In this document: positions 1-64,000 of the stretch, piece after piece
Layout of the letters: every line of letters begins with the position of its first letter
How positions within the stretch are numbered: position 1 is the first letter of the stretch
DNA from: Candidatus Curtissbacteria bacterium RIFCSPLOWO2_12_FULL_41_16
GTDB lineage: Bacteria; Patescibacteriota; Microgenomatia; Curtissbacterales; GWA2-41-24
NCBI GenBank assembly: GCA_001776545.1
Contig: MFBZ01000016.1
Span: forward strand, 1,088 to 65,087
Direction of reading: 5' to 3'
Length of the DNA stretch: 64,000 nt
Made by a program: the position numbers and the translations under genes
Notes under the pieces: generated by a model
Told to the model about the DNA's origin: nothing
Database searches by the model: none
The model's input: only the letters and a program-made list of their open reading frames with translations

Positions 1-131
1 TGAAGCCCGCTGACCACCTCATCAAGGGGGTGGCTATTTTTAGTCCTGAGTTCAAAGTGGGGGCTTCTTCCAAGTTTTTCCTCCTCTTTTTCTTTTACCA
101 CTTTAATCAATTGCTGCTGTTTTGATTTCAT
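1..131 (-). CDS. partial hypothetical protein (N-terminal ~43 aa; continues past window start)
   Basis: Reverse-strand ATG at 131 opens a frame (MKSKQQQLIKVVKEKEEEKLGRSPHFELRTKNSHPLDEVVSGL...) that runs off the window edge. It overlaps the upstream gene's stop (TAG at 196-198) out of frame, consistent with the same minus-strand operon. Confidence 0.3.
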   Translation of the reverse strand, partial: MKSKQQQLIKVVKEKEEEKLGRSPHFELRTKNSHPLDEVVSGL

Positions 132-195
132 AACTTCAGCTCTTTCCGCAAAGTCTGCAGTTGCAGTAAAGATTTTGTTTGTTTTTTCCAGGTTT

Positions 196-579
196 CTACG
201 GATTTGAGTACTCTTGTTCTGGCTTTTCCTGACACCAAGAACCATCTGGATTTCTCCTTCCGCAAGACCAGAACTTCCCGTATTGGCCTTCCCTGAGCTT
301 CATTGGCGTCTCATGGACTGGGCAAACAGGGGCGAGCACCGCCTGAGCCTGCTCAGGTGTGTCAATTATTTTCCCAAAAGATTGACCATTAGTTTTCCTC
401 TGGCCATTTATTACTCCATTCCAAAGCTGCGGTTTCGTGCCCAAAGAGTTGGTGACTTTTTGATATAAGGCTCTGGCGAAAGGGTACATCTTATTCATTT
501 CCTCCCTGTCTGAAGCCTGGACATGGACTGTGTGTTTCCCGTCTGTTGAAAGATACAGTTCAATCACCTTTAGATTCAC
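196..579 (-). CDS. hypothetical protein with C-terminal topoisomerase-type C4 zinc ribbon (CPVH...WSCG...SWC)
   Basis: 127-aa ORF. C-terminal CxxH-x16-CxxxxxxxxC Zn-ribbon-like motif. Translationally coupled to the neighbouring small ORFs. Confidence 0.5.
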   Translation of the reverse strand: MNLKVIELYLSTDGKHTVHVQASDREEMNKMYPFARALYQKVTNSLGTKPQLWNGVINGQRKTNGQSFGKIIDTPEQAQAVLAPVCPVHETPMKLREGQYGKFWSCGRRNPDGSWCQEKPEQEYSNP

Positions 580-754
580 CTCCTTGCGATAAAAATTTTG
601 GCTTGAATTGGTCGTAATAGCTCATGTAGTTTTTTGCGATAAATTTTGAGGCTTTTTGTTTTGACCATTTGTGAAACACCACATCAAAGTTGATGTCTTT
701 GCCATACCTTCTGTAAATTGCCACAACAGCTTCACTTTGACGCAAAGTAGCCAT
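560..754 (-). CDS. hypothetical small protein
   Basis: 64-aa ORF overlapping the neighbours' start and stop in an operon-like arrangement. No recognisable domain. Confidence 0.35.
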   Translation of the reverse strand: MATLRQSEAVVAIYRRYGKDINFDVVFHKWSKQKASKFIAKNYMSYYDQFKPKFLSQGGESKGD

Positions 755-956
755 TTAGTTCACCTCCCCAAATGCGGTTAATCAACTCTTTGTGCTCATT
801 TAAGGCTCGTTCAAGTTCATCGGCCATATCCATGAGTGCCTTTGGTTGACTGTCTGCCTCACATTTGTTACCATCAAAAATGCCGAAAGAATCCATAATT
901 CTTTGCTTACAAGGTAGGGAGTTTGGCCTTTCGGCTTTCTTATGTTTATGTCTCAT
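732..956 (-). CDS. hypothetical small protein
   Basis: 74-aa ORF, first gene of a minus-strand four-gene cassette. Confidence 0.35.
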   Translation of the reverse strand: MRHKHKKAERPNSLPCKQRIMDSFGIFDGNKCEADSQPKALMDMADELERALNEHKELINRIWGGELNGYFASK

Positions 957-1258
957 TTATGTTTTGAAATATATTCGCCTCCGTTCTATAGGTTATTAAA
1001 TATAGAATAGCACAGTACGCTGCATTGTCAAGTAAAATCTCCCTAAATAATTTAGTTTATGTTGTTGGGATAATCTAATTTTAGTAGAGTTTTGATGAGT
1101 TCTGAAGTTGTATATTTTTGACTGAAGATGAACTACAAGCCTTTTTATTTCTTTTAGTATTGCATTATTAAGGGTACAGCTATTTAGATGTACCTATACT
1201 ATGAGAACAACGGGGTTAACTTAAAAAATAAGGGTAAATGTGATAGCATACTGCCATT

Positions 1259-1675
1259 ATGCCTAAGAAAGCTATTTCTCCTGATTCACTACCATTTAAG
1301 CTTGACCTTAATCAAGTATTTGGAACAATCCGTGTTTCAAGTGTCTTAAAAGATATGATTTATGTAGTCCTATTTTTTCTTGTATTCATCTTATTTTTAG
1401 TTTTTCTAAAGGCAAGTGTTTGGATTATTATTGCATCATTTGTTATCTTAATACCGATACTTCTATTTTTTGGGTATTGTTATTATTTTCTTATGCGTAA
1501 TGACCCAGATTCATTGCGTTCAGAAACTTATAAATTACAAAAACAGCGATTAGAAATGATGGGTAGGAAAGGACAAGAGATACCTGCTCAAGCCATAGAG
1601 GCAGAACTCGTAATTGGAAAACCAGAAGAAAAAAATATAAGAAAAGAACTAAAGAAAGGAAGCGGTAAAAAATGA
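1259..1675 (+). CDS. hypothetical 2TM membrane protein
   Basis: 138 aa. Two strongly hydrophobic helices (VVLFFLVFILFLVFL / IIIASFVILIPILLFFGYCYYFL) followed by a charged tail. First gene of a plus-strand four-gene cassette. Confidence 0.5.
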   Translation: MPKKAISPDSLPFKLDLNQVFGTIRVSSVLKDMIYVVLFFLVFILFLVFLKASVWIIIASFVILIPILLFFGYCYYFLMRNDPDSLRSETYKLQKQRLEMMGRKGQEIPAQAIEAELVIGKPEEKNIRKELKKGSGKK

Positions 1676-1950
1676 ACGCATATTTATTTGTATTCAATAG
1701 AAATACTTCGGTTGATTATAATAAACTGCATGAAAATATAAAAAGCGATAGGCACATTAGTAATTGGTGGCATTATTTAAATTCTGCTTATATTTTAATA
1801 TCGTCTTATGATGCCAATCAATTAGCGGATAGTATCAGAAGTTATTATCCTTATCAATTACTTGTAATTAAAATTACTAAAAGTAATTATCAAGGTTGGT
1901 TGCCACAAGATGCATGGGATTGGATTTCCAAAAATGTCCCTTATCAATAA
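1672..1950 (+). CDS. hypothetical protein
   Basis: 92 aa. ATGA overlap with the upstream gene. Trp/Tyr-rich. No recognised domain. Confidence 0.45.
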   Translation: MNAYLFVFNRNTSVDYNKLHENIKSDRHISNWWHYLNSAYILISSYDANQLADSIRSYYPYQLLVIKITKSNYQGWLPQDAWDWISKNVPYQ

Positions 1951-1979
1951 TGAAAAGTAGGATTTTCTCCAAAAGATAA

Positions 1980-2498
1980 TTGATAGCTAAAATAACAATG
2001 GGAAAATATGCAATTGCCATAAGAGATTCAGGCGAACTTTTCCTCATGTTCCTTATTCGTAGAGGTGTGAAGGGTGATGTCTATGTTAATTTTAATAAAC
2101 GTGATTCTAAACACAAACCACACTCAAGCTACCACTTATCGGGACAGCTTCACCACAAATCTTACAACAAAATTCTTCTTCCTGTTACAAAAAAACAATC
2201 ACCAACTCAAAACTTTAGAGGCTCTGAAGCTATTATTGCGACAAGTATTCAAAGAGGCGATGGTAGAACATGGAATATCCCCTGTAAGAAAAAGGATTTT
2301 TCAGAAATAATGGAAATACCCGATGAAATCATTACCCCAAAATTTGGATATCAATTAATAGTAGAGCTTGTTGAAGCAGGTAGTTTACCAGAAACTTCGA
2401 AATCTAAATACACGCGAATTATTAAACAACATTTTTTCAAAAAAGGTAACCCATGGATTGTCGCTTCACTTTGTGAAGTTAGTGCATCTTTTACTTGA
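1980..2498 (+). CDS. hypothetical protein
   Basis: 172 aa. His-rich stretch (RDSKHKPHSSYHLSGQLHHKSY). No recognised domain. Confidence 0.45.
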   Translation: MIAKITMGKYAIAIRDSGELFLMFLIRRGVKGDVYVNFNKRDSKHKPHSSYHLSGQLHHKSYNKILLPVTKKQSPTQNFRGSEAIIATSIQRGDGRTWNIPCKKKDFSEIMEIPDEIITPKFGYQLIVELVEAGSLPETSKSKYTRIIKQHFFKKGNPWIVASLCEVSASFT

Positions 2499-2945
2499 AT
2501 GAATTATTTTAATCAGCTTAGTCTAGTACAAAAAGTAATCTTGATTTCTATAGCAGGAGTGGTATCAATCATTGCACTTGTAGGACTATCGGAGACTTAT
2601 CAGGATTACTATGTAAGTGCGGCATTGGCACGAGCATTTTTCTGGGGTATCTTGCTATTAGTGTTGTCATCTCCATTTATTTACTTAGCAAGAAGGAAAA
2701 ACAATAAGGGTAAAGCAGAAAAAGAGCTAGAAAAAGCTAAGAGGTTGGCTGCCGAGGATAAAGAAAAAACAAAAAGAGCCTTGGAGAAACTAGAGGAAAT
2801 TAATCAATCTGAAACGATTACAGGTTGGAATGACATTCCAGTAAATAGGCATGTTGCAGGTTCGGTTGTTTATAAAATAAAACATAACACACCTTTGGAT
2901 AATAAGGAAGAAAATCTACTAAAATCTATAAAAGACAAACTTTAA
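2499..2945 (+). CDS. hypothetical 2TM membrane protein with coiled-coil segment
   Basis: 148 aa. Two TM helices then a Lys/Glu-rich coiled coil. Immediately follows the previous ORF. Confidence 0.5.
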   Translation: MNYFNQLSLVQKVILISIAGVVSIIALVGLSETYQDYYVSAALARAFFWGILLLVLSSPFIYLARRKNNKGKAEKELEKAKRLAAEDKEKTKRALEKLEEINQSETITGWNDIPVNRHVAGSVVYKIKHNTPLDNKEENLLKSIKDKL

Positions 2946-3211
2946 AGTCTTAGAGGTTAAGTGAGCTTGAAGATAATTTAAAAGAATGGATAAGCCAGGC
3001 CTGAAGAAAAAGCTTAGTTTGTCGACCATTCATAGTTAGTAATTAGTAAACTACTTGTAAATTAAGGAATCTTCCCACATTAGCTGGACTAAACTCAAAA
3101 GAATTGATAGTATGCCAAAGGTTCCTTATTTCGTCTAATAAGGCCGACCAAGTTAGAATAACTCGGTGGGTTTGACAAAATCAGTTAGAAAAAAGTTACA
3201 ATGGATATAGA

Positions 3212-3607
3212 ATGACAACTGCCGTTAAAGCAGAAGAGCTACCTCTTAAGCCACCTGGAAGCGAAACACCCGGACCGCCGCCTGAGGATCCAAATAGCCC
3301 AGAAGCCAAACAAAGACGTGCGGATGAACTTCAAAGACGATTAGATGCTTTGCTGCAGGGGAGTAACCAAGCTGCTAGTCATATTTCACTTGAAGGAGCT
3401 GATCGCAGAGAAATTACTGGATTGAAAGAAGAATTAGACCAACTACGTGGCCAAGGAATAACAAGCAGTGTCGAGCCCCGTGAATCAAAAGCGAGTTATT
3501 CATATCCCGACCGAGATTCTTTCGCTTTGCTGAGGCGCGCTGGAATCCCACCAACAACTACAAAGCCGGGTGCCTCGACAAAATCCGTTTTAAAAAGCAG
3601 GAGATAA
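3212..3607 (+). CDS. hypothetical Pro/Arg-rich protein, anomalously GC-rich (~50% vs ~40% background)
   Basis: 131-aa ORF with codon periodicity. Convergent with rpsI. Confidence 0.4.
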   Translation: MTTAVKAEELPLKPPGSETPGPPPEDPNSPEAKQRRADELQRRLDALLQGSNQAASHISLEGADRREITGLKEELDQLRGQGITSSVEPRESKASYSYPDRDSFALLRRAGIPPTTTKPGASTKSVLKSRR

Positions 3608-3683
3608 ATCAGAAACTCTCGACACTAAATCGTTTACCTTTTGGGTGATTGTCTTTCGGCGGACTCAGGAGATCGTCCTAAAC

Positions 3684-4115
3684 TTATCGTTTCGGACTCT
3701 GCTTGCCTTTTCGTGCCTTCTGGGCCAGGCCATATTTGCGGCGTTCCTTAACCCTAGGATCGCGGGTTAAAAGACCGGCTTTTTTTAAGATAGGGCGAAA
3801 ATCAGGATTGGCAAGAACCAATGCTCGTGAAAGACCGTGAACGGCAGCATCTAACTGGCCACTCTTACCTGAACCATCAACTTTGATATTTGCAAAATAC
3901 TTCTCCAGAGACTTCGTTAAAAATAAGGGTTTTTGCCACGTTACTTTAGCAATTTCTCCCGGAAAATATTTTGCGATCGGCTGATTGTTAACGATGGTTT
4001 CCCCTTTACCTTTAAACAGTCTGACTCTGGCGACAGCTTCTTTTCTGCGGCCGTGAGTAGTGACATACTGGGTATTCTTACTTTTAGTATTTGATCGTGC
4101 TGGTTCCATATTCAT
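3684..4115 (-). CDS. rpsI: 30S ribosomal protein S9
   Basis: GRRKEAVARV ... GGG..GQ..A..HG..RAL ... KARK..QSPKR hallmark motifs. Confidence 0.9.
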   Translation of the reverse strand: MNMEPARSNTKSKNTQYVTTHGRRKEAVARVRLFKGKGETIVNNQPIAKYFPGEIAKVTWQKPLFLTKSLEKYFANIKVDGSGKSGQLDAAVHGLSRALVLANPDFRPILKKAGLLTRDPRVKERRKYGLAQKARKGKQSPKR

Positions 4116-4633
4116 TTTGTGATCACGGAGGCCACAGTCGCCTTCGGCGAACCTCGCTCAATTGAGCGGGAAGGTTCTGAGGGCACTGAGTTCTGTGCCT
4201 TCTGTTTTTCTACTGTACTCTCTGTGATCAGTTTTTTATCCCCATACGGGTGTTGGGAGCCTGGATAGATATAGAGTTTTTTAATCATTTGTCTTGCGAG
4301 TTTTGTTTTCGGTAGCATACCGACAACTGCATGTTTGATGAGATCTTCAGGTTTTTTTGCTCTAACTTGCCGGGCGGACCGCTCGTTTAATCCACCGGGG
4401 TAATTTGAATGGTGCCGGTAAAGTTTTTGATTTTCTTTTTTACCAGAAAGGATAACGTCTTTAGCGTTGATAATAACTACATAATCCCCAGTATCCAAAT
4501 GGGGCGTGTAATAATTTTTACTTTTGCCCATTAATATCTTGGCGGTATTTGTGGATAGCCTTCCTAAAATTTTATTTTTGGCATCGATTAGCTGCCAGTT
4601 TCTTTGGATGTCGCCTGATTTGATGTTTTTCAT
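4112..4633 (-). CDS. rplM: 50S ribosomal protein L13
   Basis: L13 core (MKNIKSGDIQRNWQLIDAKNKILGRLST...). The track ORF runs upstream to 4840 and overlaps rplQ; I chose the internal Met at 4633. Confidence 0.85.
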   Translation of the reverse strand: MKNIKSGDIQRNWQLIDAKNKILGRLSTNTAKILMGKSKNYYTPHLDTGDYVVIINAKDVILSGKKENQKLYRHHSNYPGGLNERSARQVRAKKPEDLIKHAVVGMLPKTKLARQMIKKLYIYPGSQHPYGDKKLITESTVEKQKAQNSVPSEPSRSIERGSPKATVASVITK

Positions 4634-4649
4634 GCTAACAAAGATTTCT

Positions 4650-5150
4650 CTAATTTCTTGCCTGTGCGAGATTGCCTGCAGCTTCAGCCGCTGGCGGGCT
4701 AACAACCACTGATTTTGCCGAAGTCTTGCGTGACAACTTTTTCGGCGTCTTATTTTTAGCCTTCGTGCTTTTTGGGACAACAGACTTTTCCTTTTCCCCC
4801 ATTTCAATAAATTCAAGCCTTGCCATCTGGGCAGCATCACCTCGTCTGATGTCTAATTTGATTATTCTCGTGTAACCGCCTATTCTCTTGATATTAGCTC
4901 GCGCAATTTCGCGAGTTAATTTAAGTAAGGCTTGGTTGGTCAGAATAGATGCTAATGATCTTCGCGAATGCAAAGTATCTTTTTTGGCGTCCGTGACCAA
5001 TTTTTCGACAAAGCCGCGCACAAATTTTGCCTTTGCTAGGGTCGTGATAACAGCACCATTTGTTATTAATGAACTGGCCAGGTTGGCACGCAGCGCTTTT
5101 CTGGCGTTGGTATCTCTGGCGAGCTTGCGACCAAATTTTGCGTGTCTCAC
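4650..5150 (-). CDS. rplQ: 50S ribosomal protein L17
   Basis: MRHAKFGRKLARDTNARKALRANLASSLI... is the typical L17 N-terminus. Lys-rich C-terminal extension. Confidence 0.9.
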   Translation of the reverse strand: MRHAKFGRKLARDTNARKALRANLASSLITNGAVITTLAKAKFVRGFVEKLVTDAKKDTLHSRRSLASILTNQALLKLTREIARANIKRIGGYTRIIKLDIRRGDAAQMARLEFIEMGEKEKSVVPKSTKAKNKTPKKLSRKTSAKSVVVSPPAAEAAGNLAQARN

Positions 5151-6067
5151 TTGACATCGACTCCTTTCTCACTTAGTTTTTCTTCAACCAAAGCGATAGA
5201 TTTTGGCCCAAGATTCTTCATTTTTAAAAGATCTTTCTTGTCTTTCTGCAGAAAGTCACCGATCGTCTCAACTTTACTCGATTTTAAACTATTAGTTAAC
5301 CTCACTGGTAAATCAAGTTCTTCCAGGGATGTTTTTAAAACCTCATCGCTTGGTGGCTGACTTGTTTGAGGTTTTTGTTTTTTACTACCTGTTTGAGGTT
5401 GATAAATAGTTATGAAATGATCTACTAAAATTTTTGCCGCCTGTTTTAAGGCAAGAGATGGTTTAATTGTGCCATCGGTGGCTATCTCGATTATTAATTT
5501 GTCGTAGTTGGTAAGTCGGCCAACACGTGTTGCCTCTACTTTATAATTCACGGAAATAATTGGCGAAAAATTAGCGTCAATAGGAATAATTCCGATCTCG
5601 TCAGTTTTTCTCTCTTCGGCAAGTGAATAACCCATGCCTGTTTCGGCAACCAAACGAGCATTAAGTCTTGTTTTGGAATCCGCAAGATGAGCCAAAATTA
5701 AATCACCATTAACAATTTCCACCCCGGCTGCCGGTTCGATATCTTTTGCTTTCACTTCTTTTGGCCCTTTGACATCCAAAGTAAGCCTAACTGGTTTGTC
5801 ACCGGCAATTTTCAGTCTTACATTTTTGAGATTTAAGATAAACTCAACTATATCCTCGGTCATTCCGGGAAGAGAACTGAATTGATGGCGGATGCCGGAG
5901 ATTTTTACCTGCGTGATGGCTGCGCTCGGTAAGGACGTAAGAAGAACCCTGCGCAATGAATTGCCAATAGTATGCCCGTAACCTTGGTCTAATGGTTCAA
6001 TAATAAATTTTCCGAACTCTTGCGTTTCTTTTTCTGTTTCGATTTCAATTTGCGACAAATCGAGCAT
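5147..6067 (-). CDS. rpoA: DNA-directed RNA polymerase subunit alpha
   Basis: N-terminal and C-terminal alpha domain motifs (GHTIGNSLRRVLL; C-terminal helix-hairpin-helix region). 306 aa. Confidence 0.95.
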   Translation of the reverse strand: MLDLSQIEIETEKETQEFGKFIIEPLDQGYGHTIGNSLRRVLLTSLPSAAITQVKISGIRHQFSSLPGMTEDIVEFILNLKNVRLKIAGDKPVRLTLDVKGPKEVKAKDIEPAAGVEIVNGDLILAHLADSKTRLNARLVAETGMGYSLAEERKTDEIGIIPIDANFSPIISVNYKVEATRVGRLTNYDKLIIEIATDGTIKPSLALKQAAKILVDHFITIYQPQTGSKKQKPQTSQPPSDEVLKTSLEELDLPVRLTNSLKSSKVETIGDFLQKDKKDLLKMKNLGPKSIALVEEKLSEKGVDVK

Positions 6068-6089
6068 TTATTTCACCTCCTTTTATGCC

Positions 6090-6133
6090 CTAAGGGGACA
6101 CCTAAGGTTCCTTCTTAGTATTCCCCTTCCTTT
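6090..6133 (-). promoter_or_regulatory. repeated ~44-nt leader element, copy upstream of rpoA
   Basis: On the transcript, AAAGGAAGGGGAAUACUAAGAAGGAACCUUAGGUGUCCCCUUAG. 20/20 identity plus flanking similarity with the copy at 6768-6809. Confidence 0.5.
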
Positions 6134-6151
6134 AAAAATTTTCTTCACGAT

Positions 6152-6760
6152 TCATCTTGAGTAATACTCGACGATTAAACTTTCATTAATCGCCAGATCT
6201 TGCTCGTCACGTTTTGGTCTGGCAACAACTTTTCCGACAGTTGCCTTTTTGGCAAGCCAAGACGGTAATTTTGCATCTTTTGTTTCTTCCTGCAATTTTT
6301 TAATGAAATTTAAATTCGCAGCCTTTGCAGACAGTGAAATAACATCACCTATTTTAACATTATATGAGGAGATCGTCACCTTTTTACCGTTGACCAAAAC
6401 ATGGCCATGGGAGACAAGCTGTCTTGCTTGCGGGCGACTTTTGGCTAAATTTAATCTGTAAACCGCATTATCAAGACGATTTTCCAAAATTTCAAGCAAA
6501 GTTTGGCCGGTTGCGGATTTTTTACTGGAAGCCAATTGGTAGTATTTTTTGAACTGTCTTTCAAGAATTCCATACATTCTTTTGACTTTTTGTTTCTCTC
6601 TTAACTGGATGCCATATTCCGAAAGCTTTTTGCGGCCCTTTGCGCCATGCTGTCCTGGGGGGGCAGCATTCTTTCTGATTACCGGACATTTTGGCGAGCC
6701 ACACAGAGCTACACCTTCCGCTCGACAAAGTTTATGCTTTGGTCCTGTATATCTAGCCAT
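6152..6760 (-). CDS. rpsD: 30S ribosomal protein S4
   Basis: MARYTGPKHKLCRAEG...C...C Zn-finger-type S4 N-terminus and S4 domain. Confidence 0.95.
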   Translation of the reverse strand: MARYTGPKHKLCRAEGVALCGSPKCPVIRKNAAPPGQHGAKGRKKLSEYGIQLREKQKVKRMYGILERQFKKYYQLASSKKSATGQTLLEILENRLDNAVYRLNLAKSRPQARQLVSHGHVLVNGKKVTISSYNVKIGDVISLSAKAANLNFIKKLQEETKDAKLPSWLAKKATVGKVVARPKRDEQDLAINESLIVEYYSR

Positions 6761-6767
6761 GACACTC

Positions 6768-6809
6768 TAAGGGGCAACCAAGATTTCCCCTTAGTATTCC
6801 CCTTCCTTT
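6768..6809 (-). promoter_or_regulatory. repeated ~44-nt leader element, copy upstream of rpsD
   Basis: On the transcript, AAAGGAAGGGGAAUACUAAGGGGAAAUCUUGGUUGCCCCUUAG. Same 20-mer as at 6114-6133. Confidence 0.5.
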
Positions 6810-6838
6810 CATTGGAAATTTGAAATTGGTAATTCTCA

Positions 6839-7246
6839 TTAGACTCTTCTCTTTTTCGATGCTCTGGGTCCATTGTGTGGAATAGGTGTAACATCGGCGA
6901 TCATTGCAATATCAAGACCAACTGCTTTTAATGCACGGATCGCTCCATCTCTACCTGGACCAGCACCTTTGATGTAAACCTCTACGCTTTCAATGCCTTT
7001 TTCTTTGGCCTTTCTTGCAACTTGTTCAACTGCTGTGGTTGCAGCATAAGGTGTTGATTTTCTCGCGCCTTTAAAGCCGGAGGCACCCGCTGATCCCCAG
7101 CATATGGTCCGTCCGTTGGTGTCTGTTATTGTAACTAGCGTATTGTTAAAAGTGGCGGTAACGTAAGCGCGTCCGGCGGCGGAAGTTTCGTGAACGTTTC
7201 CGGGTTTTTTATTTAATTTGTTGGTTTTGGTGTTTTTTTTAGTCAT
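6839..7246 (-). CDS. rpsK: 30S ribosomal protein S11
   Basis: [12 protein letters not shown]...GFKG..K.TP.AA motifs. Confidence 0.95.
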
Positions 7247-7665
7247 TTATTCTCGGCCACTTTGGTTATTTCTTTCGTCTTTTCAACCCTTCCTGCAGCT
7301 TCTTTTCTGACTGTACCTATGGTTATTCTTTTACCTCTTTTGGTCCTAGCATTCGTCCTTGTCCTTTGGCCACGTACCGGTAAATTCCTGGTATGACGAA
7401 TACCCCGATATGAACTTATCTCTTGAAGTCTTTTAAGATTTTCTTGAATCTCGCGCCTAAGGTCTCCTTCTACTTTGTACTCTTCTACCTTGCGCTGAAG
7501 TCTATTTATTTGCTCTTCCGTAAGATTTTTTGTCCTAGTGTTTGGGTCTATTTGACAATCAGCAATGATTTTTTTGGACAAAGTTAATCCAATCCCAAAA
7601 ATGTAGGGTAGAGCTGCTTCAATTCTTTTTTCGTTTGGCAGATCGACTCCAGCAATTCTAGCCAT
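7243..7665 (-). CDS. rpsM: 30S ribosomal protein S13
   Basis: [11 protein letters not shown]....AL..I.GIG N-terminus. Arg-rich C-terminal tail. Confidence 0.95.
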
Positions 7666-7683
7666 AATATCCTAATTTATCCT
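7666..7683 (-). promoter_or_regulatory. 18-nt element AUUAGGAUAAAUUAGGAU abutting the rpsM start codon
   Basis: Identical 18-mer found abutting the rplC start (20238-20255). It contains tandem AGGA (SD-like) at 10-nt spacing. Confidence 0.5.
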
Positions 7684-7795
7684 AATAAGATTAGTCCGAA
7701 TTTATCCGAATGCTCCCAGTTGATTTCAATTGCTAATTTTGAGAATTGACTATTCGGATTCATTCGGATTATTTTGATTAAGACACATTGGTATT

Positions 7796-7909
7796 TCATC
7801 CCTGTCTTTGCTTATGGCGAGGGTTAGTACAAATCACATAAAGCCGACTTTTACGTTTGACGATTCTACAATTAACGCATCTTTTTTTAACGCTTGCTTG
7901 AACCTTCAT
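7796..7909 (-). CDS. rpmJ: 50S ribosomal protein L36
   Basis: Not in the ORF track (37 aa). Hand translation of the minus strand gives [37 protein letters not shown], the classic L36 Zn ribbon, at the position where L36 normally lies between infA and rpsM. Confidence 0.85.
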
Positions 7910-7959
7910 GGTAAATTCAAAAACTTTTCATTTTTAACTTTTATTCTTAAATTGGCCTC

Positions 7960-8199
7960 TTATCTGTACCTAAACGTTATCCTCCCACGAGCTAAATCGT
8001 AAGGTGTCATTTCAAGTTTTACTTTGTCGCCGGGCAAAATTCTGACATAGTGAATGCGCATTTTCCCTGACAGGTGGCAAAGGACAATTTTATCTTCTTT
8101 GACGCTTGGCAGTTGGGCAGATGCAACTCTGACCCTAAACATGGTGTTGGGCAAGGCTTCTGTGACTTCGCCTTCTGCTTCAATAACGCCGGGTTTCAT
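7960..8199 (-). CDS. infA: translation initiation factor IF-1
   Basis: LPNTMFRV....G....AH.SGKMR..YIRIL.GDKV..E..PYDL..GRI.FR. Start trimmed to [10 protein letters not shown]. Confidence 0.9.
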
Positions 8200-8275
8200 A
8201 ATTTCCCCTTTCCCATAGTGGATATACAGCGCCATAATTTTAGAAATATTTTTCTCAAGACTATATTGTACATAA

Positions 8276-9043
8276 TTACAAATAGGGCGTCAAGACTATA
8301 GGGCCATTTCTGGTGACGGCTACAGTTTGTTCATAAAGACCCGCAAGGGAACCATCTTTGGTTGAAATTGTCCATCCGTCTCTCTCTAATCTGACTTCAG
8401 ACGAACCTTGAGCATAGATTACCTCGATTGCTAAAACCATATTTTCTACTATTTTGGGACCGCTCCCTTTTTTGCCAAAACCGGGAACGAGCGGTTCTTC
8501 ATGGAGCTGGCGGCCAATTCCATGACCAGTAAGACTTTTAACAACCGAGAAGCCTTCACCTTCGATATTTCCTTGAATAGTTGATGAGATATCACCTATG
8601 CGGTTGTCGATTACTGCCTGACTGATAGCTTTTTTTAAGGTTAAATGCCCTATCTCTAAAAATTTTTGTGTGCTCTTTGATACATTACCGACGGCTACGG
8701 TTTTCGCCATATCAGTGTGAAAACCCCGGTAGCTGGCCCCAACATCTATTCCTAAAATATCTCCGTCTTGAAGTTCCTTTGCGGTGGGAACGCCATGGAC
8801 AACCTGCTGATTAACAGTTGTACAAATAGTCCACTTATAGCCATCAACTGTCATAAAAGAGGGTTGCGCCCTGCTTATTTCCATTTGGTGCTTGGCAATC
8901 TGATCCAGTCCGTCGCAGCTGACACCAGGTCTGGCTTGTTCTAAAACTTTTTTTAAGGCAAGCGCCGTAATTTTGCCAGAAATTTTCATTAAGTTTATTT
9001 CTCTGTCGGTTTTTACCACGTCAGACTCGGTTTGTGTTACCAT
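8276..9043 (-). CDS. map: type I methionine aminopeptidase
   Basis: MetAP fold and metal-ligand regions ([10 protein letters not shown]...HGIGR.LHE...). Start uncertain (9043 or 8989). Overlaps the adk 3' end. Confidence 0.85.
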
Positions 9044-9572
9044 TTTGTAATCGATTGATAATATCCTGGTGCACCTCGTCAATATTCCTTTGGCCATCAA
9101 TTTCTTCAAGTATCCCTTTTTGCTTAAAGTATAAAAGCAACGGTTCGGTTTGCTGATGATAAAGCTCGAGACGTCTGGTGATTGTTTCTAAAGTATCGTC
9201 ATGTCTTGCTCTATCAATTAATCTTTTAATGCCTTCTTGGTCGGAAACCTTTATAAAAAAAACTTTGTCAATATCTGATTCTATTCCCTCGAGTTGAGCA
9301 TAATTTCTAGGGTAACCATCCAGAATGTAACCATTTTTGCAATCAGATTTTGCTAACCGCTCCTTTAGTGTTACAACAGCAATATTATCCGGGACGAGAT
9401 CGCCTTTTTCTAAGGCTTCCCTTACCTCACCTGCTTCTTGGTTATTCTCTTGGGCCTTATCTCTCATAAGCTGACCCATTTCGATGTATGGCAGGACAAG
9501 CTTTTGGGAAAGCGTACTGGCCTGCGTTGATTTTCCTGAACCTTGGCTGCCTAAGAATATAAGTTTCATCAA
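9021..9572 (-). CDS. adk: adenylate kinase
   Basis: P-loop [10 protein letters not shown] and an LID/NMP-binding arrangement. Confidence 0.9.
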
Positions 9573-10849
9573 CTTTTCCTCAGAAAGGAATCATAATCTC
9601 TCATTACTAAGTGCGATTCGATTTTTTTTGTTGTCTCCAGGACAACTGAGACCACGATTAGAAGCCCGGTTCCTCCAATTAGGAGAGTTGCGACTCCGGT
9701 TAGGCTTTGGCCGATTGATGGCAGAATCGCAATAAGCCCCAAAAAGACTGCTCCGAAGAGGGTTATTCTTAATGAAATATAATCTAGGTGTGATTTAGTG
9801 GGAGAACCGGGTCTAATTCCAGGAACAAAACCGCCTTGTTTCATAAGCATTTCCGAGATTTGTTTAGTGTTAAAAGCGACAGTGGTGTAAAAATAGGTAA
9901 AAGCCACCACTAACAAAAAGTAGGTTACGTTGTAGAGAACATCTTGGGGATTGAAAAGCCTTTGGATTTCCTGGGCGATGTTGGCAACTAAAACGCTGGG
10001 GGACCTTTCGAAAAATTTGGCAAATGTTGTCGGCAAAAGAATTAAGGAAACAGCAAAGATTATTGGGATAACGCCGGCTTGGTTAATTCTAAGTGGAATA
10101 TAGCTCGCAACTGGCGTTTCAGTCGTGCTTCTTCTGGCGTAATGGACGGTAATCGGACGCTTAGCCTCTGTTACAATAACGATTGAGACAATGACAATTA
10201 CGGCCATCGCCATAAAAATCAGGATGTTTTTTATTTGTGTTGGATCAAAAATTGAAACAGTTTGGGCAAGACCAATAGGTAATCTACCAGCAATACCCGC
10301 AAAAATTATCATTGAGATTCCATTGCCTATTCCTTTTTCGGAAATTAGTTCACCCAACCACATCAAAAAAATTGTGCCTGCCGTCATGGTGATAACGAGA
10401 GCTAAAAGAATCAGCGGTGATAGGACACTTATAATGCCGGAATTGCGTAGTAAAATATACATTCCAAAAGCCTGAACGGCAGCCAGAGGGACGGTTAGAT
10501 AACGAGTGTACTGATTAATCTTCTCGTGTCCTTGCTCGCCCTCTTTGGCTAGCTCTTCAAGTTTTGGAAAAACCAATTGCAAGAGTTGCATGATAATGCT
10601 GGCATTGATGTACGGATTCAGCCCTAATGATAGGACTGAAAAATTGGCTAAGGTGCCGCCAGAAAAAAGATCTAAAAGCGAAAGTAGTTGACTTTCGGCA
10701 AATAATCTTTTAAGTGATGCAATATCGACACCAGGAACCGGCACATGGGCAAATAGCCTAAAGATAAGAAAAATAAAAAAGCTAAAAAGAATTCTTTTTC
10801 TTAAATCTTTAACTTTAAAAATCTTTAATAAGGTTTGTAGATAATTCAC
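9569..10849 (-). CDS. secY: preprotein translocase subunit SecY
   Basis: 426 aa, ten hydrophobic segments, canonical position after rplO. Confidence 0.95.
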
Positions 10850-10876
10850 AACTGTACTTCAGGGCAAGCCTTGCGA

Positions 10877-11482
10877 TCACCCCTGCTTCGCGGGGATCCT
10901 GTTTTTTCCCCTTAATACTTCCTTTCTCCTGGTGGACAAAATTGGTTTGCCTAAAGCAGTTCCAATTTTGGAATTTTGATTTCTGATATTTGCCCGCTCC
11001 GCTTCGCTTTGCGAGGCGGGGGATTTTTGATTCAGTATTGTCACTTTTCCGCCGGCTTTTTGAATTTTCTCTGCTGCACTTTTGGAAGTCGGTAAATTTA
11101 TGACGAGTGCTCTTGATAAATTACCATCTCCCAGGATTTTTACGCCATAATTTTTGGCGTCGTTTTTTTCAACTATACCGAACTTGACAAGTGCTTCAAG
11201 GTCCACATTTTGGCAGTTTTCGGGTAGCAGATTCAATGCTCCTAAATTGACAACTAGCGGTTTTTGGGAAATTTTAGGATTCCCTATACCTCTTCTTAAA
11301 GGAAGCCTTTTAATAAGAGGTCTTGTTCCGCCTTCGAAATGTGGATGGGTAATTTTCATTTTACCTCTGGCTTTTTGACCTTTGGTCCCGCGGCCGCCTG
11401 TTTTTCCTTTCCCTGACGACTGACCACGACCGATCCTTTTTGCTCTTTTTTGGGTTATTTTTGGCAAGGTATTTAAATTCAT
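10877..11482 (-). CDS. rplO: 50S ribosomal protein L15 with ~55-aa C-terminal extension
   Basis: RIGRGQSSGKGKTGGRGTKGQKARG motif. The extension carries GC-rich hairpin-forming DNA (10985-11025, 10855-10900). Confidence 0.9.
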   Translation of the reverse strand: MNLNTLPKITQKRAKRIGRGQSSGKGKTGGRGTKGQKARGKMKITHPHFEGGTRPLIKRLPLRRGIGNPKISQKPLVVNLGALNLLPENCQNVDLEALVKFGIVEKNDAKNYGVKILGDGNLSRALVINLPTSKSAAEKIQKAGGKVTILNQKSPASQSEAERANIRNQNSKIGTALGKPILSTRRKEVLRGKNRIPAKQG

Positions 11483-11940
11483 GGCATTAAACTTTCTAAA
11501 GCTGCAAGCGTTGCGTAGACATTTGACGCCTGATTTTTGGTCCCCATCACTTTACTGGAGATATTTCTAATTCCAGCCGCTTCAACCACAACCCGAACTG
11601 CTCCGCCGGCAATAATTCCTGATCCTTCTGGTGCAGGCTTGAGAAGAACCTTGGCCGCGCCTCTTTTAAGAAGTACATCATGAGGAATGGTACCTTTGAC
11701 GATCGGCACGGTGATCAAATGTTTCTTAGCATAAGTCGCACCCTTCCTGATTGAGGAAGAAACGTCTCTGGCTTTGCCCAAACCAACGCCAACTTTACCT
11801 TTTTTGTCACCAACAACTACAAGTACCGAAAAACCGATTCGATTACCGCCCTTTGTTTTTTTTGAAACTCGATTCACTTGGATGACTCTTTCGTCAAATT
11901 CTTTTGCAAATCCTATTAGTTGCTCTTCTTGACTATTCAT
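11479..11940 (-). CDS. rpsE: 30S ribosomal protein S5
   Basis: S5 dsRBD and C-terminal domain. Start trimmed to MNSQEEQL. No rpmD (L30) between rpsE and rplO. Confidence 0.9.
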   Translation of the reverse strand: MNSQEEQLIGFAKEFDERVIQVNRVSKKTKGGNRIGFSVLVVVGDKKGKVGVGLGKARDVSSSIRKGATYAKKHLITVPIVKGTIPHDVLLKRGAAKVLLKPAPEGSGIIAGGAVRVVVEAAGIRNISSKVMGTKNQASNVYATLAALESLMP

Positions 11941-11953
11941 TTTAAGCTTCTGG

Positions 11954-12295
11954 CTAAAAAAGTAGGCCCTCCTCCCTTGCACCTTCGGCTAAAGCTTTTA
12001 CGCGTCCATGATAGAAGTATCCAGCGCGGTCATAAACTACTTTTTTGATATTTTTGCTCTTTGCAGCTTTGGCCAAATTAATCCCAACTTCCTTTGCTTT
12101 CTGGCATCTTGTACCTTTTTTGATTTTTGCGTCAGAAGCGAAAGCGATAGTAGCTGCTTTTTGATCATCTATTAGTTGCGCATATATATGTTTATTTGAA
12201 CGAAAGACAACTATTCTCGGAACGTTTTTGGCTCGCGCTATTTTTTTTCTTATCCTGTCATGTCTTAGGACTTTCTGCTTCCTTCTATCTTTCAT
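11954..12295 (-). CDS. rplR: 50S ribosomal protein L18
   Basis: L18 family (RIVVFRSNKHIYAQLIDD...GYFYHGRVKALAEGAREEGL). Confidence 0.9.
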   Translation of the reverse strand: MKDRRKQKVLRHDRIRKKIARAKNVPRIVVFRSNKHIYAQLIDDQKAATIAFASDAKIKKGTRCQKAKEVGINLAKAAKSKNIKKVVYDRAGYFYHGRVKALAEGAREEGLLF

Positions 12296-12843
12296 GTTGA
12301 ACTCTGGGCAGCTTTAACTGCCTTACCAGCCTTTCGTCTGATTACTTCTTCTGAGTATTTTATTCCCTTACCTTTATAAGGTTCAGGCGGTCTTGCTCTT
12401 CTAATTCTGGCGGCTACTTCACCAACCAATGCTTTATCGCAACCAGAAACAATAATTTTGTTTTCTTTGGTTTCTATTTGGACACCGCTTGTAGGTGTGA
12501 TGATAACTGGATGAGAATAACCAATATTTAACACTAGATTCTCCCCTTGTTTTGTAGCTCTATAGCCAACACCGATGATTTCCAAAACTTTTTGGTGGCC
12601 TTCTGTCACGCCTTTGACCATGTTGGCAATAATACTTCTTGTTAAGCCGTGAAGGGATTTGGCAAATTTACTCTCAGATTTTCTGGCCACATTAATTTTA
12701 TCCTGAAAAACCTCAACAGTAACTTCCGGACGAAACTGAAATGAAAGATTGCCTTTTGGTCCAGAGATCTTAACCTGGGAATCGAAAGTTTCTACTTTAA
12801 TCCCTTGAGGAATTATAACTGGTTGTTTGCCTATTTTAGACAT
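12292..12843 (-). CDS. rplF: 50S ribosomal protein L6
   Basis: MSKIGKQPVIIPQGIKV... is the typical L6 start. Track ORF trimmed from 12885. Confidence 0.9.
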   Translation of the reverse strand: MSKIGKQPVIIPQGIKVETFDSQVKISGPKGNLSFQFRPEVTVEVFQDKINVARKSESKFAKSLHGLTRSIIANMVKGVTEGHQKVLEIIGVGYRATKQGENLVLNIGYSHPVIITPTSGVQIETKENKIIVSGCDKALVGEVAARIRRARPPEPYKGKGIKYSEEVIRRKAGKAVKAAQSST

Positions 12844-12913
12844 AGACTCTCCTTTCTGAGGAAATTTCCCGGCTTCGCAGGGCAAGTAATTTTATCTGAT
12901 ATCTGATATTTAT

Positions 12914-13363
12914 TTACCATGCTTCGCAAATTACCTCCCCTCCAAGTTTTTTGGCTTTGGCCTGTTCACCCGTCATCACTCCTTGGGGCGTTGAGACAAG
13001 AACCAGACCTCTTTTGCCTTTTACTTTTTTGATATTTTTGCTCTTGGTGTAAATCCTCAGGCCTGGTTTAGAAACTTTTTTGATCTCGTGTAATTTTGGC
13101 TTTTGATTCTCATATAAAAGACTGATAATAATTTTTGCCCGCCCGCTGCCTGCCTGCCGGCGAGGCAGGGCGAGGTGGGCTTGTGATTTTTTGACGATAC
13201 CCACAAATTTTTCTTTTTCCAAAACCTTAGCAACTTCCGATTTAAACTTTGAGTAAGGTACCAAAACTTCCGGCTTTTTAGCCATGTATCCATTTTTAAT
13301 TGTGACAAGCATATCAGCTATTGGATCCACAAAAAATCTCCTTTCGCCGAATTTTAATTTCAA
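12914..13363 (-). CDS. rpsH: 30S ribosomal protein S8 with internal insertion
   Basis: DPIADMLVTIKNG N-terminus and C-terminal LSTPQGVMTG..A.KLGGEVICEAW. An extra segment HLALPRRQAGSGRAK is encoded by a GC-rich palindromic stretch at 13141-13180. Confidence 0.9.
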   Translation of the reverse strand: MKLKFGERRFFVDPIADMLVTIKNGYMAKKPEVLVPYSKFKSEVAKVLEKEKFVGIVKKSQAHLALPRRQAGSGRAKIIISLLYENQKPKLHEIKKVSKPGLRIYTKSKNIKKVKGKRGLVLVSTPQGVMTGEQAKAKKLGGEVICEAW

Positions 13364-13378
13364 ATTTAAAATTGATCA

Positions 13379-13561
13379 TTACCATGATGCCTTTTTGACT
13401 CCAGGTATTTCTCCGCGATGTGCAAGATCCCTAAAACAAATTCGACAAATTCCGAATTTACGGATATAAGCTCTTGGCCTACCGCAAAGATGACAACGAT
13501 TTCGGTGCCGGCTGGCAAATTTTTGTTTTTTCTCATTTTTGATAATCTTAGATTTTTTGGC
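13379..13561 (-). CDS. rpsN: 30S ribosomal protein S14 type Z (zinc-binding)
   Basis: [23 protein letters not shown]4 motif, ~60 aa. Confidence 0.9.
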
Positions 13562-13586
13562 CATGATTGCCTCCGGCAATATTAGT

Positions 13587-14123
13587 TTACTTCTTAAAAG
13601 GTAATCCTAAGAGTTCAAAAAGTCTTTGGGACTTTTTCTGATCACTATTTTTGACGACTATGGTGACGACTAGTCCTCTGACTTTGTCGATTTTGGCGTA
13701 ATCTACTTCTGGAAAAATAATCTGCTCAGATAAGCCCAGACTGTAGTTGCCGAATTTATCAAATTTTGTCGTGGTAAGACCCCGAAAATCGCGCATTCTT
13801 GGCATAACAATGGCAATTAATTTTTCCAAAAACTGCCAAGCTCTTTTCCTTCGTAGAGTAACCATAACACCAATGGGGTCGTTTTTTTTTAATTTAAAGT
13901 TCGAGATTGCTCTTTTGGCACGGGCGACTTTTGGTTTTTGACCTGTAATTTGAGTTAGCTGATCTTTGACTTTTTCTAAAATATCATGACTGGTGATTGC
14001 TTCAGCTACTCCCATATTTAAGACTATTTTTTCCATTTGAGGCAGAGCCAAATCATTTTTTATACCAAATTCCTCCTTGAGTTTTGGTTTAACCTCCTCT
14101 TTATATTTAGTTAAAATATTCAT
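13587..14123 (-). CDS. rplE: 50S ribosomal protein L5
   Basis: L5 family (EKIVLNMGV...). Start trimmed to [11 protein letters not shown]. Confidence 0.9.
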
Positions 14124-14428
14124 ACTAGGCGTCCTTGACATTTTTTACAAATTCTATTTTTGATCTTGCCTTCTTTGACAAATCCTACTCTGGTAGTTTG
14201 AGCGCATTTTGGACAAATAAGAGCAACCTTGCTAACCGGAATGGGCCGAGTAATTTCGTAAATGCCGGAAGCTTTGGTTCTAGTAACTTTCTTGTGTCTT
14301 TTATAAATATTAGCTCCGGCAACAACAAGTTTATTTTCAAAGACCAGGACTTTTTCAACCTTGCCTTTGATGCCTTTATCTCGACCAGCTGTAACTTGTA
14401 CTTGATCACCTACTTTGAACTTAAACAT
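14120..14428 (-). CDS. rplX: 50S ribosomal protein L24 (KOW) with C-terminal C4 zinc ribbon
   Basis: KOW motif FKVGDQVQVTAGRDKGIKGKV. C-terminal CPKC-x17-CKKC. Confidence 0.9.
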   Translation of the reverse strand: MFKFKVGDQVQVTAGRDKGIKGKVEKVLVFENKLVVAGANIYKRHKKVTRTKASGIYEITRPIPVSKVALICPKCAQTTRVGFVKEGKIKNRICKKCQGRLV

Positions 14429-14797
14429 TTAAATAACCTCCTGGGCCATAGAAATGATTTTGGTAAAACCTTTATTTTTTAACTCTTGAGCTACCGGACC
14501 AAAAATTCTGGTTGCGAGGGGTATTCCTTTCTCATCGCAAACAACAGCGGCATTGTCTGAAAATCTGATATAAGAACCGTCCGGTCTTCTCGTTTCTTTT
14601 CTAGTCCTGACAATAACTGCTTTGACTATTTGATGATCTTTAACTTGACCGGTGGGGCTTGCTCCCCTAACTACACAGGTAACAATTTCTCCAATGCCGG
14701 CAAATTTTTTATGGGACATGCCAGGCATACCAATAATAACCAAGTTTCTGGCACCGCTATTGTCGGCAGCTGCCAAAACTGACCTTCTTAAAAGCAT
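14429..14797 (-). CDS. rplN: 50S ribosomal protein L14
   Basis: ADNSGARNLV...IRFSDNAAV motifs. Confidence 0.95.
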   Translation of the reverse strand: MLLRRSVLAAADNSGARNLVIIGMPGMSHKKFAGIGEIVTCVVRGASPTGQVKDHQIVKAVIVRTRKETRRPDGSYIRFSDNAAVVCDEKGIPLATRIFGPVAQELKNKGFTKIISMAQEVI

Positions 14798-15040
14798 CTA
14801 TCCTAATACCTCCAAAACCTTAAAATTGACGTCTTTTGAGATCGGCCTGGTTTCAACTATTTTTACAATGCTCCCGACTTTTGCTCCAAAATTATCGTGT
14901 ACTTTGTATCTTGTGGTTTTTTTGATTCGTTTTTTGTAAAGCGGGTGCAAGGTTTGCGAGACAACCTCAACAACTATTGTTTTATTCATCTTATTTGAAA
15001 CCACGGTACCAATTTTGGTATTAATATTGTTTTTCTTCAT
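14798..15040 (-). CDS. rpsQ: 30S ribosomal protein S17
   Basis: G.VVSNKMNKT..V.V....HP.Y.K. is the S17 pattern. Confidence 0.9.
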   Translation of the reverse strand: MKKNNINTKIGTVVSNKMNKTIVVEVVSQTLHPLYKKRIKKTTRYKVHDNFGAKVGSIVKIVETRPISKDVNFKVLEVLG

Positions 15041-15258
15041 TTTTGATTTTTGATCACTTCCATAAAATTTTTCTCAGCTATTATAGTTTTAATCTTGGCG
15101 ATGTCTTTGCGCTTTTGATTTGCAAGATGGACATTTTTTATTTTGCCTATTTTAAGCTTGAGACGCGTCTGTTTTTCTTCTTTTTCTTGATCGGCAATAA
15201 TTTTTTTTAGATTCTCAATACTTTTATTTTTTAATTCGTTCAAATCTTTATTTTTCAT
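15037..15258 (-). CDS. rpmC: 50S ribosomal protein L29
   Basis: Small Lys/Glu-rich helical protein at the L29 position between L16 and S17. Start trimmed to [13 protein letters not shown]. Confidence 0.8.
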
Positions 15259-15280
15259 CGCAATCACCGTCTTTTTGTGT

Positions 15281-15685
15281 TCATCTTGTAACAACTCTTG
15301 TTTTTATTGGTAATTTATGGGCGGCAAGCCTTAATGCTTCTTGGGCAACATTTGCTTCAACGGCACCCATCTCAAAAAGGATCATGCCTGGTTTGACAAC
15401 TGCTACATACTCGGAAACATCGCCTTTGCCTGAACCCATTCTAGTCTCTGCGGGTTTTTTGGTGACCGGTTTGTCTGGAAATATCCTGATCCAAATACGG
15501 CCACCTCTTTTGGTGTAATGGGTCATGGCACGTCTGGCTGCCTCGATTTGTCTAGCGGTCACCCAAGCACTCTCTTCACTTTTTAAACCATAAGAGCCAA
15601 ACGAGAGGATTGTTCCACGACCGGCAATGCCTTTTCTTTTACCTCTGAACTGTTTTCTATATTTTGCCCTTTTTGGTGCAAGCAT
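15281..15685 (-). CDS. rplP: 50S ribosomal protein L16
   Basis: [19 protein letters not shown]...[18 protein letters not shown] motifs. Confidence 0.95.
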
Positions 15686-15880
15686 AACTTTCCCTTTCCC
15701 TTAATAAACTACTCACGGCCGATTCGGTCTGAGCCTCACGGTCGAAGACCTGAAGGCCATAGTTCTCGCTCGCGTGGAATAGACAATAGACAAAATTGTC
15801 CAAGCTAAGCTTGTTACAATTTTGGGATTTGTTTTTTTTGAATTTTGATTTGTCATTTTGATGTTTGATTTTTGATTTTG

Positions 15881-16519
15881 TTACGTTTCTCCTTTATATA
15901 TCCAAACCTTAACACCGACGGTGCCTGACTTTGGAACTTGAGCATCGACTTTAGCAAAATCAATTTCTGCCCTAATTGTGTGGAGTGGAACGGCACCAAT
16001 TTTAACCGTCTCTCGTCTGGCTATTTCTGATCCTCCAAGTCTGCCAGAGAGCGAGATACGCACTCCTTTGGCGCCTGATCTTCTAACTCTTTCTTGCGTT
16101 TGATTCATTATCCTTCTAAAAGGAATTCGCCTGCCCAGTTGGTCTGCAATAGATTGAGCAATTAAATAAGCATCAAGGTCCGGTGATTTAATCTCTTCAA
16201 ATCTAATCTCTAGTTTGTCGGAATCTACAATTTTTAATTTCTTGACTAGTGCCGCTTTTAACTGTTCGATACCGGTTCCACCCCGACCGATGGCGATACC
16301 CGGCCTGGCGACATGGACGATGGCAACTCGTTTGTCAAAAGAACGCTCGATTTCAACTTTGGAAATCCCAGCGGGTTTTAGATGTTCCATGATAAATTTC
16401 CTTATTTTTTGATCCTCCAGAAGATATTGGGAATAAAGACCGTTTTTGGCAAACCATCTGGAGCTCCAGGTATAAATGTTTCCTAGCCTAAAGCCGATCG
16501 GGTTAACTTTTTGGCCCAT
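15881..16519 (-). CDS. rpsC: 30S ribosomal protein S3
   Basis: MGQKVNPIGFRLG N-terminus, KH domain and S3 C-terminal domain. Track ORF trimmed from 16567. Confidence 0.9.
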   Translation of the reverse strand: MGQKVNPIGFRLGNIYTWSSRWFAKNGLYSQYLLEDQKIRKFIMEHLKPAGISKVEIERSFDKRVAIVHVARPGIAIGRGGTGIEQLKAALVKKLKIVDSDKLEIRFEEIKSPDLDAYLIAQSIADQLGRRIPFRRIMNQTQERVRRSGAKGVRISLSGRLGGSEIARRETVKIGAVPLHTIRAEIDFAKVDAQVPKSGTVGVKVWIYKGET

Positions 16520-16654
16520 GACAACCTCGCTTTCGTTCGTTAGGTGAAAAGTGAAAAGTGCCGCCAAGGGCGAGCCTTGCTCGCCTCGCTGCGAAGCGGG
16601 TCTTTGACGGGAAAAGTGAAAAGTTATGGTAATTTAAAATTAATTTGAAATTTT

Positions 16655-17086
16655 TCATTGTAATTTTGAACTTTGCATTTTGATTTTTGAATTTTGATTT
16701 TCAGAAACAACTTTATTGTCTTTTGATACTTTGTAAGCAGTAGCTGTGTTTTTCGTTTCTCCCTCCAGAATCACTCTTATATGGCTGGTTCTTCTTAAAA
16801 TTGGATGGGCTCTGCCCCTGGCAACTGCCCGGAAGCGTTTAAAAACAGGTCCCTTGCCAACTAAGATTTCTTTAAAGGCCAAGGAGTTCTGGTCAAGATT
16901 AAAATTGTTTTTGGCGTTGGCAATTGCCGAGGCAATTACTTTTTTAAGAATCGGCGCCGATCGCTTATTGACAAAATTTAAAATTTGAACAGCTTTTTGT
17001 GGAGGCGTCTTTTTTATTTGATCCACAACAAGTCGTACCTTTTCAGGTGATACTCGGACTGATTTGGCTACTGCTGTTACTTCCAT
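16655..17086 (-). CDS. rplV: 50S ribosomal protein L22 with C-terminal extension
   Basis: L22 family core, about 30 aa of extra C-terminal tail. Confidence 0.9.
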   Translation of the reverse strand: MEVTAVAKSVRVSPEKVRLVVDQIKKTPPQKAVQILNFVNKRSAPILKKVIASAIANAKNNFNLDQNSLAFKEILVGKGPVFKRFRAVARGRAHPILRRTSHIRVILEGETKNTATAYKVSKDNKVVSENQNSKIKMQSSKLQ

Positions 17087-17108
17087 ACTCTAATCTCCTT
17101 GTCGCGTT

Positions 17109-17393
17109 TTATTTCTTAGTTGTTGATTTCTCGGTAATTTTCCCGTGCCCGCGAAATACTCTGGTTGGGGCAAATTCACCAAGTCTATGACCAACCATTG
17201 GTTCGCTGATAAAAACACTGATGAAAGTACGCCCATTGTGAATCGAAAAAGTATGATTGACAAATTCCGGCGGAATTTGGCTTGCTCTGGCCCAGGTTTT
17301 GATTGGCTCTTTTTTACCCGATTGTTTTTGAGCCATAACTTTTTTTAACAACTTTTGATCCACATACGGACCTTTTTTACTTGATCTTGCCAT
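17109..17393 (-). CDS. rpsS: 30S ribosomal protein S19
   Basis: [17 protein letters not shown] motif. Confidence 0.95.
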
Positions 17394-17425
17394 TTTCTAC
17401 ATCCCCTTCCAATTTAAATTGATTT

Positions 17426-18244
17426 TTATTTCCTCTTTTGAATAATAAATTTATCTGACGGTTTGTTTTTCTTTCTGGTTTTTTTGAAGGCGGGTTTGCC
17501 CCAGGGTGTTTTGGGATGCATGCCTGTGCCCGATCTGCCTTCACCACCGCCATGGGGGTGTGACCCTGGATCCATAGCAACCCCCCGCACTTTCGGACGC
17601 TTGCCCATGTGGCGGGATCTGCCAGCCTTTCCAATCGAGATATTCTTCCAATCTAAATTTCCAACTTGACCAACCGTGGCGAAGCAACTGGCGTGTATTT
17701 TCCTAACTTCTTTAGAGGGGAATTTGAGGTGGACCCAATTGCCTTCTCTGGCAACAACAATGGCACCTGCGCCTGCGCTTCTTACTATTTGACCTCCGGC
17801 TCCGGGGATAAGTTCGATATTATGAACCACTGTACCAATAGGCATTTTACCGAGAGGCAGGGCATTGCCCGGTTTTATCGGAGCAATCTGGCCCGTCATA
17901 ACCTCAGTTGCAATCTTAAGACCAATTGGAGCCAGAATGTATCTTTTTTCGCCATCAGCATAGTGAAGAAGGGCAATATTGGCAGAGCGATTAGGATCGT
18001 ATTCAATTGCCGCAACTCGTGCCGCAATATCTCTTTTATCTCTTTTAAAATCAATCACTCTAAAATTCCTTTTGGCCCCTCCACCTTTACCACGCATGGT
18101 TACCCTACCCGCTGATCTTCCGGCCTTTTCTAAAAGACGATAGACCAGTGATTTTTCGGGTCTTGTTTTAGTTATTTCGCCAAAGATTAAGCCTGTTTTG
18201 AATCGTTGTCCGGGCGTTGTTGGTTTAAAAACTCTTAGTGCCAT
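17426..18244 (-). CDS. rplB: 50S ribosomal protein L2
   Basis: [18 protein letters not shown] ... HPHGGGEGR motifs. Confidence 0.95.
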
Positions 18245-18619
18245 TTATCCTTCCTTCCCTTCTGCTGATGTTGTTTGGATATCCTTTTCCTTTGGCGATG
18301 GGTGTCTTTTTTTCGACTTTTCACTTTCTTTTTTTGGTGAAATCATGGCAATAGATTGACCCGCCTTCAGCCAAACAATAGCCTTTTTGCCGCCACCAGT
18401 TTTTGTCTCTTTTCTCGTCCTGGCAATTCTTTTGGTTTTAAAAGCACGTGTGGCAACGTTGACTTTTTGAACTTCTACAGAAAATTGTTTTTCAACTTGT
18501 TTCTCAATTTGATCTTTTGTGGATCGCGCATCGACTAAAAAAGTGTAGATGCTTTTTTCCATTTGCTTGTAAGCTTTCTCGGAAAGAATTGCTTTTTTAA
18601 TAACGTCGGTGGTTTTCAT
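18245..18619 (-). CDS. rplW: 50S ribosomal protein L23 with C-terminal Lys/Glu-rich extension
   Basis: L23 core (YTFLVDARSTKDQIEKQVEKQFSV.V.KVN) plus about 40 aa tail. Confidence 0.9.
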   Translation of the reverse strand: MKTTDVIKKAILSEKAYKQMEKSIYTFLVDARSTKDQIEKQVEKQFSVEVQKVNVATRAFKTKRIARTRKETKTGGGKKAIVWLKAGQSIAMISPKKESEKSKKRHPSPKEKDIQTTSAEGKEG

Positions 18620-19413
18620 TTTATTTGAAAAGAACTTACCGCCTCTTTTGAAATCAACAATTGATTGTTTTTCAGAACGATGTTTGCATTTAGGTTTTGA
18701 GCGGTTTCAACTGAAACTTGCGAAATGTTACGAGAGGCTAGTTTTACATTTTTTCCGCCAGCCGGCGGATTGGCAGATAGAACTAAAAGCGTGTCGCCTT
18801 TTGCCCGGAGTTTTAAAAGAAGATTGGCAATAATTTTTGTTTTTGGTTCTATTTTTTCGATATTTTGGATAACTTTGATATGACCGGATTTAAATTTGAG
18901 AGAGAGCGAGTGGATTAGAGCTTTGTGTTTCATTTTCTTAGGTAAAGAGAGTTTCACTTCCCGATAGTGCGGCCCAAAGGCCTTTCCCCCGCCAACCCAA
19001 AGCGGTGAACGAATCGATCCGGCTCTGGCCCGACCTGTGCCTTTTTGACGATGCGGTTTTCTTCCACCGCCGCGGACTTCGCTTCGTGTTTTGGTATTAG
19101 CAAAATGTCCAGACTGGTTGGCAAAATAGACCCTGACCGCTTGGGCCAGAAGATTTTGATTGGGAGTTTGGCCAAAAATTTCCTTTGGTAAATTGATTGT
19201 TCCCTGTACTCTGCCTTGAGTATCAAATACTTGAGCTGCCAGTTTTGGTATGGCAAGTTTCTTTTGACTCTTTCGGGGTGAGCTTTCAACTTTCAGACGT
19301 GTTTTGAAAACTCCTTGTCTGGCCTTTTCCGGAGCAATTTTTTTAGGGTCGGCCTTTACGGTTTTTACCTTGATAACTTTTGCTTGTTTTGTGACTTTTG
19401 TTTTTTGCTTCAT
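18616..19413 (-). CDS. rplD: 50S ribosomal protein L4 with N-terminal Lys-rich extension
   Basis: L4 core (GGGRKPHRQKGTGRARAGSIRSPLWVGGG). About 55 extra N-terminal residues if the ATG at 19413 is used. Confidence 0.9.
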   Translation of the reverse strand: MKQKTKVTKQAKVIKVKTVKADPKKIAPEKARQGVFKTRLKVESSPRKSQKKLAIPKLAAQVFDTQGRVQGTINLPKEIFGQTPNQNLLAQAVRVYFANQSGHFANTKTRSEVRGGGRKPHRQKGTGRARAGSIRSPLWVGGGKAFGPHYREVKLSLPKKMKHKALIHSLSLKFKSGHIKVIQNIEKIEPKTKIIANLLLKLRAKGDTLLVLSANPPAGGKNVKLASRNISQVSVETAQNLNANIVLKNNQLLISKEAVSSFQIK

Positions 19414-19442
19414 TTTCTTTACGCTGGCTTTGCAGCCACTGA

Positions 19443-20237
19443 TTATGGCAAATCGGATTGGCCTGATTGCGGTTTCTTCTCTTCTTCCAGTTTCTGGTTG
19501 TCGCCCTTGGCTTGGGCCGCACCAGAATCGGTGCGGGGTGAAGTTGCAGGTTTTTCCTTCGGCTCTTCCTCCTCTTTTGGTGGTGGTTTATAGCCCTTAA
19601 CTTTGCCGGTTTTTTCGATTATTAAAAATCCGTTTTTGACACCCGGCACCGAACCTTTAACGATAAGTTGACTTGCGGCGCTATCAACTTCAATAACCTC
19701 AAGACCTGTAATTGTTAATTTGGCGTGACCCATGTGCCCGGCCATTTTTTTACCTTTATAAACACGGCCTGGTGTTGTAGTCTGGCCAATGGAACCCGGT
19801 GCCCTGTGACGATCACTTTGTCCGTGAGTTTTAGGTCCGCCAGCAAAACCCCATCTTTTGACTGTCCCTGCGAATCCCTTACCGCGAGTGATACCGCAAA
19901 CTTTAACTTGATCACCCGGCTCAAAAATAGAAAGGGTGATTTTGTCGCCAGTTTTGACCACGTCTGACGTGGTTTTGATCTTTTCCGAACCGGTAATCTC
20001 TGCTTGAGCAATTTTGATCTCTCTTTTATACTTTGGGGCAAAGCCCAATGCTGAAATAAAGGCATTCTCAGTTTTTTTGGCCTTCTTTTTTTGACCCAGG
20101 CCAAGCATTATTTGCCCATCTTTTTTTAAAATCACGACATTCGGATCGACCTGGACTACGGTGACGGGTAATCGACGACCAAGTTGATCAAAACGAACAG
20201 ACATTTCCTTTTTAATACCGAGTATTGTAGTTACCAT
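19443..20237 (-). CDS. rplC: 50S ribosomal protein L3 with acidic/Pro-rich C-terminal extension
   Basis: L3 core (GITRGKGFAG..KRWGF.GGP.THGQSDRHRAPGSIG). Confidence 0.95.
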   Translation of the reverse strand: MVTTILGIKKEMSVRFDQLGRRLPVTVVQVDPNVVILKKDGQIMLGLGQKKKAKKTENAFISALGFAPKYKREIKIAQAEITGSEKIKTTSDVVKTGDKITLSIFEPGDQVKVCGITRGKGFAGTVKRWGFAGGPKTHGQSDRHRAPGSIGQTTTPGRVYKGKKMAGHMGHAKLTITGLEVIEVDSAASQLIVKGSVPGVKNGFLIIEKTGKVKGYKPPPKEEEEPKEKPATSPRTDSGAAQAKGDNQKLEEEKKPQSGQSDLP

Positions 20238-20255
20238 CCTAATTTATCCTAATTT
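20238..20255 (-). promoter_or_regulatory. 18-nt element AUUAGGAUAAAUUAGGAU abutting the rplC start codon
   Basis: Identical to the element before rpsM. Confidence 0.5.
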
Positions 20256-20284
20256 TTACCAAAAAGGCAGGACTCCTTAAATTC

Positions 20285-20313
20285 TCCCCAATCGAGTCAG
20301 GCTCGATTGGGGA
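20285..20313 (-). promoter_or_regulatory. 11-bp perfect GC-rich hairpin in the rpsJ-rplC spacer (no U-tract)
   Basis: tccccaatcga-gtcaggc-tcgattgggga. Confidence 0.45.
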
Positions 20314-20502
20314 CCCCGATAAGAAAAATCTCCTATGGAGCTTTCAGGTGTCCTACCGATTAACAAATCGTCAATTGTTGAGCGTTAATTGTTAATGGTT
20401 ATTTTTATTTAATTTTAGCAAGTACCTCCAAATTTTCTGTAATTCTAATCTATCCGAATATAATTAATCCTAATGAATCCGAATATTAGGATAAATTCGC
20501 AT

Positions 20503-20811
20503 TTACATCTTAATTTCGATATCTACCCCCGCGGGAAGATCAAGATGCGTTAGGGAATCAATTGTTTTATTCGTCGGCTCGATAATATCAATAAGCCTCT
20601 TGTGAATGCGCATTTCAAACTGTTCTCTGGCGTCTTTATCGGTATGCGGACTGGTAAGAACAATGAATTTCTCAAACTTTGTCGGCAAAGGAATCGGGCC
20701 GGAAATTTTAGCACCGGTTGACAGTGCCGTGTTGATAATGTCCTTACAGGCCGCATCCATAACCCGTGCGTCGTATGCTTTAAGTTTGACTCGAATTCTA
20801 CCTTTTGGCAT
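20503..20811 (-). CDS. rpsJ: 30S ribosomal protein S10
   Basis: IRVKLKAYD...LD....I...A...[11 protein letters not shown] ... [20 protein letters not shown]. Confidence 0.95.
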
Positions 20812-20959
20812 GGTTTTTCTTTTAATGTGCTATTTAATTTTGTGTCCGTTATTTGCTTTCAGCTTAACCTAACGGTTTTGTACTTAAATGCCTTGCTTTA
20901 AAACCAATTGTGACTCCGGTTTTAGGGTATCGGAATTCCTTAATAACAGGTTATATAAG

Positions 20960-20980
20960 GTCCTGAAATGAGTTCAGGAC
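20960..20980 (-). promoter_or_regulatory. perfect 8-bp hairpin in the S10-operon leader
   Basis: gtcctgaa-atgag-ttcaggac, about 150 nt upstream of the rpsJ ATG. Confidence 0.35.
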
Positions 20981-21118
20981 GACCATAATGTTGATTGAGC
21001 GATAAGAGCCGAGAAGTTTCTTTATTACTCTAAGCGGTTAGGCTTGAAGCTTAAACTTGTTGATTTCATATATTGGTTCTCGACTTCGCTCCAGAATAAC
21101 AATAATTACCAATTGTAT

Positions 21119-21152
21119 CAAAAAAAATCCCCCTTGAGCAACTCTTGGGGGA
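21119..21152 (-). terminator. rho-independent terminator downstream of tuf
   Basis: On the minus transcript, UCCCCCAAGAGUUGCUCAAGGGGGA (5 bp + 3 bp interrupted stem) followed by U9. Lies 13 nt after the tuf stop. Confidence 0.6.
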
Positions 21153-21164
21153 AGTTCATTGCGC

Positions 21165-22346
21165 TTAGGCAATAATTTTAGCAACGACTCCGGCGCCAAC
21201 AGTATGGCCGCCTTCGCGAACTGCAAACCTAAGTCCTTCTTCCATGGCGACGGGCACAATCAATTTTACCTTCATTTTGGTGTTATCACCAGGCATGACC
21301 ATTTCGGTACCCTCCGGCAAAGTCGCTTCACCGGTGACATCAGTCGTCCTGACATAAAACTGTGGTCTGTACCCTGTGAAAAATGGGGTATGTCTGCCAC
21401 CTTCTTCTTTGGTTAAGACATAAACTTCTGCCTCAAATTCGGTATGAGGAGTGGTTGAGCCGGGTTTGGCTAAAACTTGACCTCGCTCAACATCATCTTT
21501 CTCGATTCCTCGAAGTAAAACGCCGATATTGTCACCAGCCTGACCTTGATCAAGCTCTTTTCTGAACATTTCAACGCCGGTGACAATCGTTTTTTTAGTG
21601 GGCCGAATGCCGATTATTTCAACCTCATCATTGACCTTAACAACTCCCCGCTCGACTCTTCCGGTAACGACCGTGCCGCGACCTTTTATGGAGAAAACAT
21701 CTTCAACTGGCATTAAGAATGGTTTATCAAGGTCTCGAGTCGGGGTCGGAATTTTTTCATCAACCGCAGCCATTAAGTCTTCGATTGCTTTGGTGGCTTC
21801 GGAATCACCTTCAAGGGCCTTTTTGGCAGAACCGCGGATGATGGTGGCGTTTTTGCCGTCGTATTGATATTTGTCTAAAAGTTCGCGAACTTCAAGTTCA
21901 ACGAGGTCTAAAAGTTCGGGATCGGAAACCATATCGACTTTATTCAAGAAAACGACAATTGCCGGAACATTGACTTGACGGGCCAGAAGAACGTGTTCTC
22001 TTGTTTGGGGCATGGGACCGTCAGGAGCTGAAACAACTAAAATTGCGCCATCCATTTGAGCGGCTCCGGTGATCATGTTCTTGATGTAGTCGGCATGACC
22101 GGGAGCATCGATATGGGCGTAATGCCGTTTTTCGGTTTCGTATTCGACATGGGTAATATTGATAGTGATTCCACGCTGTTTTTCTTCAGGGGCATTGTCA
22201 ATCTGATCAAAGGACTTGGCCTGAGCCAGACCTTTTTTGGAAAGGACTTGGGTGATCGCGCTGGTTAGCGTGGTTTTACCATGGTCAACATGACCAATGG
22301 TTCCGATATTAACATGTGGTTTTGTTCTTTCGAATTTTTCGGCCAT
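21165..22346 (-). CDS. tuf: elongation factor Tu
   Basis: [23 protein letters not shown]-domain motifs plus domains 2 and 3. Start trimmed to [11 protein letters not shown]. Confidence 0.95.
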
Positions 22347-22511
22347 ATTACCTTTAGGGAACAACTAAGATAAACCCCTTTGATCGTAAACAAATAATAA
22401 TATCAGTTTTAGTCACAATAAATGCGACTTCTCTGGCAGGCGGAGCAACTGATATTTGATCGATAGTTTATACGATTAGCGCAACAAAATGCAAGTAGTA
22501 AAATTCTTTAA

Positions 22512-24647
22512 CTAACTTTCTTTAACATTACCCTTAACCTTGGCAACAATTTTATCGGCAATATTTTGCGGCACTTCCTCGTAGTGAGACGGTTCCATGT
22601 ACGCCGAACCTCTACCTTGGGTCATCGAACGAAGTGTAGTTACGTATCCTGACATTTCGGAAAGAGGAACAAGAGCGGTAATAATAACACTGTTTGCCCG
22701 ATGTCCACTTGAGAGTATTTGCGCACGTTTTGCGGAAAGATCACCAATGACATCACCCATGAATTCTTCCGGAATGGTGACTTCAACTTTCATAATAGGT
22801 TCTAAAAGACAAAGATTGGCACGTTTAACGGCCTCTTCTAGAGCTAATGATCCGGCGATTTTAAAGGCAATATCGGAGGAATCAACATCATGATAACTAC
22901 CGTCATAGACCGCTACTTTCATGTCAACTATTGGATATCCGGCCAGAACTCCTATATCCATCTTTTCGCGAACGCCTTTCTGGATTGAAGAAATAAATTC
23001 TTGGGGAATGGCTCCACCTCTAATCTCGGAAACGAATTGGAATCCCTCTCCACGTCCCATGGGTTCAACTCTTAAAAAGCAATGACCATATTGTCCACGG
23101 CCTCCGGTTTGCCTAATGTATTTACCTTCGGCTGTGGCAGTATTTTTGATTGTTTCCCTGTAGGCAACTTGGGGGCTGCCAACATTGGCTGCCACTCTAA
23201 ATTCCCGGTGCATTCTGTCTACTAAAATTTCCAGGTGCAGCTCGCCCATGCCCGAGATAATGGTTTGGCCGGTTTCCAAATCGCTTTTGATGCGGAAAGT
23301 TGGATCTTCTTCTGAAAGTCGCGACAGGGCATAACCAAGTTTTTCTTGGTCGGCTTTAGTTTGCGGTTCGATAGCCAGCGAGATTACCGGTTCGGGAAAG
23401 GAGATTGATTCCAAAATGATTGGTGCTAACCCATCACATAAGGTGTCACCAGTGGCCGTATTTTTAAGCCCAACAACGACAATAATTTCTCCGGCGTAAG
23501 CTTCTGGAATTTCTTCTCTGGCGTTGGCATGCATTAAAAGAATTCGGCTGATTCTCTCCTGATCATTCTTGACGCTATTTGCAACCGAGGTTCCGGATTT
23601 CAATTTGCCAGAGTAGACCCGTAAGTAGGTAAGTTTACCGACATGGGGATCGACTTGGATTTTAAAGGCAAGGGCTGCAAAGGGCGCTTCTATAACTTGT
23701 TTGCGGATTTCTTTTTGGTTCGTTTTAGGATTAATGCCTTCGACCTTTTCGATATCTACCGGGGAGGGTAAATACTGGACAACAGCATCCAAGAGTGGTT
23801 GTACTCCTTTGTTTCGAAGACTTGAACCTGCCATTACAGGAACTATTTTATAATCAATAACCGCACGTCTTAAGGCTTTTTTAAGATCGTTAATATCAAG
23901 TTCTTCCTGTGCCAGGTATTTCACAAGAAGCGCCTCATCAGTTTCAACTATTTTTTCGATAAGCTCATGACGATATTTTTCGACCTTTTCTTTTTCTGTG
24001 GGGGGTATTGGAGTTTCAACAAACTTGGCACCATATGGATCAGTTTCATCCCAAACATACGCTTTCTGATCAAATAAATCGATTATTCCCTTGAAGTCGC
24101 TTTCTGCACCTAAGGGTAAATTAATAGGGTAAGCCGGAGCACCTAATCTTTTTTTGATTGAAGCGAGTGTGGCAAAAAAGTCAGCGCCAATCTTATCCAT
24201 TTTGTTAACAAAACAGATTCTTGGAACCTTATACTTATCCGCTTGGCGCCAAACAGTTTCTGATTGTGATTGAACACCTTCTTCGGCATCAAGAACCGTA
24301 ACTCCTCCATCCAAAACACGCAGTGATCTTTCGACTTCAGCGGTAAAATCAACGTGGCCGGGGGTGTCAATGAGATTGATTCTTGCGGGGATATTGGCAA
24401 ACGGACCTTGTTTTGGGGTCCAAAAGGTAGTAATGGCGGCGGAAACAATGGTTATACCTCTTTCTTTTTCCTGAGCCATCCAATCGGTGACGGTAGTACC
24501 CTCATCGATATTACCAAGCTTATAGGTTCTGCCAGTGTAATAAAGAATGCGTTCGGTAGTGGTCGTTTTGCCAGCATCAATGTGGGCAATAATGCCGATG
24601 TTTCTGATTTGTTCGAGTGGATAGAGTCGTGATTTATTAGTCGCCAT
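22512..24647 (-). CDS. fusA: elongation factor G
   Basis: AHIDAGKTT, DTPGHVDF, NKMD and EF-G domains III-V. 711 aa. Confidence 0.95.
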   Translation of the reverse strand: MATNKSRLYPLEQIRNIGIIAHIDAGKTTTTERILYYTGRTYKLGNIDEGTTVTDWMAQEKERGITIVSAAITTFWTPKQGPFANIPARINLIDTPGHVDFTAEVERSLRVLDGGVTVLDAEEGVQSQSETVWRQADKYKVPRICFVNKMDKIGADFFATLASIKKRLGAPAYPINLPLGAESDFKGIIDLFDQKAYVWDETDPYGAKFVETPIPPTEKEKVEKYRHELIEKIVETDEALLVKYLAQEELDINDLKKALRRAVIDYKIVPVMAGSSLRNKGVQPLLDAVVQYLPSPVDIEKVEGINPKTNQKEIRKQVIEAPFAALAFKIQVDPHVGKLTYLRVYSGKLKSGTSVANSVKNDQERISRILLMHANAREEIPEAYAGEIIVVVGLKNTATGDTLCDGLAPIILESISFPEPVISLAIEPQTKADQEKLGYALSRLSEEDPTFRIKSDLETGQTIISGMGELHLEILVDRMHREFRVAANVGSPQVAYRETIKNTATAEGKYIRQTGGRGQYGHCFLRVEPMGRGEGFQFVSEIRGGAIPQEFISSIQKGVREKMDIGVLAGYPIVDMKVAVYDGSYHDVDSSDIAFKIAGSLALEEAVKRANLCLLEPIMKVEVTIPEEFMGDVIGDLSAKRAQILSSGHRANSVIITALVPLSEMSGYVTTLRSMTQGRGSAYMEPSHYEEVPQNIADKIVAKVKGNVKES

Positions 24648-24662
24648 TTTAAATTTGATAGA

Positions 24663-24944
24663 TTATTTTGAATTTTCGCCAGATGGCGGATCGTTAGTTG
24701 GGGCTGGAGATGGAGGGTGTTTCAGGTTTTTAATTTCTGTTTTTATTCCGGTAATCATTGCCCGAAGAACAGAGACTTCTTCATCGGCAAGTTCCCAAGC
24801 AGCATTTTCATTCCAGTTAGAAGTTGACTCCTGGTATGCTTGACCATATTTGGCTAAAGCTTCCTTGAGTTTAACTTCTTCAAGCTCTTTAAGCCGTTTC
24901 TTAAGATCTCTTAATTTTTGAGCTTTTGTTTGGATTTCTCTCAT
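24663..24944 (-). CDS. hypothetical coiled-coil protein inserted between rpsG and fusA
   Basis: 93-aa ORF. Lys/Glu-rich heptad-like N-terminal half, Pro-rich C-terminus. No SD sequence visible. Confidence 0.4.
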   Translation of the reverse strand: MREIQTKAQKLRDLKKRLKELEEVKLKEALAKYGQAYQESTSNWNENAAWELADEEVSVLRAMITGIKTEIKNLKHPPSPAPTNDPPSGENSK

Positions 24945-25139
24945 TCTAATTGTTATCTTATTATTATATACACAAACTCCTTCAATAATTAAAGAGATTT
25001 AAATTGTTGAAGAGTGTTTAGAAAACTAAGCGGGAATTATATCAGCAGATTGTGCTTCTTGGCAAGTTAAGGCGCTCCTTGTGATACATCAACCCTAATT
25101 GTTTTGCGAGCTTCCTGATATTTTCTCAGTGAACTTCGT

Positions 25140-25634
25140 TCACCATCGAAAATGGGCGAAGGCCTTGTTCGCTTCGGCCATACGGTGCATTTCTTCTTTC
25201 TTGGCAACCGCTCTACCATGGCCTTCGGCGGCTTCCAATATTTCTGTTGCCAGCTTTGAGATGATTAATGGTTTGTTCTTGAGTTTTTCTACTTCTTTGA
25301 CAGAACGACCTTGGGCCGCGGCGACTAACCAAGTGAGAGCCAGTGATTGTCTTCGAAAACTCCTAACTTCCATTGGTACCATATAGGAGGCTCCCCCAAC
25401 CCGTCTTGGCCTAACTTCTATCTTTGGGGTAATATTTTCGAGGGCTTTTTCAAAGGTTCTTAAAGGATCTTGGCCTTTTTCTCTAATTTTTTCAAAGGCT
25501 TCATAAACAATTTTGGCGGCCAAAGATTTTTTACCGCTTATCATAAGCTTATTGATAAGCTTGGCAATGGTTGGGTTTTGGAAAATAGGATCCGGTTTGA
25601 TTTGTCTTTTTTCGACTCTTCCTGTTCTAGGCAC
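25140..25634 (-). CDS. rpsG: 30S ribosomal protein S7
   Basis: S7 family (KLMISGKKS.A..I...A....E..RR.GGA.Y.VP.EV). Confidence 0.95.
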   Translation of the reverse strand: MPRTGRVEKRQIKPDPIFQNPTIAKLINKLMISGKKSLAAKIVYEAFEKIREKGQDPLRTFEKALENITPKIEVRPRRVGGASYMVPMEVRSFRRQSLALTWLVAAAQGRSVKEVEKLKNKPLIISKLATEILEAAEGHGRAVAKKEEMHRMAEANKAFAHFRW

Positions 25635-25694
25635 AGCAACGCTCCCTTCGGTCGCAAGTGATAAGTGATAAGTTTTGGAAATTCGACATTTTAA

Positions 25695-26174
25695 TTATTC
25701 AATCGGTTGGGCTTGGGATGCAACGGCGGCGCCAACAGTGGTTGCAGCTTGAGCGCCTGTGACTGCCCCTGACTTTTTGGTGCCGTAAAGTGAACGGCCC
25801 TTTCGTCTTCCGGCCACGCCAGTCGTATCGTATTTCCCACGAATTATGTGGTATTTGACTCCAGGTAAGTCCTTAACACGGCCGCCACGAATTAAAACAA
25901 CGGAGTGTTCGGCAAGTTCATGGCCAATCCCCGGAACATAAGCTGTAACTTCTTGTTTATTGGACAGGCGAACACGGGCTACTTTTCTTAAAGCCGAATT
26001 AGGTTTTTTGGGCGTCATGGTTTTGACGATGACGCAGACACCTCTCTTTTGACCAGAAGGATAATAAACATAACGATTGACACGATTATTGAACGCACGA
26101 CGCAGCGCTGTTGCCCTAATTCTTTTGGGTTTTGACTTTCTGCCTTTTCTAATAAGTTGATTTACTGTTGGCAT
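25695..26174 (-). CDS. rpsL: 30S ribosomal protein S12 with ~12-aa internal insertion and Ala/Gly-rich C-terminal tail
   Basis: [16 protein letters not shown]...[18 protein letters not shown] core. An insertion ([15 protein letters not shown]) precedes QKRGVC. Confidence 0.95.
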
Positions 26175-26229
26175 AAAATTACCTCAAGTTTCAAGTTTAA
26201 ATTGTAAAGATAAAAATTACAATCTTTGA

Positions 26230-26257
26230 ATTATAGCAAAATCGGGGTAGATTGCAA
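26230..26257 (-). promoter_or_regulatory. sigma70-like promoter for rpsL-rpsG(-fusA-tuf)
   Basis: On the minus strand, TTGCAA-16 nt-TATAAT lies about 55 nt upstream of the rpsL ATG. Confidence 0.5.
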
Positions 26258-26288
26258 GCTAGGTAGGAGTTATTGGGTATCAATTCTT

Positions 26289-26756
26289 TTAAAAAAGGCC
26301 GAGGACGATCAGCTCTTGGTGGGGTTCCTTATACCACTCGGCGATCACCTTTAATTCCAATTCAGCAAAGTCCGTCTGACCTGTATTTAAAAATCTATGC
26401 CTGACTGGAAGAGTGGGTTTAAGCCTATCTGAAAGATGGCCTACAGCTTCAGAAACAGACCTGGTTGTTTCATCGCAAGACTTGCTCCCTTTTTCTATCG
26501 GCGTAATTACTTCTGCGAGCAGCGTGCTCCCACACCTAGGATAGTTAGAAATCAGAAAAGCCACACCAGCTACTCTGGGAAGAGTCTGGAGTTTGTTTAA
26601 AAAATCCTTTACCGGTTCAGAAATGGGATCGGGGTTATCCCCAATCTCACAGAGCCGCTCGGCAACAATTCCGGCTAACTCTACTGAGAATTCCTCAGGT
26701 GACGCAAGGTACTCCTCCTCGCCGCCGTTTCCTCCTGATTGCCACTCTTTTGCCAT
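26289..26756 (-). CDS. hypothetical Cys-containing protein between rpoC and rpsL (GC-rich relative to flanks)
   Basis: 155-aa ORF. Four Cys residues (LCEIG / YPRCGS / SKSCDE). No recognised domain. Confidence 0.45.
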   Translation of the reverse strand: MAKEWQSGGNGGEEEYLASPEEFSVELAGIVAERLCEIGDNPDPISEPVKDFLNKLQTLPRVAGVAFLISNYPRCGSTLLAEVITPIEKGSKSCDETTRSVSEAVGHLSDRLKPTLPVRHRFLNTGQTDFAELELKVIAEWYKEPHQELIVLGLF

Positions 26757-26812
26757 GGTTGCAACTCAGCTTAATTCTAGCAAAAATTTTAAGTTCTGAG
26801 AATCTTGGAATC

Positions 26813-29800
26813 TCACTCTATTTTTGCCCGGTCAGGGCTTGTGGGTATTAATCTTCCAATTATGACGTTTTCTTTAAGACCCAGAAGACGATCGTCTTTA
26901 CCTTCAATGGCAGCATCGGTTAAAACACGGGTTGTTTCTTGGAAAGAAGCTGCAGAAAGAAAACTATCGGTATAAAGCGCCGCTCTGGTTATTCCCAGAA
27001 TAACAACTTGGGCAGTTGCTGGTTCACCGCCTTCGGCTAAAACTTTGGCATTTTCTTCTTGAAACTTGTTTTTACCGATTAGTTCACTTGGCAGAAAGAC
27101 AGTATCGCCAGATGACTCGATTCTAACCTTCTCGCTCATTTTTCGGACAATTACCTCGAAATGTTTGTCGTGGATGACTACCCCTTGGCTTTCGTAAACC
27201 TCTTGGGTACCGTCGATGATGTATTTTTGTGCTATTTCCAGGCCTGAAATTGCTAAGATCTCTTTAACGTCCAAGTATCCTGTCGAAAGTGCAGTGCCGG
27301 CGGTAATTAATTGTCCATCGGTTACGGCAAGTTCTGCTGTCGGCAGAGCCGTATATTCCCTTTCTTGTGACGGCTTAAGATTAGTACTTTTGATTCTTAT
27401 ACTATAACCGTCTTTCGTTTCCTCTATTTTAACCTTACCTGTAATTTCCGAAATCTGGGCGACGTATTTTGGAGTACGGACTTCAAAAAGTTCTTCGACT
27501 CTTGGCAAGCCTTGCGTGATATCGAGACCAACAATTCCTCCCGTATGAAAAGTTCTCATGGTCAACTGAGTCCCCGGCTCGCCTATCGACTGGGCAGCTA
27601 TGACTCCAACGGGGGTACCAAGCGCCACAAGGGTCCTGGCGACTAAGTCCATCCCGTAACATTTGGCGCACAAGCCATATTTTGCTTCACAGGTGATAGG
27701 TGAATAGACTTGGATTTTTTCGATATCGCTTTTTTCCAAATCTTGTGCAATGTTTTCGGTAAGTAGCGTGCCTTTTGGTGCTAAAACTTTTTTGCTTTTG
27801 GGAGAAATAACATCAGCTGCTGTAATCCTGCCCAGCAGCCTTGTGGAAAACGGCGCTCGCCGTTTGTCTTGTCGAGAAATAGTAATACCTTTTTGGGTAG
27901 CGCAATCTTCCAATCTGACAATGGCATCATGGGCAACATCAACGAGCCTTCTGGTAAGGTATCCACTTTCCGCAGTTTTGATGGCACGATCTGCCAGTCC
28001 TTTTCTGGCTCCTCGGGCACTGGTGAAATATTCAAAAACAGAAAGGCCCTCTCTAAAGTTTGATTTGATCGGCAAAGGGACAATACTGCCGGAGGGGTCT
28101 GTAACTAGACCTCGAATTGCAGCAAGCTGTTTGATTTGTTCGGCGGTCGCCCGAGAACCACCTGAATCAGAGATAATTTTGATAGAATTGTCCTTTGGTA
28201 AGTTCTTCCAAGTAAGATCGGCAAGCTCGTTTGTTGTTGAAAGCCAAACTTCTTGCGAAAGGCGTTTTTCTTCATCACGGGTGATTAAACCAAGCTTAAA
28301 GTTTTTTTCAATAGACTCGACTTCTTTTTCTGCTTTTTCGATGATTTTCGATTTTTCATCGACAATCATACAATCGAAAACGGAAACGGAAAGACCCGAG
28401 AAGGTGGCACCTTCAAAACCAAAACTTTTAAGTTTATCGATAAGTTCGATTACTTCATCTTCTTTCAGGGTGTTGATGCTGGTATCTATTAACCTTTTAA
28501 TTGTTGAGGCAGTAATTGGTTCGTTAATGAACTTAAGAGACTGGGGAAGTTGAATGTTGAAAAGAACTCTACCTGCCGAGGTTGTCAGGGTTTCTTTGCC
28601 AATTTTTACCTGGATCTGTTGTCTGGTTTTGATTTTAGCAGACTCTTTGGCAAGAATGACCTCGGTTTCGCTTTCAAAAACATTATCGTATGGAGGTGTT
28701 TTTGTGTCTAACAAGGTGAGATAATAAACACCGAGGGCCATTTCTTTGTTTGGCAAAGTGATCGGTGAGCCATCTGCTGGCCTGAGCAGATTTTTGCCAG
28801 CCATCATTAGCGCGATTGCTTCTTCTTGCGATTTTAAAGAAAGGGGAACGTGGACGGCCATTTGATCTCCGTCAAAATCCGCATTAAAGCCCGCACAGAT
28901 ACAAGGATGAATTCTAATGGCATCGCCCTCTATCAAAATTGGATAGAATGCCTGGATTCCCAGACGATGCAGAGTCGGAGCTCGGTTTAAAAGAATTGGA
29001 TGGTTTTTAGTAATTTCTTCTAAGATGTCCCAAATTTCTCCACTTCTTCGTTCTAAATAATGCTTGGCACTTTTAACGTTTGGTGCAAGCGCAAGGGTTA
29101 TTATTTCACGCAGCACAAATGGTTTAAACATCTCAAGTGCCATCTCTTTGGGAATGCCGGCTTGGTTGAGGTTTAACTCGGGTCCGACGACAATCACAGA
29201 CCTACCCGAATAATCGACTCTTTTGCCTAAAAGATTTTGTCTGAATCTTCCTTGTTTACCTCTGAGCATGTCGGAGAGCGAGCGTAGTGCAGGAGTAAGT
29301 CTGGTTGCTTTAGTTCGTTGTGAATCGATGAGGGCATCAACGGCTTCCTGCAGCATTCTTTTTTCATTCCTAAGGATAATTTCTGGCGCACCCAATTCAA
29401 TAAGTTTTTTGAGTCGGTTATTTCTGTTTATTACCCTTCGGTAAAGATCATTAAGATCGCTAGTTGCAAATCTACCGCCAGAAAGTTGAACCATTGGTCG
29501 CAGATCTGGTGGTAAAACCGGCAAAATTTTGGCGATCATATAGGTCGGTAAAATGCCAGCTTTGCGCATATTTTCAACAACTCTGAGTCTCTTGGTAGCT
29601 TTAAGATGTCTTTGGCCGGTAGTTCTGGTGATTTCTTCCTTAAGTGAAGCTGATAATTGGGAAAGGTCAATTTTTTCAATGATTGCCAGTAAGGCTTCGG
29701 CACCCATGCCGACTTTAAAGAAATCGCAAGAATTGTAATCGCCTAACTTAAGATATTCATCTTCTGAAAGAAGATCACGATGTTTAATGGATCTGGTCAT

Positions 29801-30499
29801 ATCAATGATATTTTTGTAAATTTCCTCGAGTCTTGAAATTTCCTGAGCGTTTTCATCACGAAGCTTGGCTGCTTTCTGGCGCATGGCAAGTTTGATTTCT
29901 TCAATCTTTAAATCTGTCTGTTCTTTAACAATATTTTTTTTAGATTTGATGGCTGAAATTTCCTTCTTAACTTGGTTTTCTTCCTCCTCGAGTTTCTTTT
30001 TAAGGATGGCGTCTTGTTCCTTACGCTTGACATCTTGCTCGGTTTCAAGCCTTTTGATGGTTTGACGCCTGGCCTCATCATCGACTTGGCAGACTATATA
30101 AGAAGCAAAATAAACAACCGACTCTAAGCTTCTTGGAGCAATATCTAAAATTAATCCCAATTTTGAGGGACTACCTTTAAAGAACCAGTTATGGGCGACG
30201 GGGGCTGCAAGATTAATATGCCCCATGCGTTCTCTTCTAACTCGAGACTGAGTAACTTCAACGCCACATTTGTCGCATATAATGCCACGATACCTAATTT
30301 TCTTATATTTGCCACAGTAACATTCCCAATCTTTGGTTGGACCAAAAATTCGTTCATCGAAAAGGCCGTCTTTTTCAGGTTTTAAAGTTCGGTAATTGAT
30401 GGTTTCTGGTTTTGTAACTTCGCCAAACGACCATGTTTTAATGTCGTCCGCTGAGGCAAGTGTTAATCTTAATGTTTCAAAATCAATTAGTTCATTCAT
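26813..30499 (-). CDS. rpoC: DNA-directed RNA polymerase subunit beta'
   Basis: 1228 aa. Zn-binding CxxC-x..-CxxC N-terminus, NADFDGD catalytic motif, trigger loop. Confidence 0.95.
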   Translation of the reverse strand: MNELIDFETLRLTLASADDIKTWSFGEVTKPETINYRTLKPEKDGLFDERIFGPTKDWECYCGKYKKIRYRGIICDKCGVEVTQSRVRRERMGHINLAAPVAHNWFFKGSPSKLGLILDIAPRSLESVVYFASYIVCQVDDEARRQTIKRLETEQDVKRKEQDAILKKKLEEEENQVKKEISAIKSKKNIVKEQTDLKIEEIKLAMRQKAAKLRDENAQEISRLEEIYKNIIDMTRSIKHRDLLSEDEYLKLGDYNSCDFFKVGMGAEALLAIIEKIDLSQLSASLKEEITRTTGQRHLKATKRLRVVENMRKAGILPTYMIAKILPVLPPDLRPMVQLSGGRFATSDLNDLYRRVINRNNRLKKLIELGAPEIILRNEKRMLQEAVDALIDSQRTKATRLTPALRSLSDMLRGKQGRFRQNLLGKRVDYSGRSVIVVGPELNLNQAGIPKEMALEMFKPFVLREIITLALAPNVKSAKHYLERRSGEIWDILEEITKNHPILLNRAPTLHRLGIQAFYPILIEGDAIRIHPCICAGFNADFDGDQMAVHVPLSLKSQEEAIALMMAGKNLLRPADGSPITLPNKEMALGVYYLTLLDTKTPPYDNVFESETEVILAKESAKIKTRQQIQVKIGKETLTTSAGRVLFNIQLPQSLKFINEPITASTIKRLIDTSINTLKEDEVIELIDKLKSFGFEGATFSGLSVSVFDCMIVDEKSKIIEKAEKEVESIEKNFKLGLITRDEEKRLSQEVWLSTTNELADLTWKNLPKDNSIKIISDSGGSRATAEQIKQLAAIRGLVTDPSGSIVPLPIKSNFREGLSVFEYFTSARGARKGLADRAIKTAESGYLTRRLVDVAHDAIVRLEDCATQKGITISRQDKRRAPFSTRLLGRITAADVISPKSKKVLAPKGTLLTENIAQDLEKSDIEKIQVYSPITCEAKYGLCAKCYGMDLVARTLVALGTPVGVIAAQSIGEPGTQLTMRTFHTGGIVGLDITQGLPRVEELFEVRTPKYVAQISEITGKVKIEETKDGYSIRIKSTNLKPSQEREYTALPTAELAVTDGQLITAGTALSTGYLDVKEILAISGLEIAQKYIIDGTQEVYESQGVVIHDKHFEVIVRKMSEKVRIESSGDTVFLPSELIGKNKFQEENAKVLAEGGEPATAQVVILGITRAALYTDSFLSAASFQETTRVLTDAAIEGKDDRLLGLKENVIIGRLIPTSPDRAKIE

Positions 30500-33400
30500 G
30501 AGATTGGTCCCTCCTCAAGTTCCATGGGGCTGTCTTTGGTGATTTCTGTCTCACTTGCAACTATTTCGCTCCCCACGATTTCGGCAAATTCTTGGACTTT
30601 CTTGGTTTCTTCCTCGGATTGGGGGATTTCTTCTGTCGCCTCTTTGGTTTTAGCGCCGATTGTTTGAACATTTAAAGATAAACTATTTAATTCTTTAACT
30701 AAGACTTTAAATGATTCCGGTATGAGAGCCTGGGGGATTTCGGTTCCTTTAATAATTGCTTCGAAGGCCTTGGCACGACCTACAATGTCGTCAGATTTGA
30801 TGGTTAGCATTTCCTGTAAGGTGTAAGCTGCGCCATAAGCTTCAAGAGCCCAGACCTCCATTTCGCCAAGACGTTGGCCGCCCATCTGAGCCTTGCCGCC
30901 AAGTGGCTGTTGAGTAATTAGGGAGTAGGGTCCGGTTGAGCGGGCATGAGTTTTATCTTCAACCATATGAATAAGCTTCATAATGTAGGCATTTCCAACA
31001 ACAATTGGTCTATCAAATGGTTGTCCGGTCCGGCCGTCGTAGAGAGTTACGCGACCATCTGTCGGTAGACCTGCTTTTTTAAGCTCAGAGATAATACGTT
31101 CTTCTGAGACATGTTCAAAAACAGGTAGGGCAACTTTATAGCCAAGTTTGGAAGCGGCCCAGCCAAGGTGGGTTTCTAAAAGTTGGCCCAAATTCATACG
31201 GGAAAGAACAGAAAGGGGGCTAATGATAATATCTATTGGCGTACCGTCTGGAAGATAAGGCATGTCGGGCCGCGGGACGATCTTTGAGATAACACCCTTG
31301 TTGCCATGACGACCAGCAAGTTTATCGCCAACAACTACCTTGCGGATTTGGGCAACTTTGACAAAAATCTTGAAAAGGACACCATGCTCCAATTCATCCC
31401 CTTTATCACGAGACAAAATCTTAATGTCGATAACTGTACCTTTTTCCCCGTGGGGCATTCTAAGCGAAGTGTCGCGAACTTCACGAGCCTTTTCTCCAAA
31501 AATTGTTCTCAACAATCTTTCTTCTGCGGTTAATTCGGTTTCGCCCTTGGGTGCAATTTTGCCGACTAAAATATCATTCGGGCCAACTTCGGCACCGATA
31601 ACGACAATGCCTTTTTCATCTAAATTCGCCAAATCTTCTTCTGAAACATTAGGAATGTCGCGGGTTGTTTCTTCTGGTCCCAGCTTGGTTTCAACAACCG
31701 ATGTTTCATACTCTTCGATGTGGATTGAGGTTAAAACATCTTCTCTGGAGAGTCTATCTGAAATGACAATGGCGTCTTCATAACCCAGACCATCAAAACT
31801 CATATAAGCGATTGTTAAATTTTGGCCGATTGCCAATTCGCCATCATCAGTTGCCGAACCGTCGACTAGAACATCTCCCTTTTTGATCTTTTGATTTATT
31901 ACCACCTTGGGTCTTTGTGAGTAACAGGTACTTTGCGGAGATCTGGCAAACTTTTGGGTTGGAATGGTTATTTGGCCGTCTTTCGTTTTTAAAATAAGCT
32001 TTTTGGCATCGACATAGACAACTTCACCATCTTGAGGACTTCTAACAACTCGACCCATATTGGTGGCAACAACTTCTTCCATGCCGGTACCAACTTGCGG
32101 TGCTTGGGGTTTGATTAATGGAACGGCCTGGCACTGCATATGAGTTCCCATTAAAGCACGATTAGCCTCATCATGGGCCAAAAATGGAATAAGCGAGGCT
32201 GAAGTTCCGACAACTTGTCTGGGGATAACATCGATAAAATTGACCGCATCGGTAAGTGCGGTTGTGAATTCGCCTTTATAACGGACAGGGATCCTGTCTG
32301 CTTCCAGATAGCCATTTTTGTCTATTTCGACTTGAGCATGAGTAATGTAATAATCTTCTTCGTCATCTGCCGCAAGATAAACGACTTCGTCGGTCACTTG
32401 GGCTCTACCGTTTTTTGCCTTGACAACTTTTTTATAAGGAGCTTCTAGAAATCCATATTCATTTACACGGCAGTAAAGTGCCATGTAGGTAACAAGGCCA
32501 ATATTTGGGCCTTCTGGTGAACGGACCGGGCAGATCCTGGAGTATTGAGAATGATTAATGTCCCGAATGGAAAAAGCAGCTCTTTCTCTGGCAATGCCGC
32601 CGGTACCCATGACAGTTAACCTTCTGAGGTTATCCAGTTCTGAAAGTGGATTGGTTTGATCTAAAATAGTAGAAAGTTGAGAGGACCGGAAAAATTCATT
32701 GATAGCCGAAATCAATGGTCTGGCGTTGATGAGCGCGGCTGGGGCCGGAACGGTATCTATCGGGGTAAGACTCATTCTTTCTTTGACCACACGTTCCAGT
32801 CTTAAAACTCCGATTCTAAAAGCATTCTGGGCTATGAGTTCACCAACACGTCTCACCCGGCGGTTCCCTAAGTGATCAATGTCATCGACTAGACCATTAC
32901 CTTTTAAAAGCTCGAATAGGTAGGCAATGGCTGCTATAAAATCCGGAGGCGAAAGTACAAGATCTTTTTCATCTTTTTCCCAAGCAAGCTTTTCTTTAAT
33001 TTTTGCGAGGCGTTTTTCAATTTTGTATCTACCAACCTTTCCGAGAGAATATCGTCGAGGATTGAAAAACATATTTTCGACTAAAGCTTTGGCATTGTCT
33101 AAGACCACATGATCACCCGGACGCATTCTGCGATAAATTTCCAAGAGTGCTTCTTCTTGAGTGGTGGTAGTGTCTTTGGCGAGGGTATTTGCGATGAGTT
33201 TTTGCGAAATTTCATCGGTAACATTTTCAAAAAGCCGGTGAATTTGGTCATCTGCAAATCCAACCGCTTTGAGAAATAAAGTAACAGGAAACTTGCGGCG
33301 TCTGTCAATTTTGACCGTGATGATATCGTTTTTGGTGATGGCAAATTCAAGCCATGAACCACGAAGGGGCCTAATTTCACAATTATAAAGATTTTTGCCT

Positions 33401-33837
33401 GTTGTAGGATCAATTTCAGCGGAATAGTAAACTCCAGGAGCACGTACTAATTGAGTAACTACTGCCCGTTCTATCCCATTAATTATAAAGGAGCCTTTTT
33501 CCAGCATTAATGGAAGATCGCATAGGAATACTTCCTGGGTGTTTTTGCCCCCAGTTTGCTTATTGACAACCTGGGCTTCTATCTTGAAGGGGACATCATA
33601 GGTGATGCCTTTCTCAATGGCTTCTTCCGGTGTATGTTTTGCCTTCCCTAAGTTGTAAGCGCCAAACGAAAGTGTAAAGTTTTTACCGGTGAAATCTTCT
33701 ATTGGAAAAACTTCGTCTATAACCTCACGGATTCCTTCCTTTAAAAAGGCATCAAAAGAATCTCTTTGAACTTTTACCAAGTCCAAGGATGGTAAGTTAA
33801 TGTTTGAAGGCTGTTCCCAGGAGATACGTTTTACCAC
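30496..33837 (-). CDS. rpoB: DNA-directed RNA polymerase subunit beta
   Basis: 1113 aa. Rif-region and beta-flap motifs. 4-nt overlap with rpoC. Confidence 0.95.
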   Translation of the reverse strand: MVKRISWEQPSNINLPSLDLVKVQRDSFDAFLKEGIREVIDEVFPIEDFTGKNFTLSFGAYNLGKAKHTPEEAIEKGITYDVPFKIEAQVVNKQTGGKNTQEVFLCDLPLMLEKGSFIINGIERAVVTQLVRAPGVYYSAEIDPTTGKNLYNCEIRPLRGSWLEFAITKNDIITVKIDRRRKFPVTLFLKAVGFADDQIHRLFENVTDEISQKLIANTLAKDTTTTQEEALLEIYRRMRPGDHVVLDNAKALVENMFFNPRRYSLGKVGRYKIEKRLAKIKEKLAWEKDEKDLVLSPPDFIAAIAYLFELLKGNGLVDDIDHLGNRRVRRVGELIAQNAFRIGVLRLERVVKERMSLTPIDTVPAPAALINARPLISAINEFFRSSQLSTILDQTNPLSELDNLRRLTVMGTGGIARERAAFSIRDINHSQYSRICPVRSPEGPNIGLVTYMALYCRVNEYGFLEAPYKKVVKAKNGRAQVTDEVVYLAADDEEDYYITHAQVEIDKNGYLEADRIPVRYKGEFTTALTDAVNFIDVIPRQVVGTSASLIPFLAHDEANRALMGTHMQCQAVPLIKPQAPQVGTGMEEVVATNMGRVVRSPQDGEVVYVDAKKLILKTKDGQITIPTQKFARSPQSTCYSQRPKVVINQKIKKGDVLVDGSATDDGELAIGQNLTIAYMSFDGLGYEDAIVISDRLSREDVLTSIHIEEYETSVVETKLGPEETTRDIPNVSEEDLANLDEKGIVVIGAEVGPNDILVGKIAPKGETELTAEERLLRTIFGEKAREVRDTSLRMPHGEKGTVIDIKILSRDKGDELEHGVLFKIFVKVAQIRKVVVGDKLAGRHGNKGVISKIVPRPDMPYLPDGTPIDIIISPLSVLSRMNLGQLLETHLGWAASKLGYKVALPVFEHVSEERIISELKKAGLPTDGRVTLYDGRTGQPFDRPIVVGNAYIMKLIHMVEDKTHARSTGPYSLITQQPLGGKAQMGGQRLGEMEVWALEAYGAAYTLQEMLTIKSDDIVGRAKAFEAIIKGTEIPQALIPESFKVLVKELNSLSLNVQTIGAKTKEATEEIPQSEEETKKVQEFAEIVGSEIVASETEITKDSPMELEEGPIS

Positions 33838-34044
33838 TGGTTATTTTGTTTTGCTATATATTAATAATTAATAACTGATTGAGCAAGAGGATCAGGCCAA
33901 TTCTGGTTTTGTCGGATTAAAATCTAGCCAGCTCATTAGTTGAGAAGACCAGGGTTACTTGGATGATCCACAGGATTTTTATTTGATACAACAAAAATAA
34001 AGGTACAATAAGTACCCCTCTTTAAAAGGATGTATCTTCCCTGT

Positions 34045-34074
34045 TTTATACCACTGACTATTTGCTTTTGTCAA
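34045..34074 (-). promoter_or_regulatory. sigma70-like promoter upstream of rpoB (extended -10)
   Basis: On the minus strand, TTGACA-17/18 nt-TGgTATAAA lies about 205 nt upstream of the rpoB ATG, in the mltG-rpoB spacer. Confidence 0.5.
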
Positions 34075-34104
34075 CCCGCGTGTCGTGTATAGAAATTCCG
34101 AATT

Positions 34105-35106
34105 CTAGAGAAACTCTTGAATATTTTTGTTATGTTCCTCGATGGTTTTGGCAAAATGAATTTTACCTTCTTTGTCATGGAGGTAATAAAGGTAGTCTGT
34201 TTGAGTTGGGGTTGCTGCTGAGCGAATTGATTCAAGACCTGGATTGGCAATAGGAGCCGGTGGCAGGCCGGGGTTTAGGTAGGTGTTGTAGGCTGATTTG
34301 ACGCTTCGATAGTCTTCCTGAGTAATGGACGGCCACCAGCTGCTGTTGGCAACATCATAACCTTTGGCGTATTGAACAGTGGCGTCTACCTGGAGGGCAA
34401 GACCAGTGTTTAATCTATTAATTAAAATTCCGGCGATAATTGGTCTTTCTTCGTTTGTTTTAGCTTCTCTTTCAATCAGTGATGCCAGAATTATGACTTC
34501 TTCTTCTTTAAGGTTATTTTTGCTACCGGCTGAGGTGATTTTTTTATCGACCTTATCTTCGAAAGTTTTTCTAAGGCGCTGAACGATATCTTGGGATGAG
34601 GCATCGCGTGCGATAAGATAGGTGTCCGGAAACATGTAACCCTCGAGGGCTATTTTTATGAACTCGTTTTTATCGAACTGGTATTTATCGTTGGTCGCGG
34701 TTTTAAGCTTGACCTCGATTAGCTGGGCCATTTCTTCGATTCTGGTACCCTCTGGAAAAGTAATCCAGACGTCGATTGCTCCATGAGTTAAGAATTCGGC
34801 TATTTCCCGTGCTGAAAGATGGGGAGAAAGACGAAAGTCACCCGCCTGGATATTTTTAGCAATACCTGTTTGAGCAACGAATAGCCTGAAGGCAAGGGCA
34901 TTCTTGATGAGTTTGGTACTTTCAAGATTTTTGGCGATTCGGGCGACTGGTTGACCGGGTTTAATGACAAAAATTTGGAAAGATTCCATATTTGAGATTG
35001 GTCGGAGTAAATAATTGTAATACTGGTTCAAACCAATCGGTGCTGAAATCAAAATGATAAAGATTATGAGAAAAATTAAAGATCTCGGTTTCTTTGTCAC
35101 TCTCAA
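34105..35106 (-). CDS. mltG: endolytic murein transglycosylase MltG (YceG-like)
   Basis: N-terminal TM anchor and a YceG domain (LASLIEREA...GILINRL..G..LQ.DATV.YA). Confidence 0.85.
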   Translation of the reverse strand: MRVTKKPRSLIFLIIFIILISAPIGLNQYYNYLLRPISNMESFQIFVIKPGQPVARIAKNLESTKLIKNALAFRLFVAQTGIAKNIQAGDFRLSPHLSAREIAEFLTHGAIDVWITFPEGTRIEEMAQLIEVKLKTATNDKYQFDKNEFIKIALEGYMFPDTYLIARDASSQDIVQRLRKTFEDKVDKKITSAGSKNNLKEEEVIILASLIEREAKTNEERPIIAGILINRLNTGLALQVDATVQYAKGYDVANSSWWPSITQEDYRSVKSAYNTYLNPGLPPAPIANPGLESIRSAATPTQTDYLYYLHDKEGKIHFAKTIEEHNKNIQEFL

Positions 35107-35303
35107 CCCTCCGCGAAAGTTGCTCTGTGGTATTTACCTTTTCTTTTATCGAAAATAAATATACGTCCGCAAGTGCAGATGACTTTTTGACTATTGTCTT
35201 GTTTTTCTATTCTGCGCCCCAAAGATAAATTACGGCCGCAACCGACACACTTTCCCTGAAGAAGAATCCAAGCCTGAACCGGGGCGATGATTTTTTTGAT
35301 CAT
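35103..35303 (-). CDS. small C4 zinc-ribbon protein
   Basis: 66 aa with CVGCG...CTCG. Overlaps ruvX and mltG by 4 nt each. Confidence 0.5.
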   Translation of the reverse strand: MIKKIIAPVQAWILLQGKCVGCGRNLSLGRRIEKQDNSQKVICTCGRIFIFDKRKGKYHRATFAEG

Positions 35304-35683
35304 TGTGAATCGAGATAACTTTGCAAAATAATGGCAGCTGCCACTTCGTGTTCTTTTTGACGACGACGCATCTTTGGTACTTGAAGTTTAATCATAGTTT
35401 GAGTTGCCTGTCCAGTAGTCAAAGTTTCATCCCACAAGATGATTTTTAAATCGGGTTTTTGCTTATGGAGTTTTTTGGCAAAACCTTCAAATAGAGTTTT
35501 TATTTTTCCTTCAACGCAACCGATAACAACAGTGGCGATTCCCTCCAATTCAATAGTTTGAACTATTGAATTGACAGCCTGATCAATATTTTTGTGGGTG
35601 ATTGTGGCATACGGTGATGCCAGTTGACCGGCTGAGATAGCCACACCGGTTGTTTTTCGACCAAGATCAATACCTAAATACAT
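35300..35683 (-). CDS. ruvX: putative pre-16S rRNA nuclease / Holliday junction resolvase-like RuvX (YqgF)
   Basis: MYLGIDLGRKTTGVAIS RNase H-like N-terminus. 127 aa. Confidence 0.85.
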   Translation of the reverse strand: MYLGIDLGRKTTGVAISAGQLASPYATITHKNIDQAVNSIVQTIELEGIATVVIGCVEGKIKTLFEGFAKKLHKQKPDLKIILWDETLTTGQATQTMIKLQVPKMRRRQKEHEVAAAIILQSYLDSQ

Positions 35684-35731
35684 TGTTTAATTGCTAAATT
35701 GTTAAATTGTTTAGAGGAAATTGTCAAATGA

Positions 35732-36541
35732 CTAGTCACTGCTTGCTCCCCCATCAATCACCAGTTGTGTGCCGGTGATATAGGAAGCTTCATCAGACGC
35801 TAGGAAAAGTGCGCCATACGCCACCTCCCGGGGTGTACCTATACGCTTTAAAAGGGCCGCATCGCCGAATTGCTTGTAAGCCCTTTTAGGATCGAGCCCT
35901 AGAAATTTAGCGTGGCGTTCGGTGATCTGCGTCTTGATTGTGCCAGGGCAAATGGCGTTGACACGAATATTGTCTGGCGCCAAATCCATGGCAAGACAAC
36001 GTGTCATCTCCAAGACGGCGGCTTTGGAAGCATTGTAGGGAACAAATGCTGGCTGGGCAATGAAAGAACTAACCGATGCAAGGTTTACGATGGCTCCGCC
36101 GCCAGCTTCGCGCATAAAAGGAAGTATCTCTTTCACGCAATTTGCATAGCCGATAACATTGACCTCAAATACTTTGTGCCAGTCTTCTTGGCTTACATCC
36201 TCAACTTTACCGAAAATAAAAGCAACTGCATTATTTACCAGAATGTTGACTGCGCCAAATTTTTCGACAGCCGTGGCAACCGTTGACTTGACGTCATCAG
36301 GTTTGGTGACATCACAACAAACAAAAACGGCTTGACCATCACCATCTGTAATCTCTTTTGCTGTCTCTAAACCATTTTTCTCGTCAATGTCGGCAATAAG
36401 TACGCTGGCGCCTTCCTCGGCAAATAATTGCGCTATGGCACAACCGATGCCGTTGGCGGCACCGGTTACAATCGCTGATTTGCCTTGCAGTCTGGCAAAC
36501 TCTTTTGGTTTAATCCGTTCCATTTTATTGTGGCTCATCAT
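35732..36541 (-). CDS. SDR-family short-chain dehydrogenase/reductase
   Basis: TGAANGIGCAIA Rossmann motif, NNAV, catalytic YNASKAAV. Confidence 0.85.
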   Translation of the reverse strand: MMSHNKMERIKPKEFARLQGKSAIVTGAANGIGCAIAQLFAEEGASVLIADIDEKNGLETAKEITDGDGQAVFVCCDVTKPDDVKSTVATAVEKFGAVNILVNNAVAFIFGKVEDVSQEDWHKVFEVNVIGYANCVKEILPFMREAGGGAIVNLASVSSFIAQPAFVPYNASKAAVLEMTRCLAMDLAPDNIRVNAICPGTIKTQITERHAKFLGLDPKRAYKQFGDAALLKRIGTPREVAYGALFLASDEASYITGTQLVIDGGASSD

Positions 36542-36573
36542 AGGTCATTTACTTTCTGCTGTCAAAACGTAGT

Positions 36574-37386
36574 TCATATCAAACTGGTAACAACCACCAG
36601 ACGTTTAAGATTTGTTCCGGGGGGCACGCAAGTCATTAGAGTCAGGTTACGACCGGCTGGCGAAATCGGGTTAATGACAGACGTGTCGCGCGGGTCAACA
36701 ACTCTTAAATACTGAACTGTGAAATGGAGTTTTTGACCTTCAATTTCTACAAAAACATCATCCCCTACCTCCAGATCGGAAAGTTTGGTGAAAATTGCCC
36801 GATAATTTTTAGGATCGTTAAATTGAGGCAGAACCGAGTGGCCAGTGATAAAGCTATTGCCGATTTCGCCGGGAAGAGCGGATCCGGGGAAATGGGCAAG
36901 ACTCTTGTAAAAGTCTAGGCTATCGACTTTAACTTTGGCTCTTGCGATTTTGAGTCTGGGAATTGTCAGGGAAAACTCGCTAGGTTTATTTTCTAATCTA
37001 TAATTTTGGACAAGTGAAGAAGATTCAGAAGCTTCTTCTTTTGAAAAAGTAGTCGGAATGAAATAAGAGGGCTTGTTTCCCTCCTCCTCTTTTGAAAAAG
37101 TAGTCGGAATGAAATAAGAAAATCCATCTGGGTCTTGAATTACTTGGATGCTTGCGGAAAGAGTAGATTTTGATGAAAGCACCTGAGCCTTAGGTATAGG
37201 AAAATCATTAACACCTCCAGACAATCTTGGTCGGGTCACCGTCTGCCAGACGAAATACGGCCAAATGGCAAAAATTACTGAAGTTAAACCTATAATGGTG
37301 ATAAGCCCAAAAAAGACCCGATCGCGACGTTTGGCGACCTGTATTTTGTCGAAAGTATTTTCCTTGACATAAACTGCAAGGGGCAT
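36574..37386 (-). CDS. sortase-family transpeptidase with N-terminal TM anchor and internal 17-aa tandem repeat
   Basis: ITGHSV (His), LTLMTC (TLxTC Cys) and a downstream Arg in NLKRLVV. N-terminal TM helix. Linker repeat SYFIPTTFSKEE x2. Confidence 0.75.
   Translation of the reverse strand: MPLAVYVKENTFDKIQVAKRRDRVFFGLITIIGLTSVIFAIWPYFVWQTVTRPRLSGGVNDFPIPKAQVLSSKSTLSASIQVIQDPDGFSYFIPTTFSKEEEGNKPSYFIPTTFSKEEASESSSLVQNYRLENKPSEFSLTIPRLKIARAKVKVDSLDFYKSLAHFPGSALPGEIGNSFITGHSVLPQFNDPKNYRAIFTKLSDLEVGDDVFVEIEGQKLHFTVQYLRVVDPRDTSVINPISPAGRNLTLMTCVPPGTNLKRLVVVTSLI
37038..37119. repeat. 51-nt tandem duplication inside the sortase gene
   Basis: cttttgaaaaagtagtcggaatgaaataaga occurs twice 51 nt apart, encoding two copies of SYFIPTTFSKEE(E/A). 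Confidence 0.8.
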
Positions 37387-37429
37387 TCTAAAATTAAAAG
37401 TTAACTAAGTTGGCTGCTATCATTTTGAA

Positions 37430-39631
37430 TTATTCTTGACTTGCCTCTATTTTAAAGGTGATTTTTGATTTGTTACGCGGAATCGAACCGGCCAAAGGCA
37501 AACTCGGTGAAAATCTTACTTGAACATCAGAAATTTCTGGTGTTGTTTTGATAATCGTTCTTGTTTCTTTTAGATTTTTGCCGGCAATTTTGGCGGCCAG
37601 TTCGTCTTCATTAAATTTTGGGATTAAGTTTGCCTGATACCTTCCGGAAAGTTCGATGGTATCATTGAGGCGTTTAACCGTTATATCGACAATTTCAATA
37701 TCGTCGGCTCTGGCTTCCAAGTTTGCCGGGATATCACTTTGGGCATCTTGCGCCAGGTGGTTTTTAAGATCACTTTCTTTGTAAACAACCACGCGCGCCT
37801 CGATTTCCATGTTTAGATTAATCAGGGAGGCTTCTTCGTCTTGTTTTTTGTCGAATTCTTTTTCGAGAATTTTAATGATGGTGGTCTCGTTGTGGAATTT
37901 TTGTCCGGAAATTTTTTCTTTGAGATCAGCTTTGGCTTTTTCCGTTAATGAGTCGATGAGAGACTTTTCTAACTTATCTAAGTCTTGCCGGGCGACTACG
38001 GTGACCTGCTTCTCGCTGCCACCGGAAAATGGTGTGTCATTATGTGCCCAATAAGCATATTCATCAAATTGAGCAAAAGAGAAGTCTTGTTCTGTGTCTA
38101 TATTATATTGCGGTCCTGCTTCACTGGCTGTGACGCGTGTTTTTGTCTGACTTGGTTGTCCAGGTTTACCAGCTGAGGTAGCCTCCACCTCTTCGTCTAA
38201 AACAAACTTGAGTCCACTTTTGGTAATTATTGTTGTATCTTTTGGAAAACTCTTAGGAGTAGACGTGATATTAAAAATTGTCACTTCACCGCCGGCTTTC
38301 TCCCCCAATTTTTTAGTACCAGTGGCTATGGCCTTTTGGGAACCGCTCATTTTGGTAGTAATTTCTTGGCCTATTATTTGGGAGCTTTCTGTCTGTCTTA
38401 AAACAACATCGGCTTTGAAATTTTTCTCTAAAGTTTTAGCGTTCACTTTAATAATCACTTGCGCGGAAGTTAAGGTTTGAGATGCTATAAAGCTTCCGAG
38501 AAAACCGATTATCACAAGCCCTGCTACAGCAACGGCAATTTTTTTGACTGAAGGCCTTTTTTTAAAAATTGCCAAGACTCGCGATAACCAAGCGCCGGTT
38601 GCGATATCTCCTAAAGTTTCTTTGTAATTTTGGGCGGGGGCAGTATCGGGCGTTTGGTTTACTTCGACTGCATAATCTTCTTTGTCTGGTTTGTCTTTTT
38701 CTTGTTTTGCTAAAACATGTTTTGGCAAGTCTGGTTGTAAACTTTTGACTGCGGAATCCGATGTCTCGTGTCTTTCTAATTCTTCTTGTTGCTTGGTAAG
38801 TAAAATGTCCTCTCCCTCAACAAAACCAAACTCATTAATTTTTTCTATTTTTGATTTGACAGGGCTTGGGTAATGACCTTTGGTGATTTCCAATAACGTA
38901 GGGTCATGGCCAAGAATATCTGCTGCCTGAGCATAGGCAACGGACTTTGCCAGTTGGTTGGCGTCTAAAATCATAATTTTGGGTTCGTGAATAAATAGAT
39001 CTTTCCAATCCGCTTTAATGATTTTGTCAGTAAACCCTGGGTCCTTGATTCCATAAACAATAAAGCGTGAGGGAAGATTTTCCACTTCATCCTTGAGGCG
39101 ACTTATCAGATTTTCAATTTTATCGATGGTAATTTTCTCCTTGGAAGTATAAGTGGCGATCACTTTATTGTTTTTAATTATGTGAACCTCGCAAAAATCA
39201 TTAAAAACCCCAATCAAAACAGCGTGTGGTGTTGCCGATTCTTCTATTTTTAATAAATGATTGATTGCCGCTGCCAACGGTATAAAAGCCTGTGGTGAAA
39301 GTTCCAAGTCACTGGCTAAATTCTTGATAATCTTTGAAACTTCGCGGGAAGGCTGGTTATCTTCAAGATAGAAATTGGAGAGCCCGAATACTATTTTTGT
39401 AACATCGCTTTTAGCATTTTGCGCTGCAGTATCGATAGCAATTGTAGCCTGATGACGTAGACTATTTATATCGGTAATGGACTTTTGGCCAAATCCAAGA
39501 AATTCTACTTGGTCAAAATTTAGGACCCAAATACAAGCCACTACTCTATCTGGAGTGACTACAAGCGAAAGATAATTTTGTCCCGGTGAATCTTTTTTAA
39601 GAATCTTTGTGAATATATTCAAAGGTCCCAT
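37430..39631 (-). CDS. large membrane protein: degenerate FtsA/PilM-like actin-fold N-terminal domain + single TM + ~350-aa extracytoplasmic domain
   Basis: 733 aa. The N-terminal 330 aa follow the FtsA/PilM pattern (YLSLVVTPDRVV...; HAVLIGVFNDFCEVHI...) but have DIGT/DIGGGST-like phosphate motifs replaced. TM helix AVAVAGLVIIGFLGSFIA at about residue 360. Confidence 0.5.
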   Translation of the reverse strand: MGPLNIFTKILKKDSPGQNYLSLVVTPDRVVACIWVLNFDQVEFLGFGQKSITDINSLRHQATIAIDTAAQNAKSDVTKIVFGLSNFYLEDNQPSREVSKIIKNLASDLELSPQAFIPLAAAINHLLKIEESATPHAVLIGVFNDFCEVHIIKNNKVIATYTSKEKITIDKIENLISRLKDEVENLPSRFIVYGIKDPGFTDKIIKADWKDLFIHEPKIMILDANQLAKSVAYAQAADILGHDPTLLEITKGHYPSPVKSKIEKINEFGFVEGEDILLTKQQEELERHETSDSAVKSLQPDLPKHVLAKQEKDKPDKEDYAVEVNQTPDTAPAQNYKETLGDIATGAWLSRVLAIFKKRPSVKKIAVAVAGLVIIGFLGSFIASQTLTSAQVIIKVNAKTLEKNFKADVVLRQTESSQIIGQEITTKMSGSQKAIATGTKKLGEKAGGEVTIFNITSTPKSFPKDTTIITKSGLKFVLDEEVEATSAGKPGQPSQTKTRVTASEAGPQYNIDTEQDFSFAQFDEYAYWAHNDTPFSGGSEKQVTVVARQDLDKLEKSLIDSLTEKAKADLKEKISGQKFHNETTIIKILEKEFDKKQDEEASLINLNMEIEARVVVYKESDLKNHLAQDAQSDIPANLEARADDIEIVDITVKRLNDTIELSGRYQANLIPKFNEDELAAKIAGKNLKETRTIIKTTPEISDVQVRFSPSLPLAGSIPRNKSKITFKIEASQE

Positions 39632-39675
39632 GAAGTGTAGCCCAATTATATCAGCTAAAAATTTTATTCGGAAGA

Positions 39676-40287
39676 TTACTCTCGTGGCTCACTGGTGGCT
39701 TCACGCGTTGATTCCCTGAGAATTTGAGGAAGATCGGCAAAACCGCCTCTTGTTCTTTTGGGAAGAGGCGGAGGTTCTTCAATCTGTGGTTGGCTTGTTT
39801 CTGATTTAACAGTCTCTTTTGGCGTTTTTTTGCCCAGTACCAAAAACCAACCGGCTGCGGCAATTGCCGCGACGAGAATTAAAACACCAATAATTATGAC
39901 AATTAGCCTTAGTTTTTTAATTTGCGAATGCTCTTCGGGTGCCGGACTTTGGTCAGGTGGTGCAGCGTAGGGTGTTGGGTTTGGTTGTTCTCCCATTACA
40001 GGGAACTTGGGTGGAAAATTTTGGGCGGGGGGAGCAGGCTCATTTGACGGAGGAGTCGGTGGTGGTGAGATGCTAGGTATCGGGGGAACCGATGGAAGTG
40101 GTGGTGTGGTGATGGTGGAGCTTGCCGCATTTTCTTCTTGAGTTGTTACAAATTGTCCTGGCTCAATAGGAGTTGGTGAGGCGTCATTCGGATTTGTATT
40201 GGAAGAGTCCGATGTAGGCGGTGAAGATAATCCGATTGGAGATTTAGAATCTTGAACTATTGAATTATTCTTGGGGGCAGTATCCAT
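39676..40287 (-). CDS. Pro-rich single-pass membrane protein
   Basis: 203 aa. N-terminal half about 30% Pro, a TM helix LIVIIIGVLILVAAIAAAGWFLVL, then a short C-terminal tail. Confidence 0.6.
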   Translation of the reverse strand: MDTAPKNNSIVQDSKSPIGLSSPPTSDSSNTNPNDASPTPIEPGQFVTTQEENAASSTITTPPLPSVPPIPSISPPPTPPSNEPAPPAQNFPPKFPVMGEQPNPTPYAAPPDQSPAPEEHSQIKKLRLIVIIIGVLILVAAIAAAGWFLVLGKKTPKETVKSETSQPQIEEPPPLPKRTRGGFADLPQILRESTREATSEPRE

Positions 40288-40311
40288 AAATTTTAAAATT
40301 GAAATTGAAAA

Positions 40312-42081
40312 TTACTCCTCAATTGTAGCATAGATTCTCCTGAGGTCAGAACCGGCGGATTCTTCTTTGGTGATTTTAAAATGGCCAAGAACGCCGGTAG
40401 ATTTGGCATGCGGTCCACCACAAAATTCTTTAGAATAGGCTTCTTCGATTTTAGTGGATGGGCCAATAAAATAAATATTGACCAAATCTCCGTATTTTTC
40501 TTCAAAAAGTCCGACGGCGCCAATTTTATTTGCTTCTTCTTTAGGCATAACCCTTTGATTAACCATAAGATTATCTCTGATCTTTTGGTTAACGATTGCT
40601 TCGGTCTGTTTTATTTGCTCTGGTGTCGTTTTGGCATGATGCGAAAAGTCGAATCTCAATCTTTCTTCGGTAATGTGAGAGCCGGTTTGGTGGACATGCT
40701 TGCCTAAAACATCACGGAGTGCTTGATGTAAAAGATGGGTAGCAGTATGAAGTTTGGCTGCTTTTTCCGTTTGGACTGTCAATCCCCCTTTGGTTTTTTC
40801 ACCGGCTTTCCTAGAGAGTTCTTGATGGGCTTTAAGTTCTTTTTCAAACCCCGCGAGGTCGACTTGTTTACTTTTCTCAGTCGCTAACTCGATTGTTAGT
40901 TCTATGGGAAAACCATAGTTTTGATAGAGATCGAATGCATCATGACCAGAAATATCTCCGGTAATTTTTTCAAATTGTCTGATACCTGATGAGAGTGCTT
41001 TTTTAAATTTATCTTCTTCTTTTTTAAGGGTTTCAATGATCAAGTTTTGAGACTCATATAGATTAGGATAGAGATCACCATAGGTTTTGATGACAATTTT
41101 GGCTAAATCTTCCAAGAAGTCTTCCTCGATTTTTAACAAAGAAGCATGTCGAATCGCACGTCTGACAAGTCGACGAAGGACATATCCTCTCTCGACATTT
41201 GATGGGAAAACACCGTCTGATATCAAAAAAACTGACGAGCGAATATGGTCGGCCACGATTCTTGTGGATTTAACATCGAGGTAACTGGCGAGATCCTCGA
41301 TTCTTTTGGCAAGTGGTAGAAAAACATCGGTTTCATAAATTGAGAGAGCATTTCCCAAAACTGCCAGCATGCGTTCCAAGCCCATACCGGTGTCAACATT
41401 TTTTTGTTTAAGAGGTTTGAAGCTACCGTCATTTTGCTTGTCATATTGCATAAAGACGTCGTTCCAAATTTCAATGAAGCGATTTGAATCACTCGTTTTT
41501 TCAACCTGCCCTGAATCGTTCGGACTGACGTCATAAAACATCTCAGTGTCAGGACCACAGGGACCGGTTGGGCCTACCGGACCCCACCAATTTTCTTGTT
41601 TGCCATATTTGAAAATGTGATTCTCTGGTAAGCCAAGTTTCCTCCAGATATCGTAGGATTCTTGGTCAAAAGGGGCATCGGCGTCTCCAGCAAAAACCGA
41701 AACATAGATTCTTTTGGCATCGAGTTTTAAAACATCAATTAAAAATTGATAAGACCAAGAAATCGCCTCTTCTCTCCAGTACCCGCCCAAAGACCAGTTG
41801 CCAAGCATTTCGAAAAATGTGTTGTGGACGCTGTCCCCTACCTGATCGATATCATCGGTGCGCAGACACTTTTGGACGTTAACGAGCCGTTTGCCTTCTG
41901 GGTGGGATTCACCCAGCAGATAGGGCACCAGTGGGTGCATGCCGGCAGTGGTAAATAAAACTCTTTTAGTACCGGTAAGTTCGACGGACTCTGACGGAAC
42001 AAGAGATGCAGAAGGAATAATCTTGTGTCCCCTATCTTCAAAAAATTTCAAAAACTTTTGGCGAAGGTCTGAAGAGTTCAT
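40312..42081 (-). CDS. alaS: alanine--tRNA ligase, short form (catalytic + tRNA-binding + editing domains; no C-terminal oligomerisation domain)
   Basis: Class II motifs (FTTAGMHP, GNWSLGGYW), editing-domain HxxxH...H (HTATHLLHQALRDVLGKHVHQTGSH), C-terminal CGGPH. 589 aa. Confidence 0.9.
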   Translation of the reverse strand: MNSSDLRQKFLKFFEDRGHKIIPSASLVPSESVELTGTKRVLFTTAGMHPLVPYLLGESHPEGKRLVNVQKCLRTDDIDQVGDSVHNTFFEMLGNWSLGGYWREEAISWSYQFLIDVLKLDAKRIYVSVFAGDADAPFDQESYDIWRKLGLPENHIFKYGKQENWWGPVGPTGPCGPDTEMFYDVSPNDSGQVEKTSDSNRFIEIWNDVFMQYDKQNDGSFKPLKQKNVDTGMGLERMLAVLGNALSIYETDVFLPLAKRIEDLASYLDVKSTRIVADHIRSSVFLISDGVFPSNVERGYVLRRLVRRAIRHASLLKIEEDFLEDLAKIVIKTYGDLYPNLYESQNLIIETLKKEEDKFKKALSSGIRQFEKITGDISGHDAFDLYQNYGFPIELTIELATEKSKQVDLAGFEKELKAHQELSRKAGEKTKGGLTVQTEKAAKLHTATHLLHQALRDVLGKHVHQTGSHITEERLRFDFSHHAKTTPEQIKQTEAIVNQKIRDNLMVNQRVMPKEEANKIGAVGLFEEKYGDLVNIYFIGPSTKIEEAYSKEFCGGPHAKSTGVLGHFKITKEESAGSDLRRIYATIEE

Positions 42082-42165
42082 TGAACTTAATTATATCTCA
42101 GTTTGTCGAGGAAAATTAAGATTCAGTACGACTGCAGCGAAAAGTTTAACCAGGTCTGATTTGGT

Positions 42166-42528
42166 CTAACTTTCCTGGCGCGTATGACTGCGCCGGAAGA
42201 AGAAGCGGCGGCCTTTTTTTTGGATTTCTTCGATGTGCTCAGGTATTTGCGCGGTTGCTTCCTGAACATTTTCCTTGATATTTTGAACGGCATGGGCGCT
42301 TTCGGCTAATTTTTCTTTAATTCCTTCTTTATGCTTGTCGATTTTTTCTTCTGCTGATTCTTTTGTTTCTTCTAATGCTTCAGCCATTTTCCCGATAAGC
42401 TTTTGGCTTTCTTTTAAAAGCTCCTCTTTGAGTTTTTGGCCGCTTTTGGTGCCAAAAAGATAAACAAGAGCAGCGCCTACGATAACGCCAAAAAGAAATG
42501 AGGAATTGCCGTTTTTTTGATCGTTCAT
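42166..42528 (-). CDS. YtxH-like membrane-anchored coiled-coil protein
   Basis: N-terminal GVIVGAALVYLFGTKSGQKLKEEL (YtxH signature) then coiled coil. Confidence 0.6.
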   Translation of the reverse strand: MNDQKNGNSSFLFGVIVGAALVYLFGTKSGQKLKEELLKESQKLIGKMAEALEETKESAEEKIDKHKEGIKEKLAESAHAVQNIKENVQEATAQIPEHIEEIQKKGRRFFFRRSHTRQES

Positions 42529-42788
42529 TTACCTGATTCTTTCTTGCCCTTTTTTAATAAATGGGCAATACCGACACCGGCAGCAAGCGAAGCAAAAAGG
42601 TTACCGGCAGTTTCAATCGGTTTTTTAACTTGACCCACTAAATCGTCGGTGTCATCAAAAAGCCTATTCATTCTAAAAAGTGTCTTTCGAAGGTCGCGAA
42701 GAACAAAGAAAACTTGGAAACCCAAAGCTATAAGGAAAATTGACAGTACAATAATTACTGCGAGAAGAATTATTTGTGTTATATCCAT
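42525..42788 (-). CDS. DUF948-like small membrane protein
   Basis: 87 aa, an N-terminal TM helix then a helical region. 4-nt overlap with the YtxH-like gene, the usual pairing. Confidence 0.5.
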   Translation of the reverse strand: MDITQIILLAVIIVLSIFLIALGFQVFFVLRDLRKTLFRMNRLFDDTDDLVGQVKKPIETAGNLFASLAAGVGIAHLLKKGKKESGK

Positions 42789-42940
42789 AGGGCAGTTGTT
42801 AAGTCAAAGTATGTAGTCAAGGTCGAAAGTCAAACTTTGACTGTGAACTAGTCTTGTATACTTCACTGTCCTTGTTTTTGTCAATGGGGACTAGCGGCAC
42901 CTATCCCCACATGACAGGTAAAGTGATATAATTCCCAATA

Positions 42941-43129
42941 ATGAACCAGATTAGAAAATACTTCGCAGGTCTTCTATTTGCACTTTCTATACTATATATG
43001 TTTTTCCCAAGTTTAGGCAAAAGAGGTCTTTTTGAAAATGCGACAAACGTTGAAATTGGAATCTCTGCTTTAATTCTTGTTGCTACAGCTATAATCTTAT
43101 ATCTTATGCCAGACGAAAAGAAAAACTAA
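42941..43129 (+). CDS. hypothetical small membrane protein
   Basis: 62 aa with two hydrophobic helices, followed by a clear terminator. Confidence 0.35.
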   Translation: MNQIRKYFAGLLFALSILYMFFPSLGKRGLFENATNVEIGISALILVATAIILYLMPDEKKN

Positions 43130-43179
43130 ATTGACTTCAAAATAAAATAGCCTTAGAATAGTTTTAAGAGGGAAATTAC

Positions 43180-43206
43180 CCCACGCAAATGCGTGGGTTT
43201 TTGCGT
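43180..43206 (+). terminator. rho-independent terminator
   Basis: CCCACGCAAATGCGTGGG (7-bp stem) followed by TTTTT, about 50 nt after the 42941..43129 ORF. Confidence 0.55.
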
Positions 43207-43289
43207 TTAAGGGGTCAGTTTTGCCATTTGCCTATAAATAAAAATGCCTGAAACAATATAAATATGGGATAAAAAATAAAAAACTCCTT

Positions 43290-43502
43290 TTGGCGAAGGA
43301 GTCTAAAAGATATATGAGTTGGATAAATATACCTCTTGATAAGAGTATAAATGCTATGAGTGATTTTGTCAAAGTAGCCTCAGAAATGAATAAACGGAGG
43401 CAAAATAGGTCGTTGCGTCTAATTGCATTGCTCCTTGCTCTAATTGCAGGGTTTCTGCTACTTATGTTTTGGGGATTCGGCTTTTTTATCTTAAGTAGTT
43501 GA
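43290..43502 (+). CDS. hypothetical small protein with C-terminal TM helix (start may be the second Met at 43314)
   Basis: 70-aa ORF. AAGGAG lies 12 nt before the second ATG. The antisense 91-aa ORF 43232..43507 is the less likely reading. Confidence 0.3.
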   Translation: MAKESKRYMSWINIPLDKSINAMSDFVKVASEMNKRRQNRSLRLIALLLALIAGFLLLMFWGFGFFILSS

Positions 43503-43713
43503 GTCAATTTGTTAGAATATACTTGTGCCGACTAAAAAGAAATCAGAATTTGTAACCCTCACCTCAATCCTAATCGAAAAAAGGAATCCTGACAGGAAAG
43601 ATTTAGCGGGTAGCAAGAGTAGTTTTAAAAAATTAGTTGTAGAAGCTACGAAACAAGAGCCGTTTGATAAGTCAAAGTAACACTCAAAAAATTAGTTTGC
43701 TATAATACCGCCG

Positions 43714-43974
43714 ATGGCAGAAAAGAAAGAGATACCACAAAAAACAATAATAAATGCCAGCACAATTATTGGAAGTGCTTATTCCCAGCTTGCAAGCGTG
43801 ACAGTCACTAATATAGATATGACAATAGAATTTATTTTTATCAATCCTCGTGATCCGTCCTCTGGACAAGTAGTTTCAAGAGTTACTTTGCCTAAAAAGG
43901 TTGGTTTAAAACTTGCGGAGGTTATTGTAAATACAAACAAAATTAATGAAAAAAGGAGAAGTGAGAAAAAATGA
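43714..43974 (+). CDS. hypothetical protein, DUF3467-like pattern
   Basis: 86 aa. The YSQLASVTVTNIDMTIEFIF...VVSRVTLPKKVGLKLAEVI pattern resembles DUF3467. TATAAT-like box 10 nt upstream. Confidence 0.4.
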   Translation: MAEKKEIPQKTIINASTIIGSAYSQLASVTVTNIDMTIEFIFINPRDPSSGQVVSRVTLPKKVGLKLAEVIVNTNKINEKRRSEKK

Positions 43975-44246
43975 TTAATGCCTTACCCTGGGAATCCAGA
44001 GATTACGACATAATAATAGATGAAGATTTACAACCAAAGATAGGGGAAATTAAGTGGGTAACAAACATTCCGAGAGAAAATCAACTGGTAGTTAGCTTGG
44101 TGGATAATTTTGAATACCCACTGCTAGCAGAATTGCGTTCGCAATTTGAGGCAACAGGCTCATACACAAGTGAGCAATTAGATGAAATAATTGGAGTGTA
44201 TGGGCGGTTACCAAAATACAGAGCGCAAAGTCATAGTACTACCTGA
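43971..44246 (+). CDS. hypothetical protein (possible antitoxin partner)
   Basis: 91 aa. ATGA overlap with the upstream gene. Its 3' end overlaps the RelE/ParE-like ORF by about 55 nt in another frame. Confidence 0.35.
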   Translation: MINALPWESRDYDIIIDEDLQPKIGEIKWVTNIPRENQLVVSLVDNFEYPLLAELRSQFEATGSYTSEQLDEIIGVYGRLPKYRAQSHSTT

Positions 44247-44457
44247 GGCTGAAGACGAAGCTCGCAGACTTAGACTTAAACCACAGCTAGAGAGACTCGT
44301 AGAAAGACTAAGAAAAAGATCACTAATCAAGGGTTTCAAGAAGATAGAACCTAAAACTGCAAATACGTGGGAAGCTCGGTTGAAATTGAGGTGGCGTGCC
44401 TATATCATTTTTGATGATGATATACCAACTATCTTTAGAGTGGGCGATCATTTATAA
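44191..44457 (+). CDS. RelE/ParE-superfamily type II toxin
   Basis: C-terminal half (KKIEPKTANTWEARLKLRWRAYIIFDDDIPTIFRVGDH) matches the RelE/YoeB/ParE consensus W.aR....yR..Y..dd....I.rigHR. The N-terminal AEDEARRL matches the helix-1 pattern. Confidence 0.6.
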   Translation: MECMGGYQNTERKVIVLPEAEDEARRLRLKPQLERLVERLRKRSLIKGFKKIEPKTANTWEARLKLRWRAYIIFDDDIPTIFRVGDHL

Positions 44458-45402
44458 GAAATTCTAAGTTTTCAAAACCCTAACTCCGTTAATTTGCCCG
44501 AGTAATACTTCAAACATTGGCTCGTTTCTGTGATTAAAGCGAAATCCATACTCATCAACATAAGCCTGTAAATACTTTTTGCTAACAACCCGATAGACTC
44601 CTGTTACCCCTCTCTTGAAATGACTCCAAAAGTTCTCGATTCCTTGCGTATGCACTTCGCCTCGTACTGATTCCAACCTGTGATTTACTGATTCGTGGTA
44701 GTAGCCAAACTTCGGCAAGTGATAGTAACCTGCAAATTCGTCTGTAAAAACCCTTGCTGTCGGGTCAACATTCTCTTTTATCTGTTGTAGTAATGTCCAC
44801 TTACCAGTATTAGGAATGTGTTTTAAATATACTTTCCCGCCTCTTTTTAACATACCCATTACTATTTCCTTATCGGTTGAACCAATACCATATTTATTCT
44901 TGCGGTTGCTTGTCTTACCACCTACAAATGTTTCGTCAACTTCTACAATGCCGTCCAGCAAGCCATCTTTTGGCTCTGCCATTAACATTCTGATCTGTTT
45001 AAACATTCTCCACGCCGTCTTATATGAAACTGCAAGCTCACGCTGTAATTGCTTTGCTGATACGCCTGATCGGGTATTAGACATTACAAACATAGCGTAG
45101 AACCAATACTGCAAGGGTGTTGTGGTTTTTTCAAAGATAGTTCCTGCAAGCGGTGCTATTTGATAACCGCAGGAGCATTGATAAACCATTCTGCCTTTTA
45201 TTTTGTAGAAGTTGGATATTTGCTCGAAGTATTTACATTTCTTGTTCTGGCATTTAGCACCTTTTGGATACTTAATCTTAAATATCTCAGCAAGACACGA
45301 TTCATCATCTTTATACTTTCGCAAGAATGTTGCGAGGCTAAATTGATTTTTCATAGCCTCAGTATAGCACACTAATTACCTGTTGTCAAGGGATAAGTGC
45401 CG
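44440..45402 (-). mobile_element. IS1595-family insertion sequence (ends approximate)
   Basis: A single transposase gene filling about 0.9 kb between the toxin cassette and the rodZ-like gene. I could not define terminal inverted repeats by eye. Confidence 0.5.
44464..45354 (-). CDS. IS1595-family transposase (N-terminal Zn ribbon + DDE domain)
   Basis: MKNQFSLATFLRKYKDDESCLAEIFKIKYP...C..C.. ribbon and an ISXO2-like DDE core. Start trimmed to MKNQFSL. Confidence 0.85.
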   Translation of the reverse strand: MKNQFSLATFLRKYKDDESCLAEIFKIKYPKGAKCQNKKCKYFEQISNFYKIKGRMVYQCSCGYQIAPLAGTIFEKTTTPLQYWFYAMFVMSNTRSGVSAKQLQRELAVSYKTAWRMFKQIRMLMAEPKDGLLDGIVEVDETFVGGKTSNRKNKYGIGSTDKEIVMGMLKRGGKVYLKHIPNTGKWTLLQQIKENVDPTARVFTDEFAGYYHLPKFGYYHESVNHRLESVRGEVHTQGIENFWSHFKRGVTGVYRVVSKKYLQAYVDEYGFRFNHRNEPMFEVLLGQINGVRVLKT

Positions 45403-45404
45403 GA

Positions 45405-46031
45405 CTAGCGGGTCAGGCGAATGATTTTGGTGACTTTGGTTTTTGGAGAAAGACGTTTGGAAGCAATAATTTCAATGATGTTTTGGCCGTCTTTAAGCTT
45501 GTGCTCATAAGAAAAATTGCCCTGGGGATCAACCGGGACGAACTGACCATTAATGGCGAGTTGTGATTCTTTTTCTGTTTGGCCTGAAATAACAACGATC
45601 GGTACTGAGGTAGTGAAATCATCGGGAGGACTTGCGACTTTGAGTTCGGGGGCAGAAAGTATCGAGAGATATTGAATTACCAAATAAGCAATAAAGATAA
45701 TAACGGCTACTGTAAAAGTTGAGTTAATAATTTTTGTGGTAGTTGGCATCAGGCCTTTTTTGTATTGCCTGATCGGCGGTTTTTGCGGGTATTTAGCCTC
45801 ATCGTATTCTCTTCTAAAAAGGGCCAGGGCATGTTTTTCGTCAAGGCCTAAATAGGTAGAGTAATTTTTGATGAAACCGCGAATAAAGGCTGATTCAGGA
45901 AGAACCGACCAGTCGGATTCTTCTAAGGCTTGCAGGTGTTGTTTTTTAATAGATAACTGGCGAGCTGCTCTTTTTAGTGGAATTCTTTTGGCTTTCCTTT
46001 GTGAAGATAGAAGCTCGCCTAATGTTGCCAT
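45405..46031 (-). CDS. rodZ: RodZ-like cytoskeleton protein (N-terminal HTH, TM, C-terminal DUF4115-like domain)
   Basis: HTH segment LGELLSSQRKAKRIPLKRAARQLSIKKQHLQALEE...FIRGFIKNYSTYLGLD, then a TM helix VAVIIFIAYLVIQYL. Confidence 0.6.
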   Translation of the reverse strand: MATLGELLSSQRKAKRIPLKRAARQLSIKKQHLQALEESDWSVLPESAFIRGFIKNYSTYLGLDEKHALALFRREYDEAKYPQKPPIRQYKKGLMPTTTKIINSTFTVAVIIFIAYLVIQYLSILSAPELKVASPPDDFTTSVPIVVISGQTEKESQLAINGQFVPVDPQGNFSYEHKLKDGQNIIEIIASKRLSPKTKVTKIIRLTR

Positions 46032-46037
46032 CTACTT

Positions 46038-48152
46038 TTAGTTTGTGGAGTTTTGTGATTGAGCTTGTAAGTATTCATCGGCATTTTTGACTAAAACATC
46101 GCGGGGTTTTGAGCCTTCACCTGGACCTACAATACCGGCTATTTCCAGTTCGTCAAGAAGTCTGGCGGCTCTTGCATAACCGATGCGTAACCTTCTTTGC
46201 AACAGTGAAGCGCTCGCTCGATCGTACTGACAAATTGTACGCACAGCCTCTTCAAAAAGATCATCTTTTTCGCCTTCACGTCCGGCCATTTTACCAATCG
46301 GCAGCTGGGTAACTTCTTCGGTGTATTCGGGGGCAAATCCTGATTTTTTAAGAAAATTTATTAAATTTCTGATTTCCGTATCAGAAACGAAAACGCCTTG
46401 AATTCTTTGTGATTTTGAAGCATCAGGGGGGACATAAAGCATGTCTCCTTTCCCCAGGAGTTTGTCAGCGCCCGGCTGGTCGAGAATCACCCTGGAATCA
46501 ACCATGGAAGAAACATTGAAAGCAATCCGGCAGGGAATATTAGCCTTGATAAGGCCAGTGATTACATCAACAGAAGGTCTTTGGGTGGCAATGACTAAAT
46601 GAATACCGGTGGCCCTGGCCATGGCGGCGATTCTGCAAATGGCATCTTCAACCTCAACCGGGGCAAACTCCATCAAATTATGCAACTCATCTATTAGAAT
46701 GATAATGTAAGGTAGTGCCTGGAAACCGGAGAATTCATTATAGCTTCCGATATTTCTAACTTGAGCTTCATGGAATAATTTGTAACGCCTATCCATTTCT
46801 CCCATTGCCCACTTCAGGGCCGAAAGAATTTTATCCGGTTCGACAATAACCGGTGTTAGAAGATGGGGAATATCATTATATTCTGAAAGCTCTACACGCT
46901 TGGGATCCGCAAGGATGAGCTTTATCTCTTGGGGACTTGCCCTAAAGAGCAAGGTGGCAATGAGAGCATTTAAAAGAACTGATTTGCCGGAACCCGTAGT
47001 GCCGGCGATTAAAACATGGGGCATTTTGGCTATGTCATTAACCACAATGTTACCGGTGACATCCAACCCTAGGCCGACTGCAGTTTTGGATTTGTTTGTC
47101 CGCAATAAATCGCTTGCAAGAACATTTTTTAAAGAAACGATTTCCGGTGAAATGTTAGGTATTTCAATGCCGACAAGAGATTTGCCGGGGATCGGTGCTT
47201 CTATCCTGACGTTACCGGTTGGGGTTGCCAGGGCAAGGGCCAAATTATTTTGGAGGCTGATGATCTTGGAAAGTTTAGTTCCCATGGGAATTTCCAGAGC
47301 ATATTGGGTAACCGTCGGACCAAGATTAATCTCGGCTACTTTGGCGGTTATACCAAAACTTTCAAGAGTTTTTTCGATGATAGCGGCATTTTGCTTTAAG
47401 TTACCACGATTAGCGGAGGCTCCATGATTATCTGAAAGAAGAGACAAAGGCGGGTATTGCCAAATTTGTGCATGATCTGGATTGTTAACAATAACGCTTG
47501 TTCCCAGGGGATATTCAAAGTCTTTTTCTGCTTGTTTTTTTGCTTGTAGATTTTCTTTGGGAGCAGTATAGCCCGATTGGGTTTTGGTGATAAGTTTTGG
47601 TTTTGATCTCCCAAATATTTTCGGGCTTAATTTTGCGGTAAACTTAGTTACCATTTGATACGTCTTAACAATAGCCGCAATTGCTTGATCTAAACTGGTG
47701 TTAAAGGCAATAAAATTCGCAACTAAAAATGTAAAAAATAGAATAAGAAAAGCACCGGCCGGGGTAACTATTGATTTTAAAAACGACCATAGGGAGTTTC
47801 CTATTAAACCTGAAAGTTCTTCGGACATTGAAGATACTAGGCCAAGCGCCGAAAGGAGAACGGCAATTGCGCCTAAGATTACGTTAGTTTTGGCAAAACG
47901 AGATTTTAGGGAAAGTAAAGGCAAACTGATTAATATCCCGATTATGGGAAGAAAAATAATCCCGATGCCAAAAAGATCGTAAAAGTATTCTTTGAAGACA
48001 AGTAGTGCGCCTGCTTTGGTGAACAATGATAAAAAAAGAAGCAGTGACGTGGCCAAAATTGATATACCGATAATAGTGGTTATTGTTTTCTTTTCAAGAT
48101 AAATTGGTGGTCCAAATGCAGATTTTCTACGTCTTCTCATGGTAGAGTTCAA
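46038..48152 (-). CDS. ftsK: DNA translocase FtsK/SpoIIIE
   Basis: Four N-terminal TM segments, Walker A GTTGSGKS, Walker B ILIDE, gamma-like winged-helix C-terminus. Confidence 0.9.
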   Translation of the reverse strand: MNSTMRRRRKSAFGPPIYLEKKTITTIIGISILATSLLLFLSLFTKAGALLVFKEYFYDLFGIGIIFLPIIGILISLPLLSLKSRFAKTNVILGAIAVLLSALGLVSSMSEELSGLIGNSLWSFLKSIVTPAGAFLILFFTFLVANFIAFNTSLDQAIAAIVKTYQMVTKFTAKLSPKIFGRSKPKLITKTQSGYTAPKENLQAKKQAEKDFEYPLGTSVIVNNPDHAQIWQYPPLSLLSDNHGASANRGNLKQNAAIIEKTLESFGITAKVAEINLGPTVTQYALEIPMGTKLSKIISLQNNLALALATPTGNVRIEAPIPGKSLVGIEIPNISPEIVSLKNVLASDLLRTNKSKTAVGLGLDVTGNIVVNDIAKMPHVLIAGTTGSGKSVLLNALIATLLFRASPQEIKLILADPKRVELSEYNDIPHLLTPVIVEPDKILSALKWAMGEMDRRYKLFHEAQVRNIGSYNEFSGFQALPYIIILIDELHNLMEFAPVEVEDAICRIAAMARATGIHLVIATQRPSVDVITGLIKANIPCRIAFNVSSMVDSRVILDQPGADKLLGKGDMLYVPPDASKSQRIQGVFVSDTEIRNLINFLKKSGFAPEYTEEVTQLPIGKMAGREGEKDDLFEEAVRTICQYDRASASLLQRRLRIGYARAARLLDELEIAGIVGPGEGSKPRDVLVKNADEYLQAQSQNSTN

Positions 48153-48247
48153 GTATTTTTCTTAATTTTACCTCAAAAGGATGATTATTGCTATAGGGTT
48201 CTCCTTTTTCCCCTCGGGAAAGAGTCCTCCGATGAAACCTTTATCTT

Positions 48248-49306
48248 TCACCATTTTGGTAGATAATCTTTCAGGTTTTGAGCGGTAAGAGTAAGGCTTT
48301 CCAGTTTACTTTCCACTTTTAGCTTAGCTACTTTGCGGCATATGTTATTTAATGTTCTTTCTAAAGTTCTCATGCCTGCATCAAAACCAAGGGGCCTGAC
48401 GATTTGTGGCCAAACATCGTCTTCTAAAACTAAATTGCCGGGTTTAAGGCCTGAAGCAGCAATTATCCTTGGTAAAAGGTAATTTCTACCGATTATTATT
48501 TTTTGCTCATCGGAGTAAGAGGGCATTTCAATTATTTCTAATCTGTCTAAAACTGCCGTCGCGATACCTGTTGTATTATTGGCCGTAGCGATAAAGAAAA
48601 TTTCCGACAAATCAAACGGGTGGTCTATAAAATGGTCTAAAAATTGACTGTTCTGTTCGGGGTCTAAGAGTTCGACCAGTACACTCATGATGTCTGCCTT
48701 CGCTTCATCGGTAACCCTATCAATTTCATCCAGGAGAATTACAGGGTTTTTGGTTTGGACACGTCGCAAGACTTTCATAATTTGGCCCGGTTCAGCGTCT
48801 GTATAGGTCTTTGCTCTACCCCTTAGCTGTATGGCATCACCCATGCCGCCCATGGGAATTCTGCCAAATTGGCGACCCAATGCTTGGGCGATAGAGTAAG
48901 CCATGGTTGTTTTGCCGGTACCAACTAATCCCAGAAAAAGTAGAGTCGGGGCCTTTGGTCCTTGTGGATTTTGATGCTTTTGATTTTTAAGGTTTGCAAC
49001 AGCAATATACTCAAGTATGCGTTCTTTGACATTGTCCAATCCATGGTGATTGGCGTCCAGAATTTTCTTGGCGTTTTCCAGGGAGGCCGTATCCGTGCTT
49101 CTTTTATTCCAGGGCAGCGAGATGATCCAATCCAAGTATCTGGCGACGGAATCATACTCCTGTGAATATCCTTGTTGTGTGGCAAGGCGAACCAAGCGCG
49201 CGAGCATAGCTTGGGTTTTTTGGGCAAGCTCCGGCGGGAGCGCGGCGCCTGCCAGTTTATTTTCAAGAAGCGTGATGTCTTCAAATTGGGCAGGTGCAAC
49301 AGCCAT
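48248..49306 (-). CDS. Lon-type AAA+ ATPase module lacking both the N-terminal LAN domain and the C-terminal serine-protease domain
   Basis: Lon-specific pre-AAA helix (ARYLDWIISLPWNKRS...HHGLDNVKERILEYIAV), Walker A GLVGTGKTT, Walker B ILLDEID, sensor TAN, Arg finger LDRLE. Stops where the Lon protease domain would begin. The 5' 200 nt is GC-rich. Confidence 0.75.
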   Translation of the reverse strand: MAVAPAQFEDITLLENKLAGAALPPELAQKTQAMLARLVRLATQQGYSQEYDSVARYLDWIISLPWNKRSTDTASLENAKKILDANHHGLDNVKERILEYIAVANLKNQKHQNPQGPKAPTLLFLGLVGTGKTTMAYSIAQALGRQFGRIPMGGMGDAIQLRGRAKTYTDAEPGQIMKVLRRVQTKNPVILLDEIDRVTDEAKADIMSVLVELLDPEQNSQFLDHFIDHPFDLSEIFFIATANNTTGIATAVLDRLEIIEMPSYSDEQKIIIGRNYLLPRIIAASGLKPGNLVLEDDVWPQIVRPLGFDAGMRTLERTLNNICRKVAKLKVESKLESLTLTAQNLKDYLPKW

Positions 49307-49336
49307 AGTCCAATTGTAACAGATGGAAAGCTGATT

Positions 49337-50152
49337 TTAATTTGAATTTAAAGAAGCAACTAGATTAGGATTATCTCTCAGTTTATCTTTTAACCGGTAG
49401 GACTCTCCTTCTATTTTAATTATTGTAGCGTGATGATGCAGTCGATCGAGAATCGCTGCTGCTCTTTGTTGGCTGCCAAAAAGCCTCCCCCACTCCTCGA
49501 AAGATCTATTAGAAGCAAAGATAACTGAACCGGTTTCGTATCTTTGGTGCAGTAGCTTGAAAAGAAAAGTCGCTGCATTGGTACTTGTTTCATACAAATC
49601 CATTTCATCCAGTATTAAAAGATCTGGCCGCAGGAGTGAGGTGAAGAGATAATGGCGTTCTTCGGCACTAGCTTTTCTCTCGACTAGTTCTACTAGTTGG
49701 TCGAGGGTTAAAAATTTTACATCATGACCACTATAAATTGCTTCATAGCCAAGTGCCACACTAAGGTGAGTCTTACCTACTCCCGGAGGACCCATAAAAA
49801 CAACGTCTTCTGTTTTATCAATGTACTGGCAAGAAGCTAAATCGCTAATTTGTGTTTCGTCAACCGTGGGCTGAAAGGTAAAATCAAATTCTTTTAGAGT
49901 TCTCTTAAACGGAAAGCCGGCCTTTTGAATCCAGCGCTGCAAACGGCTGTCCTCTCTTAAAGTGAACTCTTTTTCAAGCAGCCCTTCTAAAAAATCGTGC
50001 GGAGTTTTTTTGTTTTTGATACACTCTTGCGCAGTTCTATCAAAGGATGAACTCATTCCATCAAGGCCAAGTTCTTTCAATGCTTGACTAATTCTTTCGT
50101 TCTGTTTTAGAGAGCTAGATATTTTATAAATTCTAACTTTCGACTTTGCCAT
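49337..50152 (-). CDS. istB: IS21-family helper ATPase IstB
   Basis: DnaC-like AAA: GPPGVGKTH Walker A, LILDEMD Walker B. Confidence 0.9.
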   Translation of the reverse strand: MAKSKVRIYKISSSLKQNERISQALKELGLDGMSSSFDRTAQECIKNKKTPHDFLEGLLEKEFTLREDSRLQRWIQKAGFPFKRTLKEFDFTFQPTVDETQISDLASCQYIDKTEDVVFMGPPGVGKTHLSVALGYEAIYSGHDVKFLTLDQLVELVERKASAEERHYLFTSLLRPDLLILDEMDLYETSTNAATFLFKLLHQRYETGSVIFASNRSFEEWGRLFGSQQRAAAILDRLHHHATIIKIEGESYRLKDKLRDNPNLVASLNSN

Positions 50153-51335
50153 TTTTGTTTTGCGGAATAAATTGGTTGTAATAACTAAGCGGTCGTATTT
50201 TTATCTCAATTGAATATTTCTCCAAGTTCCCAACCTGTATGTCAAATTCTTTTTCTGTGTTTTTAGGTTGACGAAGATTCTTGATAATGTGCTCGTCGCT
50301 GACGATCCACTCATTTCGGCCTTGAGAAACAATATGTTTGGCAATAACCTTGTCTTCATAATAAATCTTGATAAAGGGAACGCCGAGATTGTTAACTTCC
50401 TCTAAGAAAAGTCTTTTGGCCGCAAATTCGAGAGGTACTGAATAGTAGTTGGAATGATATTGAACCATCCCGTCTTTGGTACTACTTCTAACTTCAAAAT
50501 GGGAAATTTGATATCTTTGTTGTTTTGACGGAAATCTCAAGTATGCTTTTTCGAACAACCATCTGTCTATGGGTCTTTCTCCTGTTGTCCTGTGGTTTCG
50601 GTTATTGGCCACTTGACTTAGCCAAAAACTCGCTTTTTCATTCAGTTCCTCTAACGAAAAGGAGTTCTTTTTAAAACTCATACCCTGCATGAAATTGTTT
50701 CTTACAAATTTAACGGAGGCCTCAACTTTTCCTTTCGCTCTTGGCCAATACGGAGGGCAAACAAATATTTCGAAACCATAGAAATTGGCAAAATCCAGAA
50801 AAGCAGGATTGTAATGGTTTTTTACCTCCCCGTTTTCTAGTTTTTCCCTCCTTAAAACGACAGTTTTCATATTGTCATAAACTATGGTCTGGGGAATTCC
50901 TAACTGCTCAAAAGCATGAATATGACATTCCAACAATGATTGGATATTTTGTTTCGTGGTAAATTCGACATAGAGTGCGCGACTGTAGCCCAATACGTAA
51001 ACGAAGCAGTACAGCCTTTTAGCTACACCATTAATTTCGATTTCTCCGAAAGATCCCCAATCCACTTGAGCTTGCTCTCCTGGGCCTGTCTCTAATCGTT
51101 GACTACGCTTTAGAGTTTGAAAATTTTTAACATCTGTTTTCATGAACCGGTAAAGAGACATGTAACAGCCTTGATATCCTTGTTGCCTGATTTCAAAGTA
51201 CAACTTCTTGATGTTTGCAACGCTTGCTTTGGTTCTTTGCCCAAGATAATCAACAAAGGGAACAAGCTTCTTGGGAACTTTCAATGAAACGTTTTTGCTA
51301 ATTTTATAAGCTCTTTTCTGATGTCGCTTAAACAT
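50133..51335 (-). CDS. istA: IS21-family transposase IstA
   Basis: 400 aa. N-terminal HTH and DDE integrase core (QVDWG...). 20-nt overlap with istB. Confidence 0.9.
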   Translation of the reverse strand: MFKRHQKRAYKISKNVSLKVPKKLVPFVDYLGQRTKASVANIKKLYFEIRQQGYQGCYMSLYRFMKTDVKNFQTLKRSQRLETGPGEQAQVDWGSFGEIEINGVAKRLYCFVYVLGYSRALYVEFTTKQNIQSLLECHIHAFEQLGIPQTIVYDNMKTVVLRREKLENGEVKNHYNPAFLDFANFYGFEIFVCPPYWPRAKGKVEASVKFVRNNFMQGMSFKKNSFSLEELNEKASFWLSQVANNRNHRTTGERPIDRWLFEKAYLRFPSKQQRYQISHFEVRSSTKDGMVQYHSNYYSVPLEFAAKRLFLEEVNNLGVPFIKIYYEDKVIAKHIVSQGRNEWIVSDEHIIKNLRQPKNTEKEFDIQVGNLEKYSIEIKIRPLSYYNQFIPQNKNGKVES

Positions 51336-51477
51336 TTTAGCGATTTATTGTTTTGTCGGAATTATTCCAAATTTGCTGAAAAAATCAATCTCTATATTTT
51401 GAGCAAAGCTATAGGATATTATTCAAACTTTGGGGGAAATTTTCAAAGATTGACTAACAACAAATGAATATACTAAA

Positions 51478-51855
51478 ATGCGTATGGTGATTGCCGATGA
51501 TTGGTCGATAGTTTTTTACACAACAAAGAGCGGTCGCAATCCTGTCCAGGAGTTCTTAGACACTCTTGATGCAAAAACCAACTCTAGATTTATATGGTCG
51601 ATTAGGGAACTACATCGTCGCAATGTTCATGCCCGAAAACCATTAGTAAAACATATCGAAGAAAAGTTGCGGGAATTGCGGGAAGAAAGTATGGGTAATA
51701 TTCACAGAATTATATATGTATTTTTCACTGGCCGAAAGATTATTCTATTGCATGGTTTTCAGAAAAAGTCACGACAAACGCCGCGTCGAGAAATTGACAT
51801 CGCATCGTCTCGACTTAAAGACTTTATAGACAGGCAGGGAGGTGAAAATGACTAA
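51478..51855 (+). CDS. higB: HigB-like toxin (Gp49/RelE family)
   Basis: VFYTTKSGRNPVQEFLDTLD....I...I..L ... IYVFFTGRKIILLHGFQKKSRQTPRREI is the Gp49-like HigB signature. Toxin-first gene order. Confidence 0.75.
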   Translation: MRMVIADDWSIVFYTTKSGRNPVQEFLDTLDAKTNSRFIWSIRELHRRNVHARKPLVKHIEEKLRELREESMGNIHRIIYVFFTGRKIILLHGFQKKSRQTPRREIDIASSRLKDFIDRQGGEND

Positions 51856-52186
51856 ACTAGATTTAATTAAAAAGGGAGAACTTGCATATAAGAAGTGGGA
51901 GAAAAAATTCCTTTCCGATTCCGAGAATCGTCGTATTTACGAGGAAGAAGCTGCCAAAAAAGAACTTTGGCTACAATTAGTGGAAGCTCGACAAGCTGCG
52001 GGGCTTACACAGCAACAACTTGCAAAAAGACTTGGTGTTTCACAAGCGCAAGTGGCTAGAGTGGAAAAGCGTGGTTATGATGCCTATACTTTAACTTCAC
52101 TGCGTCGCTATGTTAACGCTTTAGGTAAGGGCTTTTCTCTAAAAGTTATTATAGAAGAACAACGTATGTATTCTATTAACAATTAA
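51842..52186 (+). CDS. higA: HigA-like antitoxin (XRE-family HTH)
   Basis: LVEARQAAGLTQQQLAKRLGVSQAQVARVEKRGY HTH_XRE. 14-nt overlap with higB. Confidence 0.75.
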   Translation: MKMTKLDLIKKGELAYKKWEKKFLSDSENRRIYEEEAAKKELWLQLVEARQAAGLTQQQLAKRLGVSQAQVARVEKRGYDAYTLTSLRRYVNALGKGFSLKVIIEEQRMYSINN

Positions 52187-52216
52187 GTTGTGCAGTGTAA
52201 GTTTGGGCGGAAGTCT

Positions 52217-52305
52217 GTAAGTTTTCAAAAACTTTTTATCAAATTTAGCCTCGAGATTTTAGAAATTTTTGGTAAATTGAGGCTAAATGTTTTTTGAAAA
52301 CTTAC
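52217..52305. terminator. nested inverted-repeat structure between convergent higA and the 52310..53344 gene (probable bidirectional terminator)
   Basis: Perfect 15-bp IR gtaagttttcaaaaa / tttttgaaaacttac (52217-52231 / 52291-52305) encloses a perfect 10-bp IR atttagcctc / gaggctaaat (52243-52252 / 52279-52288). T-rich on the plus side. Confidence 0.45.
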
Positions 52306-52309
52306 ACAT

Positions 52310-53344
52310 TTATTTTAACATCATTAAGCCAGAAAACTTATTGGCCTTCAAAATAAATTCGAACTTGGTAACTTTTTCAAAGACTTGGGGATTTTTCTTT
52401 TTTTGGCCGAAAAGCAAATCATAAAAATTTGGGCCGAGTGGTTGATTGCCATTTCTAAAAAAAACAGCCATTGACGTATCAGGCGGTAGTTTTGGGAGTT
52501 CAAAGACAGGATTTTTTAATTTTTGGACAGATGCAAGAATGCGGGCGGCGGCATTTGAGGAAACAAAGAAAGACCACTCTCCAATTTGGAAAAATGTAAA
52601 TGTTTTTCTTTGATCATTCTCGTCTGGTGGTAAGTTCAAAAGATGAAAAGTTATATTTTCTTGTGATTCTTCCTTGTATACAGGTTGTTGGCCTTCGGCT
52701 GTTGGAATATTTTTTAACCTATCCAAATCTATCTTTTTGGCGCTTCTTAAAATAACTGCAACATCAGCGTCTTGTCCAAGAATAATAAGATATTGGCCAT
52801 GTTCTGAAATTAGATTGTCATCAATCCAGTTCGCAAGTTCTTTGGGAAAAGTAAATCTGGTTTTTAGAAAATCTCTGAGGTCTGGTCCAAAGATGACTAG
52901 ATTGGCAGAGCCGGGAATTATAAACTTCTTGCTTGCAAAATTGTCTGATATAAAAGGACTTGTTTCTCGTAGGGTTGGAAATGGTACGCGGGTCATCGTA
53001 CCTTTAAAGCTGATTTCTTTGGCTTTAATTGCGAGCCTTACATTCACTGGCGTTAGGTATGAAAGTCTAGCCTGCGAAGTTGCGTCTAACTCAAACTCAA
53101 CTCCCTCTTTTGTGCTTTGTGGTAAATTGAGTTTTTCTAAAATTTGCGAAAACCTTAACTCGTCTTCTTCTTGAAGATTAAAGTTGAGTTGAAACTTATT
53201 TTCATAAGAAGTGAGTTGGAGTGAATTTTCGTTTTGGTTAAATAATTTTAGAAAAGCTGTTAAGAAAAGGGTTGCTAAGAGAAGTATTGTAAACCCTAAG
53301 ATTATCTTTGTCTTGCCTACCGGCAGGCGGAGGCTATTTTTCAT
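52310..53344 (-). CDS. hypothetical secreted/membrane-anchored protein
   Basis: 344 aa. N-terminal signal/anchor ILGFTILLLATLFLTAFL. No recognised domain. Confidence 0.6.
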   Translation of the reverse strand: MKNSLRLPVGKTKIILGFTILLLATLFLTAFLKLFNQNENSLQLTSYENKFQLNFNLQEEDELRFSQILEKLNLPQSTKEGVEFELDATSQARLSYLTPVNVRLAIKAKEISFKGTMTRVPFPTLRETSPFISDNFASKKFIIPGSANLVIFGPDLRDFLKTRFTFPKELANWIDDNLISEHGQYLIILGQDADVAVILRSAKKIDLDRLKNIPTAEGQQPVYKEESQENITFHLLNLPPDENDQRKTFTFFQIGEWSFFVSSNAAARILASVQKLKNPVFELPKLPPDTSMAVFFRNGNQPLGPNFYDLLFGQKKKNPQVFEKVTKFEFILKANKFSGLMMLK

Positions 53345-53346
53345 TT

Positions 53347-55569
53347 TTAATATCTTTTCGGGGGACGTCTGCGATCTGACCCAGTACGCCTATTGTCAAA
53401 TCTTTTATGGACAAAGTCTCTTCTCTGGTCACCTTGGTGCCTCGCGGAACCTACCGCATCTCCTTCTAAATTCATTGAGAGATTAACTCTGCCTTGATCA
53501 TCAATTTCAGCAACTCTGACTTTGACTGTTTGGCCTATTTTGACAATGTCTTCAACTTTATCAACTCTGTAAGATGCCAGTCTCGAAACGTGTACTAAGC
53601 CTTCTTTACCCGGGAGGATTTCGACCATAGCTCCAAACGGGAGAATTCTTTTAACCTTACCTTCGTAGACTTCACCCGGCTGAGGCTCTTTAACGATACC
53701 TTCTACCCACTGAGCAGCTTTTTGACAAGCCTGGGCGTCTTTGCCACTGATAGTGACTGTACCTTCGTCGTTGATGTCGATAGCAACACCTGTTTCGGAG
53801 ATGATTTTATTAATTGTACGGCCGCCAGAACCGATTACTTCGCCAATTTTTGACGGATCAATTCTAACTAAGATAACAGTTGGGGCGTGTGGTGAAATTG
53901 TTTTTCTTGAACCAGGAATTGTAGAGAGGATTTTTTCTAATATCGCAAGTCTGGCCTTCCTCGCTTTTTCGAGAGCTTCCTCAACAATTTTTACCGTGAT
54001 ACCATTTAATTTCGTGTCCATTTGAATTACGTTGATGCCATTTTTGGTGCCGGCGACTTTGAAATCCATATCTCCCTGGGCATCCTCCTGGTAGGCAATA
54101 TCTGTTAAAAGAAGGTATTTTGATTTGTCTTTTTTATCGGAAATTAAACCGATAGAAATACCTGCAACGGGTTCTTTTATGGGTACACCGGCATCCATAA
54201 GTGCCAGGGTAGAACCGCATACAGACGCCATAGAAGTTGATCCGGCAGAAGATAAAACTTCTGAAACAACTCGAATAGTGTATGGGAAAGCATCGTTTGA
54301 GGGAAGAACAGGTAAGAGCGCTCTTTCGGCTAGCGCACCGTGACCGATTTCCCTTCTTCCAGGTGAGCCCAGTCTCCTGACTTCACCTGTTGAAAAAGGA
54401 GGAAAGTTGTAATGATGCATGTATCTTTTGGTCCCTTCTTTACTCATACCTTCAATTAATTGCTCGAGAGCGGGAGATGCTAAGGTGGCAATCGATAAAA
54501 CTTGGGTTTCACCCCTTTCAAAAAAGCCGGAACCGTGGGTTCTTGGCAGAATTCCTACCTTGGTTTTGATCGATCTTATTTCTTCGGGAGCACGACCGTC
54601 GATCCGCTTTTTGTTAACCAAAATCTGTTTTCTTAAAAATTCACTGACAGCATCATCAAGCATGGCAGAAAGAATCTTCGTGGTTATTTCTTGATTGCCG
54701 GATAACTGTGATTGGTCTTCTTTTAGAAACTCATTTTCGATTTTTTCTAGCGACTCTCCAAACCAGTTCTCGCTTTCAGCTTTGGAGGGCAATTCTAATT
54801 CTTTAATAAGATTGTCTTGAATAAATTTTTTGATAGCTTCTTCTTTTTTGGGATCCAACTTTTGAACTTCGTACTGTTGTTTTTGGCGACCCGCCTCCTT
54901 GACAAATTCACCGATGAGTGAAACGATTATTTCCCCTTGTTCGAGGGCAAACTTAACCGCTTGCGCCATGGATTTTTCTTCAACCTCTTGGCCGGCAGCT
55001 TCAATCATAACAATTTCGTCACGAGTTGAGGCGACGACTAAATCGAGACTTGAGAATGTTTTTTCTTCTTCTGTTGGGTTTAAGATAAAACCACCATTTT
55101 GTCTGCCAATTCGCACGGCCGCAATTGGTCCGTCCCAGGGTATGTCGGAAATAGAAAGGGCACAAGAAGCAGCAATTAAAGAAACGACATCGGGATCATT
55201 TGCTTGATCCACAGAAAGAACAGTAATAACGACTTGAACTTCAGCTTGGTAATCTTTAGGGAAAAGAGGACGAATAGCGCGATCAATTAGCCTGGAAGTT
55301 AAAATTGCTTCCTCAGAAGGACGACCTTCTCTTTTAATAAATCTCGAGGTTGAAATTTTACCGCCAGCATATAATCTTTCTTCATAATCAACAGCTAATG
55401 GGAAAAAATCGACGTCTGGACGGGCCGTTTGAGAAACAGCGGTTGCTAAAACAACCGTTTCGCCGTAAGAAGCTAAGACTGAGCCACTGGCCTGGCCGGC
55501 CAGTTCACCGGTTTCCAGAACTAGTTTTTTGCCTGCAAGTTCGATTTCTTTTCGAATAATCTTTTGCAT
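53347..55569 (-). CDS. pnp: polyribonucleotide nucleotidyltransferase (PNPase)
   Basis: Two RNase PH domains, KH and S1 domains. Arg-rich C-terminal tail. 740 aa. Confidence 0.95.
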   Translation of the reverse strand: MQKIIRKEIELAGKKLVLETGELAGQASGSVLASYGETVVLATAVSQTARPDVDFFPLAVDYEERLYAGGKISTSRFIKREGRPSEEAILTSRLIDRAIRPLFPKDYQAEVQVVITVLSVDQANDPDVVSLIAASCALSISDIPWDGPIAAVRIGRQNGGFILNPTEEEKTFSSLDLVVASTRDEIVMIEAAGQEVEEKSMAQAVKFALEQGEIIVSLIGEFVKEAGRQKQQYEVQKLDPKKEEAIKKFIQDNLIKELELPSKAESENWFGESLEKIENEFLKEDQSQLSGNQEITTKILSAMLDDAVSEFLRKQILVNKKRIDGRAPEEIRSIKTKVGILPRTHGSGFFERGETQVLSIATLASPALEQLIEGMSKEGTKRYMHHYNFPPFSTGEVRRLGSPGRREIGHGALAERALLPVLPSNDAFPYTIRVVSEVLSSAGSTSMASVCGSTLALMDAGVPIKEPVAGISIGLISDKKDKSKYLLLTDIAYQEDAQGDMDFKVAGTKNGINVIQMDTKLNGITVKIVEEALEKARKARLAILEKILSTIPGSRKTISPHAPTVILVRIDPSKIGEVIGSGGRTINKIISETGVAIDINDEGTVTISGKDAQACQKAAQWVEGIVKEPQPGEVYEGKVKRILPFGAMVEILPGKEGLVHVSRLASYRVDKVEDIVKIGQTVKVRVAEIDDQGRVNLSMNLEGDAVGSARHQGDQRRDFVHKRFDNRRTGSDRRRPPKRY

Positions 55570-55637
55570 TAGAAAATAAATTGAGTAGGTTTTTGGGGAG
55601 TTAGAAATCGGATAGTAAGAATCAAATATTTATTGCT

Positions 55638-55654
55638 ACCAAGTCAAACTTGGT
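55638..55654 (-). promoter_or_regulatory. 7-bp hairpin in the pnp 5' leader
   Basis: accaagt-caa-acttggt, about 70 nt upstream of the pnp ATG. Confidence 0.35.
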
Positions 55655-55701
55655 TCACACTATTCAACTTCCAACAACCCAAACCCTTTTAACTTAATAT
55701 T

Positions 55702-55730
55702 ATTATACTATAAATTCTTCTGATTTCAAA
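55702..55730 (-). promoter_or_regulatory. candidate sigma70-like promoter for pnp
   Basis: On the minus strand, TTGAAA-17 nt-TATAAT in the rpsO-pnp spacer. Confidence 0.4.
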
Positions 55731-55797
55731 ATCAGTCCTTTTTAGTCGCTAACTTATCATTTAGGCTTGCGAGACAACAACAAAGTCATTTCTTTGA

Positions 55798-56061
55798 TTA
55801 CTTAGGTAATCCTAATTTTCCAATAATATCTTTATAGCGATCCGGTGCTTTTCTCGTCAGATAATGAAGTAATCTTCGTCTTTTATTGATCATCGAAAGT
55901 AGTCCTCTTCTGGAGTGGTTGTCATGAGCGTGGGATTTAAGATGATCAGCAACGTTGTCTATTCTTTGGGATATAAGGGCGACCTGTACTTCGGGGGAGC
56001 CTGTATCTCCTTCATGTGTTTTGAATTTATCTATTATCTGCTTTTTTGTATTTTGTGCCAT
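55798..56061 (-). CDS. rpsO: 30S ribosomal protein S15
   Basis: HEGDTGSPEVQVALISQRI..L..HLK.H..D..SRRGLL.....RRRLL.YL. Confidence 0.95.
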   Translation of the reverse strand: MAQNTKKQIIDKFKTHEGDTGSPEVQVALISQRIDNVADHLKSHAHDNHSRRGLLSMINKRRRLLHYLTRKAPDRYKDIIGKLGLPK

Positions 56062-56119
56062 AGTTTAGTTTATAGAAAGTAGAGTTAAGACTTTAGAAAC
56101 AGAAAATAGTATAACCAGA

Positions 56120-57043
56120 TCAGTTCTCGCTGTCAAAGGATTTTGAGCCCTTATAAATTTTGGGTGGTTTGAGCCAGTCTTCTTCAGAGTCCTCAAAAGA
56201 TTTATAAAAATCAGCAGGTTTTATGTGGGCTTTAGGTTGGAATTCTGAAGTTGATGGTTGACTGACGAAACTCGGGTTCCTAAAAGTCTTACTAAGTTGG
56301 TTAGCAAGACTGGCTTTACCAGCGCCAAATTTAACTAACCAAGCGGCTGTCTGAAAACTTGCCGGACTAGACTTTGCAGGTGAAAAATTTGACGTTGCAT
56401 CAACAATGCCCACAAACAGGTTAAAAGCGATGTCCTGATCTATAGGAAGCGCTAAGTCTTGCAGGATCAAACCTGTTATCTCGCTGAGACTTGCTGCTTG
56501 CGGATTGCAAATATCTACTTGAGCAAATTTTTGTTTCACATCTTCTCTATTGATATTCACTATCCATACAGTTGAGTCTATATTTTGTTCGTGAGTAATA
56601 AGTCTGGTCAAATCTTCCAAGGACTTGTTCCCAATAGAGAAAATCAGGTCTGGTTTTGATAGAGTTTCTTCAAATTTAAGTTGTTCTTGAGAGACCCCAG
56701 TAGTTCCAGGAAACGAGTGGATAACAATCTTTAATTTGTTACCGTCTAAAAAATAAGTCACCTTATCGACATTTTGGACTGCATTTTCAACAACAACAAC
56801 TAGGTTCTTTTTACCTGCAGGCTTGCCAATTTTATCAACGCCATAAAGTGTTTTTGCATCAGATACCTGTGGCGACTTTGCGAATATGGAAACGTTTTTG
56901 CCTAATTTTTGGCAGGAAAGACAAATCGCCAGCCCCGCGGCAAGTCCATCAAAACCAGAATTTTCGGAAACAGCAACCAAAACGGCTTCTGCTTTGGTTA
57001 AACTTTCAAGGGTTTTCTCTTTTGAATTTTGATCCATAAACAT
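56120..57043 (-). CDS. DHH/DHHA1-family (NrnA-like) protein with degenerate catalytic motifs
   Basis: Collinear with NrnA. Motif I position reads VSENSGFDGLAAG instead of H.H..PD.DA.GS. Motif II reads VVVVENA instead of ivvDt. Motif III reads VIHSF instead of iDHH. The DHHA1 GGGH position reads FGAGK. Confidence 0.55.
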   Translation of the reverse strand: MFMDQNSKEKTLESLTKAEAVLVAVSENSGFDGLAAGLAICLSCQKLGKNVSIFAKSPQVSDAKTLYGVDKIGKPAGKKNLVVVVENAVQNVDKVTYFLDGNKLKIVIHSFPGTTGVSQEQLKFEETLSKPDLIFSIGNKSLEDLTRLITHEQNIDSTVWIVNINREDVKQKFAQVDICNPQAASLSEITGLILQDLALPIDQDIAFNLFVGIVDATSNFSPAKSSPASFQTAAWLVKFGAGKASLANQLSKTFRNPSFVSQPSTSEFQPKAHIKPADFYKSFEDSEEDWLKPPKIYKGSKSFDSEN

Positions 57044-57138
57044 GGAGATGGGGCAGAATCCCGATTTATCTTAGTGCTCGCCTTTGGGTACTATTCGTAC
57101 ACGGCTAATGCCTTGATTCTAGCGATACAAGTAAAATT

Positions 57139-58569
57139 TTACCCCAATGATTCTATAATATCACCAATTCTCACGTCAAGGCTTGGATTAATACCAATTC
57201 CACAGTCTTGACCATTAGTTACCTGTTCGAGGTCTTTTTTAAATCTTTTTAATGAAACAATCTTTGCCTCTTGTTTAAGGTTATCTCTTTTTAAGAGTAT
57301 TTGGTCGCCGATTTTCAACCTGCCATGAGTTACTTTGGCGCCAGCTATCTTTTTGCCATCTACGTCGAAGGTGGCAACTACTTTAGCGCGACCGATAATT
57401 TTTAATTCATGTTTTGCCTGTTCATAGAGTGCGACGACATCTTGCATGTCGGAAAGTAGTTCATAAATAACATTATAATTTTTGATCACGACTCCCTCTC
57501 TTTCCGCTTGAGATTTAATTTGGCCATTAATTTTAAGATTAAATGCCAAAATTGGAGCATTGGCAAGTTTGGCAACAACAATGTCGCCGCTTTTAACCTC
57601 ACCCAACCCCGAGGAAACAACTAATAAATTCTTCGGTAGGTTGCTCATAATGGCCTCAAGAGAACCAGCGACATCAGCTTTAATAACTACTTTGAAGCTT
57701 TCTTTGGCCTCTTCGGATTTGGCGATAATATCGGCAATAGTTTTGGCAGGTTGACCGGCTTTCGATTTTGTCAGAGTAAGATCGCTAACAATACCACCAA
57801 TATCAAATATTTTTTTAAATCCTAAAATTTCGACTGGTTTGCCCGGTTGTGCTTTGTCAACATTCTGATCCTTGTCGTCAATTAAAGCGCGGACTGTAAT
57901 AATCTCGGAATCGACCGTTATTTTTTGACCGACTGCAAGCGTACCTTTTTTAACAATAACAGTAACTACTGGCCCGCGTTTTTTATCTAAAAATGATTCA
58001 ACGACAACAGCCTCCAAGGGATCTTCTGGAAGGTAGGGCTGCGGTGAAAGTTGCCAGACTAAAAGAACAACCTCAAGAAGTTCGGTGATTCCCTTATTTT
58101 TTGGTGCGGCAACTTCGACCTCGGGAACTTGGCCGCCGAAGCTTTCAAGAATAATATTTTGGTCTTGGAGCTGTTTTTTTATCCGATCGATGTTGATATC
58201 AGGAAGATCAGTTTTAGTGATTGCGACAATTGACGGCTTGTCTGCTTTTTTAATGTGTTTAATGGCCTCGATAGTTTGAGGTTTAACCCCATCGTTGGCG
58301 GCAACCACTAGAATAACGATGTCGGCAACTTCTGCGCCACGAGAACGCATTTTTTCGAATGCGGCATGTCCGGGTGTATCAATAAAAGTAATAGGTTTAT
58401 CTTGAAAAATTATCTGATAGGCACCAATATGTTGGGTTATGCCACCATGCTCTGTGGCAACAACATTGGTTCTGCGGATTGTGTCAAGAAGGGTAGTTTT
58501 ACCGTGGTCGACATGACCCATAAGGGTAACAATTGGCGGACGAATATCGGTATCTGGTTTCTGGTTCAT
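57139..58569 (-). CDS. infB: translation initiation factor IF-2, short form (G domain onward)
   Basis: [22 protein letters not shown] motifs and IF-2 domains II-IV. 476 aa with no N-terminal extension. Confidence 0.9.
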
Positions 58570-58603
58570 GATTATTGGTTTCTAAGACGACAAAGCTTTT
58601 CAT

Positions 58604-59953
58604 TTAACTAGACTCGTCGCCATCAGCGTTGTTGGAAGTTGTTTCATCTTTTATCACTGATGGCGTAGGAGATTCTGGGGGCACTGAGGTAGTTGTCGAC
58701 TGTTTTGATTCTGTGCTTTCATTTCCTTTTGTGCCTTCCGTTCCTTTTGTGCCTTCCGTGATCGTTTTTTCGTCCTGATCGCTTGTGGAAATTGTCTGAT
58801 CATCTATATTTCGAACTGGTTGGCTGATCTTGCGACTCACTGAGTCATCTGCCGGTTTCTTTTGATCGCCTTTTGCGCTTGATTTTTCCGTTGTCCCCTT
58901 ATCATTGGTTTTTGATAGCTTTGATGCTTTTAATCCCTCTTCAATAACTCCTAGGGCCTTTTTGGCCTCAGCTTGAGCTTTTCTTTCTTTGGCCTCAACT
59001 TCTTTAGGCAAACCACTTTTGCCGCGAATATCAATTTTATATCCGGTAAGTTTGTGAGCAAGCCGCACATTTTGGCCTTCTTTACCGATTGCCAGTGAAA
59101 GTTGGTCATCAGGTGCGGTAACTTCTGCGGTTTTTTCTTTTTCGTTTACTTTTACTTGTAAATCCTTCGCGGGTGAAAGAGCGGCTCTGATAAACTCTGA
59201 CGGGTCTTCTTGATAAGCGATGACGTCGATTTTCTCGTCACTAAGTTCATTAATAACAGCCTGGACTCTAACGCCTTTTTGACCAACACATGAACCAACT
59301 GGATCAACGCCGAGTTGGCGCGAGGCGACGGCAACTTTGGATCTTGAGCCGGCTTCTCTGGCAACGGTTTTAATTTCTACAATACCTTGCGCAATTTCCG
59401 GAACTTCTTGTTTGAAAATACCTTCCAGGAGACCATTAGCGCTTCTTGAAATAATAATTTCTTCTCCCCTTGCTCCTTCTTTAATACCAACAACATAAAA
59501 TTTCAAGCGTTGGTTTACATAATATTTTTCATTGTGAGCTTGTTCTGCGGGTGGCATAATACCTTCGGCCTTGCCAAGATTGACCGTGATCACTTGACCG
59601 GCAATTCTTTGAATAATTCCGGAAACAATGGTGCCAACTTTTGATGAATACTCTGTTAAAATGGCATTTTTCTCGGCTTCCCGAATTCTTTGCAAAATGA
59701 CTTGTTTGGCGGTTTGCGCGGCAATTCGGCCAAAACCACTCGGAGTCACATTTTTTTTACCTTTTTGAAGATTTACTTCGCCAGTTGCCGGATCAAGATC
59801 AACGACGATGCCTTCGGGCTCTCCGTAATCTTTGCGGTAAGCAGCCAGAATGGCTTGTTTGATAGAGTCGATAACGACTTCGGGTTCGATTCCCCGTTCG
59901 GAGCAAACCTGATTTAGGGCTGATGCGAATTCTGTTCGAGCTTGTATGGCCAT
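58604..59953 (-). CDS. nusA: transcription termination/antitermination factor NusA with low-complexity C-terminal tail
   Basis: NusA N-domain, S1 and two KH domains (GxxG: GKEGQNVRLA). The tail holds the GTKGTE repeat. Confidence 0.9.
   Translation of the reverse strand: MAIQARTEFASALNQVCSERGIEPEVVIDSIKQAILAAYRKDYGEPEGIVVDLDPATGEVNLQKGKKNVTPSGFGRIAAQTAKQVILQRIREAEKNAILTEYSSKVGTIVSGIIQRIAGQVITVNLGKAEGIMPPAEQAHNEKYYVNQRLKFYVVGIKEGARGEEIIISRSANGLLEGIFKQEVPEIAQGIVEIKTVAREAGSRSKVAVASRQLGVDPVGSCVGQKGVRVQAVINELSDEKIDVIAYQEDPSEFIRAALSPAKDLQVKVNEKEKTAEVTAPDDQLSLAIGKEGQNVRLAHKLTGYKIDIRGKSGLPKEVEAKERKAQAEAKKALGVIEEGLKASKLSKTNDKGTTEKSSAKGDQKKPADDSVSRKISQPVRNIDDQTISTSDQDEKTITEGTKGTEGTKGNESTESKQSTTTSVPPESPTPSVIKDETTSNNADGDESS
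58724..58759. repeat. 18-nt tandem duplication in the nusA tail
   Basis: tccttttgtgccttccgt occurs twice, encoding GTKGTE twice. Confidence 0.7.
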
Positions 59954-59961
59954 TCTACTTG

Positions 59962-59983
59962 GAGAAAAGCTAAAGCTTTTCTC
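59962..59983 (-). promoter_or_regulatory. perfect 9-bp hairpin 9 nt upstream of the nusA start codon
   Basis: gagaaaagc-taaa-gcttttctc occupies the position of the ribosome-binding site. Confidence 0.4.
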
Positions 59984-60057
59984 GATATTCCTCTTTCCCT
60001 GCTAGATTTAAATTTAATTTTTAACTAATTATTTTCTTTGTAGTTTTTGCGATATTC

Positions 60058-60078
60058 AAAAAAAGGCGCATGCGCGCC
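60058..60078 (-). terminator. rho-independent terminator downstream of dnaJ
   Basis: On the minus transcript, GGCGC-GCAU-GCGCC then U7. Lies 70 nt after the dnaJ stop. Confidence 0.6.
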
Positions 60079-60148
60079 TTAGACTCTTGCCGAACTAAAA
60101 TGCAAAAGAATTTTAGCAAAATAGGATACTTTCAGTCAACTTCCGTGA

Positions 60149-61015
60149 TTAAGATCTTTCCAACTCCTCAAGAAGTCTTTTTTGGTCGTGGGAGAGTTTT
60201 GTGGGGATGCGGATCCGGATAATGACGTAATGGTCGCCGCGGGCATGACCTGCGACACGGTGAACCCCTTTGTTTCTTAGTCTAATTTGAGTGCCGGGTT
60301 GGGTACCTGCAGGAATGCGAATTTTGACTGGACCATCAATAGTTTCAATATTGGCAACGGTCCCCAGCGCTGCTTGGGCGAAAGAAACTTCATGCTCACT
60401 AATAATATCGTAACCTCTTCTTTTAAACTTAGGGTGTGGGGAAACTTGACAGACAATAACAAAGTTTGAAAAACGGATTTCGGAACCGTCGTCAACACCA
60501 GCTGGAATTTTAATTTTTTGTCTTTTGCCCGCTTCGCCGCGAGGCGAGCCATCTATTTCAATTTCTTTCTGTGTGCCATGAACTGCCTCCATAAAGTCTA
60601 AATTGAGGATATAGCGAGAAAGACGAGCACGTCTGCCGAAAGGCGATCTTTCTCCGAAGACCATTTCAAAAATATCAAAAGGGTCAGAAAAACCGCCGAA
60701 ATCAAAGTCAAAATCGCCGGGTGAGCCAGTCCAAGTGTAAGTTCGAAATCCGCCTGGCCCTGCGCTAGCACCGCCGAAGCCGCCACCTGGCTGAAACGCT
60801 GCGTGACCAAATTGATCGTAGGCGGACTTTTTCTGAGGGTCAGATAAAACTTGATAGGCTTCGTTTGTTTCTTTAAACTTTTCTTCCGCACCTGCTGATT
60901 TGTTGACGTCTGGGTGATACTTGCGCGCATTGACCCGGTAGGCTTTTTTTATTTCCTCGGGGGTTGCTGATTTGGAAACTCCCAAAATTTCATAGTAATC
61001 TGCTTCTGTTGCCAT
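60149..61015 (-). CDS. dnaJ: DnaJ-like co-chaperone (J domain + G/F region + C-terminal domains; no Cys-rich zinc-finger domain)
   Basis: J domain DYYEILGV...HPD. Gly/Phe-rich linker. No CxxCxGxG repeats. 288 aa. Confidence 0.85.
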
Positions 61016-61096
61016 ATATAAAATTAATTTCTAATTTCCAATAACCAATTTCTAATGTTTAATCTTAAAACATTTTGTCATTGGGGTTTGATTAGG

Positions 61097-61528
61097 TCAA
61101 TTAGAAATTTTCTTTCCTTGGAGATCTTGACCACCATAAGTTGCTGTTGTCTTATTAACTTTAAACTCAAGTTGACTAACTGAATTTTTATCACTTAAAA
61201 GTTCAATTTTGTAGGTGCCAGCAACAGGTAGGGGGAAATTAACAAGCTCAGTCATTAAATTGGCCTTGCCATTTTGGCCTAAAGTGACTTTGATTTCTCT
61301 GTCTGGAAATTTTTGTTCGGTTTCTTGCTGGGGGGTTAGTTTTAAGGTAAGTGGGTATTCCCTACCTGGTTCACCTTTTAAAACTGCGACCAGAAACATT
61401 CTGGGCCAGGAAGTTGGCAAATTGGCAACAAAAAATTGGTCGAAAATGCCAATTACTGAGAGCTTCTGCTCCTGAGAAACAGTGGCCAAATCGCATAAAA
61501 CAAATATCTCCGCTTGAAGTTTGTCCAC
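61097..61528 (-). CDS. hypothetical protein inserted between dnaK and dnaJ
   Basis: 143-aa ORF flanked by 2 nt (dnaK) and 81 nt (dnaJ). No recognised domain. Confidence 0.5.
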   Translation of the reverse strand: MDKLQAEIFVLCDLATVSQEQKLSVIGIFDQFFVANLPTSWPRMFLVAVLKGEPGREYPLTLKLTPQQETEQKFPDREIKVTLGQNGKANLMTELVNFPLPVAGTYKIELLSDKNSVSQLEFKVNKTTATYGGQDLQGKKISN

Positions 61529-61530
61529 AA

Positions 61531-63447
61531 TTATTCCTTCACCACTTCGCCTTCCTGGACATCGCCTGTGTCTGATTTAGCATCTTGAGTTTGCCCGTCG
61601 GTCTGACCTTTTTCGTCCATAGGACGATCAGCCCCTGGCTGAGACTCTGTCCTTTGACCCTTATACATGGACTCGCCTATTTTGGAGAGGACGCCAGAGA
61701 GTTCTTCGGTTTTTGTCTTGACCTCATCGAGTGGGCCGGCTGCCTGAATTTCTTTGAGAGCTTTAATCTTTTCTTCGACTTCGGTTTTGACTTCAGTCGG
61801 AACTTTGTCGCCGGCATCTTTGAGGGCTTTCTCGGCTTGGTAAACAAGGGCATCGGCTTTATTTCTGGTTTCGATTTCTTCCTTTTTGGCCTCATCTTCT
61901 TTGGCGTGCTCCTCGGCTTCTTTGGTCATCCTTTCGATTTCTTCGCTGGTCAATCCAGTACTACCTGTAATTTTGATGGACTGTTCTTTGCCTGTTGCCT
62001 TGTCGCGCGCCTTAACGTTTAAAATACCATTGGCGTCAAGATCGAAAGCGACCTCGATTTGGGGAATACCACGGGGGGCTGGAGGAATACCATCGAGAAT
62101 AAAACGGCCGAGAGATTTGTTGTCTTGCGCCATGGGTCTTTCGCCCTGCAAAACATTAATTTCGACTGATGTTTGGTTGTCGGAAGCAGTTGAGAAGATT
62201 TCTGATTTTGACGTGGGGATTGTGGTGTTTCTTTGGATAAGAGCAGTGGAGACACCACCTAAGGTTTCAATACCCAGTGTTAATGGAGTAACATCAAGAA
62301 GGACCATTTCCTTCATTTCGCCACCCAGAACAGCGCCTTGAACGGCAGCGCCGACGGCAACGACTTCGTCCGGGTTAATTCCTTTGTGGGGTTCTTTACC
62401 GAAGAATTCTTGGACTTTGGTATTTACAAGGGGCATTCTGGTCATGCCGCCAACAAGGATAACTTCGTCAACTTTAGCCGCGTCCATCTTGGCATCTTTA
62501 AGACAGGCTTTAACCGGTCCGAAAGTCTTTTCGACGAGATCGCCGACGATTGATTCAAGCTTGGCGCGCGAAAGTTTGAGTTGCAGATGTTTGGGGCCGG
62601 TTTGGTCGGCAGTTAGATAGGGAATGGAAATTTCTGATTCGGTGGTAGTGGAAAGCTCAATTTTAGCTTTTTCGGCTGCGTCCCGAAGCCTTTGGAGTGC
62701 GGGTCTATCTTTGGTGATATCGATACCTGATTCCTTTTTAAATTCTTCAACCAAATATTCGACAATTTTGGAATCAAAATCGTCACCGCCAAGATGGGTA
62801 TCGCCGTTGGTAGCTTTAACTTCAAAAACACCTTCGCCAAGTTCCAAAATAGAAATATCAAAAGTACCACCACCAAGGTCGTATACGGCAATAGTGTGGG
62901 CGTGGGATTTATCAAGGCCGTAGGCTAAAGCGGCGGCGGTCGGCTCATTGATAATACGCTCAACTTTAAGCCCGGCAATTTCTCCAGCTTGCTTTGTTGC
63001 TTGACGTTGAGAATCATCGAAATAGGCAGGAACCGTAATAACGGCTTTTTCAACTTTACCGCCAAGATAGCTTTCGGCATCGGCTTTAAGTTTTTGTAAG
63101 ATCATTGCGGAAATTTCCTGAGGAGTATAATCTTTGTTTTCAACATTAATGACAGCCATGACATCGCGGCCTTCTTTAATATCATAGGGGAGCCACTTGA
63201 TATCTCTTTGAACTTCCGGATCTTTGTATTTGCGACCCATTAACCGTTTGATGGAAAAAATGGTGGTTTTGGGATTAACAATCATTTGGCGTTTGGCGAC
63301 ATCGCCAACGATGTGTTTTGAGACGTCAACTACCGACGGGATAATATTTCTGCCTTCTGCAGAGTGAATCACCTTGGGCTTGCCAGCCTCGATGACGGCA
63401 ACTACGGAATTTGTTGTTCCTAGATCGATACCGATGATTTTTGACAT
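61531..63447 (-). CDS. dnaK: molecular chaperone DnaK (Hsp70)
   Basis: [18 protein letters not shown], and a lid with a C-terminal charged tail. 638 aa. Confidence 0.95.
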
Positions 63448-63487
63448 GTTGCGTTTCTTTCAGTCACTTAATGTGAATGCATCCGAA

Positions 63488-63982
63488 TTAGGATTCATTC
63501 GAAGTGTTTTCATTGGGATACATTCTTGATTCTACTTGCTGACCAACCTTCTTTCTCTCAACCACTACTTGCGTGGGCCTAATAACCTTATTATTTATTT
63601 TATAACCTTTTTGCGTAACCTTAACAACCCTTCCTTCGCCAGAACCTTCGACAACATCGGTGGCTTCATGGAAATTTGGATCAAACCTAGCACCCTCTGC
63701 CTGGATTTCCTCTACACCTTCTGCTTTCAAAATCTCTTTGAACTGTTTAATAACAATTTCCAAACCCTGATCATTTAAATGTTTTTGGGCGTTTTCTAAA
63801 TTATCCAAAACCGGCAAAAGCTTTTCTACCAAGATTGCCGACGAGAGTTGACCTAAAAGTTTTCTTTCTTCCTCAACACGCCTTTCTAAATTTCGGTAAT
63901 CCGCCAGAGCACGTTTAAGCTGATCCTCCAAGTGTTTGAGCTGTTCTTCTAGGTAATTATTTTTTGCAACCACTGATTTCAT
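63488..63982 (-). CDS. grpE: nucleotide exchange factor GrpE (N-terminus may extend beyond the window)
   Basis: LKRALADYRNLERR coiled coil and a C-terminal beta domain. The frame stays open up to the window edge. Confidence 0.85.
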   Translation of the reverse strand: MKSVVAKNNYLEEQLKHLEDQLKRALADYRNLERRVEEERKLLGQLSSAILVEKLLPVLDNLENAQKHLNDQGLEIVIKQFKEILKAEGVEEIQAEGARFDPNFHEATDVVEGSGEGRVVKVTQKGYKINNKVIRPTQVVVERKKVGQQVESRMYPNENTSNES

Positions 63983-64000
63983 TGAAGAAATGCCTTGGAT

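What the first reader, a model, noticed from the sequence alone, without database searches (positions are those of the whole stretch)
56120..57043. NrnA-like DHH/DHHA1 protein with every catalytic motif degenerate, sitting in the nusA-infB-rpsO-pnp cluster
Established knowledge: the DHH gene position between infB and rpsO mirrors the infB-rbfA-nrnA(cnpB) arrangement of actinobacteria.

What the sequence shows: the motif I Asp/His cluster, motif II Asp, the DHH triad and the DHHA1 GGGH are all substituted (SENSGFDG, VVVENA, VIHSF, GAGK).

Inference: the protein is probably a catalytically dead pseudo-phosphoesterase retained for a binding or regulatory role in the RNA-processing operon. rbfA and truB are absent.
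Basis: partly seen in the sequence, partly recalled or inferred. Interest (0 to 1): 0.55.

Follow-up and report, generated by a model that had tools for sequence, protein, structure and literature searches.

The report
Dead NrnA-like protein with docking tail
The gene after infB encodes a strongly conserved relative of the small-RNA-degrading enzyme NrnA that has lost most of its catalytic residues and its whole second domain, and has gained a flexible linker ending in an invariant short peptide, so it most likely acts as a docking or scaffold protein in a group of uncultivated, small-genome bacteria.

Summary
The ORF (56120-57043, minus strand, 307 aa) is a real gene. Its domain has dN/dS 0.07 against an 84%-identical relative.

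- The DHH triad corresponds to N165-R166-E167, not VIHSF.
- There is no DHHA1 domain (0 of 67 hits). GAGK lies in the last helices of the DHH domain.
- Of the four Mn ligands of NrnA', only D32 survives.
- None of 128 family members keeps all four ligands.

New findings:
- The protein is a DHH-like domain with a roughly 60-residue beta insertion, then a disordered P/Q-rich linker, then an invariant C-terminal peptide (DWLKPPKIYKGSKSFD).
- The family spans class Microgenomatia, with 390 cluster representatives at E<=1e-30.
- In all 80 newly fetched genomic loci the gene sits directly after infB where the flank was held (median gap 19 nt, often overlapping), within nusA-infB-X-rpsO-pnp.
- Published work reports that Microgenomatia lost rbfA, which normally fills this slot.

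Best reading: a non-catalytic scaffold derived from NrnA' that docks a partner through its tail. The partner is unknown; IF2/30S and PNPase are candidates.

The parts
56120..57043 (-). Whole ORF, 307 aa including the stop codon. The likely true start is M3 at 57037, because all homologues begin at MDQN.
56285..57037 (-). DHH-like globular domain, residues 3-253. The AF2 model is confident over most of it. It ends at the helix where the DHHA1 domain would begin in NrnA.
56945..56968 (-). Motif I remnant S26-ENSGF-D32-G33. In NrnA' the segment is H-x-x-P-D-x-D. Only the second Asp (D32, equivalent to the Mn ligand Asp-51 of MSMEG_2630) is kept.
56780..56803 (-). Motif II remnant LVVVV-E86-NA. 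The Mn ligand Asp-110 equivalent is Glu here. In close relatives this position is E, D, N, K, Q, G, A or S.
56594..56779 (-). Family-specific insertion, about residues 89-150. It holds three antiparallel strands (92-100, 103-110, 122-127), an extra strand (133-137) and a helix.
56543..56563 (-). Motif III remnant I161-V-N-I164-N165-R166-E167. It aligns without gaps to v-l-v-I-D-H-H of 4ls9. The essential Asp-134 becomes Asn, the Mn ligand His-135 becomes Arg, and His-136 becomes Glu.
56384..56410 (-). Motif IV remnant G212-IVD-A216-T-SN-F220, opposite G-L-T-T-D-T-G-S-F. The Mn ligand Asp-185 becomes Ala. This position is Ala in 85 of 128 family members, with Ser and Gly next most frequent.
56180..56284 (-). 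Disordered linker of variable length, residues 254-288. Across the family it is P/Q-rich and 16-158 aa long. Selection is relaxed (dN/dS 0.53).
56132..56179 (-). Conserved C-terminal peptide D289-WLKPPKIYKGSKSF-D304. Family-wide the motif is (P)DW(L/F)xPK(I/V)(Y/F)(K/R)(G/S)S. W290 is present in 128 of 128 members. dN/dS is 0.10.
57139..58569 (-). infB. This IF2 is minimal (476 aa) and starts at the G domain. It is the invariant upstream neighbour.
55798..56061 (-). rpsO (S15), the usual downstream neighbour. A promoter-like site at 56136-56108 overlaps the 3' end of the target gene.

Best explanation
The gene encodes a non-catalytic descendant of the operon-resident nanoRNase NrnA' (the infB-rbfA-nrnA clade).

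What the sequence shows:
- It kept the DHH fold.
- It lost the DHHA1 substrate-binding domain.
- It lost three of the four Mn ligands and the DHH triad.
- It gained a conserved beta insertion of about 60 residues.
- It gained a flexible P/Q-rich linker and an invariant aromatic-basic C-terminal peptide.

What I infer:
- It works as a scaffold or adaptor. The acidic globular domain is a conserved interaction module.
- The tethered C-terminal peptide docks onto a highly conserved partner.
- It is made together with IF2, often by translational coupling. The partner is therefore most likely part of the translation-initiation or late-30S machinery (IF2 or the 30S subunit).
- PNPase, encoded two genes downstream, is the main alternative partner.
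- The gene fills the slot held by rbfA in other bacteria. Microgenomatia are reported to lack rbfA.
For: Homology and fold:
- Profile against PDB gives E=1.4e-11 to 4ls9.
- 53 of 67 family members hit PF01368 and none hits DHHA1.
- NrnA is the NCBIfam model matched by the most family members, 20 of 67.

Loss of catalytic residues:
- The ligand list (Asp-51, Asp-110, His-135, Asp-185, with D134A inactive) comes from PMC4081065.
- Of 128 family members, 79 keep one ligand, 47 keep two, 2 keep three and none keeps four.

Function retained:
- dN/dS is 0.07 for the domain, 0.10 for the tail and 0.53 for the linker. For comparison, infB gives 0.13.
- The family has 390 cluster representatives at E<=1e-30.

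Architecture:
- The AF2 model is confident over most of residues 1-253. Residues 255-288 and most of the remaining tail have pLDDT below 50.
- The C-terminal motif is invariant across roughly 30%-identical homologues.
- In the window and 84 loci the motif occurs only at the C-terminus of this protein.
- The domain is acidic, with median pI 5.1.

Genomic context:
- The order nusA-infB-X-rpsO-pnp holds in every locus where the flanks were held.
- The gap from infB to X has a median of 19 nt, with 10 overlaps of 1 or 4 nt. No other gene was detected in the gap; the one 679-nt gap was not inspected.
- The gap from X to rpsO holds unrelated inserted genes in 17 of 76 loci.

Literature:
- Microgenomatia are reported to have lost rbfA, era and der (PMC12641178).
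- A C-terminal Trp peptide that docks a partner has a precedent in the RNase E GWW peptide, which binds PNPase (PMC3376730).
Against: - No experiment or complex prediction identifies a partner. The choice among IF2/30S, PNPase and others rests only on gene neighbourhood.
- Operon position may be inherited from NrnA' rather than reflect the present function.
- D32 is invariant. In most of the wider family the motif III Asp is kept (88 of 128) and the motif II Asp is often kept (47 of 128). A residual one-metal or ligand-binding site therefore cannot be excluded.
- The isolated DHH domain of MSMEG_2630 is active on small substrates. Absence of DHHA1 alone does not prove inactivity.
- I could not inspect the model coordinates, so I do not know whether the conserved residues (D32, K94, E188, D204, N208, T217) cluster into one site.
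Confidence: 0.6

Rival explanations
1. It is still an enzyme. It would be a DHH-domain-only phosphatase or phosphodiesterase acting on small substrates such as pAp, dinucleotides or polyphosphate, with a rearranged active site built from D32, E86, N165, H109, D204 and N208.
For: - The isolated DHH domain of MSMEG_2630 keeps pAp-phosphatase and bis-pNPP activity (PMC4081065).
- D32 is invariant, and D204 and N208 are family-invariant polar residues.
- H109 is invariant within Curtissbacteria.
- Many wider-family members keep Asp at motifs II and III.
Against: - The metal-binding His is Arg here and is kept in only 6 of 128 members. Ala dominates the motif IV Asp position (85 of 128), and no member keeps all four ligands.
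- D134A alone inactivates MSMEG_2630, and the equivalent residue here is Asn.
- Positions 86, 165, 166 and 167 vary freely among close relatives while the rest of the domain is under strong constraint. An active site would not behave this way.
- H109 is not conserved outside Curtissbacteria.
Confidence: 0.12
2. It is a functional replacement for RbfA. This is a specific form of the scaffold model: a late-30S maturation or initiation-checkpoint factor whose basic-aromatic tail probes the 30S subunit.
For: - It occupies exactly the infB-proximal slot of rbfA in every locus examined.
- Microgenomatia are reported to lack rbfA, era and der (PMC12641178).
- It is often translationally coupled to infB.
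Against: - The slot is also that of nrnA' itself, so position may simply be inherited.
- The acidic globular domain (pI about 5) is unlike an rRNA-binding KH protein.
- Dojkabacteria, WWE3 and Saccharimonadia also lack rbfA. I could not show that they carry this family.
- There are no ribosome-binding data.
Confidence: 0.15
3. It is a PNPase adaptor. The C-terminal Trp peptide would dock on the PNPase core, as the RNase E GWW peptide does in Caulobacter, and so tie PNPase to another component.
For: - pnp is in the same cluster in the loci where the downstream flank was held.
- There is a precedent for a C-terminal Trp-containing peptide after a disordered region binding PNPase (PMC3376730).
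- Ancestral NrnA acts on the short-RNA end products of exoribonucleases (established knowledge; abstracts listed).
Against: - The motif bears no sequence resemblance to GWW or to the E. coli microdomain.
- The link to rpsO-pnp is looser than the link to infB, with unrelated genes inserted in 17 of 76 loci.
- The idea was not tested.
Confidence: 0.1
4. It is a decaying, functionless remnant of nrnA, or a mis-called ORF.
For: Catalytic residues are lost. The single sequence gives no Pfam or NCBIfam hit.
Against: - dN/dS is 0.07-0.10 for the domain and tail.
- The full-length ORF is conserved in more than 160 genomes down to about 27% identity, with an invariant tail.
- Synteny holds in every locus examined.
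Confidence: 0.01

Closest known systems
NrnA' clade of nanoRNase A (M. smegmatis MSMEG_2630 / PDB 4ls9; M. tuberculosis Rv2837c CnpB / 5jju)
   Same: - It is the best sequence match and among the best structural matches.
- It shares the DHH fold.
- The gene lies in the nusA-infB operon directly downstream of the initiation-factor gene (PMC4081065).
   Different: - No DHHA1 domain and no GGGH motif.
- Three of the four Mn ligands and the DHH triad are replaced.
- A beta insertion of about 60 residues follows motif II.
- It has a P/Q-rich disordered linker and an invariant C-terminal peptide.
- No rbfA lies between infB and the gene.
Cdc45 and archaeal RecJdbh-type inactive RecJ homologues
   Same: These are DHH-superfamily proteins that lost catalytic residues and serve as structural subunits of a larger machine. 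This rests on established knowledge; the relevant papers (PMC5484177, PMC5716160) were listed but not read.
   Different: - They belong to the RecJ branch, not the NrnA branch.
- They keep a DHHA1-like second domain.
- They act in DNA replication (CMG helicase).
- They occur in archaea and eukaryotes, not bacteria.
RNase E C-terminal PNPase-recognition peptides (Caulobacter GWW motif, E. coli microdomain)
   Same: The arrangement is the same: a disordered segment ending in a short, conserved, Trp-containing basic peptide that docks a partner enzyme (PMC3376730).
   Different: - There is no sequence similarity.
- The carrier protein is different.
- The interaction is not tested here. This is an analogy of mechanism only.
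RbfA (ribosome-binding factor A)
   Same: It occupies the same genomic slot immediately after infB. rbfA is reported lost in Microgenomatia (PMC12641178).
   Different: - The fold is unrelated (a KH-type RNA-binding protein of about 120 aa).
- There is no evidence that the DHH-like protein binds ribosomes.

Membership tests
DHH superfamily (Pfam PF01368, DHH N-terminal domain fold) | Sequence and profile homology to the DHH domain | tested here: met
   - The window protein alone gives no Pfam hit.
- The family profile against PDB NrnA gives E=1.4e-11.
- 53 of 67 family members hit PF01368, with best E=1.1e-14.
DHH superfamily (Pfam PF01368, DHH N-terminal domain fold) | Parallel beta-sheet DHH fold | tested here: met
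   - The AF2 model has mean pLDDT 81.7, with most 10-residue blocks across residues 1-240 at 84-97.
- Foldseek top hits are NrnA and TM1595 at E about 1e-11.
Catalytically competent DHH phosphoesterase | Motifs I-IV that supply the metal ligands (DxD, D, DHH, D). In MSMEG_2630 these are Asp-51, Asp-110, His-135 and Asp-185, plus the essential Asp-134. | tested here: not met
   - The query has D32 (kept), E86, N165-R166-E167 and A216.
- None of 128 family members keeps all four ligands.
DHH/DHHA1 subfamily (NrnA, RecJ, GdpP) | C-terminal DHHA1 domain (PF02272) with a GGGH motif | tested here: not met
   - 0 of 67 members hit PF02272.
- PDB alignments stop at about residue 253, at the DHH-domain terminal helices.
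- Residues 255-288 and most of the remaining tail are predicted disordered.
- GAGK aligns inside the DHH-domain terminal helices.
NrnA' clade (PMC4081065) | Gene neighbourhood with infB, rbfA and nusA | tested here: inconclusive
   infB and nusA are neighbours in every locus where the upstream flank was held. rbfA is absent from the cluster. No phylogeny against canonical NrnA and NrnA' sequences was built.
NrnA (nanoRNase / pAp phosphatase) | Hydrolysis of 2-5-nt RNA and pAp | not testable with these tools
   This needs a biochemical assay. The sequence evidence argues against activity.
Short-linear-motif docking protein (mechanistic class, not a homology family) | A disordered linker and a conserved terminal peptide under selection | tested here: met
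   - pLDDT is below 50 for residues 255-288.
- Linker length ranges from 16 to 158 aa.
- W290 is present in 128 of 128 members, P294 in 127 and K295 in 123.
- dN/dS is 0.10 for the tail and 0.53 for the linker.
Short-linear-motif docking protein (mechanistic class, not a homology family) | A demonstrated binding partner | not testable with these tools
   No multimer prediction was possible under the tool's input rules. No experimental data exist.

The most novel reading that the evidence does not exclude
Microgenomatia turned a dead nanoRNase (NrnA') into a new translation factor. The protein is co-translated with a minimal IF2. It would use its tethered DW-x-PKIYKGS peptide to bind the 30S subunit or IF2. 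In doing so it would take over the late-30S maturation or initiation-checkpoint role of RbfA, and perhaps Era, which this lineage has lost.
Probability: 0.15. Interest if true: 0.75.

Novelty: new variant of a known kind. Interest (0 to 1): 0.5.

Why it matters
Microgenomatia, a large class of the Candidate Phyla Radiation, have about half the usual number of ribosome-biogenesis factors. They are reported to lack rbfA, era and der (PMC12641178). How they assemble and license ribosomes is an open question.

This gene is a strong candidate for a lineage-specific part of the translation or RNA-decay machinery:
- It is present in every Microgenomatia locus examined.
- It is under selection as strong as its essential neighbours.
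- It is usually coupled to infB.
- It is annotated everywhere as 'hypothetical protein'.

It would also be a clear bacterial example of a DHH-family pseudoenzyme. The known inactive DHH proteins, Cdc45 and RecJdbh, are archaeal or eukaryotic replisome parts.

The invariant tail peptide gives a direct experimental handle, through peptide pull-down or AF-multimer screening, for finding the partner.

Tried and rejected
- Single-sequence Pfam and NCBIfam scans of the window protein found nothing useful. Homology needed profiles.
- The search for related loci with the broad alignment A2 failed because no stretch was conserved enough. I repeated it with the narrower alignment A3.
- Foldseek against afdb50 was not available on the machine.
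- A literature search for the tail motif strings gave no papers.
- Rfam and tRNA scans of the window gave no hits. No leader RNA or other RNA feature explains the locus.
- I looked for the tail motif on other ORFs in the window and 84 loci, to find co-clients of the same partner. It occurs only on this family.
- I checked whether the genes inserted between X and rpsO in 17 loci include rbfA or truB. By inspection they look like miscellaneous membrane proteins, toxin-antitoxin pairs and YqeY-like proteins; no domain search was run on them.
- I considered fusing the tail to IF2, S15 or PNPase for an AF2 pseudo-multimer run.
The alignment from N165 to the SSxSE helix is ungapped against 4ls9, with 20 residues on both sides. 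H109 is not conserved outside Curtissbacteria.
- I could not test whether Microgenomatia carry a second, intact nrnA or orn. I could not test whether the sister classes WWE3 and Dojkabacteria carry this family. Only the top 150 representatives and 10-kb flanks were accessible.

Full report
**1. The observation**

The ORF is real: 56120-57043 on the minus strand, 307 aa. All homologues begin at MDQN, so the true start is probably M3 at 57037. It lies in a minus-strand run:
- grpE
- dnaK
- a DUF6941 gene
- dnaJ
- nusA (58604-59953)
- infB (57139-58569)
- the target
- rpsO (55798-56061)
- pnp (53347-55569)

Nothing else is encoded between infB and rpsO, so rbfA and truB are absent from the cluster. 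Ten further mid-size ORFs in the window are ribosomal proteins, rpoA, a methionine aminopeptidase-type peptidase, YceG, a reductase, a sortase and a transposase. None is TruB or a second DHH protein.

**2. Is it a DHH protein?**

The single sequence gives no Pfam or NCBIfam hit. phmmer against PDB finds only NrnA-type DHH proteins at E about 5e-4 to 1e-3. Stronger evidence follows:
- A profile of 31 homologues (A1) raises the match to E=1.4e-11 for 4ls9 (M. smegmatis MSMEG_2630). It gives about 1e-9 for Rv2837c, SH1221 and S. aureus NrnA, and about 1e-7 for TM1595.
- An AlphaFold2 model is confident over most of residues 1-253, with mean pLDDT 81.7 and 10-residue block means mostly 84-97 up to residue 240.
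- Foldseek places the model with NrnA and TM1595 at E about 1e-11.
- 53 of 67 family members hit Pfam DHH (PF01368), with best E=1.1e-14.
- NrnA is the NCBIfam model hit by the most members, 20 of 67.

Homology to the NrnA branch of the DHH superfamily is therefore established.

**3. The catalytic motifs**

In MSMEG_2630 the Mn2+ ion is bound by Asp-51, Asp-110, His-135 and Asp-185. The D134A mutant is inactive (PMC4081065). The alignments map these residues as follows:

| MSMEG_2630 | Query |
|---|---|
| H-x-x-P-D49-x-D51 | S26-E-N-S-G30-F-D32 |
| V-V-T-V-D110 | V-V-V-V-E86 |
| I-D134-H135-H136 | I164-N165-R166-E167 |
| G-L-T-T-D185-T-G-S-F | G212-I-V-D-A216-T-S-N-F220 |

The stretch from motif III to the SSxSE helix is ungapped, with 20 residues on both sides. 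The motif III assignment is therefore secure.

Two other assignments are wrong:
- 'GAGK' (240-243) is not a degenerate GGGH. It aligns with ELGVDNAS in the last helices of the DHH domain.

There is no DHHA1 domain. Alignments end near residue 253, none of 67 members hits PF02272, and residues 255-288 and most of the remaining tail have pLDDT below 50.

Across 128 diverse family members the pattern is:
- D32 is kept in 126.
- Position 86 is Pro in 54 and Asp in 47.
- Position 165 is Asp in 88.
- The metal-binding His (position 166) is present in only 6.
- Position 216 is Ala in 85, with Ser and Gly next most frequent.
- 79 members keep one ligand, 47 keep two, 2 keep three and none keeps four.

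Within Curtissbacteria, positions 86, 165, 166 and 167 vary freely.

**4.

After the globular domain comes a linker of very variable length and sequence. It is 16-158 aa long (median 59), with 15% Pro and 14% Gln.

The protein ends in a peptide that is almost invariant: DWLKPPKIYKGSKSFD in Curtissbacteria. In homologues only 26-35% identical it reads (P)DW(L/F)xPK(I/V)(Y/F)(K/R)(G/S)S. W290 is present in 128 of 128 members, P294 in 127 and K295 in 123.

In the window and 84 fetched loci this motif occurs only at the C-terminus of this protein. No paper in the library contains the motif.

The globular domain is acidic, with median pI 5.1.

Other family-wide invariant or near-invariant residues are K94 and V95 in the insertion, E188, D204, N208, G212, T217 and F220.

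**5. Selection**

I compared the gene with an 84%-identical relative (L085). dN/dS is 0.07 for the domain, 0.53 for the linker and 0.10 for the tail. For the neighbours it is 0.13 for infB and 0.03 for rpsO. The gene is functional, and the domain and tail carry the constraint.

**6. Distribution and context**

Close homologues are from Candidatus Curtissbacteria and are annotated 'hypothetical protein'.

An exhaustive HMM search found 390 cluster representatives at E<=1e-30 and 3081 at E<=1e-10.

A scan of one genome per species found 164 relatives. The 80 loci kept carry titles naming Gottesmanbacteria, Woesebacteria, Chisholmbacteria, 'Microgenomates' or Patescibacteria. Daviesbacteria appears. 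I read these as class Microgenomatia.

In every locus where the flanks were held, the order is nusA-infB-X-rpsO-pnp.
- The gap from the infB stop to the X start has a median of 19 nt over 81 loci. Ten are overlaps of 1 or 4 nt, and no other gene was detected in the gap. The one 679-nt gap was not inspected and may reflect a mis-called start.
- The gap from X to rpsO has a median of 93 nt. In 17 of 76 loci it exceeds 500 nt and carries unrelated genes.

The conserved unit is therefore infB-X. In the window the gap is about 95-101 nt. No terminator-like hairpin was found in either flanking intergenic gap on the coding strand. A promoter-like site for rpsO overlaps the 3' end of X.

**7. Comparison with what is known**

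PMC4081065 split nanoRNases into two clades. One, 'NrnA'', is defined by infB, rbfA and nusA neighbours and is co-transcribed with infB and rbfA. Its founding member, MSMEG_2630, is the best PDB sequence match here. The Microgenomatia gene is best read as a positional descendant of NrnA' that lost DHHA1 and catalysis. I did not build a phylogeny to prove the descent.

PMC12641178 reports that Microgenomatia, together with Dojkabacteria and WWE3, lost rbfA, era and der. The gene therefore sits in the infB-proximal slot that rbfA holds elsewhere.

Inactive DHH proteins are known as replisome scaffolds (Cdc45, RecJdbh; papers listed but not read). They belong to the RecJ branch and keep two domains.

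C-terminal Trp peptides that dock a partner after a disordered segment have a precedent in the RNase E GWW peptide, which binds PNPase (PMC3376730). That is an analogy only.

**8. Mechanism**

Shown:
- The DHH fold.
- The missing DHHA1 domain.
- The replaced ligands.
- The insertion.
- The disordered linker.
- The conserved tail.
- Purifying selection.
- The coupling to infB.

Inferred:
- The protein is non-catalytic.
- It acts as a scaffold or adaptor that docks a conserved partner through the tail.

The partner is unknown. I favour IF2 or the 30S subunit because of the tight and often overlapping link to infB. PNPase is the main alternative.

Residual metal or ligand binding at D32 cannot be excluded. 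The isolated DHH domain of MSMEG_2630 is active on small substrates, so inactivity rests on the lost ligands and not on the missing domain.

**9. Verdict**

The finding is real and more interesting in detail than stated, but two of its four motif claims are wrong. It is a new variant of a known kind: a Microgenomatia-wide family of DHH-only pseudo-nanoRNases with a tethered docking peptide. No family model or paper that I searched describes it. Interest is 0.5.

Noticed in passing
window 49337-52186: An IS21-type element lies here: an rve/Mu-transposase-C ORF at 50133-51335 and IstB at 49337-50152. Next to it is a Gp49-like/HTH toxin-antitoxin pair at 51478-52186. Both sit between the conserved ORF after pnp and the AAA/Lon-lid ATPase gene (48248-49306). 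In the related 1.08-Mb contig L001 those two genes are adjacent, so this looks like a recent insertion.
   Followed up: partly
window 52310-53344 (-): A 344-aa ORF directly downstream of pnp has no Pfam hit. It is conserved in position and sequence in the Curtissbacteria loci L001-L003 (329-335 aa), where it is followed by an AAA ATPase and FtsK. It is another conserved unknown in this cluster.
   Followed up: partly
window 57139-58569 (-): IF2 is minimal at 476 aa. The GTPase domain starts at about residue 13, with no N-terminal domains. The same length (476-478 aa) is seen in L001 and L003.
   Followed up: partly
window 61097-61528 (-): A 143-aa DUF6941 protein (Pfam E=2e-18) is encoded between dnaK and dnaJ, inside the grpE-dnaK-dnaJ chaperone cluster.
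   Followed up: no
window 58604-59953 (-): NusA carries a long low-complexity C-terminal tail rich in K, E, T and S, from about residue 330 to 449. No Pfam domain was matched beyond about residue 310.
   Followed up: no
window 44464-45372 (-): An ISXO2-like (IS1595 family) transposase makes a second mobile element in the window.
   Followed up: no
window 1-64000: The 64 kb holds no tRNA gene and no Rfam family at gathering threshold, although it contains the ribosomal-protein, rpoA and nusA-infB clusters. No known r-protein leader or S15/pnp leader was detected.
   Followed up: partly
loci L007, L009, L010, L015, L016, L024 and many others: Many public MAG records titled 'uncultured Gammaproteobacteria bacterium' carry this Microgenomatia-type operon and protein. 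So does one titled 'Candidatus Bathyarchaeia archaeon' (L025) and one 'Saccharimonadales' protein (P0114). The record titles look like placeholder or wrong taxonomy.
   Followed up: no
family members in A2: Seven of 67 family members weakly match the NCBIfam model PRK14538, 'bifunctional signaling protein/50S ribosomal protein L9', and nine match 'A-adding tRNA nucleotidyltransferase'. These are probably hits to a shared DHH domain, though I did not check this.
   Followed up: no
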